Positions 1-64,000 of a stretch of 64,000 nt of DNA are shown here, piece by piece. Position numbers and translations under genes: made by a program. Numbering within the stretch: position 1 is the stretch's first letter; every line of letters starts with the position of its first letter. Location of the stretch: contig CAWCAG010000007.1 of assembly GCA_963793425.1 (NCBI GenBank), positions 160,001-224,000 of the forward strand. The letters run 5' to 3'. The notes beneath the pieces were generated by a model. That model did not search any database. It saw only the letters and a program-made list of their open reading frames with translations, and had not been told where the DNA came from. This stretch comes from an uncultured cyanobacterium (GTDB lineage Bacteria; Cyanobacteriota; Cyanobacteriia; Cyanobacteriales; CAWCAG01).

Positions 1-1
1 T

Positions 2-1588
2 GCCGTTAGTAGCGTGGTGAAAGGTACTTTAGGATTCATGCCACCGGAACAACTTTTTAACCGCCAGTTAACCAAATCTGCTGATTTATACGGTTTGGGA
101 ATGACGTTGATTTGTTTATTAACAGGGACAAATTCTGCTGCGGTAGGCAGCTTAATTGATGCTAATTATCATACTCATTTCCGTCACCTTGTACCATCAG
201 GGGCGAATGGTTGGTTAAACTGGTTAGAGACATTAGTAGAACCAAATCCTCAAGAACGTTTTGCTGATGCTAAAACAGCGAAAGAAGCATTAGAAGAAAT
301 TGATCTAACTCGCTTACCGAAACTGAGGTTAAGTGAAAGACATCTAGAGATTGAAGCAAAGAAATGGGGAGAGAAAGTTACAGCAACTTTAGAAATTAGT
401 AATCCCATTCCTGACACTCTACTTTCTGGACATTGGGAAGTTATAGCCCATAATAGTGATCCACCTCATACTCCCTATGATCATAGTTGGATTAATATTC
501 ATCCTCTTAAGTTTTCTAGTAATCAGCAAACCTGTGAAATTGAAGTTGACACCAGTAAGTTGTTGGCTGGAGAAAGTTATAAGCGGCAGCTAGTCTTACA
601 TAGCAATGCAGCAGAAGATAGTCGAGTAGTCGATTTAGAGGTTAAAACACCACCTTTACCTAAATTGCCGCACCTTCATTATCCCTCTTTAATGCTAGTT
701 GCTGGAGTTTATTTTATAGCAGCATTAATATTTTCTATTGTATTTGTTGAAAAATTAGAAAATCCCTTTTTATCTCAACTTATTTCAGTCAAGGACTTTT
801 CTTTAAAATGGTTGATTTTCTTCTCTGCCTTCGGCATATTAGCAGGGACTCCTGTTAGTGACAGATTATTCAAAATAGCTACTCCTAAAAATATACAAAC
901 TTTTGCTATTCAAGCAAGATACGGAGCAATTTCAGGTTTATTTATCGGCTTTAGTATAGTTATTGTATCAGACCTTCTTCTTTTGTCTTATTATTTACGA
1001 AGTACAATTATGGTATTTTCGACCTTTTTGGGGGTAATTGCTTTTACCTATAGAAAGGTAAGTTTTCAAGAAAAAGCAGTTGATAAATATACGAAGTTAA
1101 TAGCCTTGTATTTAGCTATAGCTATAGGACTTTTACTAATATATGCTTATACAATTCATCCTAAAGGAGTTACAGATGGTTTGAGTATCTTTAGTTTAGG
1201 TATTTTTCTCTCTTTACCAAGTTTATATCTTGGCTACAAAATTCTAAAAAACGCTTGGGAAAAGAATATAAATTCAGGATTCTCTTCTATACAAGCTAGT
1301 CATATCAGTTTGTTGACTGCTGGTTTAGCAGCAAGTATTGGTGCTGCTATCACAGCTATTTATTACTACAATAATCAAAAATCACTATCTAATACAATCT
1401 ATTATTATGATTATATTGAAAGTTCTGAATTTCCGTTAGGGCCATTAATTGCCATTATTGCTATAGCCAGTGTTTGTCTTATTACTCATAGCATTATACT
1501 TCTTATAAGTGTTATCTCTAAGCAACGTTATGTTAAAAGAATAGTTGCTCAATATCAAGTGAAGGAAGGGCAACTTATTAAGCCTTAA
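2..1588 (+). CDS. Ser/Thr protein kinase, 5'-partial (end of kinase domain, beta-rich linker domain, multi-TM C-terminus)
   Basis: Frame open from the window edge (AVSSVVKGTLGFMPPEQ, SADLYGLG); paralogue of 4497..6569; ends QLIKP. Confidence 0.9.
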   Translation, partial: AVSSVVKGTLGFMPPEQLFNRQLTKSADLYGLGMTLICLLTGTNSAAVGSLIDANYHTHFRHLVPSGANGWLNWLETLVEPNPQERFADAKTAKEALEEIDLTRLPKLRLSERHLEIEAKKWGEKVTATLEISNPIPDTLLSGHWEVIAHNSDPPHTPYDHSWINIHPLKFSSNQQTCEIEVDTSKLLAGESYKRQLVLHSNAAEDSRVVDLEVKTPPLPKLPHLHYPSLMLVAGVYFIAALIFSIVFVEKLENPFLSQLISVKDFSLKWLIFFSAFGILAGTPVSDRLFKIATPKNIQTFAIQARYGAISGLFIGFSIVIVSDLLLLSYYLRSTIMVFSTFLGVIAFTYRKVSFQEKAVDKYTKLIALYLAIAIGLLLIYAYTIHPKGVTDGLSIFSLGIFLSLPSLYLGYKILKNAWEKNINSGFSSIQASHISLLTAGLAASIGAAITAIYYYNNQKSLSNTIYYYDYIESSEFPLGPLIAIIAIASVCLITHSIILLISVISKQRYVKRIVAQYQVKEGQLIKP

Positions 1589-1598
1589 AGTTTCGTAA

Positions 1599-2228
1599 TT
1601 ACCAATTATAAATCGATTGGTAACTGTCTGGGCAAATTAGTCTATTATTTTCTAAACTAGGCATTTCAGTTGGTAAAGGTTGATGAGGTAAGATTTCGCA
1701 CATAACTGAGCTAGTTTTCGCTACTTCACTACTATTAGTAAAAATAGCAACTGAAAGTAAATAACTACTAACATTGTTTCTCCTAGCTTGAGCTATTGTA
1801 AGTATCTGTTCAACTCCGCCTTGAGGTTGAACTTCTTTTGGTTGCATTGGTACTAGAATCCGATAGCTATATTTGTGGCTATCTCTAGCTTTTGCTATAG
1901 CTGATTTTAAATTAGTATGATATTCCAAGGCTAAGTCTTTACTAATTTTTGGTACAATCTCTTCTTCAATTTTTTCAGTGGGACTCAATGAGTAATAAAT
2001 ATCAGGATATCGCTTTCTATTGTTAAAAAGTTTGACTATCCGTTTTCTAGAAAAAGTATATTCTAGATCATGCCAACAGTTTGACTCAAAAAAGCTACCA
2101 TCACAAAAGCTATATGCAGGAATAAGTAAAAGAGTAGCTACATTACTATAAAGAAAAATCCTAACTAAAAAACCTAAAAAGGTATAACCTTTTGCTTTCT
2201 CTTGATTAACTTGCTCATGATTAGACAT
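1599..2228 (-). CDS. Type IV pilin-like G/H family protein (divergent)
   Basis: Prepilin-like KG|YTFLG N-terminus; C-terminal YSYRI...AQA...SSY...CE...P...CP pattern shared with 3785..4354. Confidence 0.7.
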   Translation of the reverse strand: MSNHEQVNQEKAKGYTFLGFLVRIFLYSNVATLLLIPAYSFCDGSFFESNCWHDLEYTFSRKRIVKLFNNRKRYPDIYYSLSPTEKIEEEIVPKISKDLALEYHTNLKSAIAKARDSHKYSYRILVPMQPKEVQPQGGVEQILTIAQARRNNVSSYLLSVAIFTNSSEVAKTSSVMCEILPHQPLPTEMPSLENNRLICPDSYQSIYNW

Positions 2229-2314
2229 GATTTTAATTAAGAATCGCTATATTCACTGTTTAAATTCTAGCTAAAGTTTATAGAATAGGAGAAGTTTCTC
2301 ATCAATTTTGCAAA

Positions 2315-3580
2315 ATGGCAGACTTCCCTGACTTTACTAACTACGGCTATCAAATACTCTCAGAATTAGGACATAATCGTGCTGGGGGCAGAGTCACCTA
2401 TTTAGCCAAAGAAATTAATACCGGAATTTCTGTCGTTATTAAACAGTTTCAATTTGCTCAAACTAGCAACACTTGGTCAGATTATCATGCTTATGAAAGA
2501 GAAATTGCTGTCCTGAAAAAAATTAATCATCCGCAAATTCCTCGCTACCTTGACTCTTTTCCTACTGTTAGTGGTTTTTGCTTGTTGCAAGAATATAAAA
2601 ATGCCCCTTCTTTAGTGAAGCAAACTCAATTATCACCTCAACAGGTAAAACAGATTGCGATCGCAGTTTTAGATATTCTGCAATACTTACATAACCAAGT
2701 TCCCCCAATTATTCACCGGGATTTGAAACCAGAGAATATTTTAGTAGATAAAGATTTGAAAGTTAATTTAGTAGACTTTGGTTTTGCCCGGTTAGGAGGA
2801 GGAGAAGTTGCTGTTAGTAGTGTGGTCAAAGGTACATTAGGTTTTATGCCCCCAGAACAAATGTTTAACCGCCAAATTACTCCCGCTTCGGATCTTTATA
2901 GTTTGGGGGCAACGTTAATTTGTTTGCTTACTGGCACTCCTTCTACAGAAGTGGGTAACTTAATGGATGAAACCGGAAAAATTAACTTTATCAAGCAAGT
3001 TCCTCACCTTAGTTTTGAGTTTATTGATTGGTTGCAAAAAATGGTTGCACCTCTGCCTCAAGAGCGCTATAGTAGTGCAGAAGTAGCTTTAAATGCTCTG
3101 ATTACTTTGCAAGTTTTACGTCCCCAAGAATCGATTGGAAAGCTTAAATTTGTAACGACTTTAGCTTTAGTAATTGCCGGGCTTGTTATAGTTATAGATA
3201 CTCCTTTGTCAAGAAAACAACAGCTTGGTGTAGCCGAATTAAATCCTTCAGCAGTGAAAATGTATACTCAAATGGGATCAGCTTTAGATGGTGCAGGGGA
3301 AGAATTAAAATCTGTACCTCTTAATGTTGAACAAGTTTACTTCACAGTAAAAATGGATGATGTAACTAGTTCTAGTAGTGAGAGTGTTTGTCAACTTTTT
3401 GATAGTGAAGGAAAATTGGTAGGGATGGGAAATACTGAATTATTTGGTGAACAAGGAAGTTTAGAAACTTTCTGTGCCTATCAATTTTCTCCCGAAACAG
3501 CTAAACCAGGGCAATGGCAGTTTAATTTTGCTGTTGATGGGAAAGTGGTAGTCAAGAAAAATATTACCGTAGTTAATTAA
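2315..3580 (+). CDS. Ser/Thr protein kinase with a single TM helix and a C-terminal beta-rich domain
   Basis: VVIKQF, HRDLKPEN, DFG and GTLGFMPPEQ motifs; hydrophobic LALVIAGLVIVID segment. Confidence 0.92.
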   Translation: MADFPDFTNYGYQILSELGHNRAGGRVTYLAKEINTGISVVIKQFQFAQTSNTWSDYHAYEREIAVLKKINHPQIPRYLDSFPTVSGFCLLQEYKNAPSLVKQTQLSPQQVKQIAIAVLDILQYLHNQVPPIIHRDLKPENILVDKDLKVNLVDFGFARLGGGEVAVSSVVKGTLGFMPPEQMFNRQITPASDLYSLGATLICLLTGTPSTEVGNLMDETGKINFIKQVPHLSFEFIDWLQKMVAPLPQERYSSAEVALNALITLQVLRPQESIGKLKFVTTLALVIAGLVIVIDTPLSRKQQLGVAELNPSAVKMYTQMGSALDGAGEELKSVPLNVEQVYFTVKMDDVTSSSSESVCQLFDSEGKLVGMGNTELFGEQGSLETFCAYQFSPETAKPGQWQFNFAVDGKVVVKKNITVVN

Positions 3581-3784
3581 TAGAATTGGCTTATTAGTAA
3601 TTTTTTAAAGGTAAGAATCAATGAAGAGTAAAAATAGTTATAGAAAAGGCTTTTTAGGAGCGCACCTTTTCCACCATGTACATAATATCATGTCAAGGAG
3701 CAACAAAACAAGTCTTTTAAAAAGAAATTCTTGCCCTAATTATCTCATTCTAGATTCGGCTTATTGAAAGATGGGAAAACTGCT

Positions 3785-4354
3785 TTACTTGATAGTCTCA
3801 TAACCTTCAGGACAAACCAACTTATCCTCAACTATTTTTGGCATTATTGTTGGTAAAGCTTGATTCGGTTTTATTTTACACAAAACTGCTATTGTCTTAT
3901 CTGTTTCAGCAGAAGCGTTAGGAATAGCAACAACTGAACCTAAATAACTACTGAGATTTGCTTTCTTCGCTTGTCCAATATTAACTATCTGTTGAAATTC
4001 ATATTGAGGTGCAAGCTCTTGAGGCTCCATCGGTGTTACAATTTGATAGCTGTAATCCACAGTATCTTTATACCTTTCTAAAGCTAATCCCGATAAATCA
4101 ATGGAAAACTGGTTGTTCCTTGCATAATAAGTTTGTTGGGCAAGATTAACTGAATTGATCTTCGTCTTAGCTTCTGATTGTTTATCCTCATCAGTAGAGT
4201 TGTTCTGGATACATAAAAAACAATTTGGATCAAACTTTTGAAAAGGAAGCAGTAAAGTAGTTAGCACACTGCTATAAAGAAAAACTCTGACTAAGAAGCC
4301 AGGGAAAGTAAAACCTTTTATGCTTTGTTGCTTAATTTGCTTATATTTAGACAT
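3785..4354 (-). CDS. Type IV pilin-like G/H family protein
   Basis: KG|FTFPG N-terminus; KQSEAKTKINSVNLAQQTYY..NNQF, LSSY and terminal C...CP motifs typical of cyanobacterial Pilin_GH. Confidence 0.85.
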   Translation of the reverse strand: MSKYKQIKQQSIKGFTFPGFLVRVFLYSSVLTTLLLPFQKFDPNCFLCIQNNSTDEDKQSEAKTKINSVNLAQQTYYARNNQFSIDLSGLALERYKDTVDYSYQIVTPMEPQELAPQYEFQQIVNIGQAKKANLSSYLGSVVAIPNASAETDKTIAVLCKIKPNQALPTIMPKIVEDKLVCPEGYETIK

Positions 4355-4496
4355 TAAACATTTATCATTTACCTAATTTAGTATGCAACAACGGCAAGCC
4401 GTACAATTAGCTAATGATTGCCGGATCACTACATTCAATGTTTCAATTCTAACCAAAGTTTATACAATAGGGAAAGTTGCTACCCAATTTGGTAAA

Positions 4497-6569
4497 ATGG
4501 CAGACTTCCCTGAATTAAAAGACTATAAGATTCTGCAAGAGTTAGGACACAATAGTTTAGGGGGGCGAGTAACTTATCTTGCTAACCAGGTAGCTAATAA
4601 CCAGAAGGTTGTTATCAAACAGTTTCAGTTTGCCCAACTGGGGGCTAATTGGCAAGAATATGAAACCTACGAACAAGAATTAAATATGCTGCGGAATCTC
4701 AACCATCCCAGCATTCCTCATTACTTAGATTCTTTCTCTACTCCCCAAGGTTTCTGTTTAGTACAAGAATACATCGAAGCAGTTCCTTTAACCACACCGA
4801 AAAGTTGGACATCGGATAGTATTAGACAACTCGCCTTGGCTGTTTTAGATATTCTTATTTATTTGCAACAACAGCAACCTGGTATTATTCATCGGGATTT
4901 AAAACCAGAGAATATCTTAATAGATGTAGAAGAGAAAGTTTATTTAGTAGACTTTGGTTTTGCCGGTAGTGGAGGGGGAGAAGTCGCCGTTAGTAGTGTG
5001 GTGAAAGGTACATTAGGCTTTATGCCACCGGAACAACTTTTTAACCGCCAGTTAACCGAATCTGCTGATTTATATGGTTTAGGAATGACGTTGATTTGTT
5101 TGTTAACGGGGACTAATTCTGCAAGCATAGGAAATTTAATTGATGCTAACTATTATGTTCATTTTCGTCACATAGTACCATCGGGGGCCAATGCTTGGTT
5201 AAATTGGTTAGAGAATTTGGTAGAAGCGAATCCTCAAGACCGTTTCGCTAATGCAACTGAAGCTAAGGAAGCATTAGAAGAAATCGATTTAAGTCGCTTA
5301 CCGAAATTGAGGTTAAGTAAGGAAAAGTTAGAGTTTAAAGCAAACAGATGGGGGAAAAAGATTGAAGCAAGTTTAGATATTACTAATCCCATTCCTGACA
5401 CTTTACTTTCTGGGCGTTGGGAAGTTGCTGCCCATAAGAGTGATCCACCCCATAGCCCTTATAAACACAGTTGGATTAATATTCATCCTCTTAAGTTTTC
5501 TAGTAATCAACAAACTTGTCAAATTGAAGTCGATACCAGTAAGTTATTAGCTAATAGAATTTATCAACGGCAACTAATTTTACATAGCAATGCAGGAGAA
5601 GATAGTCGAGTAGTTGATTTAGAAGTTAAAACACTACCTTTACCTAAATCACCTCGTATTCATTATCTTTCTTTAATACTAGTCGCTGGTGTTTATTTTC
5701 TAGCGGTATTGCTATGTAGCCAATTTCTTCTGAATGCAGATGCTTTTGTTGAAAACTTTTCTTTAAATTTGCTATTTTTGCTATTTGGTTGGGGTATCTT
5801 ATGGGGAACTCCTATTAATGATAAATTGCTATCTATAACGAACAAGAATGTTCATTTAAGATTTGCTATGGGGGCATTGATAGGAACTATTTTTGCTTTA
5901 TTGATAGTATTCTATATCCCATTCTTGCTCGCAACTATAACTTTTTCTAGTTTTGTTTTAATGGGAGTAAGCGCTTTCCCTAGTGAAGAGGTGAACACAA
6001 AGAAAGCTTCTATTAATAATAGAAAGAAATTAATCTGGTTGTTATTGCTTCTTTTGGGGGGATACGTATTAACCGTTTTGGGGTTAAGTATATATCCGAT
6101 AGAATTTATTGCCTACTCCTCAAACTCACAAAATGTATATGAGGGTTCTATTTTTTCCTACATTTGGCAAAAACTCGAAGTAATATGGCCCTACATTTGG
6201 CAAGGATGTGGAATGATAATAGTCTTTTTTGCTAGTGTTTGCTTCAGTTACGTAATTTCAAAAAATGCTAAAGACAAACATATATTACAACTCGGCATTT
6301 CTGACAGTGAAGCCCATTCTCTTAGTTTTCTAACTGCTGGTTTAGGAGCAAGTATTGGTGCAGTAATTGTGGCTATTTATTGTCTCACCAATCAAGCTAT
6401 ACTTTCTAATCTCAACTTACAACAGCAATTAGTTATTATTACTTTAGCCAGTATTCCTATGATTGCCCATGCTAGCTTGCTCAGTAAATTTATTATTTTT
6501 AAACCACGCCATATCAAAAGAATAATTACCAACTATAAAAATCAAAAAGAACAATTAATCAAGCCTTAA
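4497..6569 (+). CDS. Ser/Thr protein kinase with beta-rich domain and multi-TM C-terminus
   Basis: Kinase motifs HRDLKPEN, DFG, GTLGFMPPEQ; start moved to ATG 4497 (MADFP, matching the 2315 paralogue). Confidence 0.92.
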   Translation: MADFPELKDYKILQELGHNSLGGRVTYLANQVANNQKVVIKQFQFAQLGANWQEYETYEQELNMLRNLNHPSIPHYLDSFSTPQGFCLVQEYIEAVPLTTPKSWTSDSIRQLALAVLDILIYLQQQQPGIIHRDLKPENILIDVEEKVYLVDFGFAGSGGGEVAVSSVVKGTLGFMPPEQLFNRQLTESADLYGLGMTLICLLTGTNSASIGNLIDANYYVHFRHIVPSGANAWLNWLENLVEANPQDRFANATEAKEALEEIDLSRLPKLRLSKEKLEFKANRWGKKIEASLDITNPIPDTLLSGRWEVAAHKSDPPHSPYKHSWINIHPLKFSSNQQTCQIEVDTSKLLANRIYQRQLILHSNAGEDSRVVDLEVKTLPLPKSPRIHYLSLILVAGVYFLAVLLCSQFLLNADAFVENFSLNLLFLLFGWGILWGTPINDKLLSITNKNVHLRFAMGALIGTIFALLIVFYIPFLLATITFSSFVLMGVSAFPSEEVNTKKASINNRKKLIWLLLLLLGGYVLTVLGLSIYPIEFIAYSSNSQNVYEGSIFSYIWQKLEVIWPYIWQGCGMIIVFFASVCFSYVISKNAKDKHILQLGISDSEAHSLSFLTAGLGASIGAVIVAIYCLTNQAILSNLNLQQQLVIITLASIPMIAHASLLSKFIIFKPRHIKRIITNYKNQKEQLIKP

Positions 6570-6599
6570 AACTTAAATAATTCACAATTCAGTAGCTAA

Positions 6600-7214
6600 C
6601 TAACCAACTTGAAAAACCTGTTCTGCTGTTAAAGTAAATTGTGGGAAAGTTGGAGAAATAATTGTTTCATCACCTCGAAACTGACTGACGTAATATTCTC
6701 CTTCAATTAGTTGATATACAGATAAAGTTGCTTGTTTAGGATTACCAATAAAATTCCTTCCTCCCAGGGCTGCATAATCAACAATCCAATATTCAGCAAT
6801 ACCCATCTCCTCATAATCTGCCCGCTTTTTAAAGTAATCATTGCGCCAGTTTGTACTCACAACCTCAACAACAAGCTTCACAGATTGAGCATTTTCAATA
6901 ATTGATTCTTTTTCCCAACGAGGTTCAAGGGGAACTTCATTTTGATCGATAATAATAATATCGGGTTCGTAACCGTTACCATTAACTGATTTAACTATAG
7001 ATTCTCTCGGAATTGTCCAAACCCCTCGCTTGCCCATAGCAATAATGGTAAGGATTAATTCTTCAATCAGAAATCCGGTGACATTAGAATGCTTTCCCGT
7101 TGGTTTAGGCATTTCAACAATAATCCCCTCATAAAGTTCGTAACGCCCGCTTTCGTTGGGATACCAGGTAATAAATTCTTCAAAGGTAGTAGGTTTAGTT
7201 AAAGATTGAACCAT
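6600..7214 (-). CDS. Uma2 family (DUF820) putative endonuclease
   Basis: RYEL.EG.IVEM, YEPD, LVVEVVST, YEEMGIAEYWIVD motifs. Confidence 0.9.
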   Translation of the reverse strand: MVQSLTKPTTFEEFITWYPNESGRYELYEGIIVEMPKPTGKHSNVTGFLIEELILTIIAMGKRGVWTIPRESIVKSVNGNGYEPDIIIIDQNEVPLEPRWEKESIIENAQSVKLVVEVVSTNWRNDYFKKRADYEEMGIAEYWIVDYAALGGRNFIGNPKQATLSVYQLIEGEYYVSQFRGDETIISPTFPQFTLTAEQVFQVG

Positions 7215-7300
7215 AGCATTTCCCGTAGAGGAATTATTTTAAATTTTAGCCTAGGTGCAAACGGTGGTCGCTTAAAACCATCTGTAAAATCAAAGGCAAT

Positions 7301-8443
7301 TTAGCTATTAAAAACATCACTAGCTGCGGCAATACCTGCCCCTGGGGTTATCTCTTTGCCTAACTCTGGCAAAACTGCTTCTAAAGCAGCAATAACTGTG
7401 AGGATATCGCGATCGCCAGCAAAACCAAGATGCCCAATCCGGAAGATTTTCCCTTTTAAATGGTTTTGCCCGCCCGCTAGTTCAATATTAAACCGCTTCT
7501 TCAGCAATCCTCGAATTGCTTCAGATTCCACAGGATGAGGCGAAATTGCTGTGACAGCAGGGCTAGCTGCAGTTTCCTTGGCAAACAGAGTCAAACCCAA
7601 AGCTTTTATTGCTTCACGAGTCGCTTTTCCTAAACGTTGATGTCGCCGGAAAATATTTTCTAACCCTTCTGCTTGCATCATCTCCAAAGCCACCCGGAGT
7701 CCAAACATTAAGTTTACCGGAGGTGTAAAGGGGCTACTATCTTGTGCCGCAAAATCTCTGTACTTACCTAAATCAAGGTAAAAACGGGGAAACTTAGCTA
7801 ATTTATAAGCTGCCCAAGCTTTAGGGCTAACAGATACCAAACCCAAGCCAGGGGGAATCATATAACCTTTTTGGGAACCAGAAACAACCACATCCAAACC
7901 CCACTCATCTACAGGTAGATTGCAAGTTCCTAGGCTGGTGACAGCATCAACAATCACTAAACTGTATCCAACTTCCTTAACGTACTTAGCAATAGTTTCT
8001 AGGTCATTGAGAACCCCTGTAGAGGTTTCGGAATGGGTAACAATCACCGCCTTAATTTTTGGATCTTTCTCTAAACAAACACGAAACTCCTCTGGATCAA
8101 GAGGTTGCCCCCACTCCGCCGCAACTTTCGTCACCTGTAAGCCAAAAATCTCGCACAAATCTACCCAGCGATCGCCAAACTTCCCATTACAACCAACCAA
8201 AACGCCATCGCCAGGACTAAGAAAATTAATAATCCCAGCTTCGGTTGCCCCCGTACCACTTACAGTTAGGGGCAAAACATCATTTTCAGTTTGATGTAAC
8301 CACTTCAGCCCCGCCGTTATCTCGGCGCTAAGTTGATTGTATTCCGAACTACGATGGCTAATCGGTTGTTGCGCGATCGCCCCCAAAACCTTCTCCGGTA
8401 CAGGAGTAGGCCCCGGAATCATTAACATTGGTTTATTGTTCAT
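7301..8443 (-). CDS. Class V PLP aminotransferase (alanine-glyoxylate/serine-pyruvate family)
   Basis: LMIPGPTP, HSETSTG, DAVTS, SGSQKG (PLP lysine), FRIGH; start trimmed to MNNKPMLM. Confidence 0.92.
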   Translation of the reverse strand: MNNKPMLMIPGPTPVPEKVLGAIAQQPISHRSSEYNQLSAEITAGLKWLHQTENDVLPLTVSGTGATEAGIINFLSPGDGVLVGCNGKFGDRWVDLCEIFGLQVTKVAAEWGQPLDPEEFRVCLEKDPKIKAVIVTHSETSTGVLNDLETIAKYVKEVGYSLVIVDAVTSLGTCNLPVDEWGLDVVVSGSQKGYMIPPGLGLVSVSPKAWAAYKLAKFPRFYLDLGKYRDFAAQDSSPFTPPVNLMFGLRVALEMMQAEGLENIFRRHQRLGKATREAIKALGLTLFAKETAASPAVTAISPHPVESEAIRGLLKKRFNIELAGGQNHLKGKIFRIGHLGFAGDRDILTVIAALEAVLPELGKEITPGAGIAAASDVFNS

Positions 8444-8484
8444 TAATGAAGAAAAGGTAACGGGGTAACAGGGAGACAAAGCAT

Positions 8485-8520
8485 CACTGATCATTGATCA
8501 TTGACCATTGACCATTGACC
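8485..8520. repeat. Heptamer short tandem repeat (YCATTGA)n
   Basis: tcattga tcattga ccattga ccattga. Confidence 0.8.
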
Positions 8521-8808
8521 TCAGCCAACATTATTTCTTTTTTCTGGCAAAGGAATAACCTCCAATAACTCCTCCCTTCTAGAAACTGTATGATTAAGCG
8601 ACCAACGAGATTCATAGGGCAAGTCAAAATGCTGACAAGTACTTTCGATCTGCTTTTGCTGTGCCAAGGCTTTACGAATTAGAATAATTAGTTGCTGAAC
8701 TTGCTTTTTCACCGCAGGATTTTCATTAGCGGCAAAAGAACTTTGCCTTTCTAAAAGTTGCAGCAGTAATTCATAATGAACATGAGAAGGAAGAGGTATT
8801 GGTTCCAT
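8521..8808 (-). CDS. Conserved cyanobacterial protein (DUF5340-like)
   Basis: MEPIPLPSHVHYELLLQLLERQ N-terminus; lies directly downstream of trpC. Confidence 0.75.
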   Translation of the reverse strand: MEPIPLPSHVHYELLLQLLERQSSFAANENPAVKKQVQQLIILIRKALAQQKQIESTCQHFDLPYESRWSLNHTVSRREELLEVIPLPEKRNNVG

Positions 8809-8904
8809 GGGAGTTGATTATCATCAAAAGTAGAGTGGATCGGCATCATCGCAATCTAATGCTTCTTTTTGCCTACTAATAGTAGGTTTGTCTTGATATG
8901 GGGG

Positions 8905-9792
8905 TTAGTCACCTGGAAACAAAGACCTAATAGCTTTTTGAGGGTCTGGATTCCTTAAGAGTGATTCACCGATCAAAACAGCATCAGCACCAGCTTCTTT
9001 CACTAAATCAAGATCCACTGATGTGTGCAGCCCTGACTCGCTAACTACTTGAATGTTTCTTTCCTGCAAAGTTTCCCTCCGCAATTCCAGAATTTTACAA
9101 GTTGTTTGCAGATCAACCGAGAATTTTTTCAAATCGCGATTATTTATACCTACTAGCGTAACCCCTTCTAAGGGTAATACACGATCTAATTCCGCGAGGG
9201 TATGTACCTCTATGAGGGGAGTCATGCCCAATTTCTGGGCAATTTTAACAAAATATTGTAAATCTTGGTCGCTTAACACCGCCGCAATCAACAAAACCGC
9301 GTCAGCACCTTTGCTACGGGCTAAATAAATTTGGTAGGGATAAATGATGAATTCTTTACATAACAAAGGTAAGTCTACTGCTTCTCTAACCTTGGCTAGA
9401 TTTTCAAAACTGCCTTGAAAGAATTTTTGATCGGTTAATACTGACAAACAAGTTGCCCCAGCTTGTTGATAAGCTTTAGCGATCGCTACTGGATCAAAAT
9501 CTTCTCGAATTACTCCTTTACTAGGAGAAGCTTTTTTCACTTCCGCAATTAAAGCCGGTTGAGTTTTGCTTTGTTGCAAAGCCCCTAAAAAATCGCGAGG
9601 AGGTTCAACTTTCTCTACTAATTTACATAATTTTAATAAAGGGGTGGAATCGCGCAAACGTTCAACTTCTTGTTCTTTATGCCAAACAATTTCCTCAAGA
9701 ATATTATCAGGTTCAGCATCTGGTAAAGCCACCTGATAGCGCAATATACTAACATTAATTCCAGGACTGGGGGGTCTACGTCTTATTTGCAT
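8905..9792 (-). CDS. trpC: Indole-3-glycerol phosphate synthase
   Basis: [30 protein letters not shown] motifs. Confidence 0.97.
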
Positions 9793-9902
9793 TTTTGCTA
9801 ATGGCTAGTTGCTAGTTGTTACGGCGAACAGAGAACAAGGAAAGGGGAACACTAAAATATCTTCATTCCCCAAATTACTGATCAATGATCAATGATCATT
9901 GA

Positions 9903-11324
9903 TTAAACTGCCCGTTTATAAGCTTCATCCAAAACCTCAGAAAGAGTGGGATGGGTATGAACATTAAAAGCTAGATTGTGGACAGATTGGCGTTGGGCGA
10001 TCGCATTTGCGGCTTCTTGGATTAAATCGGAAGCGTGGATGCCAATAATGTGAACCCCTAACAACTCTCCGGTATCAGCGCGGTAAATAACTTTCGCCAT
10101 CCCCTCGGTTTCTCCTTCTGCAAGGGCTTTGGAGTTGCCTTTAAAGTAGGTCTTAACAGACTTCACCTCAAAACCTTCGGTTTCCCCTAATTCCTTCGCT
10201 GCTGGCTCTCCTAACCCCACATAACTAATTTCTGGATGGGTAAAAGCAGCCGCAGGAATGCTGCGATAATCGATGGTTTTTTCTCGACCGCAAATATTTT
10301 CTACCGCAATAACTCCTTGGGCAGAAGCAGCATGGGCTAACATCATCTTTCCGGTGGCATCTCCTACTCCCCAGAGGTGAGGTACAGGTTGTCCGTCCCT
10401 TAAAACAGCCATTTGTTCATTAACATCAATAAAACCTCTCCTTGTGGTTTCTACCCCCACAGACTCCAAATCTAAGTTTTTCGTAGCGGGAATACGCCCT
10501 GTAGCGACTAAGCAAGCATCTACTTCTAAAACATCAAGGGTTTCTTTGGTTTTCCCATCAGCTAATTCAATAACGACAGGACTTCCGGGAGTAACTTTTT
10601 TCGCCAAAGTTCCCACATAGGTTTCTAAATCTCTGGGGTCAATTAAAACTCGCTTGGCGATTTTAGCAATTTCTGGGTCGAAACCTGGCATTAAAGTATC
10701 TAAAGCTTCAATCATCGTGATTTCGCAGCCCAAAGCCGAGTAGACATCGGAAAACTCTAAGCCGATGTAACCACTACCAATAATGGCAATCCAATCGGGT
10801 AAAAATTCCAACCTAACTGCATCATCGCTAGTAAAGACTGTTTTACCATCAACTTCAATACCAGGAGGTACAAAAGGAATTGAACCAGGACAAAGCATGA
10901 TATCTTTCCCCGTGATAGTCCTTTCGCCTTTGTCTGTAGCTACAGTAACCTTTTGTTGTCCAGCAAGTTTACCCCAGCCCCGAATAATATCTACCTTGAG
11001 GCGCTTGAGGCTATTCGTCAAATCGCTACTAATTTTACTAACTAAATTATTAGCATGGTCTGCGATCGCCCCTCGATCAAACTCTACTCCTCCTACTTGA
11101 ACTCCTAAATCTTTGAGGTGGCCGTTACCTAATTCTCTCACCTTGCCCGAAGCAGCTAATAAGGCTTTGGAAGGAATACAGCCACGATTAACGCAGGTTC
11201 CCCCCATATCAGCCGCTTCAATAATCGCTGTCTTTAACCCACACTTAACGGCGTGTAAGGCAGCCCCATGGCCTCCTACACCAGCCCCAATAATTACCAA
11301 ATCATAATCAAATTGTTCGCTCAC
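9903..11324 (-). CDS. lpdA: Dihydrolipoamide dehydrogenase
   Basis: [19 protein letters not shown] redox motif, HPTLSE; probable GTG start at 11324 after AGGAG (ATG 11330 is an alternative). Confidence 0.96.
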
Positions 11325-11488
11325 TTTCATCTCCTGGTGCGTTATGTCCCCCTCCTTATTGTCAACTTCACTAATAACTATGGCAAGCAAGATCAAGGTT
11401 ATCAATTATCAGTTATTATTTTAAGGCTGTGCTGTTGCCTTTAAGCATCATTTACTATTGGTGAAGTGATGAACTTAATAGTGTTCCT

Positions 11489-11701
11489 ATGAATGACCAT
11501 CATCTACCGGATCGAAGCGAGGCTAATCAGGAGTTTTACCAAGCCCTAGATCAGCTCAAAAATTTGTTAGAATTCGATAACCCCGCAAGCAAGTCTTCTC
11601 AAAGCCCTCCAGAACAAGAAGCTGACTCTATTCCTGAAAAAGAAGAAGAGAAGTTAAATTGGGACGAAGTTGCCGCTGATTTAGAAGATTTGCCAGAATA
11701 A
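11489..11701 (+). CDS. Small acidic hypothetical protein
   Basis: 70-aa ORF filling the gap between lpdA and the TrmH gene; WDEVAADLE C-terminus. Confidence 0.6.
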   Translation: MNDHHLPDRSEANQEFYQALDQLKNLLEFDNPASKSSQSPPEQEADSIPEKEEEKLNWDEVAADLEDLPE

Positions 11702-11741
11702 TCAACAAAAATACTTTTTGCTAATTATGAAGTAAATCTCA

Positions 11742-11775
11742 ACTAGCCACTAGCCACTAGCCACTAACCACTAGC
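11742..11775. repeat. Heptamer short tandem repeat (CCACTAG)n
   Basis: About 5 copies, overlapping the TrmH stop codon. Confidence 0.85.
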
Positions 11776-12571
11776 AAATTGAGAGTCTCTGTCTCTGCAT
11801 TTCATAAAGCAACAAGGCAGAAGCTATAGCAACATTAAGAGATTCAACTCCCCCTTGCAAAGGAATACTGATTTTTTCATCAGCTAAAGTTGACAATTCT
11901 TCTGAAAGCCCAGCCTTTTCATTACCTAATAAAATTAAGGTGGGACGGCGAAAATCAACTTCCCAGTAAGTTTTGCTAGCTTGGGGTAAAGTTGCCACTA
12001 CCTGCATTCTGTCACTGCGTAAATCTGAGACAACCTCAATAAGATTAGAACTAACCCCCTTCTGCATCCTCAACCACTCCCCCGCAGAAGCCCGTAGAAG
12101 CTTAGGATTATCCAGAGCGACACTATCCTCGCTTAACCACAAACCACCTACACCAGTGGCTACAGCGGTGCGAATAATTGTACCTAAATTGCCAGGGTCT
12201 TGGATTCTTTCTACAATCAACCCTAAATCAATTTCATGAGTGGGCAAATTGCTAATTATTCCTCGTGAAATAGTTGCCACCACCCCATCAGGATTAACCG
12301 TAGTTGCGATCGCCCCTAGCAATTCTTCGCTAACTAACTCTACTCTGCCAGCCTTTTGAGTTGCATTTTGCCAAAGCTGAGGGTGATGACTTTGCCACGT
12401 CTGGGTATAACACAAAGTAACCAAGGGATAATTTTCCTGACAAGCTGCCCCTATTAAATTAGTCCCTTCCAGCAAAATAAGATTTTGTTCCCGACGTTCC
12501 TTGCCGTGGCGTAATTTACGCATTTGCTTAATTAAAGGATTCTGTCGGCTAGTTAAAATTCCCTCAGTCAT
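11771..12571 (-). CDS. TrmH/SpoU family RNA methyltransferase
   Basis: QDPGNLGTIIRTA, GNE..GL, ESLNVA SPOUT motifs. Confidence 0.95.
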   Translation of the reverse strand: MTEGILTSRQNPLIKQMRKLRHGKERREQNLILLEGTNLIGAACQENYPLVTLCYTQTWQSHHPQLWQNATQKAGRVELVSEELLGAIATTVNPDGVVATISRGIISNLPTHEIDLGLIVERIQDPGNLGTIIRTAVATGVGGLWLSEDSVALDNPKLLRASAGEWLRMQKGVSSNLIEVVSDLRSDRMQVVATLPQASKTYWEVDFRRPTLILLGNEKAGLSEELSTLADEKISIPLQGGVESLNVAIASALLLYEMQRQRLSIC

Positions 12572-12680
12572 ACCAAATCCTGTTCAAATAGCATAAGTTA
12601 TCGGTGAGGGTAGGGATAAGGGAGAAGGAAGAAGGAAGTAGGCAGTAGGGTTTGAGAACTTTATAAACCGGATTTAGTCT
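12570..12680. mobile_element. MITE-like element, copy A
   Basis: Imperfect terminal IR ATACCAAATCC / GGATTTAGTCT; interior homologous to 19241..19327 in the opposite orientation. Confidence 0.55.
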
Positions 12681-12746
12681 TAAAATTCCCTAACAAAAAA
12701 GCTTTTTCTTAAACTCCCTCGTTTCCTAGCTTCGCCAAAACCATAA

Positions 12747-12830
12747 TGCGGAACCCGGGACTTGAACCCGGAAGTCCTTGCGAACACATGAACCTGAATC
12801 ATGCGCGTCTACCAATTCCGCCAGTTCCGC
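12747..12830 (-). tRNA. trnL: tRNA-Leu (anticodon CAG)
   Basis: Reverse complement GCGGAAC...GGTAGACGCG CATGA TTCAGGT TCATG, long variable arm, GGTTCAAGTCC...GTTCCGCA; CCA not encoded. Confidence 0.97.
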
Positions 12831-13023
12831 TTCAATTTATCTTTTTCGCACAGTTTTTAATCGTCTCTTACTTAGCTAACTAAGTCAACCTTTTACCTAC
12901 AGCAAAAGATAATCATTTTCTCAAGTTAAAGAAAAAATTTGATAAAAATCTACACAATTGGTATCTTTCAGGTAAAGTCAAAGCGAATTTTCTTTTAGTT
13001 CGCACACTATTCACCGCATTATT

Positions 13024-14382
13024 TTGGAGGGCCGAACCATCAATACCTCTTTAAACGGAAGCACCAGCAAATCAATGTCTGAAGAAGATCAACCTGTACT
13101 AAATATCTGGGGCAGAAAGCCTCTTAAAGGTCACGTTACCATCAGTGGGGCGAAAAACTCAGCTCTGACAATTATGGCAGGGGCCTTACTTTGTCCAGAA
13201 GATTGCCGACTGCGAAATGTTCCCTCTCTGGTGGATACCAGAAGAATGGGACAAATTCTTGCTTCATTGGGAGTGGAAGTTTCTACTCAAGGGGATGTTT
13301 TAGACATCAATGCTAAAAATTTGACTGTGGGGCCTGCACCTTATGAGTTAGTCTCTCAATTAAGAGCTAGCTTTTTTGTGATTGGTTCTGTGTTAGCCAG
13401 ATTAGGTGCTGCCCGTGTTCCTTTACCAGGGGGTTGTGCTATCGGTGCAAGACCTGTGGATCTCCATGTTAAAGGTTTGCGAGCATTAGGGGCTGAGGTT
13501 CATATTGAAGGCGGCATGATTAATGCCTATGTTCCTGGGGCAAGTAAAAGGCTTAAAGGCGGGAAAGTCTATTTAGATTATCCTAGCGTCGGCGCAACCG
13601 AAACTGTGATGATGGCAGCAACCTTAGCAGAAGGGGAAAGCATTATTGAAAATGCAGCCCAAGAACCAGAAGTCGTCGATTTAGCTAACTTTTGCCGTTC
13701 CATGGGTGCAAAAATTAGTGGTGCAGGAACTAATACTATTATTGTTTCTGGGGTAGAAAGTTTGCATTCTGCGGATTATTCTGTAATTCCTGATCGTATT
13801 GAAGCGGGAACCTTTTTAGTTGCCGGGGCTATTACCCACTCAGAAATAAGTATTTCTCCTGTTTTTCCGGAGCATCTTGTTCCGGTTATTGCTAAACTAC
13901 AGTCCGCAGGATGTAACATAGTTGCAGAAGGTTCTGATTGCCTCCGCGTTATTCCTGGGGAGTTGAGAGCTACTGATATTGAAACTCTGCCTTATCCTGG
14001 CTTCCCTACAGATATGCAGGCTCAATTTATGGCTTTGATGGCTGTGAGTGAAGGTAACTGCGTCATCTCAGAAACTGTTTTTGAGAATCGCCTACGTCAC
14101 GTAGCAGAGTTGAATCGCATGGGGGCAGATATTCGCTTAAAAGGGAATCATGCCATTGTCAGAGGAGTACCAATACTTTCTGGGGCCCCAGTACTAGCTA
14201 CGGATTTGCGGGCATCTGCGGCTTTAGTATTAGCAGGTTTAGCGGCGAATGGTCAAACTGTAATCAAAGGTTTGCACCATTTAGACAGAGGTTACGACAA
14301 CTTGGAAGGTAAGTTACGTCAACTGGGTGCTTCTATTCAAAGAGATTCTTTACTCAAAGAAGAACAGTTAGTTAGTAAGTAA
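13024..14382 (+). CDS. murA: UDP-N-acetylglucosamine 1-carboxyvinyltransferase
   Basis: [17 protein letters not shown] (catalytic Cys), [13 protein letters not shown]. Confidence 0.97.
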
Positions 14383-14387
14383 CTATC

Positions 14388-14446
14388 GTAGGGGCGGGTT
14401 TGAACTTAAATCATGAGATCAACCTCAAATCAAATTAACCCGCCCT
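14388..14446. repeat. REP-like hairpin with 5' GTAG
   Basis: GTAG GGGCGGGTT ... AACCCGCCC between convergent genes. Confidence 0.6.
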
Positions 14447-14452
14447 CATCAG

Positions 14453-14791
14453 TTACAACAAGCGGAAAATGAAGGGATAGCGAAATACAGCATTAGCATC
14501 AGCAACAATTTTGACAATAGCAAAAATGGGAGCCACAATACTGACAATTCCTAATACCCAAAGTAGAGGAATACCAATGAGGAAAAAGGCTAAAATACCA
14601 AAGATAATTCCGTAGAGCCAAACATTAAAGTGAAAATTGAGAGATTCTTGAGCGTTTTCTTTAACAATAGGATCTTCTGAAACTAAATAAATGGCAATAG
14701 GAATCCCCACTGAAACAACCGTTGCACTTAAGAAAATTGCTCCGTGAGATAGTCCAGAAAGCAGTTTCCGTTTGCTTAAATCTTCAGCCAT
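14453..14791 (-). CDS. DUF4870 family membrane protein
   Basis: LS.LSHG, VKENAQESLNF, FRYPFIFRL. Confidence 0.85.
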   Translation of the reverse strand: MAEDLSKRKLLSGLSHGAIFLSATVVSVGIPIAIYLVSEDPIVKENAQESLNFHFNVWLYGIIFGILAFFLIGIPLLWVLGIVSIVAPIFAIVKIVADANAVFRYPFIFRLL

Positions 14792-14953
14792 TTTTGCTCC
14801 TCCTAATTATTATTTTCAGCTTAACGTTAAAGCAATTAGTTTCATGTAGGGAAATCTGAGGGGAAATTCCCTACCTGCAATTGTTCTTTTTTATGGTAAC
14901 TATCTCTTCGGCTTAAACTAAGAATAGATTAGCAATTTTCAACTTCTTTAGTT

Positions 14954-15499
14954 ATGCCTTCACCTTTCCCAGGTATGAATCCTTACATAGAACATCCTGG
15001 TACTTGGCCAAATGTTCATCACTTATTATTGGAAATTAGAGATATAGCTAAAAATGAAGTTGTGACAGTAATTGAGGTTCTTTCTCCGGTTAATAAACGT
15101 CCTGGTAAGGGAAGGAGAAAGTATCAGCTTAAGCGACAAAGAATCTTAGAAACCGATACTAATTTAGTGGAAATTGATTTGTTGCGTAAATGGCCAAAAA
15201 TGCTAACTAGAGGTAAAGTTGTTGAAGCTAATGATTGCATTTTAGTTAGTAGAAGTTGTGAACGTCCTCAAGCAGATTTATATGCTTTTAATTTATCAGA
15301 AGCAATTCCTGCTTTCCCTCTTCCTTTACGTTCTGAAGATGAAGAACCGATTGTAGATGTACAAGGTTTGCTAGATAATATATATGACCAATCTGGCTAT
15401 GATTTAGTGATTAATTATACTAAAGAACCAATGCCAGCTTTACAGAAAAAAGATGCGGTTTGGGTTGATGAGTTTTTGCAAGAGAAAGGTTTTAGATAA
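14954..15499 (+). CDS. DUF4058 family protein with apparent in-frame internal deletion (possible pseudogene)
   Basis: MPSPFPGMNPY N-terminus joined directly to LEIRD...IEVLSP.NK; 181 aa is short for this family. Confidence 0.75.
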   Translation: MPSPFPGMNPYIEHPGTWPNVHHLLLEIRDIAKNEVVTVIEVLSPVNKRPGKGRRKYQLKRQRILETDTNLVEIDLLRKWPKMLTRGKVVEANDCILVSRSCERPQADLYAFNLSEAIPAFPLPLRSEDEEPIVDVQGLLDNIYDQSGYDLVINYTKEPMPALQKKDAVWVDEFLQEKGFR

Positions 15500-15596
15500 A
15501 GAGACACAGTTTTGGTTTGTGAACCAAAGAAACCAAAACGAAACTAAGAAGCATTAATAAAAACCAAGCAAGTAGCTTTGAGATAGCAACTAGCCA

Positions 15597-16520
15597 TTAG
15601 CCATTTACAATATCTGTCAAAGCCGGTTTCAAATCAGGATATTTGTATTCAAAACTAGAAGATTGAGTTCTTTTTGGTAAAACTTGCTGCCCTTCTAAGA
15701 CAACTTGCGCCCCTTCTCCTAATAATAACTCTAAGGCAAAATCAGGTACTGGCAGCCAAGAAGGACGGTTCATAACCTCACCTAAAGTTTGACAAAATTC
15801 GTTCATTCTCACAGGATTAGGAGCAGTTCCATTGTAAATCCCTTCTATTTCTGGTTGCTTAATCGCAGCAATAATCAAGTTAACTAAATCTTCTCTGTGA
15901 ATCCAAGAAAACCATTGACGACCAGAACCTAAAGGGCCACCAGCAAACATTTTAAAAGGAGGAATCATCTTCGCAAGTGCGCCACCATCTCCTAAAACAA
16001 TGCCGGTACGAATAACAACTAATCTTACCCCAACTCCCCTGACTTTTTGTGCTTCTGCTTCCCAAGCTTGGCAAACTTGAGCCAGAAAATCGTTACCAGA
16101 AGGGCTACTTTCTACGAAAGTTTTTGTTTCACTGCTACCGTAGTAACCAATAGCAGAACTATTAATTAATACTTGAGGTTTAATCTCTGCTTTTTTGATG
16201 CCTTCAACTATTTCTCTAGTTCCTAATTCCCGACTATCTAAGATTCTTTGTTTTTCTTCTTTTGTCCAACGAGCATTAGCAATAGGTTCCCCAGCCAAGT
16301 TAACTATCGCACTGCAACCAGAGAGTTTATTTTGCCAAGTACCTGATTGGGTGGGAGTGTAGGAAACTATTTCTAATTTAGGGAAAGTTGAGGGGGGAAA
16401 TACTTGTTGAGCGCGTTCTATTTTGCGAGTGAAAACTAAGATTTCTTGCCCTTGTTGGTACAACTTCTCTACTAAGAGCTTCCCGACAAAACCAGTTGCT
16501 CCGGTAATAGCTATTTTCAT
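15597..16520 (-). CDS. thyD: TIGR01777 family NAD-dependent epimerase-like protein (ThyD-like)
   Basis: [33 protein letters not shown]. Confidence 0.88.
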
Positions 16521-16625
16521 AAATTCGTTACTTATTACTAATTATTGTATTTAGTTATATTTTGGGGAAGTATGAAGGATAATTTTTTTCATACTCCACT
16601 ACTTGCTACTGTTGAAAAACGAGAA

Positions 16626-16739
16626 CTATTCTGGTTCGCCGCCTTGAATTTTAAGTAGCAAAAAGCCCCAGGCTAAACCAATCAAAACTAAAACAATACA
16701 CAAAATTGCTGTATTAAACATTAAAGTTTGGGCGTTCAT
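16626..16739 (-). CDS. petM: Cytochrome b6f subunit VII (PetM), 37 aa, not in ORF track
   Basis: Hand translation [45 protein letters not shown] upstream. Confidence 0.93.
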
Positions 16740-16836
16740 GAATTTTTCTCCTTGGTTAAAATTAGTAAAATATACCAGTCTATTGCTTATTATATAGGTC
16801 TAGTGAAATACATAGGACAATATTTGATACTGCCCA

Positions 16837-17898
16837 ATGCCCATAGTTGATAGAAATAACAAAACCAAGCTGGCGATTGCCTTGGGAGATCCCGCAGGAA
16901 TTGGTTCTGAAGTGGTCTTGAAAGCTTTAGCAAAGCCTATACTGAGAGAAAACGCTCAAATTACTCTCTTTGGTAGCCGCAGTCTTTTAAGCGCAGCCTA
17001 TCAATATCTCAGCCCTATTTGCCAGAAGAGGGGAGAATCCTTAGTTAATCCGGAAGATGTAACGGTTTTTGATATTCCTGTTGAGGAAGGAATAGAAAAG
17101 CAAATCAGCTTTGGGAAAGGGAATGCAGCTAGCGGGGCGGCGAGTTTTGCTTATTTACAGGAGGCGATCGCCCAGACAATTAAAGGAGATTTCCAAGGCA
17201 TTGTGACAGCCCCCATTGCTAAATCTTGTTGGAAAGCGGCTGGGCATAATTATCCAGGGCAAACGGAAGTTTTAGCAGAAAGTGCAGGAATAGATAAATT
17301 TGGGATGATGTTTGTGGCGCGATCGCCCCATACAAACTGGCGACTTTGTACTCTCCTTGCCACAACCCATATACCTTTGCATCAAGTTCCTACTGCCCTA
17401 ACTCCAGAGTTAATGAGTTTGAAGTTAGATTTATTGGTAGAGTTTTTAAAAACTAGCTGTGGTTTGCAAAAACCGAAAATTGTTATTTCTGGATTAAATC
17501 CCCATAGTGGGGAAGCTGGGCAGTTGGGTACAGAGGAACAGGATTGGTTGATTCCTTGGTTAAACCAACAAAGAGTTAAACGTCCCCAGGTTACTTTAAT
17601 AGGACTTGTACCTCCTGATACTATGTGGGTAAAACCAGGGCAGGCTTGGTATGGAAATTCCCAAGATTCTCAAATCAAGGTGGGAGATGCTTACTTAGCC
17701 CTTTATCATGATCAAGGTTTAATTCCCATTAAATTAATAGCTTTCGACCGTGCAATCAATACTACCATCGGTTTACCATTCATTCGCACCTCCCCCGATC
17801 ATGGTACAGCGTTTGATATCGCCGGAAAAGGAATTGCTGATTCTACTTCCATGCAAGAAGCAATTAAATTAGCAACAGAGTTAATTGCTTCTTGCTAG
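16837..17898 (+). CDS. pdxA: 4-hydroxythreonine-4-phosphate dehydrogenase
   Basis: [34 protein letters not shown]. Confidence 0.96.
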
Positions 17899-17990
17899 TT
17901 GCTAGTTGCGAAGAGTGAATTTATCAATACGTTCAATAAAATCATAATTCAACAAACGATTAATGTTTAATGATAAATGATAAATGATTA

Positions 17991-19238
17991 ATGGTTTCCA
18001 TTGCCCGTAAAAACTTACTTGAAGATAAGCTTCGTTTCTTGGTAGCACAGGCAGGAATTATGTTTGCTGTTAGTTTGGTGACGATTCAAACAGGTATTCT
18101 CAATGGTTTTACTCGTTCCACTGCCTTATTAATAGATCAATCTCAAGCAGACATTTGGGTAACTTCTCAAAAGATGGTGCAGCTTGAATTAACTGAAGCA
18201 TTACTTTTAAGACAAATGACTCAAGCGAGGAAAGTTGAAGGAGTTGCTAAGGCAGAAGCGGTAATGATGGGGGGAACTCGTTGGGATACTGCTAAAGGTG
18301 AACTTACCCCTCTCAGGGTATTTGGTTTCGATCCTGCTGGGGAATTATTTGTACCAGGAATAATTTCTAAAAAAGATGTAGCAGCTTTGCAAAAACCTTA
18401 TACAGTAATTGTTGATGAAACTAACTTATCTGCCTTGAATATTAAGGGTACAGGCGCGAAAGCAACTATTGCTTCTTTACCGACTAAAATAGTTGGTTTG
18501 ACTAGTGATACTCAATCTTTAGTTTCTAGTGCTAGTGCTTTTACTTCCTTAGAAAATGCTAACATTTATCTCAATTCTGGCTTAACTTCCCAACTAGATT
18601 GTCAGCTAAAATTGGGGGATGTGCAATGCCAAACTATTTATAATCAGTCTGAGGAAAAAAGTTCTTCTTCCTTATTAGATAAACCTATAAAATTAAATCT
18701 TAATGACCCCATTGCTTATATTCTTATCAAAGCTAAACCAGAGCAAAACATTGCCAAACTCAAAGTTAAACTTGAAGAAAGTTTACTAGGAACTAGTGCT
18801 TACACTCGACAAGAAATGGCTGATAAAACTCGCTCTTATTGGCTACAAAGAACAGGATTAGGATTTGTTTTTGGTTTAGGGGCAGTGGTAGGAATAATTG
18901 TGGGGGTAGTAGTAGTGGGACAAATTCTTTATACTTCAGTTTCAGAACATCTTAAAGAATTCGCCACCATGAAAGCAATGGGTGCTTCTAATTGGGGACT
19001 TTATCGAGTAATTATTGAACAAGCTTTGTGGATGGCAATCTTAGGTTATCTTCCTGGTATGTTACTCTGTTTGGGTCTAGCAAAATGGACAATAACAACC
19101 CAAGGTATTCTGATTTTAATCACTCCTTTAACTGCTGGTGGAGTGTTTGTAATTACTATTTTGATGTGCGTTGGTTCGGCTTTATTTGCAGTGCAAAAAG
19201 TGACTAGTATTGACCCAGCAATTGTTTTTAAGAGTTAG
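17991..19238 (+). CDS. FtsX/MacB-like (DevC-type) ABC transporter permease
   Basis: MVSIARKNL, periplasmic domain, EFATMKAMGA, C-terminal DPAIVFK. Confidence 0.88.
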   Translation: MVSIARKNLLEDKLRFLVAQAGIMFAVSLVTIQTGILNGFTRSTALLIDQSQADIWVTSQKMVQLELTEALLLRQMTQARKVEGVAKAEAVMMGGTRWDTAKGELTPLRVFGFDPAGELFVPGIISKKDVAALQKPYTVIVDETNLSALNIKGTGAKATIASLPTKIVGLTSDTQSLVSSASAFTSLENANIYLNSGLTSQLDCQLKLGDVQCQTIYNQSEEKSSSSLLDKPIKLNLNDPIAYILIKAKPEQNIAKLKVKLEESLLGTSAYTRQEMADKTRSYWLQRTGLGFVFGLGAVVGIIVGVVVVGQILYTSVSEHLKEFATMKAMGASNWGLYRVIIEQALWMAILGYLPGMLLCLGLAKWTITTQGILILITPLTAGGVFVITILMCVGSALFAVQKVTSIDPAIVFKS

Positions 19239-19240
19239 TT

Positions 19241-19327
19241 TATCAATCATCATTTAAAGTTCTTAAACTATGCTCCCTACTCCCTACCCTAACAGATAAG
19301 TTATACGACTCAACACCAATTTGGTAT
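19241..19327. mobile_element. MITE-like element, copy B (degenerate left end)
   Basis: TAAAGTTCTTAAAC..CCCTACCCT.AC.GATAA.TTAT..ATTTGGTAT matches the reverse complement of 12570..12680. Confidence 0.5.
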
Positions 19328-20115
19328 TAAAGAGATACTTCTTCAATCTCTTCTATAGAAGTTAACCAGTCTTCTTTACTTAAAGATGGTTTAGCTTCTG
19401 GAGTGCGGTGACAACGTGTTGCAAAATGACAATACTGACATTCTCCTTTGGATTCAGGTACTTGAGGAAAAGGAATTTCTTTGGTGAGATAGTTGTTCGA
19501 CCAAATATCTAGTTGAGTAAGTAAAGTTATTAAGTCTTGTTCGGTTCGTTCATGCTGTGCTTGACTATACTTAAAAGTAAGAGACTGGGGTTCTTTGGGT
19601 AATTTCACAAACCAGTAAGTTAGAGAAACTTGTTCTGGTAAATAACTAGAGGTTTCTACTAATAGATATAAATACAAGCGGGTTTGCCAGTTTTTTGCTA
19701 ATAACTCTCGGTTTTCTGGTTGTAAATAAGTCTTCCAATCCAGAATTTTTCCTTGATCTTCCTTAGCAATTAGTAAGTCATAAATAACAGCTAATAAATA
19801 CCCTCGAAAGTCAAGAGTACGATAATGTTCCGCCTCTCGCCAAACTTGAGAATTAAGAGAGAAAACTTCTGGGGCAGCTTCAACTAAAGCTTGAATGGAA
19901 CGATGGATTTGTTCGTCTTCTGTAAATAAAGCTTCAATGGGTAAACCTAATTCTCTTTGCTGCATCAAGGTATGAAAGCGATTTCCCCAAGTTACTTTAT
20001 CTTGTTGCTGTGGACTTAAAGGGAAATTGAATCCGTCGAAATAAGTATGTTGAAATTTACGAGGACAGGTATTTAGTAAGTTTAATTGTCCTTGAGAAAG
20101 ACGAGCGTTAAACAT
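19327..20115 (-). CDS. PD-(D/E)XK nuclease family protein (Cas4/AddB-like, 4-Cys)
   Basis: N-terminal CPR, G..FH, YDLL, DWKT, Q..LY, C-terminal C..C.....C. Confidence 0.85.
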   Translation of the reverse strand: MFNARLSQGQLNLLNTCPRKFQHTYFDGFNFPLSPQQQDKVTWGNRFHTLMQQRELGLPIEALFTEDEQIHRSIQALVEAAPEVFSLNSQVWREAEHYRTLDFRGYLLAVIYDLLIAKEDQGKILDWKTYLQPENRELLAKNWQTRLYLYLLVETSSYLPEQVSLTYWFVKLPKEPQSLTFKYSQAQHERTEQDLITLLTQLDIWSNNYLTKEIPFPQVPESKGECQYCHFATRCHRTPEAKPSLSKEDWLTSIEEIEEVSL

Positions 20116-20390
20116 TGAGCATTTTAGCAATAGGTAATTATTGGTATGAGAAAGTAACTTCTTCTGTTAAATTACTTATTGGTGATGAAGAAGCAAGTAT
20201 ATATATACTACTTTTATCTTCTCTTCTTTTTGCGATTTTAATTGTGATCGTTCTCAGACATTTCTAAGAACAAAAACTATCGAGTACTTTTACTTAAAAT
20301 CTTGATTACAAGTAGTCTTTGATACTAAAAATCGACGTGATCTGCTAATTCAGAAATTCCTATAAATATTAGTTATTTCTTCGTAATTTA

Positions 20391-20981
20391 TTATTGTTTC
20401 TCTTTCGTTAGGACGAAGACACTGCCCTCATTTCCTCTCCCTATACGGAGATCGCCGTCAAGGTAGGTAATATCCAGCCAACCCTGTTGTTCCCGATTTT
20501 CGATACTAAAGTCAAGGGGAGAAAACTTTTGTCCGGCTTCAATTTGCTTAATAAATTCGCTCACAGACTCATAGTTTAGCAAGCGCTGTAGACCTAGAAT
20601 AGAGCGCTCGAACTTAACATCAACACGAGATTGGGAGACTGGTTTGAACCCTGCTACCACAGAAACTAATCCTTCTAAGAAGGGTATTCCCATTACCTCA
20701 GCAATATTGTAAACTCTAGCTCCAGAGGTGCGGATACATTGATAAATTTGACCGAGTTGTAGCAAGGGGAAACGGTCTAAACCCAACAACCCATTACTGG
20801 TGGTATAAAGTAGTCTCCAGTTTCCTTCTAAAAGTTCCCCAGCTTCTACAGGGTTGGGAGTCGGATTTGTATCTTCTAGCTGAGATATAGCCGCAAGGAT
20901 AGCTACTTTTTCAATTTCAGTAGTGAGTAAGCCGCGATTTTGACCGGCGATCGCTTCTAGCAACTCAGCTTTCTTACTCAC
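20391..20981 (-). CDS. PAP/fibrillin family protein
   Basis: LE..NP, LEGNWRLLYTTS, LDITYLD..LRIGRGN; GTG start at 20981 after AGGAG. Confidence 0.9.
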   Translation of the reverse strand: MSKKAELLEAIAGQNRGLLTTEIEKVAILAAISQLEDTNPTPNPVEAGELLEGNWRLLYTTSNGLLGLDRFPLLQLGQIYQCIRTSGARVYNIAEVMGIPFLEGLVSVVAGFKPVSQSRVDVKFERSILGLQRLLNYESVSEFIKQIEAGQKFSPLDFSIENREQQGWLDITYLDGDLRIGRGNEGSVFVLTKEKQ

Positions 20982-21261
20982 TATTGTTTCTCCTTCTGCA
21001 ATCTCTGACAAGCATTCTTTAGCAACCTAATTTTGGGTAATTTAAGCTATAGTACTGCTCACCATATTCTCTCTATCCTGCCTAATTTGCAACGATACTT
21101 TAAGTTTTATCCCAGAGACAAACTTTTTTCCCCGATTTCTCTAAAACAGCTATGTAAATGAGAATCATACAGTACATCGGGGTTGCTCTCAGGGAGTTTA
21201 ATGGTAAACTCTACTGTATTTAACTGTTACGATTCTTAAATTGATCAACCTATAGTACCTG

Positions 21262-21498
21262 ATGCATAATCCTTCTCTAACTCAAGAAACTCGTTACGAA
21301 CCAGCGAAAGTTATTCCTCTTAAGCAAGAAGTTTCCTTATTAGATTGGTTAGAAGCCAACGGGCGTTTAATAGCTAGGGATGATAACGCGGGGAAAGTTT
21401 TACCAGATAGCGATGAAGAAATATCTGATCTCATGGAAAACGATGACGCTGAGTTTGAGGATGACAGTGATGATGATGATGAAGACTTAGAAGATTAA
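21262..21498 (+). CDS. DUF3134 family protein
   Basis: NPSL...RYEPAKVIPL...SLLDWLE.NGRL with acidic tail; upstream of mraY. Confidence 0.8.
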   Translation: MHNPSLTQETRYEPAKVIPLKQEVSLLDWLEANGRLIARDDNAGKVLPDSDEEISDLMENDDAEFEDDSDDDDEDLED

Positions 21499-21620
21499 GC
21501 TACATCCTTATGTTGATGGTAGTTTAATCAGTTTTGTTCCAGAGTTTTGCTGGGCATCATAACCATGGTGTAAGTAAAAAAGAAAGTATTTAGATTTATT
21601 GGTGTTGAGTGAGTTAAGTT

Positions 21621-22715
21621 GTGGACGCTAAATTTTTTACAAGATCGCCTTTAAGGGTATCCGGAGCAAGTTTATTAGCTTTGCTAGCTTTTGTGTTAAC
21701 CCTGTTTGCAATTATTTTTGATTGGGCTGTTGCTCCTTACTTAGATGCGAGGATGTCCATGTTTGTGCCTTTAGGAATTTGTGCTTTAGTTAGCGCTGCT
21801 TTAGGCTACTGGGCAGTCCCTCTCTTACAAGACTTAAAAACAGGGCAAATTATTCGTGAAGATGGGCCTCAAGCTCATTTAAAAAAGGCAGGGACTCCAA
21901 CCATGGGAGGAGCATTTTTTATTCCTGTAGCAGTCTTATTTGCTTTAGTTTTATCTAGCTTTGATCCAGATGTAATTGCGGTTTCAGTAGTTACTTTGGC
22001 TTATGCTGCTATTGGTTGGGCAGATGATTGGCAGGTATTAAAACGTAAGTCGAATAAAGGCATTTCTCCCAAGATGAAACTAGCACTGCAAATTGCTTGC
22101 GCTGTCTTGTTTTGCCTTTGGCTATCGGTAACAAGATCCCCTGAATTTACTAACTTAAAACTGCCTTTGGGTATAATCATCCCCCTGGGAGTGATGTTTT
22201 GGCCTTTAGCAGGATTTATTATTGTTGCTGAGAGTAATGCCACTAATTTAACCGACGGAGTAGATGGACTAGCCGCCGGGACAGGAGCGATCGCTTGCTT
22301 AGGATTAGGAGCTATGGTAGCTTCTAATTCTCCTAGCTTAGCAATTTTCTGTGTTTGCCTGAGCGGGGCTTGCCTGGGCTTTGTGGTACACAATCGCAAC
22401 CCCGCCACCGTTTTTATGGGTGACACTGGATCTTTGGCTTTAGGTGGTGCTTTAGCTGCTGTGGGCATCATTAGCCAAAGTATTTGGGGTTTATTTATTA
22501 TCAGTGGTATTTTCTTTATTGAATCTTTATCAGTAATTGCTCAAGTAGGCTACTACAAAGCAACTAAAGGCCCTGATGGCAAAGGGAAGCGTTTGTTGAG
22601 GATGGCTCCTTTGCATCATCATTTAGAATTGGGTGGCTGGCCTGAAACTAATATTGTTGGTGTCTTTTACTTAATCAGTGCCGGATTAGTTATGTTACCC
22701 CTTATGTTCTTTTAA
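21621..22715 (+). CDS. mraY: Phospho-N-acetylmuramoyl-pentapeptide transferase
   Basis: KAGTPTMGG, DD, NATNLTDGVDGLA, FMGDTGS, APLHHH. Confidence 0.97.
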   Translation: MDAKFFTRSPLRVSGASLLALLAFVLTLFAIIFDWAVAPYLDARMSMFVPLGICALVSAALGYWAVPLLQDLKTGQIIREDGPQAHLKKAGTPTMGGAFFIPVAVLFALVLSSFDPDVIAVSVVTLAYAAIGWADDWQVLKRKSNKGISPKMKLALQIACAVLFCLWLSVTRSPEFTNLKLPLGIIIPLGVMFWPLAGFIIVAESNATNLTDGVDGLAAGTGAIACLGLGAMVASNSPSLAIFCVCLSGACLGFVVHNRNPATVFMGDTGSLALGGALAAVGIISQSIWGLFIISGIFFIESLSVIAQVGYYKATKGPDGKGKRLLRMAPLHHHLELGGWPETNIVGVFYLISAGLVMLPLMFF

Positions 22716-22745
22716 AGTTATTAGATTGCGTCTGCATTAATTGAG

Positions 22746-22778
22746 AAAGAGGGAATTGGCTAGTCCAATTCCCTCTTT
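22746..22778 (+). terminator. Intrinsic terminator hairpin after mraY
   Basis: AAAGAGGGAATTGG-ctagt-CCAATTCCCTCTTT, perfect 14-bp stem followed by T-rich sequence. Confidence 0.8.
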
Positions 22779-23064
22779 GATTTTGTTGATTGTGGGTATC
22801 TTGTAAATAAGATATCCTCTGAAGTCTCAGGTTTTAGCAACTAGCGACTAGCAAAATGATTTGATTCCTCAATTGCTGGAGTGGCGAGGGTATTGCATAA
22901 TTTGTGTTATAATTATCTCAGTAAATAAAATTGAATTTGAACAAAAAAATATTTTTTCGGAGCGGGGTTGGGAACTTTCTTAAAATAGACATGGAAAGTA
23001 AACATCTATCTTGCCAAGTTTTAATAGAGATTATCTGGTAATTCATTAACGCCACGTTCCTATC

Positions 23065-23631
23065 ATGAAAAAAATCGCTCTTTTTGGCACTAGCGCCGAT
23101 CCTCCCACCGCAGGACACAATGCCATATTAAGATGGCTATCTCAACGTTACGATCTTGTGGCAGTTTGGGCTTCAGATAATCCTTTCAAATCTCATCAAA
23201 CCAGCCTAGAACATCGAGTCAAAATGTTAGAGGTACTGATTGATTCTTTAGAAGATAAGTATCATAACGTTAACCTGCATCAAAAGTTTAGCAACCGCAG
23301 AACCTTAGAAACGGTCAAACAAGCAAGACAAGTTTGGGGTGATTTACCTGAATTAACCCTAGTAATTGGCTCCGACTTACCGCCACAAATGTCCAGTTGG
23401 TATGGTATCAAAGAACTATTGCCACAAGTCCTACTTTTAGTTATTCCTCGCCCAGGCTATCCTATAAAAGAGCAAGATTTAGCTGCTTTAGATAACTTGG
23501 GAGGAAAATGTGCGATCGCCGACTTTCATCCCCCCTCAGTTTCTTCTACAGCTTATCGTGAATATCAAGATCCAAACGCAGTAATACCATCTGTTAAAGA
23601 TTATATTCAGCGAGAGCAATTGTATATATAG
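23065..23631 (+). CDS. nadD: Nicotinate-nucleotide adenylyltransferase
   Basis: FGTSADPPTAGH, GSDL, W.., SST..R. Confidence 0.92.
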   Translation: MKKIALFGTSADPPTAGHNAILRWLSQRYDLVAVWASDNPFKSHQTSLEHRVKMLEVLIDSLEDKYHNVNLHQKFSNRRTLETVKQARQVWGDLPELTLVIGSDLPPQMSSWYGIKELLPQVLLLVIPRPGYPIKEQDLAALDNLGGKCAIADFHPPSVSSTAYREYQDPNAVIPSVKDYIQREQLYI

Positions 23632-23770
23632 TAATGCTCATGGAAATTATCTCTGGTCAAAACCCTATAATCTGTACTAGTTGCTAATGGCTAATCGCTA
23701 ATTGTTGACATATAAATCATACACATTCAACTATTGTGGAAGTGATACAAAAGTAGAGTAAAAATTTGTC

Positions 23771-23813
23771 GATAAATGATAAATGTTAAATGTTAAATGA
23801 TAAATGACAAATG
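23771..23813. repeat. Heptamer tandem repeat (TGWTAAA)n supplying the nrtR start codon
   Basis: gataaat gataaat gttaaat gttaaat gataaATG. Confidence 0.75.
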
Positions 23814-24535
23814 GTACAAGCCCCGTAACTAAAAAGAATCTTGCTGATTTTAAAGTGGGAGTTGATAACGTGATTTTTTCTGTGGATGACAAGAAAAATC
23901 GCTTGTTAGTGCTATTAATTAAACGTCCTGATCAACCTTTTCAAAGTCAGTGGAGTTTACCAGGAACATTAGTTTGCCAAGGAGAGTCATTAGAGGATGC
24001 AGCACATCGCATTTTAGCTGAGAAAATTCGGGTCAATAATCTTTATTTAGAACAACTTTATACCTTTGGTGGCCCAGAAAGAGATCCTAGGGAATTTCCA
24101 ACTAGTTTTGGGGTACGCTATCTATCTGTTAGTTACTTTGCTTTAGTGCGTTTTGGTGAAGCAGAATTGATTAGTGATCATAGTTATAGTACAACTTGGT
24201 ATTCCCTCAAAGAAATTCCTCAATTAGCCTTTGATCATAACCAGATTCTTACCTACGGTTATGGACGTTTACGGAACAAGTTAGAGTATAGCCCCATCGC
24301 TTTTGATGTCTTACCAGAAGTGTTTACTTTAAATGATGTTTATCAGCTTTATTGTACAGTTTTAGGAGAAAACTTTTCTGATTATTCTAACTTTCGTTCC
24401 CGTTTATTAAAACTAGGTTTCTTATCAGATACAGGAATCAAAGTTTCTAGAGGGGCAGGTCGTCCTGCTAGTTTATATAGCTTTGATGCTAAAGCTTTTG
24501 CACCTTTGAAAGATAAGCCTTTAGTGTTTATTTGA
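23804..24535 (+). CDS. nrtR: Nudix-related transcriptional regulator (Nudix + winged helix)
   Basis: WSLPG..ESLE.AA.R.L, EQLYTF...RDPR, LAFDH, NFR..L, GRPA.LY. Confidence 0.9.
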   Translation: MTNGTSPVTKKNLADFKVGVDNVIFSVDDKKNRLLVLLIKRPDQPFQSQWSLPGTLVCQGESLEDAAHRILAEKIRVNNLYLEQLYTFGGPERDPREFPTSFGVRYLSVSYFALVRFGEAELISDHSYSTTWYSLKEIPQLAFDHNQILTYGYGRLRNKLEYSPIAFDVLPEVFTLNDVYQLYCTVLGENFSDYSNFRSRLLKLGFLSDTGIKVSRGAGRPASLYSFDAKAFAPLKDKPLVFI

Positions 24536-24561
24536 TTGCTAATTGCTAATTGCTAGTTGTT

Positions 24562-24738
24562 AATTCCAAGAGTCAATAAAGCTGAGTAAGATGAGATGGA
24601 TGAATACGTAGGTTAGGTAGAGCGATAGCGAAACCTCATACACTCGCTTTTGAATGCCAGCATCAATAAACGATGACGGCTGAATCATAAGTTTTGCATT
24701 CATCATTTACCTCTTATTCATAATTAGAGTGAGGAATT
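24562..24738. mobile_element. MITE-like element with an internal REP-like GTAG hairpin
   Basis: Imperfect IRs AATTCC..TGAGTAAGA..GATGAAT / ATTCATC..TCTTATTCA..GGAATT; internal GTAGGTTAGGTAGAGCGATAGCGAAACCT at 24608. Confidence 0.45.
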
Positions 24739-24834
24739 TCTTCAATTTTACCAATGTGCCTAAAGATTTGACTTCTTCCTTAACCTATAAGATAAGAAGT
24801 TCAAGTATGAATTACAAATAATTGGAGTTGCTAT

Positions 24835-25155
24835 ATGACCATAATTTACGAAGACGAAAACCTTATTTTTGATGATCTTGGTATCACTATTAAATGGTAC
24901 TACTTTCCTGTTGGTGAGAAAAAGATTCCCTACAATTCTATACGCAATGTAACAGAAAGAAATATGGCAATATTTTCAGGTAAAGGTCGTATTTGGGGTA
25001 TGGATTTAAGTCCAGAATGGTTTCACTTAGACCCTAAACGTCCTTTTAAAGATAAATGTCTAGTTATCGATATTGGAGAATGGATTAAACCAGCCATAAC
25101 CCCAGATAATTACAATATAGTTTGGCAGATTCTACAAGAGAAAGTTAACTTTTAG
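24835..25155 (+). CDS. Hypothetical protein (possibly bacterial PH-domain-like)
   Basis: GGAG RBS; YED, YYFP, IWGM, W..LD..R, ITP motifs. Confidence 0.65.
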   Translation: MTIIYEDENLIFDDLGITIKWYYFPVGEKKIPYNSIRNVTERNMAIFSGKGRIWGMDLSPEWFHLDPKRPFKDKCLVIDIGEWIKPAITPDNYNIVWQILQEKVNF

Positions 25156-25305
25156 AGAGTTGTTAAGTTGGGAAAAGAGGCAATTTACGGTGACTCATTT
25201 TTTCCTAACTTTTGTTTGATTTGGGTTGATTTGAAATACCCAATAGTTGCTGAAGATGTTGAGACTGGATGATAAACAGAATAGATTAAGTACTAGGCTT
25301 CTTGC

Positions 25306-25950
25306 TTACTTCTTATTACGCTTTGTTGCTGAAACAGCCCCAAAAGCACCAACTAGGGCTAAACCTAACATAGAAGCTGGTTCAGGAGTTTCTTTACTTG
25401 GAGGCTTAATTGATATTTCTCCAACAATTTTCTCTCCAACAGCTTTCTCAAACTCATCGCCGAAAGAACCAACCTCAAGAACAAAAGCATCCCTACCACT
25501 AGCATTTGTGCCGCCGATTATGTTATTTGTCAAGAAATCAATATCTGGTGCAGGAAAACCTGGTCTGGGTTGGACTGCGATCGCATTAATAACGTCAACA
25601 CCATTATTGAGGGCATTAGTTGCGGCTCGGCCTGCTGCTGATTCACTATCAGGATTTCCGTCTGTGGAAATGTCAATTGCAACTGAAGCTACCCCATCAT
25701 ATTGATTGGTGGAGAGGCTGTTTGTCGCTAAATCAATGGCTTCTGCTAAATCAGTACCAAGCCTAATTTGAGAGATTGGTTTAATTAGGGCAGCAAAAGT
25801 TTGGGAAGCGACAACACTATCAATAAGAGTGAAGGGAATCTCTTCTCTAGCACTAGAAGAAAATTGGATCAGGTTGACAGCAAACTGGCCTGTTCCCCCT
25901 TCATCTAGACTATTTTGCTCAAAATCATTAAACAAGTCTGGATCATAGAA
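25306..25950 (-). pseudogene. 5'-truncated vWA-like (DUF1194-type) PEP-CTERM protein
   Basis: C-terminal TPEPAS + TM + basic tail; AVNLIQFSS, IDISTDG, INAIAV; no signal peptide, and the apparent start lies inside xisI. Confidence 0.7.
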
Positions 25951-25972
25951 CTGAAAACTTTTATAACCGCTA

Positions 25973-26333
25973 CTAACCCACTGCAAAGTCAGTATATTGG
26001 CGAACATCAGGGGGATGAAAAGCTAGGACAATATTTTCTTTAGAAATACCTGCTTCTAAAAGTTCAGGAGTGATTCCATCTTCAAGTCCATCGCGATGAA
26101 GCCAAATTTTCTCACCACGAATTTCTGCATGAACGATAACCCCGTACATTCGCAAGCCCTTTTGCCACCCCTCATCCATTAGCAAAAAATGTTTATGATA
26201 AGCCTCTGGCATAGCTTACGCTTACGCGACTGACAATAACAAAGGTGGTTACATCTCCATAACGATAGGGAATCGCAGCATATTCTTGTAGAATACTTTC
26301 TATAATTTCGCCGTATCGATTGAAGGTATCCAT
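25973..26333 (-). pseudogene. xisI: XisI family protein, frameshifted by a 25-nt insertion (26200..26224)
   Basis: MDTFNRY...VIVSR | HKHFLLMDEGW...KIW...DG.E.GI...L...GI....IVLAF; removing the insert restores a 111-aa ORF. Confidence 0.88.
26200..26224 (-). mobile_element. 25-nt small dispersed insertion in a HIP1-like site (GCG^ATCAT)
   Basis: TAAGCGTAAGCTATGCCAGAGGCTT interrupts the codons CGC GAT CAT of xisI. Confidence 0.75.
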
Positions 26334-26677
26334 TTTAAAATCTCCTTAGTTGTAGCATCAAAGACAATCAAACGTAGTTCAGTAGTTTCCATAACCAGTT
26401 GACCAACTTCCTCTGAAAAGATTTCTTTGAAAACAGGAAGGTTTATAGCAAGGTAGAGAAGGCGATCAGGTTCTTGTTCTGCAAGAATTTTGGCGTAGAG
26501 AATAAACTGCCCCAAGGCATTTTCAAGATCGTTCATAGCAGAGGGGCCAAGAAAACTTTTAACCTCAACAGCTATTTTTTGTTCTCCTCGTTCGGCAGCA
26601 AGTAGCTTTTTTGCTCCTAAATCAATCATAACTGCACGACGACCAATTTTTAACCTCAATGGGTCATCTGTGATTTT
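26300..26677 (-). pseudogene. xisH: XisH family protein lacking its N-terminus
   Basis: KITDDPLRL..IDLGA...KIAVEVKSF...ALGQF..Y...R.LYLA; the upstream frame hits TAG at the IS junction. Confidence 0.85.
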
Positions 26678-26938
26678 CTACCACGAATATTTAGAGTTTT
26701 GAACAGGGATCTCATACTTACTTGCCCTTGGTCTAATACGAAACTAAGCCAGGTTGATACAAATAGGAATGTATTCAGGGCTGGATAATCGTCTTTGGGT
26801 AAGCCTCCCAGGTACTTTTTGACTATTTCAGGAAAGTTTGATACCATTTATTTAACTTTTTAAATTATTTTAGTTGCTTCCATTTTACCAATTTGGAAGC
26901 TCTTTTTTCCTTTTATTTACTATCACTCAACACTTCTG
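26678..26938 (-). mobile_element. IS4-family remnant: left end plus about the first 56 codons of the transposase (ORF 26656..26847)
   Basis: MVSNFPEIVKKYL..LPKDDYP.LN..LF...WL...LD....SMR.LFK.LN resembles cyanobacterial IS4-type transposase N-termini; end CAGAAGTGTTGA abuts the truncated upstream gene. Confidence 0.7.
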
Positions 26939-27336
26939 CTAAAAAAGTTAGCTAAGACCGCAGATTTTAATCTAAACCACCTTCCATTTTTGAATTTAAT
27001 ATAGGCTCTATGAATTCGCCATTCAATTAAGATAGAGGTAATAAAAGCAAACAATAAAATTACCAAGTTTGCTGATAAGTTTTTGAGATTAAAAGCTGAA
27101 TAGATAGGCAAGGCAGCTTGTAAAACTAGTCCTAATACAGCACTGACAATATTGGCTATTATACTAACGAGTAATGCTCTTGGTAAGCTGATTTTGGTTT
27201 TTACTACTTTGTGCAAGAAAAACCAAATAGTAATCCATTCCAGTAAGATAATGCCAATAAATATAAATAGCCCTGCCACTCTTCCGTGGAAAAGAAAAGT
27301 GGGAGCAATTACATTAGCAATGAATAATTGAGGCAT
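26923..27336 (-). pseudogene. Membrane protein paralogous to the N-half of 27395..28276, 3'-truncated by the IS
   Basis: ANV.APT, E, ANI.S, IE, LAN motifs shared; last residues RSVE* are encoded by the IS end. Confidence 0.7.
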
Positions 27337-27394
27337 TTTGTTTTATTAATTTACTACCAGAGTTAGAGTAGCTTTGCCAGAATGTTTTTAGTCT

Positions 27395-28276
27395 TTAATA
27401 AGGTAATGCTACTAGGGATGATGAACCAGACGGGCAGTTTATTTGCTTGTCTTTGAATTGAGGAGATTTAGGAGGGATTGTTGAAGCTCGCTCTGTTTTA
27501 CAAATTCCTGTCATAAATTCAGGTTCTTCTTTATCTTCGACTACAAAGACTACGCCTGTATAACTGTTAAGATTATCAGCTTTTCCTGCTGCTGTAATTG
27601 TCGTTTTTTCTGAGTTAGTATTAATTTTGAATTGATGGAATTGATTCTCAATACTGTTTTTAGTTTGGACTAGATTTTTATTAGAAGGGGCGTAAGATAG
27701 AGGAAGTTGAGGAAATTCTTTAAAGTTGGTAGCAAATTGTTTAGTTTTTCCATAAAACTCTTTTTGGTATCCCAAAGTGCTAAAAATAGTCGCCTTCGCT
27801 TCTCTCTCAGCTCGTTTAGGATTAAGCTGGGTGAATGAATCAACATTAGAACTAACAGGTAGCAAAACAAAGAGAAAAAGGGTGTAACTGGCTAGATTAG
27901 CTAGTAAAGATGCTATCCGTAATTTGCCTTTAGAAGGTTTGCTGTTTTTGCTTTTCAACAAGGGAAGGTAGACAATTCCTTCAATGAACCAAGTAAAGGC
28001 AAAAAGAAAAGGGAGAATCATCACAGCAGTAAGGGGACTGTTGGCAAAAGAATTATTAAAAGCGAAAGGAACACCAATAATTGAAGTGATAATATTAGCG
28101 ATAATTACTGTAATTAATAGTCTGGCAAGACCAATTTTAATTTTAAATAAATAATGAAACAATAACCATAAAACTAAGCATTCAAGGGGAATAATACTCA
28201 GGACAGCAAAGATATTTCCTGTCCTGGTAACAATAGTGGGGGCAGCAACATTGGCAAAAATAGTGACTATAGGCAT
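27395..28276 (-). CDS. Multi-TM membrane protein fused to a type IV pilin-like G/H domain
   Basis: 4-5 hydrophobic helices, then EAK...Q.EFY....QFA, LNSYTGVVFV, ICKT, CPSGS. Confidence 0.75.
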   Translation of the reverse strand: MPIVTIFANVAAPTIVTRTGNIFAVLSIIPLECLVLWLLFHYLFKIKIGLARLLITVIIANIITSIIGVPFAFNNSFANSPLTAVMILPFLFAFTWFIEGIVYLPLLKSKNSKPSKGKLRIASLLANLASYTLFLFVLLPVSSNVDSFTQLNPKRAEREAKATIFSTLGYQKEFYGKTKQFATNFKEFPQLPLSYAPSNKNLVQTKNSIENQFHQFKINTNSEKTTITAAGKADNLNSYTGVVFVVEDKEEPEFMTGICKTERASTIPPKSPQFKDKQINCPSGSSSLVALPY

Positions 28277-28336
28277 TGATAGATGACCCGAAAGAGTAGT
28301 GAACTTTATTCCTGGATTTATATAGCAGACAAGAAA

Positions 28337-28427
28337 GTAGGGTGGGTAAATGTTTTAGATAAGTTTAATCAACAATAATAGATGAATATTTGATGCTGAT
28401 TTTAGTTATTCATTTTGCCCACCCTAC
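28337..28427. repeat. REP-like inverted pair (REPIN-like)
   Basis: GTAGGGTGGGTAAA ... TTTGCCCACCCTAC. Confidence 0.65.
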
Positions 28428-28435
28428 TAGCTATA

Positions 28436-28562
28436 TATAGCAATTCTCAAGCTGAGTAGCGTACATTTGGTCTATTTCCATATTTCCACTAGCTACTAGC
28501 CACTAGCTGTTAGCAAAAAACCAGAATCTAGGCCGTACCTCACAAGTCTTAGAATCGCTATA
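28436..28562. mobile_element. MITE-like element with TATAGC termini
   Basis: TIR TATAGCAATTCT / AGAATCGCTATA (11 of 12 match), subterminal GTAC, internal CCACTAG repeats. Confidence 0.6.
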
Positions 28563-28605
28563 CTCTCCTTTCTACAGAAGAGCCAATTTTATCTGCAAAA
28601 TAGTA

Positions 28606-31584
28606 TTAAGCATCTACTCCTTCAATGGGCGCAAATCCCTGACGTTGGACATTTTCAGTCACTGTACGGGGTTCAAGGAATTGTAAAAGATAATCTGGCC
28701 CTCCGGCTTTGGAACCGACACCAGAAAGCTTAAATCCCCCAAAGGGTTGACGGGAAACAATCGCCCCAGTTGTATTGCGATTGATGTAGAGGTTGCCGAC
28801 TGCAAACTCTTTACTTGCCCTATCTATATGGGAAGGAGTACGAGAATATAAACCCCCAGTTAGGGCGTAGTTAGTCCCATTAGCTACCTCTAAAGCAGCA
28901 GCAAAGCTATCTACTTTAATCACTGCAAGCACTGGTCCAAAAATTTCTTCCTGGGCAATGGTAGCCTTGGGGTCAACTTCGGTAAAGATGGTAGGGCTGA
29001 CGAAGTAACCTTGATCAGGAACATCAACTTCTAAAGCAACCTCTGCTTCTTCTTTCCCTTTAGCGATATAAGCTAAAATACCCTGCCTAGCTTTGTCATC
29101 CACCACAGGGCCAATTTGAGTACTAGGATCTTCTGCCTTACCAATATTCAGGGAACGAGTTGCTTCTACTAACCGGCTTAAGAAGCTGTCGTATACAGTT
29201 TCTAAAACTATTACCCGTGAACAAGCAGAGCATTTTTGTCCTGTATAACCGAAAGCAGATTGTACAATTCCTGCAACAGCTTGATCTAAATCAGCACTCT
29301 CATCCACAATAATGGCATTCTTACCCCCCATCTCCGCAATCACTCGCTTAAGATGTCTTTGCCCCGGTTGCAATATTGCTGCATCGGCATAAATGCGACA
29401 ACCAACTTCTTGGGAACCAGTAAAAGCAATAAGATGAGTATCAGGATGTTTAACTAAATAATCTCCCACAGTGGAACCCTTGCCAGGAACATATTGAAAT
29501 ACTCCGGGTGGTATGCCTGCCTCTACTAAAATCTCTGTTATCTTCGCAGCAATCACAGAAGCAGGGGCAGCCGGCTTAAGCAAAGTACAGTTTCCTGTCA
29601 CTAAAGCAGCAACAGCCATGCCTGTAGCAATGGCGATGGGAAAATTCCAAGGAGAAATAACTACAGCAATGCCTCGCGGTTGATAAAAGTAGCGGTTGGT
29701 TTCCCCAGCTAAATCATATTCATAACCTTGATCTAACCTTTCCATCTCTTCGGCATAGTAGCGGCAAAAATCAATTGCCTCAGAGACTTCTGCATCAGCT
29801 TGAGGCAAAATCTTCCCTACTTCCAAACTAATCCAAGCCGAAAGTTCATGTCGCCGTTGTTCCATTAATTCTGCTGCTTTTTGCAGAATTGCTGCCCTCT
29901 CCTTAACAGAGGTTTGTTGCCAACCAGGAAAAGCTGCTTTAGCTGCTGCCATAGCTGCTGCGGCTTGTTCAACAGAAATTTGCCCCACCATACCAACAAT
30001 TTCTTGGGGGCTAGAAGGGTTAACAGAGTCTATCGTATCTAAGGTTTGAACATATTCTCCATCAATCAACGGTAAATAGGTTTTTCCTAAAGATTGTTGT
30101 ACCTTTGTTAATGCTTCCTTTGCTGCTTGACGCTGGTTAATTTCGGCATAATCAGTATCGGCAGCGTTAGGGAAAGGTTGATGATCAATAGCTTGAAAGC
30201 TTGTCTCTTCCTCTGGTTGAGGCGGGGCAACCAACTCTTCAATGGGGCGCTGTTCCAAATTCTGCCGTAAAAAGGAACTATTCGCAGTATTCTCCAACAA
30301 ACGACGAATCAAATAAGCCATGCCGGGAAGAAGATTACCGTAAGGAGAATAAACCCTCACCCGATGCCCTCGCTTCACCAAAGCTTTAGCTAATTGATCC
30401 CCCATGCCATAAAGCACCTGCATCTCAAAACGACGGCGAGGAATCTGCAAAGTCTCTGCGATCGCCATTGCTTTAGCCTGGGAGCGCACATTATGGCTAC
30501 CAATTGCTGCATACAAATACTCATGGTTTTCCAACAATAGCTGTACCATGCTCTCAAAGTTAGCATCAGTGGCAGCTTTATCATTGTATACAGGCTGTTG
30601 CCAACCATGTTGGATTGATTTAATAGTTTCTTGATCCCAATAGGCTCCCTTGACCAAACGCACCGTCACCGGACAACCCCGTTTTTTCGCCCAATTAATT
30701 AACTCTTCCAAATCTGCTTGAGAATCTTGCAAATAGCCCTGTAAAGTTACCCCAACATCACTGCGATCACGAAACTCTTCTTCTAACAATAACTCTTTAA
30801 GGATAGTTAAAGTCATATCCTTATAACTATACTGTTCCATATCAAAATGAACAGCCGCCCCCAACTCTTTAGCCTTGCGGAGAAGAATACGAATGCGATC
30901 GCAGACTCTTTCTTTACTACCTTGAGGATCAAGAGGATCAAATTGAGAATAAAAAGCCGTCAGCTTAACCGACACCTGCACCTGGGGCAAAGCCTCCCCC
31001 TCAGCCACATCAATCTGTTCCACTGTTGACCAATTTTGGGCAGCTTGGGTTAACTGTGTCAATAATTCCAAATAGCTTTGTAAATAAGACTCTGCCTCCG
31101 CTTCAGTAATAACAGCTTCCCCTAACAAATCGATGGTAAAAGCCATCTTTTCTTTCCGCAAACGTTCAATAGTCTTAACAGTTTGCTTAATATTTTCCCC
31201 AGCAATATACTTATAAGCCAAAGTTTCCACAGCTTTAGTCACCGTAGCCGCAGCTAATTGGGCAGGAGGAGAATTCGGATCACTAAAATTAAGAATACTT
31301 TTCAATGCAGAGGGCAACTCCACTGACTCATCACCCAAGTATTCTTGTAAATGTCGGGCAATCTCGCTTTTACTGCGTAATGCAGGTAAACAGTCAATAA
31401 AGCGGAATAGCTGCACCCGTAAGTTGGGGTTAGCCATTGCCCAATCCAGGAGTTTATCATCCCAGCGCATCTGGTTTTTAACTTTGGCAAATAGAGAAGG
31501 CCTGTCTCTAGTCGCTTCTAAAAGCTGTTGGGCGATTTCTTTGGTTTTGGTTTCGTAATCTTTATCAGTTAATTGAGCAACCAC
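28606..31584 (-). CDS. putA: Bifunctional proline dehydrogenase / P5C dehydrogenase
   Basis: DLLGE, RLVKGAYWD, YLIRRLLEN; ALDH motifs ISPWNFP, AEMGGKN, GQKCSAC, EEIFGP. Confidence 0.96.
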   Translation of the reverse strand: MVAQLTDKDYETKTKEIAQQLLEATRDRPSLFAKVKNQMRWDDKLLDWAMANPNLRVQLFRFIDCLPALRSKSEIARHLQEYLGDESVELPSALKSILNFSDPNSPPAQLAAATVTKAVETLAYKYIAGENIKQTVKTIERLRKEKMAFTIDLLGEAVITEAEAESYLQSYLELLTQLTQAAQNWSTVEQIDVAEGEALPQVQVSVKLTAFYSQFDPLDPQGSKERVCDRIRILLRKAKELGAAVHFDMEQYSYKDMTLTILKELLLEEEFRDRSDVGVTLQGYLQDSQADLEELINWAKKRGCPVTVRLVKGAYWDQETIKSIQHGWQQPVYNDKAATDANFESMVQLLLENHEYLYAAIGSHNVRSQAKAMAIAETLQIPRRRFEMQVLYGMGDQLAKALVKRGHRVRVYSPYGNLLPGMAYLIRRLLENTANSSFLRQNLEQRPIEELVAPPQPEEETSFQAIDHQPFPNAADTDYAEINQRQAAKEALTKVQQSLGKTYLPLIDGEYVQTLDTIDSVNPSSPQEIVGMVGQISVEQAAAAMAAAKAAFPGWQQTSVKERAAILQKAAELMEQRRHELSAWISLEVGKILPQADAEVSEAIDFCRYYAEEMERLDQGYEYDLAGETNRYFYQPRGIAVVISPWNFPIAIATGMAVAALVTGNCTLLKPAAPASVIAAKITEILVEAGIPPGVFQYVPGKGSTVGDYLVKHPDTHLIAFTGSQEVGCRIYADAAILQPGQRHLKRVIAEMGGKNAIIVDESADLDQAVAGIVQSAFGYTGQKCSACSRVIVLETVYDSFLSRLVEATRSLNIGKAEDPSTQIGPVVDDKARQGILAYIAKGKEEAEVALEVDVPDQGYFVSPTIFTEVDPKATIAQEEIFGPVLAVIKVDSFAAALEVANGTNYALTGGLYSRTPSHIDRASKEFAVGNLYINRNTTGAIVSRQPFGGFKLSGVGSKAGGPDYLLQFLEPRTVTENVQRQGFAPIEGVDA

Positions 31585-31871
31585 TTTCTCTGCTAAACTC
31601 CTAATCGGTTACAAGGTTGGTAGGATAACCTAATATATGTCCAACCCTTTATCTTTACTGAAAGAAAGTTTACATGGCTCTATCTTTGGTTAGGTGTTAA
31701 CTTTCTATGCAGAGACAAATATAGAACAGCCAAGGATTAAAATCCCTGGAACCAACAGCCTAAGTTATCTTAAGATGACTACCAGATTCTGTAATTTTCC
31801 CAAGTGTTATTGGCTCTATTTTGTTGCTAACTCAATTAACTTTCCTGTTACCAATAAAGCAACTATTGCTA

Positions 31872-32801
31872 TCACAAAACTTGAGCTTTTAACCAAGCGC
31901 TAGGTAAGTAAAATAGCTTTTTCGGTGTGGGTACAAATGCTCTTTGGTTAAAAACATCGTAATCATTTTCTTCAATAACATCAAGAATACCTTGATAGAG
32001 CATCAAAGCAGCCCAAACAGGCCATCGAGAATCAGAATTTAGGTAACTAATTCCTCTTTCTGCATCAGCGTAATATTGTCTCGCCCTTTGGATTTGAAAA
32101 GCCATCAACTTGCGCCAGCGACTATCAATTACACCATTAAATAAATCTTCTTCGGTGTAATTGAACAAAGCTAGTTCATCTAAAGGTAAATAAATACGCC
32201 CTCGTTGAGCATCTTCACCAACATCTCGGAGAATATTAGTAAGTTGGTTGGCTATACCAAGAGAAAGCGCCTCTTTTTGGGGAATATAGGGTTCTGTTGA
32301 ACGATTCCAAGGGGCAGTATTTTGTCCCTCATCTATGCCTAAAACGGAACTAGACATCAAACCTACTGTCCCAGCCACCCGATAGCAATATAGTTTTAAT
32401 TCCTCAAAGTTTTTGTAGCGACTACGATAGAGATCCATCTGCTGTCCGGCAATCATATCCCGAAAAGGTTGAATATCGATAGGGAAACGCTCTAAAGTAT
32501 CAACTAAAGCAACATCAGGATCTTCGAGAGGTTGCCCAGCAAAAACCGATTCGAGATGTTGTTCCCAAATTTCCAAAGTTTCTGGAGTAGTAAAGCGAGA
32601 TTCAGGCCCATCAACCAATTCATCGGTACGCCGACACCAAACATATATGGCCCAAATAGCTCGACGTTTTTCGGGGGGCATTAAAAGAGTCCCCAAGTAA
32701 AAGGTCTTAGAGTATTTTGCCGTAATCTGACGGCAATATTCATAAGCCTCCAAGCGGGAGACTAGGGATCTCGTTGGTTGAGGTTTAGTCAATTGCAGCA
32801 T
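31872..32801 (-). CDS. crtB: Phytoene synthase
   Basis: WCRRTDELVD, YCYRVAGTVG, NQLTNILRDVGED. Confidence 0.97.
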   Translation of the reverse strand: MLQLTKPQPTRSLVSRLEAYEYCRQITAKYSKTFYLGTLLMPPEKRRAIWAIYVWCRRTDELVDGPESRFTTPETLEIWEQHLESVFAGQPLEDPDVALVDTLERFPIDIQPFRDMIAGQQMDLYRSRYKNFEELKLYCYRVAGTVGLMSSSVLGIDEGQNTAPWNRSTEPYIPQKEALSLGIANQLTNILRDVGEDAQRGRIYLPLDELALFNYTEEDLFNGVIDSRWRKLMAFQIQRARQYYADAERGISYLNSDSRWPVWAALMLYQGILDVIEENDYDVFNQRAFVPTPKKLFYLPSAWLKAQVL

Positions 32802-32956
32802 TCATCGCAGGCCAAGATTCGGGCAGTTTGGAACAGTTTGTAGTGGGTTTTAGGCCCCTACAAAGCACTGTCTGTAGTTATTAACCATTAGAATTGTCCC
32901 ATTGGATTAGCAAATCTGGAAACTAAATAATTTAAGAATTTAAAGTCTTTTAGCTT

Positions 32957-34396
<1,440 letters not shown>

Positions 34397-34534
34397 TTAT
34401 AAATACTGTTATTAACTATTTGTGTTGATCTGTAAGATTAATTATACTTTGCAATCTGTAACATTTCACAAAAAATCGCCCCAGGGCTACCAAATTTAGG
34501 CTTTAAGTTGGTCAACAACACTAGATAACTGATT

Positions 34535-35401
34535 ATGACTCGCTTTCTAACTCCCAAAAATACTTCTGGTCAAACTCTCCCCACCATGTACGATTTACCG
34601 AGTGAGTTTCCAGAGGAACCAGGATTGCCAGATTATTTCCATTTCTTACAACCTTTACTGCTTTACTTGAGCTTTTCACCCCTCAATTACCCCAGAGAAA
34701 GATTTTTCTGTGGTGCAGATATGAACGTTTACTACGATCCGGAACATACTCTACGTCATAAACGCCCTGATTGGTTTGCTGCGGTAGGAGTGCCAGAATT
34801 TTATGATGGTAAGGACTTACGCTTAAGCTATGTAACTTGGGCGGAAGTTGCTAATCCTTTTGTGGTGGTGGAGTTATTGTCTCCAGGTACAGAAAAAGAA
34901 GATTTAGGACAAACCCAACGCCAAAATGGAGAGTTACCAACCAAATGGGAAGTGTATGAACAGATTTTAAAAATTCCTTATTATTTCATTTTCAGTCGCT
35001 ACACCAACGAAGGAAAAGCATATCGTTTGGGTGAAAATGGTTATGAAGAAATGGCCGCAGTGAACCGAAAATGGTTAGTACCAGAATTAGGCTTAAGTTT
35101 AGGAATTTGGTCAGGAGAATTTGAAAGAAGCAAGAGACAGTGGTTACGTTGGTTTACCTTAGAAGGGGAATTAATTGCTGTAGATAAAGAAAAAATTGCT
35201 CAAGTTAAGGCAGAAATTGAAGTAATTAGAGAAAGATTAATTCAAGCGGAAGAAGAAGCTGAAGATGCTAGAGAAAGAATAATTCAAGCTAGACAAGAAA
35301 CCCAAGAAGCTAGACAAGAAGCAGCTAAAGCTAAGCAAGAAAAGGAACAGTTATTAGCCAAGTTAAAAGAGTTAGGTATAGATCCTGATGAAATCAGCTA
35401 A
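34535..35401 (+). CDS. Uma2 family putative endonuclease with coiled-coil tail
   Basis: LPTMYDLPSE.PEEPGLPD, RPDWF, VVELLSPGT, WLRW; EARQE repeats. Confidence 0.88.
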   Translation: MTRFLTPKNTSGQTLPTMYDLPSEFPEEPGLPDYFHFLQPLLLYLSFSPLNYPRERFFCGADMNVYYDPEHTLRHKRPDWFAAVGVPEFYDGKDLRLSYVTWAEVANPFVVVELLSPGTEKEDLGQTQRQNGELPTKWEVYEQILKIPYYFIFSRYTNEGKAYRLGENGYEEMAAVNRKWLVPELGLSLGIWSGEFERSKRQWLRWFTLEGELIAVDKEKIAQVKAEIEVIRERLIQAEEEAEDARERIIQARQETQEARQEAAKAKQEKEQLLAKLKELGIDPDEIS

Positions 35402-35472
35402 ACGAGAATTATTTGCTTACTTTATAATTCATCAACGGCGATCTCTACGCCCCTAACTAAACAAAATCAACT

Positions 35473-37125
35473 ATGAAACAAAACCTCTGTCGTTTTTCCC
35501 CTCGCCGCCTTTTTTCTTTTGGTAAATATCTTAGTCTCTTTTTTCTCTGCTTTTCTTTAATTGTTGCTTGTAATAACCAACCTCAAAATTCTTCTAGTTC
35601 AACTCCTGGTAGCAATGAAGGTGGCAGAATCACCGTAGGTACAACTTTAAAACCCCGCACCCTTGATCCGTCTGATAACTATGAATTGGCAGGAACGAAT
35701 GTTATTTATAACTTAAGCGATACTCTTTATGCTTATAAACCGGAGACGACGGAATTAGAACCTCAGCTAGCTACGGAGATGCCAGAAATAAGCGAGGATG
35801 GTTTAACCTATACTATTCCGGTACGAGAAGGGGTGACTTTCCATGATGGTACTCCTTTTAATGCTGAGGCAATGGCTTTTTCCTTACAACGCTTTTTGGA
35901 AAATGGCGGTAAACCTTCTTTCCTGCTTTCAGATACCATAGAGTCGGTAGAAGCCACAGGAGATTACGAACTTACCATTAAACTCACCAAGCCTTTTGCT
36001 GCTTTCCCCGCTTTATTAGCTTACCCTGGTACTTGTGCTATTTCCCCAGAAGCTTATGAAATTGGTGCAGGTAAGTTTCAACCCAACACCTTTGTAGGAA
36101 CTGGCCCTTATAAATTAGCTGAATTTAGTAGCGATTCAATTCGTTTTGATGTTTTTGAGGATTACTGGGGAGAAAAGCCTGTTAATGAAGGGGCGGATAT
36201 GCAGATTTATGCTAGTAATTCTGCGAACCTGTTTAATAGTTTCCGTACCGGGGAAGTCGATGTTGCTTATCAATCCCTCGATCCTAACCAAATTAAAAGC
36301 TTGCAAGAACAAGCAGGAAAGGGAGATTTTCAGGTTTTTGAAGCATCGGGTACAGCAGTTAGTTATATGGTGTTGAACTTGCAGCAAGAACCCTTAGATA
36401 AGCTGGAAGTACGGCAGGCGATCGCCACAATGTTAGACCGTTCTTTACTTAATCAAAGAGTTTTACAAGACCAGGGAGAAGCTATTTATAGTTTAGTTCC
36501 TAGTGCCTTTGATGCCTACAAACCTGCCTTTGAAGAAGCCTATGGTAAGGGAAATTATGATCAGGCTAAAGAGTTATTAAAAAAAGCTGGTTATTCTCCT
36601 CAAAAGCCTGCCACCGTTGAACTTTGGTATCCTTCTGGTTCCAATATTCGTGAAGCTGTAGCTGCCACTTTGAGGGCATTAGCAGAAAGAGAGTTAGATG
36701 GGGCATTAATATTTGAACCCAAGAGTGTAGAATCTGCCACAGCTTTTAGTAATTTACCCAAGGGTATTTATCCCAGCTTTTTAGTAGATTGGTATCCAGA
36801 CTTTTTGGATGCTGATAATTATCTTCAACCCTTTTTAGACTGTGCTAAAGGTTCAGAAACAGAAGGTTGTACAGAAGGGGCAGCACAAAACCAAGGTTCG
36901 TTTTTTTATAGCGATTCCGTCAATGAGTTAATTGATCAACAACGCCAAGAACAAGATGTTACTAAGCGTGAAGCCATCTTTGCAGAAATTCAAGAAATTT
37001 TAGCCGAACAAGTTCCTTATCTTCCTTTGTGGCAAAGTAAAGATTATGCCTTTGCCCAAAACGGAGTTGAAGGGATAACTATGAATCCGAGTCAGAATTT
37101 CCCTCTTTGGACTATTAGTAAGTAA
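35473..37125 (+). CDS. ABC transporter substrate-binding lipoprotein, family 5 (peptide/nickel)
   Basis: Lipobox LIVAC, LDP, FHDGTPF.A, GTGPYKL, VRQAI. Confidence 0.92.
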   Translation: MKQNLCRFSPRRLFSFGKYLSLFFLCFSLIVACNNQPQNSSSSTPGSNEGGRITVGTTLKPRTLDPSDNYELAGTNVIYNLSDTLYAYKPETTELEPQLATEMPEISEDGLTYTIPVREGVTFHDGTPFNAEAMAFSLQRFLENGGKPSFLLSDTIESVEATGDYELTIKLTKPFAAFPALLAYPGTCAISPEAYEIGAGKFQPNTFVGTGPYKLAEFSSDSIRFDVFEDYWGEKPVNEGADMQIYASNSANLFNSFRTGEVDVAYQSLDPNQIKSLQEQAGKGDFQVFEASGTAVSYMVLNLQQEPLDKLEVRQAIATMLDRSLLNQRVLQDQGEAIYSLVPSAFDAYKPAFEEAYGKGNYDQAKELLKKAGYSPQKPATVELWYPSGSNIREAVAATLRALAERELDGALIFEPKSVESATAFSNLPKGIYPSFLVDWYPDFLDADNYLQPFLDCAKGSETEGCTEGAAQNQGSFFYSDSVNELIDQQRQEQDVTKREAIFAEIQEILAEQVPYLPLWQSKDYAFAQNGVEGITMNPSQNFPLWTISK

Positions 37126-37130
37126 GTCAG

Positions 37131-37277
37131 GTAGTGGGGCAAATGCCCCCGACAATCGGGTGTCGTTAGCTGTAGGCGAACGCACCTTAATTGAGTTGAA
37201 TTTAGGGCGGTGCGTTAAGCGCTGAATTAAGATTTTATAGACCTGCCATGATTTTTTACAGCGCCAACACACCCTAC
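37131..37277. repeat. Cluster of REP-like hairpins between convergent genes
   Basis: GTAGTGGGGC-aaat-GCCCC; GGTGCGTTAAGCGCTG ... CAGCGCCAACACACCCTAC. Confidence 0.55.
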
Positions 37278-37319
37278 AGGAGGTGCGATCGCTGGTAAAT
37301 TTTGCAAAGGAATCATAGA

Positions 37320-39206
37320 TTAGGAATTCAAATAAGTGTAACTGTTCAAACTACTCTCGTAATTTTGCAGTAAAAGTCGCGACTCTGCTAAAGTAATTTT
37401 CTTTTCTTGTAGGGCTTTTTCTGTACGCTGGCGAATCTTTTCTACTAAATCTTGGGCATCATATTCCACATAACTTAGAACCTCTGCAATGCCATCTCCT
37501 TTAACCACTCTTTCTACTTCATAGCCTTGAGATGTCATCTTGATATGCACCAAATTAGTACTACCAAAAAGATTATGAAGATTACCCATAATTTCTTGAT
37601 AAGCCCCAACTAAAAACATTCCTAAGCAGTATTGAGAATTATTTTTGAGGGGATGAAGTTCTAAAAGATTTTTAGGTTTTTGTGTATCAATAAATTGGTC
37701 GATTTTGCCATCGCTATCACAAGTTAAATCTGCAAGAAAGCCCTTTTTAGTTGGCTTTTCTTCTAGGCGATGGAGAGGCATAATGGGAAAAAGTTGTTTA
37801 ATAGCCCAAGCGTCAGGAGCAGAACGGAAAACGGAAAAGTTAACATGATAAATTGAAGCTAAAGATTTAGCTAAATCTTGCAAATCTTCAGGAATATATT
37901 CTTGGTCTTTGACAATTTGAAAAATCTTTTCGCAACAAGCCCAATATAATTGTTCTGCCCTAGCCCTTTCTTCTAAACCCAAATAACCAAAGCCAAACAA
38001 ACTAATTGCTTCTTCCTTAAATTGAATAGCATCGTGATAACTTTCTTGATAATTATCTAGGTTAATTCCGTGGTAAGTTTCCCAGAGATTGCGAATAATT
38101 AAATGTTCTTTTGAACTTAAAACTTGAGGTGGTTGAGAAGGAATATCACTGGTATCAAGAACATCAAAAATAAGTACCGCTTGATGAGATGCGATCGCCC
38201 TACCACTTTCACTAATTAAAATCGGGGCAGCTATATTTCTTTCTTCACAAACCTCAGAAACTTCTGCCACAATATCGTTGGCATAGTTCTGCATATTATA
38301 GTTTTTGGAACCAGGAAAGTTGGTTTTAGAGCCATCATAATCTACGCCCAAACCACCACCCACATCAAGGTATTGCATATTCGCTCCCAATTTAACTAGC
38401 TCCCCGTAAATCTGACTAGCTTCGCGAATAGCATCTTTAATCACGCTAATAGAAGAAATTTGTGAACCAATGTGGAAATGAAGGAGTTGCAAACAAGACA
38501 ACATTTCTGCCTTATCTAATTGCGTAACTACCTCTAAAATTTGCGGAATCGTTAAGCCACACTTCGCCCCATCCCCAGTAGAATTCCCCCAATGTCCGGA
38601 ACCTCGACTATTAAGTTTCGCCCTTACCCCCAAAGTGGGAGCAATATTCAACTTTTGACTAATTTCTAAAACTAAAGCTAATTCTGATTGTTGTTCAATG
38701 ACAATCACCGGATTCTGCCCTAAACGCTTTGCTAATAAAGCTGTTTCTAAGTAAGCATGGTCTTTATAACCATTGCAAATCAACAGTGCTTCTGAAGGTT
38801 CTAAAGTCGCCAGGGCGATGGTTAATTCTGGTTTTGAACCTGCTTCTAAACCAAACTGATAAGGTTTACCAAAACGAACCAAATCTTCAACAAGATAGCG
38901 GTGTTGATTACATTTAATTGGGTAAACACCACGATAGGTATTTGGATAATTATATCTAGCGATCGCCTTAGCAAAACAAGTATTCAAACGCTCAATGCGA
39001 TCAGCAAGAATATCCGGAAAGCGAATCAGTAAAGGAAGTTCAATATCCCTCTCTTGTAATGATTGTACCAATTCCCACAAATCTAAAACCTGACTAGAAT
39101 CCCCTTGAGGAGAAACTATCACATGACCAGTAGAATTAATACTAAAGTAAGGTTCTCCCCAACTTTGAATCCGATATAATTTCTGACTATCTTCAATAGA
39201 CCACAT
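37320..39206 (-). CDS. speA: Biosynthetic arginine decarboxylase
   Basis: YPIKCNQ (PLP Lys), EAGSKPEL, HFHIGSQ, DVGGGLG, ESGR, TCDSDG, GAYQ. Confidence 0.95.
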   Translation of the reverse strand: MWSIEDSQKLYRIQSWGEPYFSINSTGHVIVSPQGDSSQVLDLWELVQSLQERDIELPLLIRFPDILADRIERLNTCFAKAIARYNYPNTYRGVYPIKCNQHRYLVEDLVRFGKPYQFGLEAGSKPELTIALATLEPSEALLICNGYKDHAYLETALLAKRLGQNPVIVIEQQSELALVLEISQKLNIAPTLGVRAKLNSRGSGHWGNSTGDGAKCGLTIPQILEVVTQLDKAEMLSCLQLLHFHIGSQISSISVIKDAIREASQIYGELVKLGANMQYLDVGGGLGVDYDGSKTNFPGSKNYNMQNYANDIVAEVSEVCEERNIAAPILISESGRAIASHQAVLIFDVLDTSDIPSQPPQVLSSKEHLIIRNLWETYHGINLDNYQESYHDAIQFKEEAISLFGFGYLGLEERARAEQLYWACCEKIFQIVKDQEYIPEDLQDLAKSLASIYHVNFSVFRSAPDAWAIKQLFPIMPLHRLEEKPTKKGFLADLTCDSDGKIDQFIDTQKPKNLLELHPLKNNSQYCLGMFLVGAYQEIMGNLHNLFGSTNLVHIKMTSQGYEVERVVKGDGIAEVLSYVEYDAQDLVEKIRQRTEKALQEKKITLAESRLLLQNYESSLNSYTYLNS

Positions 39207-39290
39207 AAGCTTTTTTGAGGTTAGGAGGTAGGTAAGTGGGGAGAACTTTCATAGGTATAGTTTTAAATTATTAAGTTAAGAGTATTTAGT

Positions 39291-39632
39291 ATGAATTCAA
39301 TTATGGTCATACACCCCTACAAATATGATGAAATGTGGGTGTTTGATGACGAGAAAGTAGGTTTAGTGCGAGAGCCATTTGTCGCCGGCGCTGATAAAAT
39401 TATTGACCAAATGGTAGCAAATATACCACAAGCAGAATCGGGTTTTAGCTTATTGTTTTCTGCCCATCCCTTTCCTGGCTATCAAGTTAAGTTTGATTGG
39501 CGGCGAGAGGAATATGGAGGGAACTGGTACTATATTGCGATGTTAGATATGGAAGGCTGGCTTTGTCCGGCTTTGTTTAAATATTTTGATAAAGCCCCGC
39601 AAGAGTTTTATGCTCAGTTTAAGGCAGCTTGA
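39291..39632 (+). CDS. Conserved hypothetical protein (DUF6717-like)
   Basis: I.PY....WVFDD...L..EPFV.G.D, GWLCPAL.KYF. Confidence 0.75.
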   Translation: MNSIMVIHPYKYDEMWVFDDEKVGLVREPFVAGADKIIDQMVANIPQAESGFSLLFSAHPFPGYQVKFDWRREEYGGNWYYIAMLDMEGWLCPALFKYFDKAPQEFYAQFKAA

Positions 39633-39788
39633 ATATAGCAAGTATAAAATTGCATAAGGTGAAAGTATTACTATTTGTAGGATAAAATTCTCAGCAATCA
39701 GCTTGTCGTAAATCTCGTTAAATCTTTATACAGGATGAGTTAACTCAAATCTATTCTACTAGAACACACTTCATACACTATACTCTTC

Positions 39789-40397
39789 ATGGTTCAATTA
39801 TCACCAAAACTATTAACCTTCGATGAATTTATTGAATGGCTGCCAGAGAATAGGCGCTACGAACTACATGATGGGACAATCATAGAAATGCAACCTACAG
39901 GAAAGCACGAAGATATTACAGGATTTCTCACTCAAGAATTAACCTTGGAATATACCAGAATGCAACTATCCTATCGCATTCCTCCAAAAGCACTAGTCAA
40001 ACCTCGCAATAAACAAACAGGTTACAATCGTGATTTGCTAATTGTAGACCGTTCTCAACTAGAATTAGAGCCTTTATGGGAAAAACAATCAACCCTGATT
40101 CAGGGAAAATCTGTTCCTTTAATTATCGAGGTAGTCAGTACTAATTGGCGCGATGATTATGGCTACAAACTCATTGACTACGAAGCAATAGGCATTCGTG
40201 AATACTGGATTGTAGATTATCTAGGTTTGGGGGGAGTGCGCTTTATTGGGCAACCCAAACAACCTACCATCTCTATTTATGAGCTTATTGATGGAGAATA
40301 CCAAGTAAAGCAGTTTAGGGGAAGCGAAATGATATCTTCACCGACATTCCCAAAACTCAAGCTGACTGTTGAGCAGATTTTTCAAGCTCAAAGATGA
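39789..40397 (+). CDS. Uma2 family putative endonuclease
   Basis: Close paralogue of 6600..7214; RYEL.DG, IEVVSTNWRDDY, EYWIVD. Confidence 0.9.
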   Translation: MVQLSPKLLTFDEFIEWLPENRRYELHDGTIIEMQPTGKHEDITGFLTQELTLEYTRMQLSYRIPPKALVKPRNKQTGYNRDLLIVDRSQLELEPLWEKQSTLIQGKSVPLIIEVVSTNWRDDYGYKLIDYEAIGIREYWIVDYLGLGGVRFIGQPKQPTISIYELIDGEYQVKQFRGSEMISSPTFPKLKLTVEQIFQAQR

Positions 40398-40533
40398 AGA
40401 TTATTATTATCCTAAAGGTACGGCGGTATACTGAATTTCGATACAGGTGAGGTAATCGCTGATTAATTCTATGGGAGGAACTGGTGCGATCGCTAACGGT
40501 ATAATAGTAGCTGTTTTGACGGTGATTTCTGTA

Positions 40534-41133
40534 ATGGATGAAATACCTTGGGATCTGATAATTCAGACGAAGCGCCTTATCATTCGCCCTCAAAAATATA
40601 GTGACTATAAAGCTTGGTATATCGCTTTTTCAGAACGCCTACCACAGCAGTACACATATGACGAAGGACAGATTGCTTTAGATGGCTATGATGCTGACGA
40701 GTTTACAAATATATGTAAGAGCCATCAAGAGCAAGCATCAAATGATTACGCATATATTTGGGGGATATTTCATAAACAAACAAACCGGCATATTGGCAAT
40801 ATCGACTTATCCACCATTCAACGGGAGGAAAAACAGTGGGCTAACTTGGGTTACACTATCCATAATCAATACTGGAGACAAGGGTTTGGGAAAGAAGCTG
40901 TAAGAGCCGTAATCATTGCTGGGTTTGAGCAGCTTGGATATCATCGTATTGAAGCAGCCATCAATCTTGATAATCATCCTTCTATTGCTCTTGTACAAAC
41001 TGTTGGCTTGCAAAAAGAGTGCGTTCGGCGCGGCTTTTATTATGAAAATGAGCAATGGGTAGATCATATAATTTATGTAGCTCTCCCTACTGATTTAGGT
41101 ATATCTGAGAAGCCACCAGCGATTACTACCTAG
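40534..41133 (+). CDS. GNAT family N-acetyltransferase (RimJ/RimL type)
   Basis: T.RLIIRP, LGY.I...YWRQGFGKEA, HRIEA.I..DN.PS; TATAAT at about 40500 favours ATG 40534. Confidence 0.88.
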   Translation: MDEIPWDLIIQTKRLIIRPQKYSDYKAWYIAFSERLPQQYTYDEGQIALDGYDADEFTNICKSHQEQASNDYAYIWGIFHKQTNRHIGNIDLSTIQREEKQWANLGYTIHNQYWRQGFGKEAVRAVIIAGFEQLGYHRIEAAINLDNHPSIALVQTVGLQKECVRRGFYYENEQWVDHIIYVALPTDLGISEKPPAITT

Positions 41134-41245
41134 AGTGTCAGCGCAGTCTTGATTTTAGTAGAAATGGGAAGTGTCCAGACAATATCTAGTTTTAGCATTT
41201 CACGAACCTGAAATTAGTCAGTATACGGATTTTGGTACAGGTGAA

Positions 41246-41274
41246 GTGTAGGCAAAGCCAGCCGTAGGAATAGC
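41246..41274 (+). repeat. SDR5-like 21-nt insertion in a degenerate HIP1 site
   Basis: GTG[TAGGCAAAGCCAGCCGTAGGA]ATAGC. Confidence 0.5.
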
Positions 41275-41380
41275 TAATTAATTCCATCTAGAAATTGGTG
41301 TGATCGCGCTTTTGCTAGTTAGTCCCATAATGTATAAATCATGTCAATGATTCATAATTATCAGCTATAGTTAAAACATA

Positions 41381-41518
41381 GGATGCAGCAGACACACTCT
41401 TCGCAAAAGCGAGTGTGACATCCCGTTACCTTCATCGGTCGAGGAAAATCCGGTAAAGACGTTCTGAATACCAAAATGCGAATTTTGGCGAAGGCTCCTT
41501 AAGGAGTCTTTGTTATTT
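41381..41518 (+). ncRNA. Candidate structured non-coding RNA (family not recognised)
   Basis: TATAGT -10-like box at 41366; three stems including CCAAAAT-GCGA-ATTTTGG; terminator at the 3' end; GC-rich island within AT-rich DNA. Confidence 0.55.
41491..41518 (+). terminator. Intrinsic terminator
   Basis: AAGGCTCC-ttaa-GGAGTCTT followed by TGTTATTT. Confidence 0.65.
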
Positions 41519-41772
41519 ATGGGAAAGACTGGATAATATGTGAAAGTTTCTCCAGCTTTTCACCTCCTTTACAGTATTAAATTTCATATCTTGAAGAGAG
41601 CTAAAAATTAAGTAAAATTTCTACATCAAGGAATCATACTATAAATAACTTTGTAGTTATCTGGTTTGTTTCGACACAATTAATTGCTATTGACTATTAA
41701 AAAAACAGCAACTCTTTTAACCATGAGTTATCGTAGTAAGCATAACTGGCGCTTTCCGTGGGAAAAGTTGTG

Positions 41773-43545
41773 ATGAGAAAGCTTTTATTAATTAGTCTAT
41801 TTGTTATAGGGCTAGGTTTTGCTCTATTTAACTTTAAAGGTTTAGCCGCTAAAGGGAACTATGATTCCATTGTTCTAGATTTCCGTGAGGATATTTCTCA
41901 AACGGAAATTGAAGGGGAATTAAACAAAATCTCTCAACAATATCAAGTTGCCCCCAGGCTTAATAGTGAATTTTCGCTTCAAGACAACCTTTATATTATC
42001 AACGGTGATAAAAAGGTTCTTAATGCTCTCAGAAAATCTGACTTGAGTAAAGATACAGAATATATTGAACCTAACTATATTTATGGCATCAACGCCCTCG
42101 CTGCCCCCAATGACCCGAAATATGGGGAACAGTGGAATATGCGTAGCATTAATGTAGAACAAGCTTGGGAAGAAACGAAAGGGGCAGGAATTACTGTCGC
42201 GGTTATTGATACAGGAGTAAGTCAGATTCAGGATTTAGAACAAACTAAATTTGTTCCTGGCTACGATTTTGTCAACGATAAGGTAGAAGCCGGGGATGAT
42301 AACGGCCATGGAACCCATGTAGCCGGAACTATTGCCCAATCTACTAATAATAATTATGGTGTCGTGGGTATTGCCCATGAAGCTAACATTATGCCCTTAA
42401 AAGTGCTAGCAGCACAGGGGGGCGGAACCATCGCTGATATTGCTGAAGCCATTCGTTTCGCTGCTGACAATGATGCAGATGTGATTAACATGAGTTTGGG
42501 TGGCGGCGGCGCAAGTCATGTTTTGGAAGAAGCCATTGATTATGCTTATAGCAAAGATGTGGTCATTATCGCTGCGGCGGGTAATGCTGGTCAAAATTCT
42601 TCCTCTTATCCCGCCCGCTATCCCAAAGTAATTAGCGTCTCTGCTGTTGATGCTGTAGGAGAGAAAGCCCCCTATTCTAATTACGGTGCAGGGGTTGATA
42701 TTTCTGCTCCTGGGGGCAGTGAGAAAGGTAAAATTGTTCAAGAAACAGTTAACCCTAGTGATGGACAAGCTGTATTTGTCGGCTTCCAGGGTACAAGCAT
42801 GGCTGCACCCCATGTTGCAGGAGTTGCAGCTTTAGTTAAAGCTTCTGGTATTGAAAAACCGGAAGAAGTACGGGAAGTCTTGTTAGAATCAGTCAGGAAA
42901 GTAGAAGAAGATCCTTTAAACCACTTTGGGGCAGGACAATTAGATGCCGCAGAAGCGGTAAAACTAGCTTTGAAGGGGCAAGTTACTTTTAAAGATTTCT
43001 TCCGTTGGTTAAACAAAAATGGTTATCTTAACCTCCGCTTCTGGTTTGATGGCGGTGTTGTCGCCCTGCCACCGAAATTAATTATGGTTTTAGGTTCCTA
43101 TCTTTTAGCCTTCTTACTACGTAATTATTTACCTTTCGGCAATCTCTTCTTCACTGGAGGAATGATTTTTGGGAGTTCCGGGCTATTTTTCCTACGGGGT
43201 TTATATATTTACGATTTACCCCAATGGCCTTTAAGAGTAGCAGGTAGTTCCCTCCCGGAAATAGGTAACGCGATTACCGGAAGTACCAGTTTGAATCCTC
43301 TTTTTGCTAGTGTGTTGATTCCTTTCCTTTTAGTTGCCTTATTATTAAGTACTTCTAACTGGAAATGGTTTGCCGTTGGTTCTACTATTGGTGTAGCTTC
43401 TTGCTTACTGGTTAATGCGGTTATAGACCCTGCTGTGTGGGGTTTAGGTACAGGATTAATGGCTAGTGGTTTCTTGGGTATTAACGCTTTGTTATGTTTG
43501 GTGTTAGCTTATTTTGCCACAAAAGGAGAAAAGCAAGTTGCTTGA
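41773..43545 (+). CDS. Subtilisin-like S8 serine peptidase with C-terminal membrane domain
   Basis: Catalytic triad VIDTG, HGTHVAG, GTSMAAPHVAG; N-terminal signal anchor; hydrophobic C-terminus. Confidence 0.93.
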   Translation: MRKLLLISLFVIGLGFALFNFKGLAAKGNYDSIVLDFREDISQTEIEGELNKISQQYQVAPRLNSEFSLQDNLYIINGDKKVLNALRKSDLSKDTEYIEPNYIYGINALAAPNDPKYGEQWNMRSINVEQAWEETKGAGITVAVIDTGVSQIQDLEQTKFVPGYDFVNDKVEAGDDNGHGTHVAGTIAQSTNNNYGVVGIAHEANIMPLKVLAAQGGGTIADIAEAIRFAADNDADVINMSLGGGGASHVLEEAIDYAYSKDVVIIAAAGNAGQNSSSYPARYPKVISVSAVDAVGEKAPYSNYGAGVDISAPGGSEKGKIVQETVNPSDGQAVFVGFQGTSMAAPHVAGVAALVKASGIEKPEEVREVLLESVRKVEEDPLNHFGAGQLDAAEAVKLALKGQVTFKDFFRWLNKNGYLNLRFWFDGGVVALPPKLIMVLGSYLLAFLLRNYLPFGNLFFTGGMIFGSSGLFFLRGLYIYDLPQWPLRVAGSSLPEIGNAITGSTSLNPLFASVLIPFLLVALLLSTSNWKWFAVGSTIGVASCLLVNAVIDPAVWGLGTGLMASGFLGINALLCLVLAYFATKGEKQVA

Positions 43546-43573
43546 TGGGTAATGGGTAATGGGTAATGGGTAA
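43546..43573. repeat. Heptamer tandem repeat (TGGGTAA)x4
   Basis: Read directly, immediately after the S8 gene stop. Confidence 0.85.
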
Positions 43574-43685
43574 TAGTATTACTTATTACTTTTTCCCTAA
43601 ATCCCTAGCCCAAAAAACGCTCTATGCAACCAAACTCTGATTTAGTATTGATGCTCAATGTTTAATGGTAAATGGTAAATGGTAA

Positions 43686-43910
43686 ATGATTAATGTTGTT
43701 GGTAAAATTGAACAAAAAGGCTTTGGCTTCGGTACTTGGGCTTTAGTTACAGAAGATGGTCAAACCTATGAACTCAAAGATGCCCCGGATGAGTTACGTA
43801 AACCCGAAATTAAAGTTAAGGTGAAAGGTACAGTACGCGAAGATGTGATGAGTACAGCAATGATCGGGCCAATCTTAGAAGTTGAATCTTTCGAGATAAC
43901 TGATCAATGA
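43686..43910 (+). CDS. Small conserved hypothetical protein (possibly OB-fold-like)
   Basis: G.GTWALV...G.TYEL, V.V.G..R.DVM..AMIGP.LEV; start and stop lie within heptamer repeats. Confidence 0.7.
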   Translation: MINVVGKIEQKGFGFGTWALVTEDGQTYELKDAPDELRKPEIKVKVKGTVREDVMSTAMIGPILEVESFEITDQ

Positions 43911-44005
43911 TCAATGATCACATGGATAGTTGAAAAGAAACTTTTAAACTAAGAAGTTAATCTTTAGTAGTTAGTGTCGGTTACATTCAAGCAAGATTGA
44001 CCTTA

Positions 44006-46420
44006 ATGTGCCAGGAATTTGTTATCTCTGTAACTCCTTTGGGAGAAGATGAATATTTAGTGCGAACGGAGAAAGTTGCGCCCGGAGTTCCCCCTGCGGA
44101 AGAAAAAGTTCACTGGTTGGTGAATAATTGGTTAGAGCAAGGGCAGGAATTGATGGATGATCCGATCTTGCGTTTGCTTCAAGGGCAAAATCTTTTGGGA
44201 GACAAATTTGCTGAAGAACTTTTTTCTACCTCAGAAGATAATAAACTAGAAAAAGATCAAGCTCAACAATCTCGTCGTAATTTAGTTTCTTTGGGACAAC
44301 AACTTTACGAGGCTTTGTTCCAAGGTAGCTTGCTTAATAGTTGGATGATTGCCCAAGGAATTGCAGATAACCATCGTGCTTGCTTGCGCCTCCGCTTAGG
44401 TTTAAAAGACGCTAAAACTCGCAGCTTGCCTTGGGAAGTACTCCACGCTGAAGATCGCCCCCTGGCTACTGGGGTGGATATTGCTTTTTCTCGCTATCAA
44501 CCTAATACTTTGGCCAAAAATCTTAACGACTTATCTCCTTTGGCAAAAAACCAATCCCTGAAAATTTTAATGGCGATCGCAGGGCCAAATGACCAAGAGA
44601 GTCTAGAGTTAAAAGAAGAAGCTATTCAACTAACCGAAGAACTTCAGCGCCATGGTTCCCAAAATTCCCACAACTTACCGCCTGTGGAAGTAACCTTACT
44701 CGAACAGCCAGGAAGAGAGGAATTAACCCAAGCTTTGGAACAAGGAAAATACCAAATTTTCCACTACGCTGGTCATAGTGGTTTAGGAGACTCCGGTGGC
44801 GGGCTTTATTTGGTTAGTCGGAAAACTGGCTTAACAGAAGTATTTTCTGGGGAAGACTTAGCCGGATTACTGGTTAACAACAAAGTGCAGTTGGCTGTCT
44901 TCAATTCCTGTCGTGGGGCAAAAACTGAATGGGAAAGCATTGGGGATCAAAGCCCAAGAAGCAACCTTGCTGATGCAGCTATTAAGCGCGGTGTACCCGC
45001 TGTTTTAGCCATGGCAGAAAGGATTCCCGATGCAGTAGCCCTCAATTTAACCAGACTCCTTTATCGCAACATTAGCCAAGGACATCCCATTGATTTAAGC
45101 CTTAGTCGCGCTAGACAGGGCTTAATTGCAACTTATGGTTCTAATCAACTCTATTGGGCTTTACCCATACTCTACCTCGCTCCTGAGTTTCCCGGCATTA
45201 TTGCCCAAGCAGAAGCAACTGAGGGATATTCTTCTAAGTTAGTGAATTTAACTCAAGGAAGGGATAGTGGTTTAACAGAAGAAGAAGAAAAAGCACTGCT
45301 TTTTTCCCCCCAAACCCTTGATTTTATTCAAGAAGAACAATTAGATAGCTATCCCCACAATCAGCTAAACGATGATGGAGAATTAACTAAAGCAGATTGG
45401 TTAGAAGAAGAAGAAGAAGAAAAAGATAATCTTGACGAAGATCGGGCTTTGATTGAAGATATGTTCAATCAGCTAACTCCTAATCGAAGTGCTAAAGAAG
45501 AAGGCAAACCTGTATCGGAAACATCTTTGGATGATTCTCCATCTGTTAGTGAACAAGAATTAAAACCACCTCATCAAAGAAGAGAACATTGGATTCAAGG
45601 ACTATCTCCTTTGCTTTTAGGGGCAGTTAGTGCCATTGCGATCGCCGCTTTAGGTTTTTGGCTATTTTCTGAACGTCTGCCTTTCCTTAAATCTTCTCCT
45701 CTGCCTGGTGATGAGGTAGTAACTAGCTTAGATAAGCCGGGTGATCTTGCTAAAGCAGATAATGATGTCTTAACGGGTTTGGCGATTGAAGAATTTAGTC
45801 AAAAGGATCTGCAAAAAGGCATCCCCGCCGTAGCAGCATTACTTGACCGAGGGGCTTTAGAATATGCAAAATCAGCCCTAGAAGCCGTTCCTACTGAGCA
45901 AATCAACGAACCTGATATTCTTTTCCTTAAAGGCAGACTAGCTTGGCAAGCAGCCCAATCAGGAGACGAGAAATTCTCTGTTGACGATGCCAGAAGGTTT
46001 TGGGAGTCAGCAATCAAAGAACAGGAAAACTCCCCAGTAACAGAAAAACTAACAGAGGCTATCCCCTATCACAATGCTTTAGGTTTTGCTTACTACGCAG
46101 AAGGTAAATACAACGAGGCTAATCAAGCTTGGTATGATGCTTTAGAATTAGCTGAACAAACAGAAACCCTTGATAGCGACTCAGAGGAGTTACTTGATGC
46201 TTACGCTGGTTTAGCATTGGGGTTAAACAAACTGGCTGAAGCAAAATCACCGGAGGATTCCCCAGAATTTCTTGCTGATAAAGCAATTAAACTCAGGAAA
46301 ATGGTTATTACCAAAAAACCCAAAAGTTTCACCCCTGAAGCCCTAAGTCAAAACTGGCTTTGGCCCCCTGAAGCAATTGAAGATTGGCAAGAATTGTTGT
46401 CAATGAACAATGAACAATAA
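44006..46420 (+). CDS. hetF: CHAT (caspase-like) domain protease, HetF homologue, with TM helix and TPR-like C-terminus
   Basis: QEF.ISVTP.G.DEYLVRTE.VAPGVP, LPWE, FHYAGH (His), FNSC (Cys), YWALP; ends NWLW....I.DW. Confidence 0.85.
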   Translation: MCQEFVISVTPLGEDEYLVRTEKVAPGVPPAEEKVHWLVNNWLEQGQELMDDPILRLLQGQNLLGDKFAEELFSTSEDNKLEKDQAQQSRRNLVSLGQQLYEALFQGSLLNSWMIAQGIADNHRACLRLRLGLKDAKTRSLPWEVLHAEDRPLATGVDIAFSRYQPNTLAKNLNDLSPLAKNQSLKILMAIAGPNDQESLELKEEAIQLTEELQRHGSQNSHNLPPVEVTLLEQPGREELTQALEQGKYQIFHYAGHSGLGDSGGGLYLVSRKTGLTEVFSGEDLAGLLVNNKVQLAVFNSCRGAKTEWESIGDQSPRSNLADAAIKRGVPAVLAMAERIPDAVALNLTRLLYRNISQGHPIDLSLSRARQGLIATYGSNQLYWALPILYLAPEFPGIIAQAEATEGYSSKLVNLTQGRDSGLTEEEEKALLFSPQTLDFIQEEQLDSYPHNQLNDDGELTKADWLEEEEEEKDNLDEDRALIEDMFNQLTPNRSAKEEGKPVSETSLDDSPSVSEQELKPPHQRREHWIQGLSPLLLGAVSAIAIAALGFWLFSERLPFLKSSPLPGDEVVTSLDKPGDLAKADNDVLTGLAIEEFSQKDLQKGIPAVAALLDRGALEYAKSALEAVPTEQINEPDILFLKGRLAWQAAQSGDEKFSVDDARRFWESAIKEQENSPVTEKLTEAIPYHNALGFAYYAEGKYNEANQAWYDALELAEQTETLDSDSEELLDAYAGLALGLNKLAEAKSPEDSPEFLADKAIKLRKMVITKKPKSFTPEALSQNWLWPPEAIEDWQELLSMNNEQ

Positions 46421-46421
46421 T

Positions 46422-47294
46422 TCAGGTTATCAAGTTATTATTGTTGGGCATTAATTCTCTAAAAGTACCCGGGCCGATGACACCATCTATAACTAAGCCT
46501 TTACTCTTTTGGAACTCTTTTACTGCCTTTTCTGTTAACGGCCCAAAAAAGCCATCAATTTCCAGAGTAATACCTGCCTTGCTTAAAGCTTCTTGCAACG
46601 CTTGAACATCTTTTCCTTCTTGTGTAGGTTGAGTTAGAAATAAAATTCTCGGTGGTGGTGGATCTCCCATCTCTGGTACAACATCTTCTACTTTTTCCCC
46701 AGTTGCAAAACCCATAATCGGTGCTTGACTTAGGCTTAAAGCAGTTTGTTCACCATAAATACCATCTTCATCAAGTTTAGAACTATTGTTTTCGTTCCAA
46801 AGCTTTTGAAAAGCGAGGACAGCCGTATTCCGAATATCTTTTGTACCGCTTCCTCGGTAATCAAAGTGTACAGGATCTCTCGAACCTAACCATTGCCAAC
46901 CATATTTTTCCAAATAAGACCGCCAACTGTAGGCGTCCTCAATATCAATAGCTAAACCGCTTTGGTGGTTACTGCGCCCTGGGGTAGCTGCTAAGCGAAT
47001 ACCACAACGGGCCCCAGAACGATAATGTTGGTAAAGAATAAGTTGCTGAGCGATAGTACGATAGGCAGAGTTAATAAACATCTTCGTACCTCTTGCCTGG
47101 ATAGCTTTTTCTAATGCTTGCAAACCCGGCGGTTGTACATAAGGCCAAACCGCCGCCCCTAAAGAAACATCAAGATGAGCAAAGCTAACCAAAGCATCTT
47201 TACTAACACTATTAATTTTGGCAATAATTTGCTGGTCTAATTGGCGTACTCTAGAAGTAGAGCAAGTAGTTACATCCCTGACTAAAATCACCAT
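46422..47294 (-). CDS. M15/VanY-like peptidoglycan peptidase with peptidoglycan-binding domains
   Basis: NSAYRT..QQ, SNHQSGLAID, DPVH zinc motifs; DG..G..T..AV..FQ...GL..DG..GP. Confidence 0.85.
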   Translation of the reverse strand: MVILVRDVTTCSTSRVRQLDQQIIAKINSVSKDALVSFAHLDVSLGAAVWPYVQPPGLQALEKAIQARGTKMFINSAYRTIAQQLILYQHYRSGARCGIRLAATPGRSNHQSGLAIDIEDAYSWRSYLEKYGWQWLGSRDPVHFDYRGSGTKDIRNTAVLAFQKLWNENNSSKLDEDGIYGEQTALSLSQAPIMGFATGEKVEDVVPEMGDPPPPRILFLTQPTQEGKDVQALQEALSKAGITLEIDGFFGPLTEKAVKEFQKSKGLVIDGVIGPGTFRELMPNNNNLIT

Positions 47295-47360
47295 AAAAAT
47301 ATTGATTTGTAAGTGATTAATTATAGAATTTTATAATAAATGTTTGATGGTAAATGATAA

Positions 47361-47720
47361 ATGATGTTACCTCCTTTAAACGAAGAAACTATTTGGGCAA
47401 TTCTCAATGAAGAGATTTCTGATGATACAGCTAATGCTTTAGTTTGGCATTATTTAGGCTATCGTTATGATGAAGCGAAGGAAGAATGGGATCTTGAGGG
47501 AGTAGCCACAGAATGGGGACAAAAGTATCCTGAACCACCAGATTTCATAGCCAATCGCCCTCCTACAGTTCAGCTTACCCGTTCTATACCCAAAGAAAAC
47601 AAACAATTACTGAAAGAAAAGTTGGGTTTTAAAGGTTACAAGTTAGGAGAATTTGGGCCAAGACAAACTCGTCGGGCAACTATGGCTAATTGGTTATTAA
47701 GTTATTTTGTTAGTTGCTAA
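47361..47720 (+). CDS. DUF1823 family protein
   Basis: LVW..LGY, YP.PPDFI..RP...LTRSI..ENKQLLK..LGF.GYK...P..TRRA. Confidence 0.85.
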   Translation: MMLPPLNEETIWAILNEEISDDTANALVWHYLGYRYDEAKEEWDLEGVATEWGQKYPEPPDFIANRPPTVQLTRSIPKENKQLLKEKLGFKGYKLGEFGPRQTRRATMANWLLSYFVSC

Positions 47721-47809
47721 TGGCTAGTTGCTAGTTGCTAGTTGCTCAGAGGTAATACGTTTTCTCCCTAGCTCCCCAATTCCCTAGCTCCCCATTTCCC
47801 TATTATTCA

Positions 47810-48583
47810 TCAATAAGCATAGGGATCTTTCGGAGTGGAAACTTTGGTTAAAGAACTAGGTTCAACAATTATCTGGCGCTTTCCTCCTACTTCTCCAGCA
47901 ACTATTTTTCCTTTGACTCTTAACCAAGTGTCCGCAGGATATTTGTTATTTGAAGCTGTTAAATTTACTGTTAAGCTAACAGGATAAGCATCAACGGCAC
48001 AGCAAGTCAGTACGAAACGGGAAATTAATAAATAATCATCTCCAAGTTGACTGTCACGCACGACAAATCCGACGACATCAACTTTTTGATCTACATAATA
48101 ATCTGGCTCAGGATAAGCATTAATAGTTCTTACCCAATCTATAATAGTTCGCTCTTCTGGTTTAACTGTAGCCCGAAAAGATTGAGCTTCAACTTTAGTA
48201 GCCGGTAAAGAGTCTGTCACCCCTCTACGCAAAGCAGTTTGGCTACCCAATATTCCAGGGGGAATTATCAAAGCAACTATGGCTACGACTAATAATAATC
48301 CTGTACTCCAACCAGGAGGAAATAAGGTGATATGTTGAAGATTATCTCCTGGTTTCCTGGCTAATTTACGACTGGTTATTAACTGTTTGGCTTTAAATCC
48401 TCCTATGGCGAAAAGAATTAAACCAGAACATAAGACTAAAATAAAATAGTTGGGGTGAATTAATAATTTGAGTTGGCCGGTAAACCAATATTTAAGTAAT
48501 AAAATTCCCCAGGTTATAAAAACAATTACATCTAACCAAGGAAGTTTAGCTTGAAGAAAATTAGTTTGTGAATTTTGTTTCAT
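47810..48583 (-). CDS. TIGR03943/DUF1980 family putative permease subunit
   Basis: L.LLIHP.Y, RFVLTCCAVDA, W..V.G, DPY.Y. Confidence 0.88.
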   Translation of the reverse strand: MKQNSQTNFLQAKLPWLDVIVFITWGILLLKYWFTGQLKLLIHPNYFILVLCSGLILFAIGGFKAKQLITSRKLARKPGDNLQHITLFPPGWSTGLLLVVAIVALIIPPGILGSQTALRRGVTDSLPATKVEAQSFRATVKPEERTIIDWVRTINAYPEPDYYVDQKVDVVGFVVRDSQLGDDYLLISRFVLTCCAVDAYPVSLTVNLTASNNKYPADTWLRVKGKIVAGEVGGKRQIIVEPSSLTKVSTPKDPYAY

Positions 48584-48604
48584 TGCTGATTATTTGCTGT
48601 CTTG

Positions 48605-49624
48605 TCAAAAAAAGTAAGCATATCCTAAACAGAGAATGAAAGTTAGCTGGGCAGCCAAAATAAATAAATAGGTAACTATTTTCGGTTTAAAAACCGATAG
48701 CAGTAAGCCTACAGATTTAAGGTCAATCATCGGACCAAAAACCAGAAAAGCTAATAGAGAAGCACTAGTAAAAGTTGTTGCAAAAGAAAGGGCAAAAAAA
48801 GCATCTACGGTAGAACAAATAGAAACTAATGCAGCTAATAGCATCATAGCCAGAATCGAGCTAATGGAACCTTGCCCCAAATTTAAAATAATTTCGCGAG
48901 GGACAAATACTTGAATACAAGCAGCGATCGCACTACCAACGATTAACATTCCTCCTAATTCTCGCAATTCCTGAATAGTATTATTAAGGAATAAGTCTAA
49001 CTTCTTAGGGGAGGTTTTTGCGGAGCGGGGTTTACTTTTTTTAAACTTCCTAAATTGCTGATAAGCTTCTGAGGCTAAAGACTGAGTTTTACCAGAATTT
49101 CCTAGTAAATAAGTCCCTGATTTTAATAGAGAGGGAGTATCAGGAGAAGTTGAGGTATCTATGCTATAGATGCGTCTTGCCAAAGCTGGTTGCAGTAGGG
49201 GCTTCGCATCAGCTTGATAGCCAAAAACACAACCAATAATAGTAGCAATAGTTAAAGAAAATAACACCCTCAACCAGACAAGTTCCGGTTGGTCTTGAAA
49301 AGCAACCCAAGTTGACCAAATCACGATAGGATTGATGGTAGGAGCTGCAAGTAAGAAGCTACAAGCCACAGCAGAAGGGGTTCCTTGTATTAGTAAGCGT
49401 CTAGCTACGGGTACATTACCGCATTCACATACAGGAAAGAGAAAGCCAATTAAGCTGCCAATTAAAGATCCTAAAAAGGGGTTTTTAGGCAATCGAGAAA
49501 CTAACTGTCGCTCATCAATAAACAAAAGTAGTCCGCTAGAAAACAATACCCCTAGCAGTAAGAAAGGCATAGCCTCGACTAACAAACTTAAAAATAAAGT
49601 GAAGGCGCTGTAAAGTTGATACAT
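48605..49624 (-). CDS. Predicted permease (DUF318/ArsP-like)
   Basis: EA.PFLLLG, PVCECG.VP, AAP.INP, SICS..DAF, FGPMIDLK. Confidence 0.9.
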   Translation of the reverse strand: MYQLYSAFTLFLSLLVEAMPFLLLGVLFSSGLLLFIDERQLVSRLPKNPFLGSLIGSLIGFLFPVCECGNVPVARRLLIQGTPSAVACSFLLAAPTINPIVIWSTWVAFQDQPELVWLRVLFSLTIATIIGCVFGYQADAKPLLQPALARRIYSIDTSTSPDTPSLLKSGTYLLGNSGKTQSLASEAYQQFRKFKKSKPRSAKTSPKKLDLFLNNTIQELRELGGMLIVGSAIAACIQVFVPREIILNLGQGSISSILAMMLLAALVSICSTVDAFFALSFATTFTSASLLAFLVFGPMIDLKSVGLLLSVFKPKIVTYLFILAAQLTFILCLGYAYFF

Positions 49625-49654
49625 CTTTGCTGCTTATTCGGAGCGTTTTCTATT

Positions 49655-51127
49655 GTGACAGAAACTGGGAAAGACTGCTTGCAAAAAGACTGGGATCAAG
49701 TTCTGGCAAATTTTCAAAGAATTTGGGGCTACAATGACTTTCGCCCTCCCCAAGGAGAAATTGTTCGTAATATTTTACAAAGTAAGGATGCTTTAATTGT
49801 TTTACCAACAGGTGGGGGGAAATCAGTTTGTTTTCAGCTACCAGCTTTACTACAAAAAGGATTAACCTTAGTTATTTCCCCTTTAGTAGCTTTGATGGAA
49901 AATCAGGTTAAAGAGTTGCGCGATCGCCGCCTGCCCGCTGCCCTTTTACACTCTGGGTTACCCACCTCCCAAAAGCGTAGTGTTTTGCAAGCTTTGGTGA
50001 AACAGCAACTTCGATTACTCTATCTTTCGCCAGAGACACTTTTAAGCAAATCTGTCTGGGAAATCTTGTCTCGCCCTCAGTTGAATATTAATGGTTTAAT
50101 TCTTGATGAAGCACATTGTTTAGTACAGTGGGGAGACACTTTCCGGCCAAGTTATCGCCGTTTGGGGGCTATACGCCCTGCTTTACTAAAAATAAAACCT
50201 CCCGGCAGTAAAATAGCGATCGCAGCTTTTACTGCCACCGCTGATCCTCAAGCCCAACAAATCATTACCAATACTCTACAACTCCAAAACCCTGCCCTGT
50301 TCCTCCATAGCCCCTATCGTTCCAACCTAAATTTGAGGCTAAAAGTAGTTTGGACACCTAAAGGTAGAAAAGCCCAACTCTTAAAGTTTATCCGCACCCA
50401 AGGCAGACAAACGGGGCTAATTTATGTCCGTTCCCGCCGTGAGAGTCAAGAGTTAGCACAGTGGTTAAAATCTTTGGGTTATAAAACAGCAGCTTATCAC
50501 GCTGGTTTAAATGCCCAGCAAAGGAGGCGAATTGAAGGGAGTTGGTTAAGAGGAGAAACTCAATTTGCGGTTTGTACTTCTGCTTTTGGTATGGGAATCA
50601 ATAAACCTAATGTACGTTGGGTGGTTCATTTCCAAGCCCCTCAACTTCTTTCTGAGTATATTCAGGAGGTGGGTAGGGCAGGAAGGGATGGTAAACCTGC
50701 TTTTGCCCTTACTTTAGTCAGCGAACCGACGGGATTGCTTGATCCAAAAGACAAACAACGCAACCGTTTTTTCACAGAAAGCTGGCAAAAAAAGTATCAA
50801 CAAGCTCAAAATTTAGGGAAACAATTACCCTCCCAAGGAGCAATAGAAGCTATCACCAAAGAATTTCCTGACGGGGAAATTGCTTTAGCACTTCTTCACA
50901 GTACAGGAAAATTACAATGGCAAGATCCCTTCCACTATCAATTAGTAGCTAATCAATCCTCTCGTTCTTTTTCCCAACTCCAAGCCACACAAAAAAATCG
51001 CCAAAAACGAATGGTTGAGTACCTGAAGACAAAAACTTGCCGCTGGCACTTTCTTCTTGATGCTTTTGGTTTCCCTCAAACCACAAAAAGTTGGCGGTGC
51101 GGACATTGTGACAACTGCCACACATAA
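49655..51127 (+). CDS. recQ: RecQ family ATP-dependent DNA helicase (short form ending at the Zn domain)
   Basis: LPTGGGKS, DEAH, TATA, FGMGI, QE.GRAGRDG, CR..CGHCDNC; start uncertain (GTG 49655). Confidence 0.9.
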   Translation: MTETGKDCLQKDWDQVLANFQRIWGYNDFRPPQGEIVRNILQSKDALIVLPTGGGKSVCFQLPALLQKGLTLVISPLVALMENQVKELRDRRLPAALLHSGLPTSQKRSVLQALVKQQLRLLYLSPETLLSKSVWEILSRPQLNINGLILDEAHCLVQWGDTFRPSYRRLGAIRPALLKIKPPGSKIAIAAFTATADPQAQQIITNTLQLQNPALFLHSPYRSNLNLRLKVVWTPKGRKAQLLKFIRTQGRQTGLIYVRSRRESQELAQWLKSLGYKTAAYHAGLNAQQRRRIEGSWLRGETQFAVCTSAFGMGINKPNVRWVVHFQAPQLLSEYIQEVGRAGRDGKPAFALTLVSEPTGLLDPKDKQRNRFFTESWQKKYQQAQNLGKQLPSQGAIEAITKEFPDGEIALALLHSTGKLQWQDPFHYQLVANQSSRSFSQLQATQKNRQKRMVEYLKTKTCRWHFLLDAFGFPQTTKSWRCGHCDNCHT

Positions 51128-51131
51128 TAAT

Positions 51132-51278
51132 CTAGTTTTTCTGTGCTTTCTTATCTCGGTCTTGACGACGGCGATCGCGCCATCCTGCGGAGGTTAAGTA
51201 GACTATGCCCCCAGTGACTAGTATGAGCATAGCCACAGCTGAGAAAAAGAGGAAACTGAGAAGATAATTTTCTGCCAC
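51132..51278 (-). CDS. 48-aa single-TM small protein downstream of petN, not in ORF track
   Basis: Hand translation MAENYLLSFLFFSAVAMLILVTGGIVYLTSAGWRDRRRQDRDKKAQKN (GTG start 6 nt after the petN stop). Confidence 0.75.
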   Translation of the reverse strand: MAENYLLSFLFFSAVAMLILVTGGIVYLTSAGWRDRRRQDRDKKAQKN

Positions 51279-51284
51279 TTGCTT

Positions 51285-51374
51285 TTAAAACCCGTTACGA
51301 CCCCAAACAACCATTGTAATTGACCAAGTGAACAGGACTAAAAGGGATACCCAGCCTAAAGTCAAAATATCCAT
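51285..51374 (-). CDS. petN: Cytochrome b6f subunit VIII (PetN), 29 aa, not in ORF track
   Basis: Hand translation [29 protein letters not shown]. Confidence 0.97.
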
Positions 51375-51453
51375 AATGCGCTTCTAAAAATCTTTGGTAA
51401 ACAATAACTCTACCTACTATGATACTTCTAAGTGGTAGTATCTCCGTAGAATT

Positions 51454-51900
51454 TTGAGAAGCTTACAGGAAGAAAGAATAGAATCAATTAAAGCCGGTCT
51501 ACTCTCCAGTGCTGCTTTTACGTTAGCTTATATGGTTGTAGCTTTGATTAATCATTTTTGGCTAGCAGGTATTTCTCCTCAACTAACTTCATTACAAAGC
51601 ACTACAACTGCTGAGTTTTTATTAAAGCTAGCTGTCTGTTGTCTGAGTGGTTTCCTGTTTGGCATTGCTTATCGCTACATCGTCCGTAGCGATCACAATT
51701 CTCACCTCAGCGAAGGTGCGGTTTTAGCCTTTGGTTTGGTTCGGGGTTTGGCTACGGTGGAAGTAACCAGTAACTTGCTTGCTAATTTGTACTTTCTAAC
51801 TATCTTAACTATCGAAAGTTTAATCTGTTTTGGAATCGCTCGTTTCATTCTTGATTTTGCCTTACATCAATCCTGGATAGAGCCTTATAACCCTCAATAA
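51454..51900 (+). CDS. Conserved hypothetical membrane protein
   Basis: ERIES.KAG, LFGI.YRY.VR.D.N.HL..G.V.AFGLVRGL; start uncertain. Confidence 0.75.
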   Translation: MRSLQEERIESIKAGLLSSAAFTLAYMVVALINHFWLAGISPQLTSLQSTTTAEFLLKLAVCCLSGFLFGIAYRYIVRSDHNSHLSEGAVLAFGLVRGLATVEVTSNLLANLYFLTILTIESLICFGIARFILDFALHQSWIEPYNPQ

Positions 51901-52498
51901 ATATCTTCCTTAAGTTATATTTTGTTAATCAGATTTAGATGACATCAGAAAGTTACCTCTTTAAATTTCAGATAGAAAACCAGCCTACTAAGTAATGTTA
52001 CTTCTAAAAAACATAGTTTCATTTTAAGTGCTTCAGTGTTTTAAAGGAGAATAGTTAACAACTTAATTATTAATTATCACAAGAAGTAGTTAAATTCTCG
52101 ATTACATTAATTATCAAATTAGCTAACCTAATTGTTCCCGCTAAAACTAAATCTAGAGCAATAATTTTACTTGTTTGCTTTAAAATAATATTTTTTATAC
52201 AATCGATAATTATTTAGGAGTAATTGACAAGGTGAGAAATCTGTTTTTGACTTAACATTAAAACTAAGCTATTTTTCAAAAAAGCTATTCTTTTTTCAGA
52301 GAAAATTACTGTCAAACCAACTAAAGTTTTTAGCTACTGTCTCTAGTCTTGACTCCACTGAACCTCCTCTAAGCTAATAACAATTACCAATATGAGGAAT
52401 TATTATCTAGATATTTTCATAAGTTCATTGGCTAGAATTGAGTATATTTAGTCTATCGAGCAGTTTAGATCACGTGTTTTTCTCACTCTCTCAGGGTT

Positions 52499-53926
52499 AT
52501 GCTCAAAAACGCTAACGACATACGCTCTCCCGTCTCTACTAAAATCCCTTATCGAATCATTGTTAACTGGTTAAGAGTTATTGTCTTAATCGTTTTAGAC
52601 ACTATAAGTTTGTCTTTAGCTTGGTTAGCGGCTGAGAGATTAGGTACACCGGTCAATAACTTCAACTTGGTTTGGCAACCTGGACAAGAAGCGCCACTGC
52701 TAATACCCATTTTAATGATTACCTTGGGCATTTTGGCCGCATCTGGACTTTATAGCACAGACGATAAACGGCGCAGCTTCATAGCTTTGCTCAAAGCTAT
52801 GGTTCTAGCTCATACCCTTTTGTTGATTACTGCATTTCTCTACAACCCCAAAACTTGGATATCCCGCTCAGTATTTCTCTGGGCTTGGTTGCTAACCCTT
52901 GTCTTTGTTAGCATAGAGCGTTTTCTGCTGCACTTCGTCATCGTCAACCTACGTCGCCGAAAAGCGGTTTTACGTCCCCTAGTTTTTCTCCTCGGTAACC
53001 CAGAAGATATTACTGGGGCTCAAAAGCTACTTAATCGTTCTAGGGAATTTAAGATTTCTGGGACAGCAGATTTATCAATTCGTGAAGATCCTGAAAAATG
53101 GGCGCAAATGCTCCAAGATATCGCAGAACAGAAGGTTAGCGAAGTATTTGTCTGTTCCTGGCAATCTGTTCAAGACCCGATTATTTTATTTTGGGAACTA
53201 AAATCAGCAGGAATCCAACTAAGAGTTCTACCCATCAGTTTGGATTTACCAGGACAGTGGTCTGAAATAAAAATGATTGGTCAATTTACCACAATTAGAT
53301 TCAGTCCCCCTCCTATTATTGGGGGTGATTTCTGGCTTAAAAGAGGTTTTGATTTGCTTGCTTCATCAACATTGCTACTCTTGCTGAGCATACCATTACT
53401 AATAATTTCTATTTCTATTCAACTAGATTCCCCTGGCTCCATATTTTACAAGCAAACTCGTGTCGGTTTGAAAGGTCGCCATTTCAAAGTCTGGAAATTT
53501 CGTACTATGGTCGCCAACGCTAGCCAATTGCAAAAGCAGCTTGAAGAAAGAAATGAAATTAAAGGAGGAATTTTATTTAAGATTAAAGACGACCCACGCA
53601 TTACTAAAGTAGGTAAGCTGCTGCGACAGTATAGTCTTGATGAATTACCTCAATTAATCAACGTCCTGCGGGGAGAAATGAGTCTGGTTGGCCCCCGCCC
53701 TCTGCCAGTAAGAGATGTAGAAAAGTTTTCAGAAACACACTTTTTGCGCCACGAAGTCTTACCAGGAATAACAGGTCTTTGGCAAGTTAGCGGTCGTTCT
53801 AATGCTGATTCTGAAGAGGTATTTTACTTAGACCTTGCCTATATTCAACATTGGTCTTTGGCTCTTGACTGTAAAATTTTACTAAAAACTATTCAAGTTG
53901 TTCTAGCCAGGGAGGGAGCTTATTAA
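52499..53926 (+). CDS. Priming polyprenyl glycosylphosphotransferase (WbaP/WcaJ family sugar transferase)
   Basis: KR.FD, KFRTM, DDPRIT..G..LR..SLDELPQL.NV..GEMSLVGPRP, PGITGLWQV. Confidence 0.95.
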   Translation: MLKNANDIRSPVSTKIPYRIIVNWLRVIVLIVLDTISLSLAWLAAERLGTPVNNFNLVWQPGQEAPLLIPILMITLGILAASGLYSTDDKRRSFIALLKAMVLAHTLLLITAFLYNPKTWISRSVFLWAWLLTLVFVSIERFLLHFVIVNLRRRKAVLRPLVFLLGNPEDITGAQKLLNRSREFKISGTADLSIREDPEKWAQMLQDIAEQKVSEVFVCSWQSVQDPIILFWELKSAGIQLRVLPISLDLPGQWSEIKMIGQFTTIRFSPPPIIGGDFWLKRGFDLLASSTLLLLLSIPLLIISISIQLDSPGSIFYKQTRVGLKGRHFKVWKFRTMVANASQLQKQLEERNEIKGGILFKIKDDPRITKVGKLLRQYSLDELPQLINVLRGEMSLVGPRPLPVRDVEKFSETHFLRHEVLPGITGLWQVSGRSNADSEEVFYLDLAYIQHWSLALDCKILLKTIQVVLAREGAY

Positions 53927-53927
53927 A

Positions 53928-56204
53928 ATGGAATCCATAGAATTTCCTGAAGAGATAAATGTTCGTAAATACTGGCTAGTTCTCAAAAGACGCTGGTTTC
54001 CTATTACCTTAGTCTTTTTTGCCGTAGTTACCCTAGCTTTTCTTTATGCTTCTCGCAAAGAAAATATGTACAAGGCTAGTGGCAAACTTCTATTTAAAGA
54101 AGACCGCTCTTCTTCTTTAACAGGCTTGGAAGGATTAGACAATTTAACGCAAATCGAAGGTTTGAGTAAGAAAACCGAACCCTTATCAACAGAAGCAGAA
54201 ATCGTTACATCTCGCCCCATTGCTGAAAAAGCTATTAAAGAGCTGAATCTAAGAAACGAAGAAGGTGAATTGCGTGAACCCAGCTTTATTTCCTCTGGGC
54301 TAAAGGTTGAGCCTTTGCCTGGAACAGATGTAATGGAACTTACTTACAAATCAAAAGATCCCAAACTGGCAGCCAGAATAGTTAACGCCATCATGGAAGT
54401 CTACATAGAAAGTGATATTTCTAGCAACAGGGCCCAAGCCGTCGCAGCAAGAGAATTTCTTCAAGATCAACAACCAAAAGCAGAAGCGAGGGTTAGCCAA
54501 GCAGAAGCCGAATTACGGAGATTTAAAGAAGAAAATCGTGTAGTTTCTCTCTCTGATGAAGCTAAAACTGCTGTAGAAACCATTGCTCAACTAGATAGAG
54601 ATATATCACAAGCTAGGGCTGAACTGTCAAAAGTTAGCAGCAAAGCAGCAAAACTTCAAGGACAAATAGATTTGAGTCCTTCTGAAGCTGTAACTGCCAC
54701 TTCTTTGAGCGAGTCTCCTGTGGTGAGAAATTTGCTTGAAGACTACTACATAGCCCAGAGTGAATTAGCAGAAGCTCGCAGTCTTTACAGGGCAGGACAT
54801 CCTAAGGTAGAACAGATAGAGCGTAAATCTGGAGCTTTAAAAGCAGAATTGAGAGCAAATATTCAATCAGTAGCTGGAGATGATATATCCTTAAGCGCCC
54901 TTGACTCGAATCAAAGTGGCGTACCTGTACCTTTGGAAAACCTTCAGTTAGGGCAGGTCGAACAAGGTTTAATTTCTGACTTTGTCCAAGCAGAAGTAGA
55001 AGGCGTAGGTTTGGTTAGCCAACTAGACACCTATATTGATACAAAAAATGCCTACAAAGATAGAGTTAGTAATCTACCTCGGCTAGAACAAAAGCAGGGA
55101 GAGTTGGAACGCCGTTTGGAAGTTGCTAAATCCACTTATACTAGCCTTCTTGGTAGGTTGCAAGAAGCTCAGGTGGCAGAAAATCAAAATGTAGGTAATG
55201 CTCGTGTTATCTCTCCTGCTGAACCTCCAAAAGGCCCCATTCCTTCTAAAGAAAAATTGATTCTTTTAGCTGGGGGGGTAGCTGGGTTGCTCTCTGGTAT
55301 TGCGGCAGCCTTCTTACTCGATCTTATCGATAGTTCCGTCAAAAATGTTAAAGAAGCTAAAGAGATTTTTGGCTATACCTTATTGGGGATTATTCCTCAA
55401 TATGCCAAATCCAGGAAAGCTCGTAAGTTTCTCAAAGAAGAGGAAGAAAAAATTCCTCCTATTTATGTCAAGGATAGGCCCCATTCTCCTATCAGCGCAG
55501 CTTATCAAATGCTACAGGCTAATCTCAAGTTCCTCAGTTCCGATAAGCAACTTAAAGCGATTGTGGTTACTAGTTCTATCCCTCAAGAAGGAAAATCTGA
55601 AGTCTCAGCAAATTTGGCTGTAGCGATCGCTCAAGTTGGCCGTCGCGTCTTGCTGGTAGATGCTGATATGCGAGATCCCACTCAGCATCGTATCTGGGGG
55701 CTAACTAATGCTATGGGTTTAAGCAACGTCCTCGTTGGTGAAGCTGAGCCTAAAGCAGCTATTGAAAATGTCATGCCTAATCTAGACATACTCACGGCCG
55801 GGGTTATTCCTCCCAATCCGGTAGCACTTCTTGATTCTAAGCGTATGGCTTTTTTGATTGAATCTTTTTTAGAAGACTACGACTCAATTGTTTTTGATAC
55901 TCCTCCCTTAGTTGGAGTTGCTGATGCCCCCATTCTAGGTAAGATGGCAGATGGCATTCTTATGGTTGTTAGACCCAAAGTTCTCAACGTCGCTGGTGCA
56001 AAAGCTGCTAAAGACTTTTTGATCCAATCTGGTCAAAACGTTTTAGGTTTAGTTGCGAATGGGGTAATTATCAAAAACGAGCCAGATAGCTATTTTTATT
56101 ACGCTAAAGAGCAATACGGAGCGCAAGCTTACGCCAAACAAAAGCAGGAAGAATTGGGTTTACACAGTCTTTCCCAATTGCCCCGTAACAAAAGCAAGAA
56201 ATAA
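53928..56204 (+). CDS. wzc: Polysaccharide co-polymerase / tyrosine autokinase (Wzc/GumC)
   Basis: Two TM helices, coiled coil, Walker A SSIPQEGKS, DAD.R, DTPP, C-terminal Tyr cluster. Confidence 0.92.
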   Translation: MESIEFPEEINVRKYWLVLKRRWFPITLVFFAVVTLAFLYASRKENMYKASGKLLFKEDRSSSLTGLEGLDNLTQIEGLSKKTEPLSTEAEIVTSRPIAEKAIKELNLRNEEGELREPSFISSGLKVEPLPGTDVMELTYKSKDPKLAARIVNAIMEVYIESDISSNRAQAVAAREFLQDQQPKAEARVSQAEAELRRFKEENRVVSLSDEAKTAVETIAQLDRDISQARAELSKVSSKAAKLQGQIDLSPSEAVTATSLSESPVVRNLLEDYYIAQSELAEARSLYRAGHPKVEQIERKSGALKAELRANIQSVAGDDISLSALDSNQSGVPVPLENLQLGQVEQGLISDFVQAEVEGVGLVSQLDTYIDTKNAYKDRVSNLPRLEQKQGELERRLEVAKSTYTSLLGRLQEAQVAENQNVGNARVISPAEPPKGPIPSKEKLILLAGGVAGLLSGIAAAFLLDLIDSSVKNVKEAKEIFGYTLLGIIPQYAKSRKARKFLKEEEEKIPPIYVKDRPHSPISAAYQMLQANLKFLSSDKQLKAIVVTSSIPQEGKSEVSANLAVAIAQVGRRVLLVDADMRDPTQHRIWGLTNAMGLSNVLVGEAEPKAAIENVMPNLDILTAGVIPPNPVALLDSKRMAFLIESFLEDYDSIVFDTPPLVGVADAPILGKMADGILMVVRPKVLNVAGAKAAKDFLIQSGQNVLGLVANGVIIKNEPDSYFYYAKEQYGAQAYAKQKQEELGLHSLSQLPRNKSKK

Positions 56205-56232
56205 AACTTACTTACTCGGTTGACATAAATCT

Positions 56233-57330
56233 ATGCCAAACCTAAACAGACTCTGGGAAACTCAAGGAGCAGTTGGCTTAGGGATATTATTTTATTTTGC
56301 ATCTCCCTCACCAATACTTGCTCAAATACCAACTTATCCAGCCCAAGAGGCACTACCTTCTGCAAATATTAGATCAAGTCCTTCATTGACTCCTAACGTT
56401 AATTTATCTGATTATTTTCTTGGTACAGGGGATAGGGTCGATATAAATGTTATTGGCTATGAAGAATTTACTAACTTAGAAAGGGTTGTTTTGCCAGATG
56501 GTACGATTACTTTACCTTTACTAGGTAGCGTTAGAGCAGCCGGTAAAACAGCAGAGGGGTTACAAGCAGAATTAAGTGTTCGGCTCAATGAATATCTTGT
56601 TGAGCCTTTTGTCACAGTTAGCATTAGCATTTTGCGACCTGTTGTCGTGAATGTAGCCGGAGAAGTACAACGTCCCGGCCCCGTTCAACTCAACAGCATC
56701 ACCACTAATATTGGTAGGCTTGATTTGAGTGAGCGCGATCGCAGATTGCCTACGGTTAGCGCTGCGTTGATTGCTGCCGGGGGAGTAACCAGAAAAGCAG
56801 ACTTGCGCCAAGTTGTTTTGAGGCGCTTTACAGGAAGAAATAATGCGGTTGTCACAGATATAAATCTTTGGGATGCACTAATTTCTGAAACCCCTCCTGA
56901 AGATTTGATCCTCCAAGACGGAGACTCTATTTTTGTACCCCGTCTTGGAGTTGACTCTGATATCAACCCTAAATTACTATCTCGCTCTAGTCTCGCTCCG
57001 GATACTGTTAATGTTCGAGTTGTAGGAGAGGTAAGAGCGCCAGGACAAGTAAGAGTTAGTCCTGATAGCAGCCTTTCTAGCGCTGTAGCGGCTGCTGGTG
57101 GTCCAACAGATGATGCTGAGTTAAATTCAGTAACTTTTGTCCGCATTAACGAAGAAGGCTTTATTGAAAACCAAGATGTTGATTTAAGTAGTCTGACAGA
57201 TAACTTACAAGTACAAGAAGGAGATGTAATCTTTGTACCAAAAACCAACCTAACGACAGGGTTAGATGCGGCTGAGCGATTGGGGGGACCAATACGCACT
57301 TTGATAAATATTTTGGATTTTATTTTTTGA
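56233..57330 (+). CDS. wza: Polysaccharide export protein (Wza/OPX, SLBB domains)
   Basis: Y.LG.GD, V.PDGTI.LPL.G, V.GEV..PG, GD.I.VP repeats. Confidence 0.9.
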   Translation: MPNLNRLWETQGAVGLGILFYFASPSPILAQIPTYPAQEALPSANIRSSPSLTPNVNLSDYFLGTGDRVDINVIGYEEFTNLERVVLPDGTITLPLLGSVRAAGKTAEGLQAELSVRLNEYLVEPFVTVSISILRPVVVNVAGEVQRPGPVQLNSITTNIGRLDLSERDRRLPTVSAALIAAGGVTRKADLRQVVLRRFTGRNNAVVTDINLWDALISETPPEDLILQDGDSIFVPRLGVDSDINPKLLSRSSLAPDTVNVRVVGEVRAPGQVRVSPDSSLSSAVAAAGGPTDDAELNSVTFVRINEEGFIENQDVDLSSLTDNLQVQEGDVIFVPKTNLTTGLDAAERLGGPIRTLINILDFIF

Positions 57331-57335
57331 ACTAG

Positions 57336-59129
57336 ATGATTAACTATCTTTCTAAGGTTCTATATGTATTGACAGGCCGGAGAATTCAGCTTCTTTTTTT
57401 GCTGTTGATTTTTGGTCTGACATCAATTTTAGAAGCAGTTGGCATTGGGTTAATAGGGCCTTTCCTTAGTCTCGCTTCTCAGCCAGAATCTGTGCAAAAG
57501 ATACCTATGCTTAACTGGCTTTATCAACAACTTGACTTAGAATCAACTAGAGACTTCATACCTATTCTTGGCTTAACAATCATCATCGTATTTTGTCTTA
57601 AATCAGGATTTTACTTTTTAGCTCGTTCCTATATTTTTAAGTTTAGCTTTACACAAAAAAGTATTCTTATTTCTCGGTTGCTAAGTGCTTATATAAAAGT
57701 GCCTTACACTTTTTACTTAAGCAGAAATACTGCTAGCATCATGAAAAATATTATTACTGAAACCACTAAGTTCACTTTGCAATGCCTTTTGCCAATACTG
57801 ACAGGAATTGCTAATTTAGTAGTTATTGTTTTTCTTTTGATAGTACTTGCTTATACAGATTTATCATTACTTGTAATGATACTAGGTATAATTTTACCTA
57901 CGTTCTTCCTCTTTCAAAGATTAGGCAAACAGTTCAAAAAGTGGGGAGATACTAAATCTATTTCTCAACAAGAGATGATTAAGGTGATTAATCATGGTTT
58001 AGGGGGGATCAAGGAAATGCGAGTGATTGGTTGTGAGCGCTACTTTGAAAACCAAATGAAAGAGCAAGCTGAAAATTATTCTCAAGCCGCTACTTTATTT
58101 CAAAGCGCTCAACTATTACCACGCATTTTAATTGAAACCACCTTAGTTGTTTTTTTGATTGCTTTTCTTTCCCTTTCCTTTGTTTTTTCTCAATCTAACT
58201 TTGAAAATATAACTGCGATTATGGGGGTTTTTGCTGTTGCTGTAGTGCGTTTAATTCCTGCTTCGAGTCAGTTTATCCAAGCTTTAGGACAAATACGTAA
58301 TTCAACTTATGCTCTTGATATGCTCTATTTGGATTTGAAAGAAATAGAAAAGCAAACTTTGACTGGTAGTTCTCTATTTACTAAGAGTAGCTTATCTCAG
58401 GTTATTGACCCTATTAATCAAGTTATGGATTTCAATGAGCAAATTGATTTGACTAATGTTAGTTATCGCTATCCTAACGTTGATGAAGAGGCTATCAAAG
58501 ATATTTCCTTGACTATTAAAAAGGGCCAATCTATCGCTCTAATTGGTAAGTCAGGAGCTGGCAAAACAACTCTTGTGGATGTTATTTTAGGTCTTTTAGA
58601 ACCTCAAAATGGGGATATTCGTGTAGATGGTATTTCTGTATATAAGGATGTACGTTCTTGGCAGAATTTAATTGGTTATATCCCCCAATCCATATTTCTT
58701 ACTGATGACACAGTAGAAAGGAATATTGCTTTTGGAGTTCCTGATGAATTAATTGATTCCCAAAGAATAGATCAAGCTATTGAAGCAGCTCAGTTAGTTG
58801 AATTAATTGAACAGCTACCTCAAGGCATAAAGACAAAAGTTGGCGAAAGAGGAGTTCGTTTATCAGGGGGGCAGCGGCAACGTATAGGTATTGCCAGAGC
58901 GCTTTATCATCAGAGAGAAATTTTAGTTCTTGATGAAGCAACTTCGGCTTTAGATAATGAAACAGAGCGTCTTGTTAGTGAAGCTATTAACTCTCTTGCT
59001 GGTACAAAAACAATGATTATTATTGCCCACCGCCTCTCTACAGTAGAAAACTGCGATTTTGTTTATATGTTAGAAGAAGGTCATGTTACTAAATCAGGTA
59101 GCTATGAGGAGGTTGTTCTACAAAAATGA
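57336..59129 (+). CDS. ABC transporter permease/ATP-binding protein (HepA/PglK-like glycan flippase)
   Basis: N-terminal TMD; GKSGAGKTT, LSGGQRQR, LVLDEATS. Confidence 0.9.
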   Translation: MINYLSKVLYVLTGRRIQLLFLLLIFGLTSILEAVGIGLIGPFLSLASQPESVQKIPMLNWLYQQLDLESTRDFIPILGLTIIIVFCLKSGFYFLARSYIFKFSFTQKSILISRLLSAYIKVPYTFYLSRNTASIMKNIITETTKFTLQCLLPILTGIANLVVIVFLLIVLAYTDLSLLVMILGIILPTFFLFQRLGKQFKKWGDTKSISQQEMIKVINHGLGGIKEMRVIGCERYFENQMKEQAENYSQAATLFQSAQLLPRILIETTLVVFLIAFLSLSFVFSQSNFENITAIMGVFAVAVVRLIPASSQFIQALGQIRNSTYALDMLYLDLKEIEKQTLTGSSLFTKSSLSQVIDPINQVMDFNEQIDLTNVSYRYPNVDEEAIKDISLTIKKGQSIALIGKSGAGKTTLVDVILGLLEPQNGDIRVDGISVYKDVRSWQNLIGYIPQSIFLTDDTVERNIAFGVPDELIDSQRIDQAIEAAQLVELIEQLPQGIKTKVGERGVRLSGGQRQRIGIARALYHQREILVLDEATSALDNETERLVSEAINSLAGTKTMIIIAHRLSTVENCDFVYMLEEGHVTKSGSYEEVVLQK

Positions 59130-59155
59130 GTAAGTTGTTCTACAAAAATGAGTAA
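59112..59155. repeat. Exact 22-bp tandem duplication spanning the stop codon
   Basis: GTTGTTCTACAAAAATGAGTAA x2. Confidence 0.95.
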
Positions 59156-59214
59156 TAGGTAATTAACGTAACATCTAAACAATCAAACTTTGTCACTATA
59201 TTAGGGTAATCACC

Positions 59215-60303
59215 ATGACTGCAACTCAGAATAATATTATCAATCAGCAATCAGAAAAAGCACTTCCCAGTTTTTCCATTGTTTATGAAACAGAAAACCT
59301 TTCTAGTGTGGAATTAGATAATATTTATCGTAGTTTAGCTTCTATTTCTCAGCAAGAAGTTTCTCCTGGACAGGCTGAAGAATTTTTAATTATTGATGCG
59401 GGCAATGCACCACCGAATGTAATTGAAGAACTTTGTGCTAAATATCCTTGGATTACAGTGGAGAAAGCTGATGAGATTGGCTATTATGAAGCGAAAATGC
59501 TGGGGGCAAAAATTGTCACTGGAGAGATAGTTGTTTTTTGTGATTCAGATTGTGAATATACCCCCAATTGGTTGAAAGATATATTAAGTACTTTTCTCAA
59601 AGGACCAGAAATTAAAGTTGTCGCAGGAGAGACAAGTACTGCCGTTAGAAACATTTACGAATTAGCAATTGCTAGTAATTATTTCTTTCCTCGTTTTTCT
59701 AAGAAACAAGAGCCTTACCCTTCCAGTAACTATTTTCTCAATGCCGTAGCTTTCCGGCGGGATTTCCTCTTAGAAAACCCCATCCCTACTAACCTTCCTC
59801 TTTATCGAGGTAATTGTCAGTTACACTGTTATTATTTATGCAAACTTAAAGGCTATGATATTTGGAAGCATCCTTTAGCTCGCGCTAAACATGAACCACC
59901 CACTTCATCTTTTATATTTTGGCGTTCTTTGCTAGCAGGAAGAGACAGAATTTATCGCAAATACATTAAGTCGGTGTGGCAAAGTAATCCTAATCTTAAG
60001 GATTTTTCACAGATTGATCTTAACAAAGAGCTTACTAAAAATCAAAGTTTTCAGGAGATTTTCTCGACAATTTTTCGCTCTCCTTTTAAGTTAAGAATGA
60101 TTCTCTCCGTTGTTAGAGAAAATCCTAGCCGTATCTTACTTTTGCCTTTAGCTTTACCTTTCATTCTTTGGTTTGAACTGTTACGCAGTACAGGAACAAT
60201 TATTAGCTACTTTAACCCCAACTGGTTAATGGAGGCTTATAAACGTAAAGAAGAAAAAGAGGAGCAATCTCAAGAGGCTGTTTCTGTATCTGCTGCTAAA
60301 TAG
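59215..60303 (+). CDS. Glycosyltransferase family 2
   Basis: SIV, IID, G...A..G, VVFCDSD (DXD); cluster context. Confidence 0.8.
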   Translation: MTATQNNIINQQSEKALPSFSIVYETENLSSVELDNIYRSLASISQQEVSPGQAEEFLIIDAGNAPPNVIEELCAKYPWITVEKADEIGYYEAKMLGAKIVTGEIVVFCDSDCEYTPNWLKDILSTFLKGPEIKVVAGETSTAVRNIYELAIASNYFFPRFSKKQEPYPSSNYFLNAVAFRRDFLLENPIPTNLPLYRGNCQLHCYYLCKLKGYDIWKHPLARAKHEPPTSSFIFWRSLLAGRDRIYRKYIKSVWQSNPNLKDFSQIDLNKELTKNQSFQEIFSTIFRSPFKLRMILSVVRENPSRILLLPLALPFILWFELLRSTGTIISYFNPNWLMEAYKRKEEKEEQSQEAVSVSAAK

Positions 60304-60386
60304 TTAGAGATATTTAGATTATGAGCTTGTAAAATATCAATCTACAAGCTCAGCACTAATATTAACAGGGTTTGAGGACTTAGGGA

Positions 60387-61250
60387 GTGGACGATTGTCA
60401 GCATTTTATTTTAACAAGATTCAATGTTAAAGTAACCAAGAAAGATAGACCTCACCATATCCATTTAGATCAAAAATGGCTAGCAAAAAGGTTTAATGTT
60501 TTTGAGAAGTTTTGTTATCCATCAGTTAAAGGACAATCGCAGCAAAACTTTCTTTGGTTAGTCTGTTTTGATGTAGATACGCCAGAGATTTTCAAGTCTA
60601 AAATTCAAAAATATGCTCAATGGAAGAAGTTTGTTCCTATCTTCGTTAAATCTGTGTTTAATGATAATGAACCCGCTCCAAAAGAAGTCAAACAAGCTAT
60701 TGTTAGTAATCTAGTAGCACCAACTGAATATGTCTTGACAACAAGGTTAGATACTGACGATGCTATAGCTAAAGATTTTGTGCAAAGATTGCAAGATAAT
60801 TTTCAACAGCAAGATTTGCTATCTTTGAATTTTGCTTATGGTTATGTAATTTACCAAGGTCAAGTTTATCTAAGAAGATATGCAGAAGGTAATCCTTTCA
60901 TCAGCTTAGTTGAAAAAACAGCAAATTTGCAAGGAGCATTTCGCCTAACTCATCATAAGCTCCATACCCTTAATCAAATGAGTTGCATTAAAGGCCAGCC
61001 AGCGTGGTTACAAGTTCTTCATGATAATAATATAGTTCAAACTAGACCCCACCAACTTAAATATATTATGAACACAAGTATGCGTGTTACGTCGCAAAAT
61101 TTGCTTGATAATTTTACGATAGATTTTGATGGTTTAATTGACAAAAACAGTTCTACGGTTGATAGTATTCAAAGCACTTTGGCTAATCTTAAATCTCTTA
61201 ACTCAATCAGTAAAGTCAAGAATCTAGCAAGAATACTTCTTAAGCGTTAA
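60387..61250 (+). CDS. Putative (rhamnosyl-type) glycosyltransferase
   Basis: H.ILTRFN, R...FE.FC.PS...Q, WL..D, TRLD.DD. Confidence 0.75.
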   Translation: MDDCQHFILTRFNVKVTKKDRPHHIHLDQKWLAKRFNVFEKFCYPSVKGQSQQNFLWLVCFDVDTPEIFKSKIQKYAQWKKFVPIFVKSVFNDNEPAPKEVKQAIVSNLVAPTEYVLTTRLDTDDAIAKDFVQRLQDNFQQQDLLSLNFAYGYVIYQGQVYLRRYAEGNPFISLVEKTANLQGAFRLTHHKLHTLNQMSCIKGQPAWLQVLHDNNIVQTRPHQLKYIMNTSMRVTSQNLLDNFTIDFDGLIDKNSSTVDSIQSTLANLKSLNSISKVKNLARILLKR

Positions 61251-61251
61251 T

Positions 61252-62184
61252 ATGAGTTGTGATTATCAATTGACAACACCCGTAGTATTTATTATTTTCA
61301 ATCGTAGTGATACCACTAAAAAAGTCTTTGAAGTTCTTCGTCAAGTCAAACCTCCTAAACTTTTTGTTATAGCTGACGGAGCAAGAAACAACAGAGCAGG
61401 AGAAGCAGAAAAATGTGCTGCAACCCGTGCAGTTATTGAAGGAATAGACTGGGACTGTCAAGTTTTAAAAAATTATTCTGAGGTTAATTTAGGTTGTAAA
61501 AAAAGAGTTGCAACTGGCTTAGAATGGGTTTTTAATCATGTAGAAGAAGCGATTATCTTAGAAGATGATTGTTTGCCAAATCCGAGCTTTTTCCGATTCT
61601 GTCAAGAATGTCTTGAGCAATATCGAAATGATAAGCGTATGATGATGATTTGTGGCACTAATATCTTAGAAAAATGGCAAACAGAAATACAAAGTTATTA
61701 TTTTTCTTATTATAGTAATTGTTGGGGCTGGGCTACTTGGAAAAGAGCTTGGGATTACTATGATGCAGATATGAAACTTTGGCAGGAATCTCAAGTTAGA
61801 GATAGAGTCAAGGATGTGCTTTGTAATAATCAACAGTACTCAACTTTAGAGATAACTTTTGCCAAAGTTTATTCTAATCAAATCAGTACATCCTGGGCTA
61901 TTCCTTGGTTTTTTACCCGCCTTTCTCAATCTGGTTTAGCTATTACTCCTTCAGTAAACTTAATTTCTAATATTGGCTTTACTCCCGAAGGTACTAATAC
62001 TAAAACTAGTAGTGATTCCAGGGCTAATTTGCCTCTAGAATCGCTAACTTTTCCTTTAAAAGAGCCGTTATGTGTGGCAGTAGATAGAGAACATGATCGT
62101 ATACGCTATCAAAAAACCTGGGGTAGGAAAACTAATATTTTCAGAAAAATATTGAGAAAAATTAAGCACATAGTTATTAAGTGA
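61252..62184 (+). CDS. Nucleotide-diphospho-sugar transferase (GT-A fold)
   Basis: IFNR, L.VIADG, NLGC, IILEDDC, WGWATW. Confidence 0.85.
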   Translation: MSCDYQLTTPVVFIIFNRSDTTKKVFEVLRQVKPPKLFVIADGARNNRAGEAEKCAATRAVIEGIDWDCQVLKNYSEVNLGCKKRVATGLEWVFNHVEEAIILEDDCLPNPSFFRFCQECLEQYRNDKRMMMICGTNILEKWQTEIQSYYFSYYSNCWGWATWKRAWDYYDADMKLWQESQVRDRVKDVLCNNQQYSTLEITFAKVYSNQISTSWAIPWFFTRLSQSGLAITPSVNLISNIGFTPEGTNTKTSSDSRANLPLESLTFPLKEPLCVAVDREHDRIRYQKTWGRKTNIFRKILRKIKHIVIK

Positions 62185-62197
62185 AAACAGGGGCGTA

Positions 62198-63043
62198 ATG
62201 GTGAATAAAACTAGAATTTTGTTTTGGGGAATTCAAAGAAGCGGTAATCATGCTGTTATCAATTGGTTAAGAGAACAGTATGAAGAGCCAAAAATGTTTT
62301 TGAATCATCAAGAATTTGGTGAAGAATTAAAAGCTAGTCCAGAACATTCTTTATCAAGTTTAGGTAATGAACATTCTCAAGCCCCTAAAGTTTATTATGC
62401 TCAAAAAGATGATCCTGATTGGCAAGAAGTTTGGAGAAATCCTCCGAGTGGTAGTAATGAGTTGCTTTTAGTTTCTTTTGAGAATCATAAGCTTAATTCT
62501 TTATCTCCTCAAAAGTATCAACAAGGCTCTCAACTAATTGACAAAAGTATAGTTGGCAAGAGTGAAAAGACAATTAATATCATTATTTTAAGAGATCCTT
62601 TTAATATGTGGGTCGGTAATATGCCAGGGAAAAAGCTTCATGATCCTCAACTTTGGAAAATCTATGCTCAGGAGTTTGTGGGGGAAACTAATTTTTTACC
62701 GAACAAAGTTTGCATTAATTACAACAAGTGGTTTAGTAGTCAAGATTATAGAAAGGAAATTACTGATAAATTAGGAGTTGGTTTTTCCGATCAAGGTTTA
62801 AATACAGTTAGTAATAGAGGAGGCGGTAGTAATTTTGACGGGACTAAGTTTGATGGGCAAGCACAAAAAATGAATGTGTTGGGGCGATGGGAGGAATCTA
62901 ATAACTTCCTCAAAAAAAGAAGATTGCTTAGAGCCTTAAGTAGAGATCGAGAAATGGATCGCTTAGTTGAAAAGATTTATCCGGAATTATATTACCAATG
63001 GAAGAAGCCAACTTGGGAAAATTTTTGGTATTACTGGGTTTAG
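62198..63043 (+). CDS. Sulfotransferase-like protein
   Basis: 5'PSB-like GIQRSGNH, 3'PB-like LRDPFN, YN.W, GGGS.F. Confidence 0.55.
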   Translation: MVNKTRILFWGIQRSGNHAVINWLREQYEEPKMFLNHQEFGEELKASPEHSLSSLGNEHSQAPKVYYAQKDDPDWQEVWRNPPSGSNELLLVSFENHKLNSLSPQKYQQGSQLIDKSIVGKSEKTINIIILRDPFNMWVGNMPGKKLHDPQLWKIYAQEFVGETNFLPNKVCINYNKWFSSQDYRKEITDKLGVGFSDQGLNTVSNRGGGSNFDGTKFDGQAQKMNVLGRWEESNNFLKKRRLLRALSRDREMDRLVEKIYPELYYQWKKPTWENFWYYWV

Positions 63044-63105
63044 TTAAGCAGGATTATAAATAAAGTTGTTTTTCTAGAGCATTTCTATTTTGGTAGTCAA
63101 CAACA

Positions 63106-64000
63106 ATGACTTTGAAAAAAAGACAGAGCATTTTTGGCAAAGATAGTACAGTGAAGGGGAAACAGAGAATTTATAATTCATTAGTCGATACTGTAGGGTT
63201 AGAGAAATTTAGTTTGCTTCCTAAATATATCAAGAGAAAGCTTAAAAAATTCTTAGTTAGTTTAGCTAGGGAAAATAGCTTTTTTCATTTATTCGGATTA
63301 GTTGCTTGTAAAAGCTATATCCAAATAAATCCTAGTAATGTTGCTAAAAACCTCCCTGAAAGTGATTTGATTACGGTTAAGACAATTCTTGAACAGAACG
63401 ATAAACCTACAAAAGCAGCAATTTATCTTCAAGAACAAAAAATAGCAGCAATTCAACCCATTACCCCCCAAACAGAAACAGTTATCTTAGAAATCAAAAA
63501 CTGTAATTTTTCTTTGCGTAACAACCATTTATTAGATGGGAAAATGAATGTTCTAGATGAGGCGGGGATGCAATTTGAGAGAATGCCTGTACGAGAAAAG
63601 TTCCTCTCTAAACCTCAGAAAATATCTGGGACTGTAGCTTATTTAACTAATGTTGATCCTTTAAATTATTATCATTGGTTGTGTCGTACTCTGCCTCTAT
63701 TGAGATTATATAAAAAGTTTTTCGATTTTTCGCAAATTGAGTTTTTTTATATTGGAGAATTTCCTTTAGCTAATTTCCATCGAGAAAGTTTAATCAGAGC
63801 AGGTATTAGAGAAAACCAAATTTTGCAAAAAGCTTGTACAGCAGAGAAAATTGTAGCCGCTATTAGTAGTAGAGCTAAATATTTTGGTTCAGCCCCTATT
63901 AACCAAGAAAATTATCTTTTTAGTCGCAGTTTGTTTAAAGAAGAAATAAAACTAGGGAAACAACAGACTCCAAAACGCATCTATGTCCAAAGAGGGAAGG
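63106..64000 (+). CDS. Glycosyltransferase family 61 / DUF563 protein, 3'-partial
   Basis: Open frame from ATG 63106 to the window end; NYYHWL..TLP.L, F..ESL...GI, RIYVQR. Confidence 0.8.
   Translation, partial: MTLKKRQSIFGKDSTVKGKQRIYNSLVDTVGLEKFSLLPKYIKRKLKKFLVSLARENSFFHLFGLVACKSYIQINPSNVAKNLPESDLITVKTILEQNDKPTKAAIYLQEQKIAAIQPITPQTETVILEIKNCNFSLRNNHLLDGKMNVLDEAGMQFERMPVREKFLSKPQKISGTVAYLTNVDPLNYYHWLCRTLPLLRLYKKFFDFSQIEFFYIGEFPLANFHRESLIRAGIRENQILQKACTAEKIVAAISSRAKYFGSAPINQENYLFSRSLFKEEIKLGKQQTPKRIYVQRGK

Follow-up and report, generated by a model that had tools for sequence, protein, structure and literature searches.

An orphaned SroH-family RNA gene in a cyanobacterial genome and its protein-coding neighbour yjaZ in other genomes

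In the genome of an uncultured cyanobacterium, a 64,000-nt stretch of one contig (CAWCAG010000007.1, positions 160,001 to 224,000; hereafter, the window) contains a short segment that an initial annotation had described as an unrecognised structured RNA with its own promoter-like box and terminator, leaving its nature as a standalone small RNA, an orphan riboswitch or ribozyme, or the RNA component of a mobile or toxin–antitoxin (TA) system. This locus raises the question of what the RNA is and with what it is associated. Judged by homology and covariation, positions 41380–41518 of the + strand are a pseudoknotted non-coding RNA gene of about 140 nt that belongs to the SroH family. Its parts are as follows.

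41367–41372, + strand: -10 box TATAGT, 8 nt 5′ of the first model position of the RNA
41380–41518, + strand: SroH-family RNA gene, 139 nt, made up of a core of ~110 nt and a terminator
41381–41385 / 41419–41423, + strand: P1 (GGATG/CATCC), which closes the bulge and P2
41386–41392, + strand: invariant 7-nt bulge CAGCAGA inside P1
41393–41399 / 41411–41417, + strand: P2, a variable hairpin (CACACTC/GAGTGTG) inside P1
41424–41426 with 41459–41461, + strand: pseudoknot PK1 (CGU with ACG), spanning P3 and P4
41428–41430 / 41437–41439, + strand: P3 (ACC/GGU), a local hairpin under PK1
41443–41445 / 41449–41451, + strand: P4, a small hairpin under PK1
41462–41470, + strand: near-invariant single-stranded block UUCUGAAUA, which follows PK1
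41463–41466 with 41389–41392, + strand: candidate PK2 (UCUG with CAGA), a possible pairing
41471–41477 / 41482–41488, + strand: P5 hairpin (CCAAAAT-GCGA-ATTTTGG) with loop GCGA
41491–41518, + strand: intrinsic terminator, hairpin 41491–41498 / 41503–41510 with one G-U pair, then TTTGTTATTT

Stem 1, stem 3, the CAGA and TCTG segments and the terminator with its single G-U pair were found where the initial annotation had placed them, and TATAGT was present one position further on, at 41367–41372 and not at 41366–41371. The conserved tail of the RNA, 3′ of the terminator hairpin, is UUUGUUAUUU. The -35 region of the promoter is poor (TCAATG, 2 of 6 matches); a simple consensus promoter scan did not call the -10 site of the window, and a simple terminator scan of 41100–41800 called none. 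The RNA gene is present in one copy in the genome, and a tandem-repeat search of 41200–41760 at a minimum score of 30 returned none, the RNA being a single unit here and in its relatives. The claim that no ORF overlaps the element held for the most part, the exceptions being, on the minus strand, a trivial 37-codon ORF that overlaps the RNA and a 24-codon gene remnant described below. The GC-rich island that had been noted is a weak one: the RNA itself has a GC fraction of 0.45, and in 140-nt profile windows the RNA region has 0.41, compared with 0.37–0.42 upstream and 0.26–0.33 downstream. The gene for an S8 protease, expected ~250 nt downstream, starts at 41758, 240 nt past the end of the RNA. 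Folding of the single sequence gave −40.6 kcal/mol on the + strand (z −2.31, with 6 of 200 shuffles equally stable) and a z of −1.71 on the minus strand. This is a modest signal, and it is homology and covariation that decide the reality of the RNA.

When the whole window was searched against Rfam at gathering thresholds, only a tRNA was reported (12747–12830). At the site itself, the Rfam sroH model (RF00372) matched 41354–41512 (+) with 51.5 bits (E 4.3e-11), from model positions 1–161 of 161; the gathering score of the family, an operational cut-off, is 80 bits, and the window match falls below it. The description of the RNA as unrecognised thus did not survive, the match being full length though below gathering. 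Three other Rfam families gave weak matches close by (mir-9412, MIR4372 and RAGATH-36; E 0.06–5), which were taken as chance. We then scored the loci with a covariance model, R1, built from 36 relatives with a hand-set nested structure and with the window and E. coli sequences left out of the seed. The window RNA scored 131.4 bits and the E. coli SroH loci scored ~106.5 bits, in both cases over positions 1–129 of 129. Against 100 locus sources, R1 matched 99; a Paenibacillus locus (L069) that had been collected by a sequence pattern held no RNA according to R1 and was discarded as a chance pattern match. Of 5426 complete E. coli genomes, 3741 gave a blastn match to the 3′ half of the RNA at ~76–81% identity; there, copies sit between thiH and yjaZ, and further copies were located on plasmids of ~90 kb with phage-type genes.

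Comparison of E. coli SroH with the window RNA showed the same blocks in the same order, namely GGAUGCAGCAGAC, GACAUCC-CG, ACC-hairpin-GGUC.AGG and CCGGUAA.G.CGUUCUGAAUACC, followed by further common 3′ blocks (a hairpin, GGCGAA, the terminator and UUUGUUAUUU). The E. coli locus, between thiH and rpoC, and the window also share a convergent yjaZ (htrC) whose stop codon lies in the RNA tail. The two RNAs differ in their P2 and P3 hairpins, which are unlike in sequence and length; moreover, the host of the window RNA is a cyanobacterium, and its yjaZ partner, unlike that of E. coli SroH, is cut to 24 codons. Since one covariance model and the same ordered blocks cover both, we assign the window RNA on sequence grounds as a distant member of SroH in the wide sense, and do not file it as an RF00372 hit; by the same comparison, this copy adds a distant member from a cyanobacterium to an RNA family already known. 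In the portions of the searched literature available to us, SroH is an E. coli small RNA without an assigned function, and transcripts of E. coli SroH are reported in the accessible part of one paper (PMC5389530). No paper naming sroH together with yjaZ was found in the searched literature, supplements aside, and the literature listings on yjaZ or htrC held nothing on function.

The Rfam sroH model has a structure annotated for the terminator only, whereas the comparison made here yields five helices and a pseudoknot. Two alignments were used: A5, with 88 distinct sequences gathered by the RNA pattern, and A7, with 43 distinct sequences gathered through the protein neighbour and, for that reason, free of RNA-pattern bias. 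Standard pairs filled 97.3% of the cells in A5 and 97.7% in A7, and compensatory changes were present in 19 and 23 of the 36 pairs, respectively; none of 500 shuffles reached the observed values, and slid controls paired in 33–49% of cells. Compensatory changes were observed in three of five P1 pairs (A5 and A7 alike), four (A5) or all (A7) of the five P2 pairs, four (A5) or six (A7) of the seven P5 pairs, and five (A5) or six (A7) of the six modelled pairs of the terminator hairpin. The sequence of P2 is wholly unlike that in one of the relatives, G008, with pairing retained. P3 varies in length among the relatives and its fourth pair covaries; P4 is invariant, which leaves no room for a covariation signal. 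The loop of P5 varies in both sequence and length, so the GCGA tetraloop, which is present in the window as annotated, is not conserved in the relatives and is not a feature of the family. An alternative to P1, GGAUGC/GCGUUC, was returned by RNAalifold on a first MAFFT alignment and was rejected because a Vibrio-type change keeps P1 and breaks the alternative.

PK1 was left out of the model used for aligning, and its bases were nonetheless paired in 99.6% (A5) and 100% (A7) of cases, with compensatory changes in two of three pairs (G-C to A-U and U-A to C-G). Of the second stem of the initial annotation, only the CGT/ACG part is supported, as a pseudoknot, and its ACC pairs locally with the GGT at 41437–41439 instead. 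For the candidate PK2 (CAGA/UCUG), no compensatory change was detected in A5 or A7, and the few departures break the pairing. The CUG of the UUCUGAAUA block is the same in all 43 distinct sequences of the protein-ascertained set. Upstream of the RNA, 58 of 90 distinct regions from the relatives carry a sigma-70-type match of at least 9 of 12 at the same place, the commonest promoter being TTGACA / TATATT; the window keeps the -10 box and is without TTGACA. The RNA of the window agrees with its partnered relatives at every one of the 59 columns that are conserved among them to 97% or more. Taken across the alignments, the sequences show a fold that is conserved across phyla. The proposals of a structured RNA on the + strand, and of a -10 box and an intrinsic terminator of its own, were thus borne out.

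The relatives were collected with a conserved-core pattern search, which returned 8 viral contigs and, in contigs representing one genome per species, 112 places; the final 19 of these (L112–L130) were read by eye and stand outside the R1 set. Many of the hosts are cyanobacteria (Microcoleus, Dolichospermum, Nostoc, Calothrix, Planktothrix, Spirulina, Pseudanabaena and others) and many are gammaproteobacteria (Alteromonadales, Shewanella, Vibrio, Psychromonas, Escherichia, Serratia and Erwinia), the remaining hosts of pattern loci being a few odd metagenome-assembled genomes. Named strains among the loci include Calothrix sp. NIES-2100 and Nostoc linckia FACHB-104. Among 40 relatives searched by blastn, the RNA was found in G008 only (80% identity), with a weak 41-nt match in G022, and it was not found in the same-genus genome G001 or the same-family genome G002. 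In a model-based sample of the order to which the window host belongs, 8 of 151 genomes had the RNA, at 9 loci, 4 of them with an intact partner gene.

This partner was recognised from a conserved stretch 3′ of the terminator in the relatives, which corresponds to the C-terminus of a protein of ~180 aa encoded on the other strand. The protein encoded by the intact gene of G008 shares 49% identity with YjaZ of E. coli, and NCBIfam NF007263 recognises it at E 4e-48. A profile made from 19 YjaZ proteins was used to classify the partner at 99 RNA loci. At 19 of these the flanks were too short for a call; the 80 loci with enough flank comprised 54 with intact YjaZ, 8 with partial YjaZ and 18 without it. 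When loci were collected through the protein instead, the RNA adjoined yjaZ at 79 of 80 loci from metagenomes, the flank at the remaining one being 24 nt long, as well as at 7 of 9 loci on viral contigs and in 9 of 11 genomes of cyanobacteria. The four viral and cyanobacterial YjaZ matches without the RNA consist of partial matches with 33–36% identity, a 37-residue fragment and a distant hit. An intact, close YjaZ without the RNA was never seen, and the RNA without YjaZ is common. On the sequences of the other genomes, the RNA is shown to be an obligatory neighbour of yjaZ, the gene for a basic protein of 180 aa.

The arrangement of the pair takes two forms. In cyanobacteria and enterobacteria, yjaZ is convergent to the RNA, whereas gene and RNA share a strand in the types found in Alteromonadales, Vibrio and Shewanella. 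In 14 of 16 same-strand loci, yjaZ starts 20–27 nt past the RNA tail, behind a Shine-Dalgarno-like AAGGA, and because this gap leaves no room for a promoter of its own, same-strand yjaZ would be read from the promoter of the RNA. Such loci invite the reading that the RNA is a riboswitch-like cis leader, which senses a ligand or signal and controls terminator read-through into yjaZ; the compact, aptamer-like fold with invariant unpaired blocks is also what a leader might look like. This reading is nevertheless very improbable, since a leader function is impossible where yjaZ is convergent, as in cyanobacteria and enterobacteria; in addition, no alternative structure in competition with the terminator came to light, and no riboswitch family was matched in the Rfam search at the site. 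The related proposal of a riboswitch for the S8 protease gene failed as well, as this gene adjoins the RNA in 0 of 24 surveyed relatives.

That the two genes remain neighbours when one is inverted speaks for a connection at the level of their products and not for an antisense overlap. It also bears on the view that SroH is an ordinary small RNA that base-pairs in trans with mRNA targets of its own, with yjaZ as a passenger. An in vitro interaction between SroH and kbl mRNA and an envelope-stress phenotype of the sroH deletion, both as reported in the available parts of the sources, agree with that view, as do the orphan copies in G000, G060 and G175, three genomes that hold the RNA and no YjaZ anywhere at E ≤ 1e-5. 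However, base-pairing small RNAs do not typically keep ~75–80% identity and an unchanged pseudoknotted fold between E. coli and cyanobacteria, nor one and the same protein-coding neighbour in either gene order, and the targets would need to be conserved across phyla and phages; we regard a base-pairing role of this kind as improbable.

No third gene recurred throughout among 110 neighbouring ORFs at 24 loci. Integrases were present at 6 of the 24 surveyed loci. Several loci also had IstB, genes for plasmid partition or replication, or genes of a toxin or defence type nearby; ParE, a TIR domain, Uma2 and XisHI were among the neighbours. As traced through these sequences, the RNA and yjaZ are shown to make up a two-gene cassette that is complete in itself and moves among chromosomes, plasmids and predicted prophages. 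The option in the initial annotation that fits best is consequently the RNA of a mobile or TA system, as a partner in a mobile two-gene module with yjaZ, and the homologue search, covariation analysis and gene-context survey that it had recommended yielded the relatives, the compensatory changes and the yjaZ linkage described here.

In the window, the partner has been lost. Two further features describe this state.

41513–41587, minus strand: yjaZ remnant, 24 codons and a stop, with the stop inside the RNA tail as in intact relatives
40396–41705, no strand assigned: strain-specific segment with a GNAT acetyltransferase gene (40471–41133), the RNA and the yjaZ remnant

The first 15 residues of the remnant are the N-terminus of the family and the last few codons come from the 3′ end of the gene; the YjaZ profile matches the remnant over positions 2–18 (E ~3e-4 to 8e-4). 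Compared with two intact Microcoleus-type loci, ~483 columns of yjaZ are missing as a single block. NF007263 and the YjaZ profile detected no other yjaZ across the genome, which is 98.6% complete. The alignments thus show that a deletion of ~480 bp in yjaZ has left the RNA as an orphan here. The RNA is accordingly standalone, as had been suggested, in this genome only, because its yjaZ partner was deleted, whereas elsewhere it is paired with yjaZ. In G001, homology to the window resumes at ~41706, beside a different upstream gene, and the strain-specific segment is missing from the corresponding place; the window sequence 39800–40395 matches G001 ~293 kb away.

The deletion looks recent, because the presumably neutral 45-nt N-terminal part of the remnant still reads as the family consensus, and this, together with the deleted partner and the lost -35, raises the possibility that the RNA gene of the window is a silent, functionless relic that has not yet decayed. 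Some orphans elsewhere have indeed changed at conserved columns: 10 of 25 distinct orphan RNAs carry 1–4 such changes, compared with changes in 3 of 46 partnered RNAs, a comparison that favours the partnered set because the conserved columns were defined on it. Orphan RNAs may thus be decaying, as far as their sequences indicate. On the other hand, the remaining 15 of the 25 orphans are unblemished, and so is the window RNA, which has no deviation at the 59 conserved columns, an intact terminator and a retained -10 box. We consider that a relic has a substantial chance of being what is seen here, if one short of even. The one-sided loss itself could be partly an effect of target size, the gene having 550 nt and the RNA 140 nt.

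Two leads on what the RNA might do to its partner come from YjaZ itself. The protein is basic (median pI 9.1), and its predicted structure (pLDDT 85.7, pTM 0.82) is a mixed sheet-and-helix globule. Residues H58, R84, R90, R148, H150 and Y155, as numbered in the G008 protein, are invariant. When the model was compared with 48,161 chains, the top of the list consisted almost entirely of RelE, ParE, BrnT, HigB and YoeB toxins and CdiA-CT/colicin D RNases, at Z 3.0–4.5, values beneath the aligner's own guidance for noise. Foldseek, run with the model on PDB structures, returned no hit at E ≤ 0.001; at the sequence level, no family was found in Pfam, PADLOC or PHROGs, and nothing meaningful in the PDB. 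The ESM Atlas search returned only YjaZ-named clusters, the newer Pfam entry PF27200 and a 'Phage P1-related' cluster.

We lean towards the proposal that SroH RNA binds and restrains YjaZ in the manner of a type III TA system, and that the orphan RNA of the window is a relic or a neutraliser. In this proposal, SroH would act in trans, using its pseudoknot and invariant single-stranded blocks to bind YjaZ, and would keep the protein in check much as an RNA antitoxin does in a type III TA or abortive-infection (Abi) module; the terminator after the RNA would set a high ratio of RNA to protein. The orphan here would be either a recent relic or an RNA kept as a neutraliser of incoming YjaZ. A lead for restraint is the pattern of loss, in which yjaZ is often broken or lost with the RNA kept, and the converse is unseen among close homologues.

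The likeness to ToxIN, CptIN, TenpIN and AbiQ lies in the combination of a non-coding RNA and one small protein gene in a mobile module. The operon layout of type III TA systems, given in the available part of one source (PMC5086642) as promoter, RNA, Rho-independent terminator and protein gene, is matched by the same-strand SroH-yjaZ loci; the type III RNAs are, according to the same text, pseudoknotted too, as SroH is by PK1, supported in two alignments. There are also differences. The window and other cyanobacterial loci are convergent and not bicistronic operons; SroH is a single unit of ~110 nt, unlike type III antitoxins with their tandem short repeats; and YjaZ is without a Pfam or PADLOC match, its weak fold neighbours being RelE-like. 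A type I TA system does not fit, because the overlap of the RNA and yjaZ is limited to the 3′ tails and is nil in same-strand loci, and because YjaZ is a predicted basic globule of 180 aa, in contrast to a small hydrophobic toxin. In the accessible parts of two papers (PMC5389530, PMC13572404), the E. coli sroH deletion is viable and sensitive to envelope stress only. This is unlike type III TA, and viability argues against SroH being the sole antidote to an active toxin.

The viable deletion is accounted for by the main rival to restraint, in which the RNA would be a cofactor, scaffold or guide needed by YjaZ in a ribonucleoprotein effector, and would be inert when alone, as in the window. 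The linkage is fitted equally well in this way: a needed RNA would explain just as well why intact YjaZ was never seen without it, and would also give a role to the invariant single-stranded blocks. Left unexplained are the phages and the roughly half of cyanobacterial loci that keep the RNA without the protein, and the terminator that favours an excess of RNA in the same-strand form; a cofactor role therefore seems unlikely to us, and restraint of YjaZ by SroH remains the reading that we prefer.

Phages offer a further parallel to type III systems. They carry RNA mimics of ToxI, or pseudo-ToxI, as described in the part of the source that was available (PMC3475682), and Vibrio phage 1.262.O carries SroH alone: its full-length RNA scores 110.9 bits and lies just upstream of a terminase-like gene, and no YjaZ was found in its partial record. 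By blastn, the window RNA matched one phage record, and the E. coli SroH locus matched none. In phage T4, upstream of vs.8, ~45 nt resemble the middle of the RNA by eye, with the blocks CCCGC.AACC, a hairpin, AGGUCGAG and then CGGUAAUGG. The T4 element is without the 5′ GGAUGCAGCAGAC block and the UUCUGAAUACC block; the region upstream of vs.8 gave no match to Rfam sroH and scored 11.9 bits with R1 (E 0.5–0.7).

A bolder version of restraint would make SroH-YjaZ a new class of RNA-protein TA or Abi system, in which a RelE-like RNase of the BECR fold is held by a single-copy pseudoknotted RNA of ~110 nt; the pair would have spread by horizontal transfer from enterobacteria to cyanobacteria, and orphan RNAs, in phages and in chromosomes like this one, would persist as antidotes or decoys against it. 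We offer this only tentatively and think it doubtful as a whole.

On its own, the copy in the window does not amount to a new system and is a by-product of the story of its family, whose cross-phylum RNA-protein module with a type III-like layout is of greater interest. Together with ~100 relatives, the copy makes SroH a conserved pseudoknotted fold and not a typical base-pairing small RNA, and ties it, in different phyla and in either gene order, to a single protein gene. It also shows that yjaZ can go while the RNA stays, the internal deletion in the window being a clean example. The function of SroH thereby becomes a directly testable idea, that of an RNA restraining a protein, in E. coli. 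If true, this would add a new kind of RNA-antidote module and provide a reason for phages to carry look-alike RNAs.

The strain-specific segment that carries the SroH-family RNA gene is flanked by one gene on its left and, 3′ of the RNA, by two protease-type genes in succession:

39789–40397, + strand, Uma2-family gene (putative restriction endonuclease), immediately left of the segment
41758–43545, + strand, subtilase gene with a C-terminal DUF5942 domain, the first gene after the RNA
43997–46420, + strand, gene for a CHAT-domain (caspase-like) protein, after the subtilase gene

When compared with G001, a genome of the same genus, the DNA of the Uma2 gene matched a place approximately 293 kb away from the match of the S8 protease region. 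Because the two matches are separate, the sequence comparison places a rearrangement joint, relative to G001, at the Uma2 gene (39789–40397). A Uma2 gene also adjoins the SroH-type RNA at another locus, L026.

In the cyanobacterial genome G485, the RNA is present in two copies (L160 and L166), one of which is accompanied by an intact yjaZ and the other by none. In G008, a relative with an intact RNA–yjaZ pair, the following lies immediately upstream of the pair:

L007, 690–1378, + strand, two small overlapping ORFs of 81 and 148 aa

Judged by eye, these ORFs look like another small two-gene module.

The plasmid-type SroH copies of E. coli (L005, L011 and L012) have a longer insert in P3, a local hairpin, within which the GGUCAA motif is repeated. 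An SroH-like stretch is also found in phage T4:

L018, 6830–6940, − strand, upstream of or inside the annotated start of vs.8

By eye, approximately 45 nt of this element look like the central part of an SroH-type RNA, but its 5′ and 3′ blocks are unlike, and it was detected neither by Rfam sroH nor by R1, the covariance model built from 36 relatives.

At four gammaproteobacterial loci (L020, L030, L040 and L055), the same gene trio was observed beside the RNA–yjaZ pair, about 100–2500 nt from the RNA: a tyrosine integrase gene, an ORF of 160 aa that falls into no known family, and a gene for an IstB-like ATPase. This common trio suggests that the RNA–yjaZ module is carried at these loci by a single kind of mobile element.
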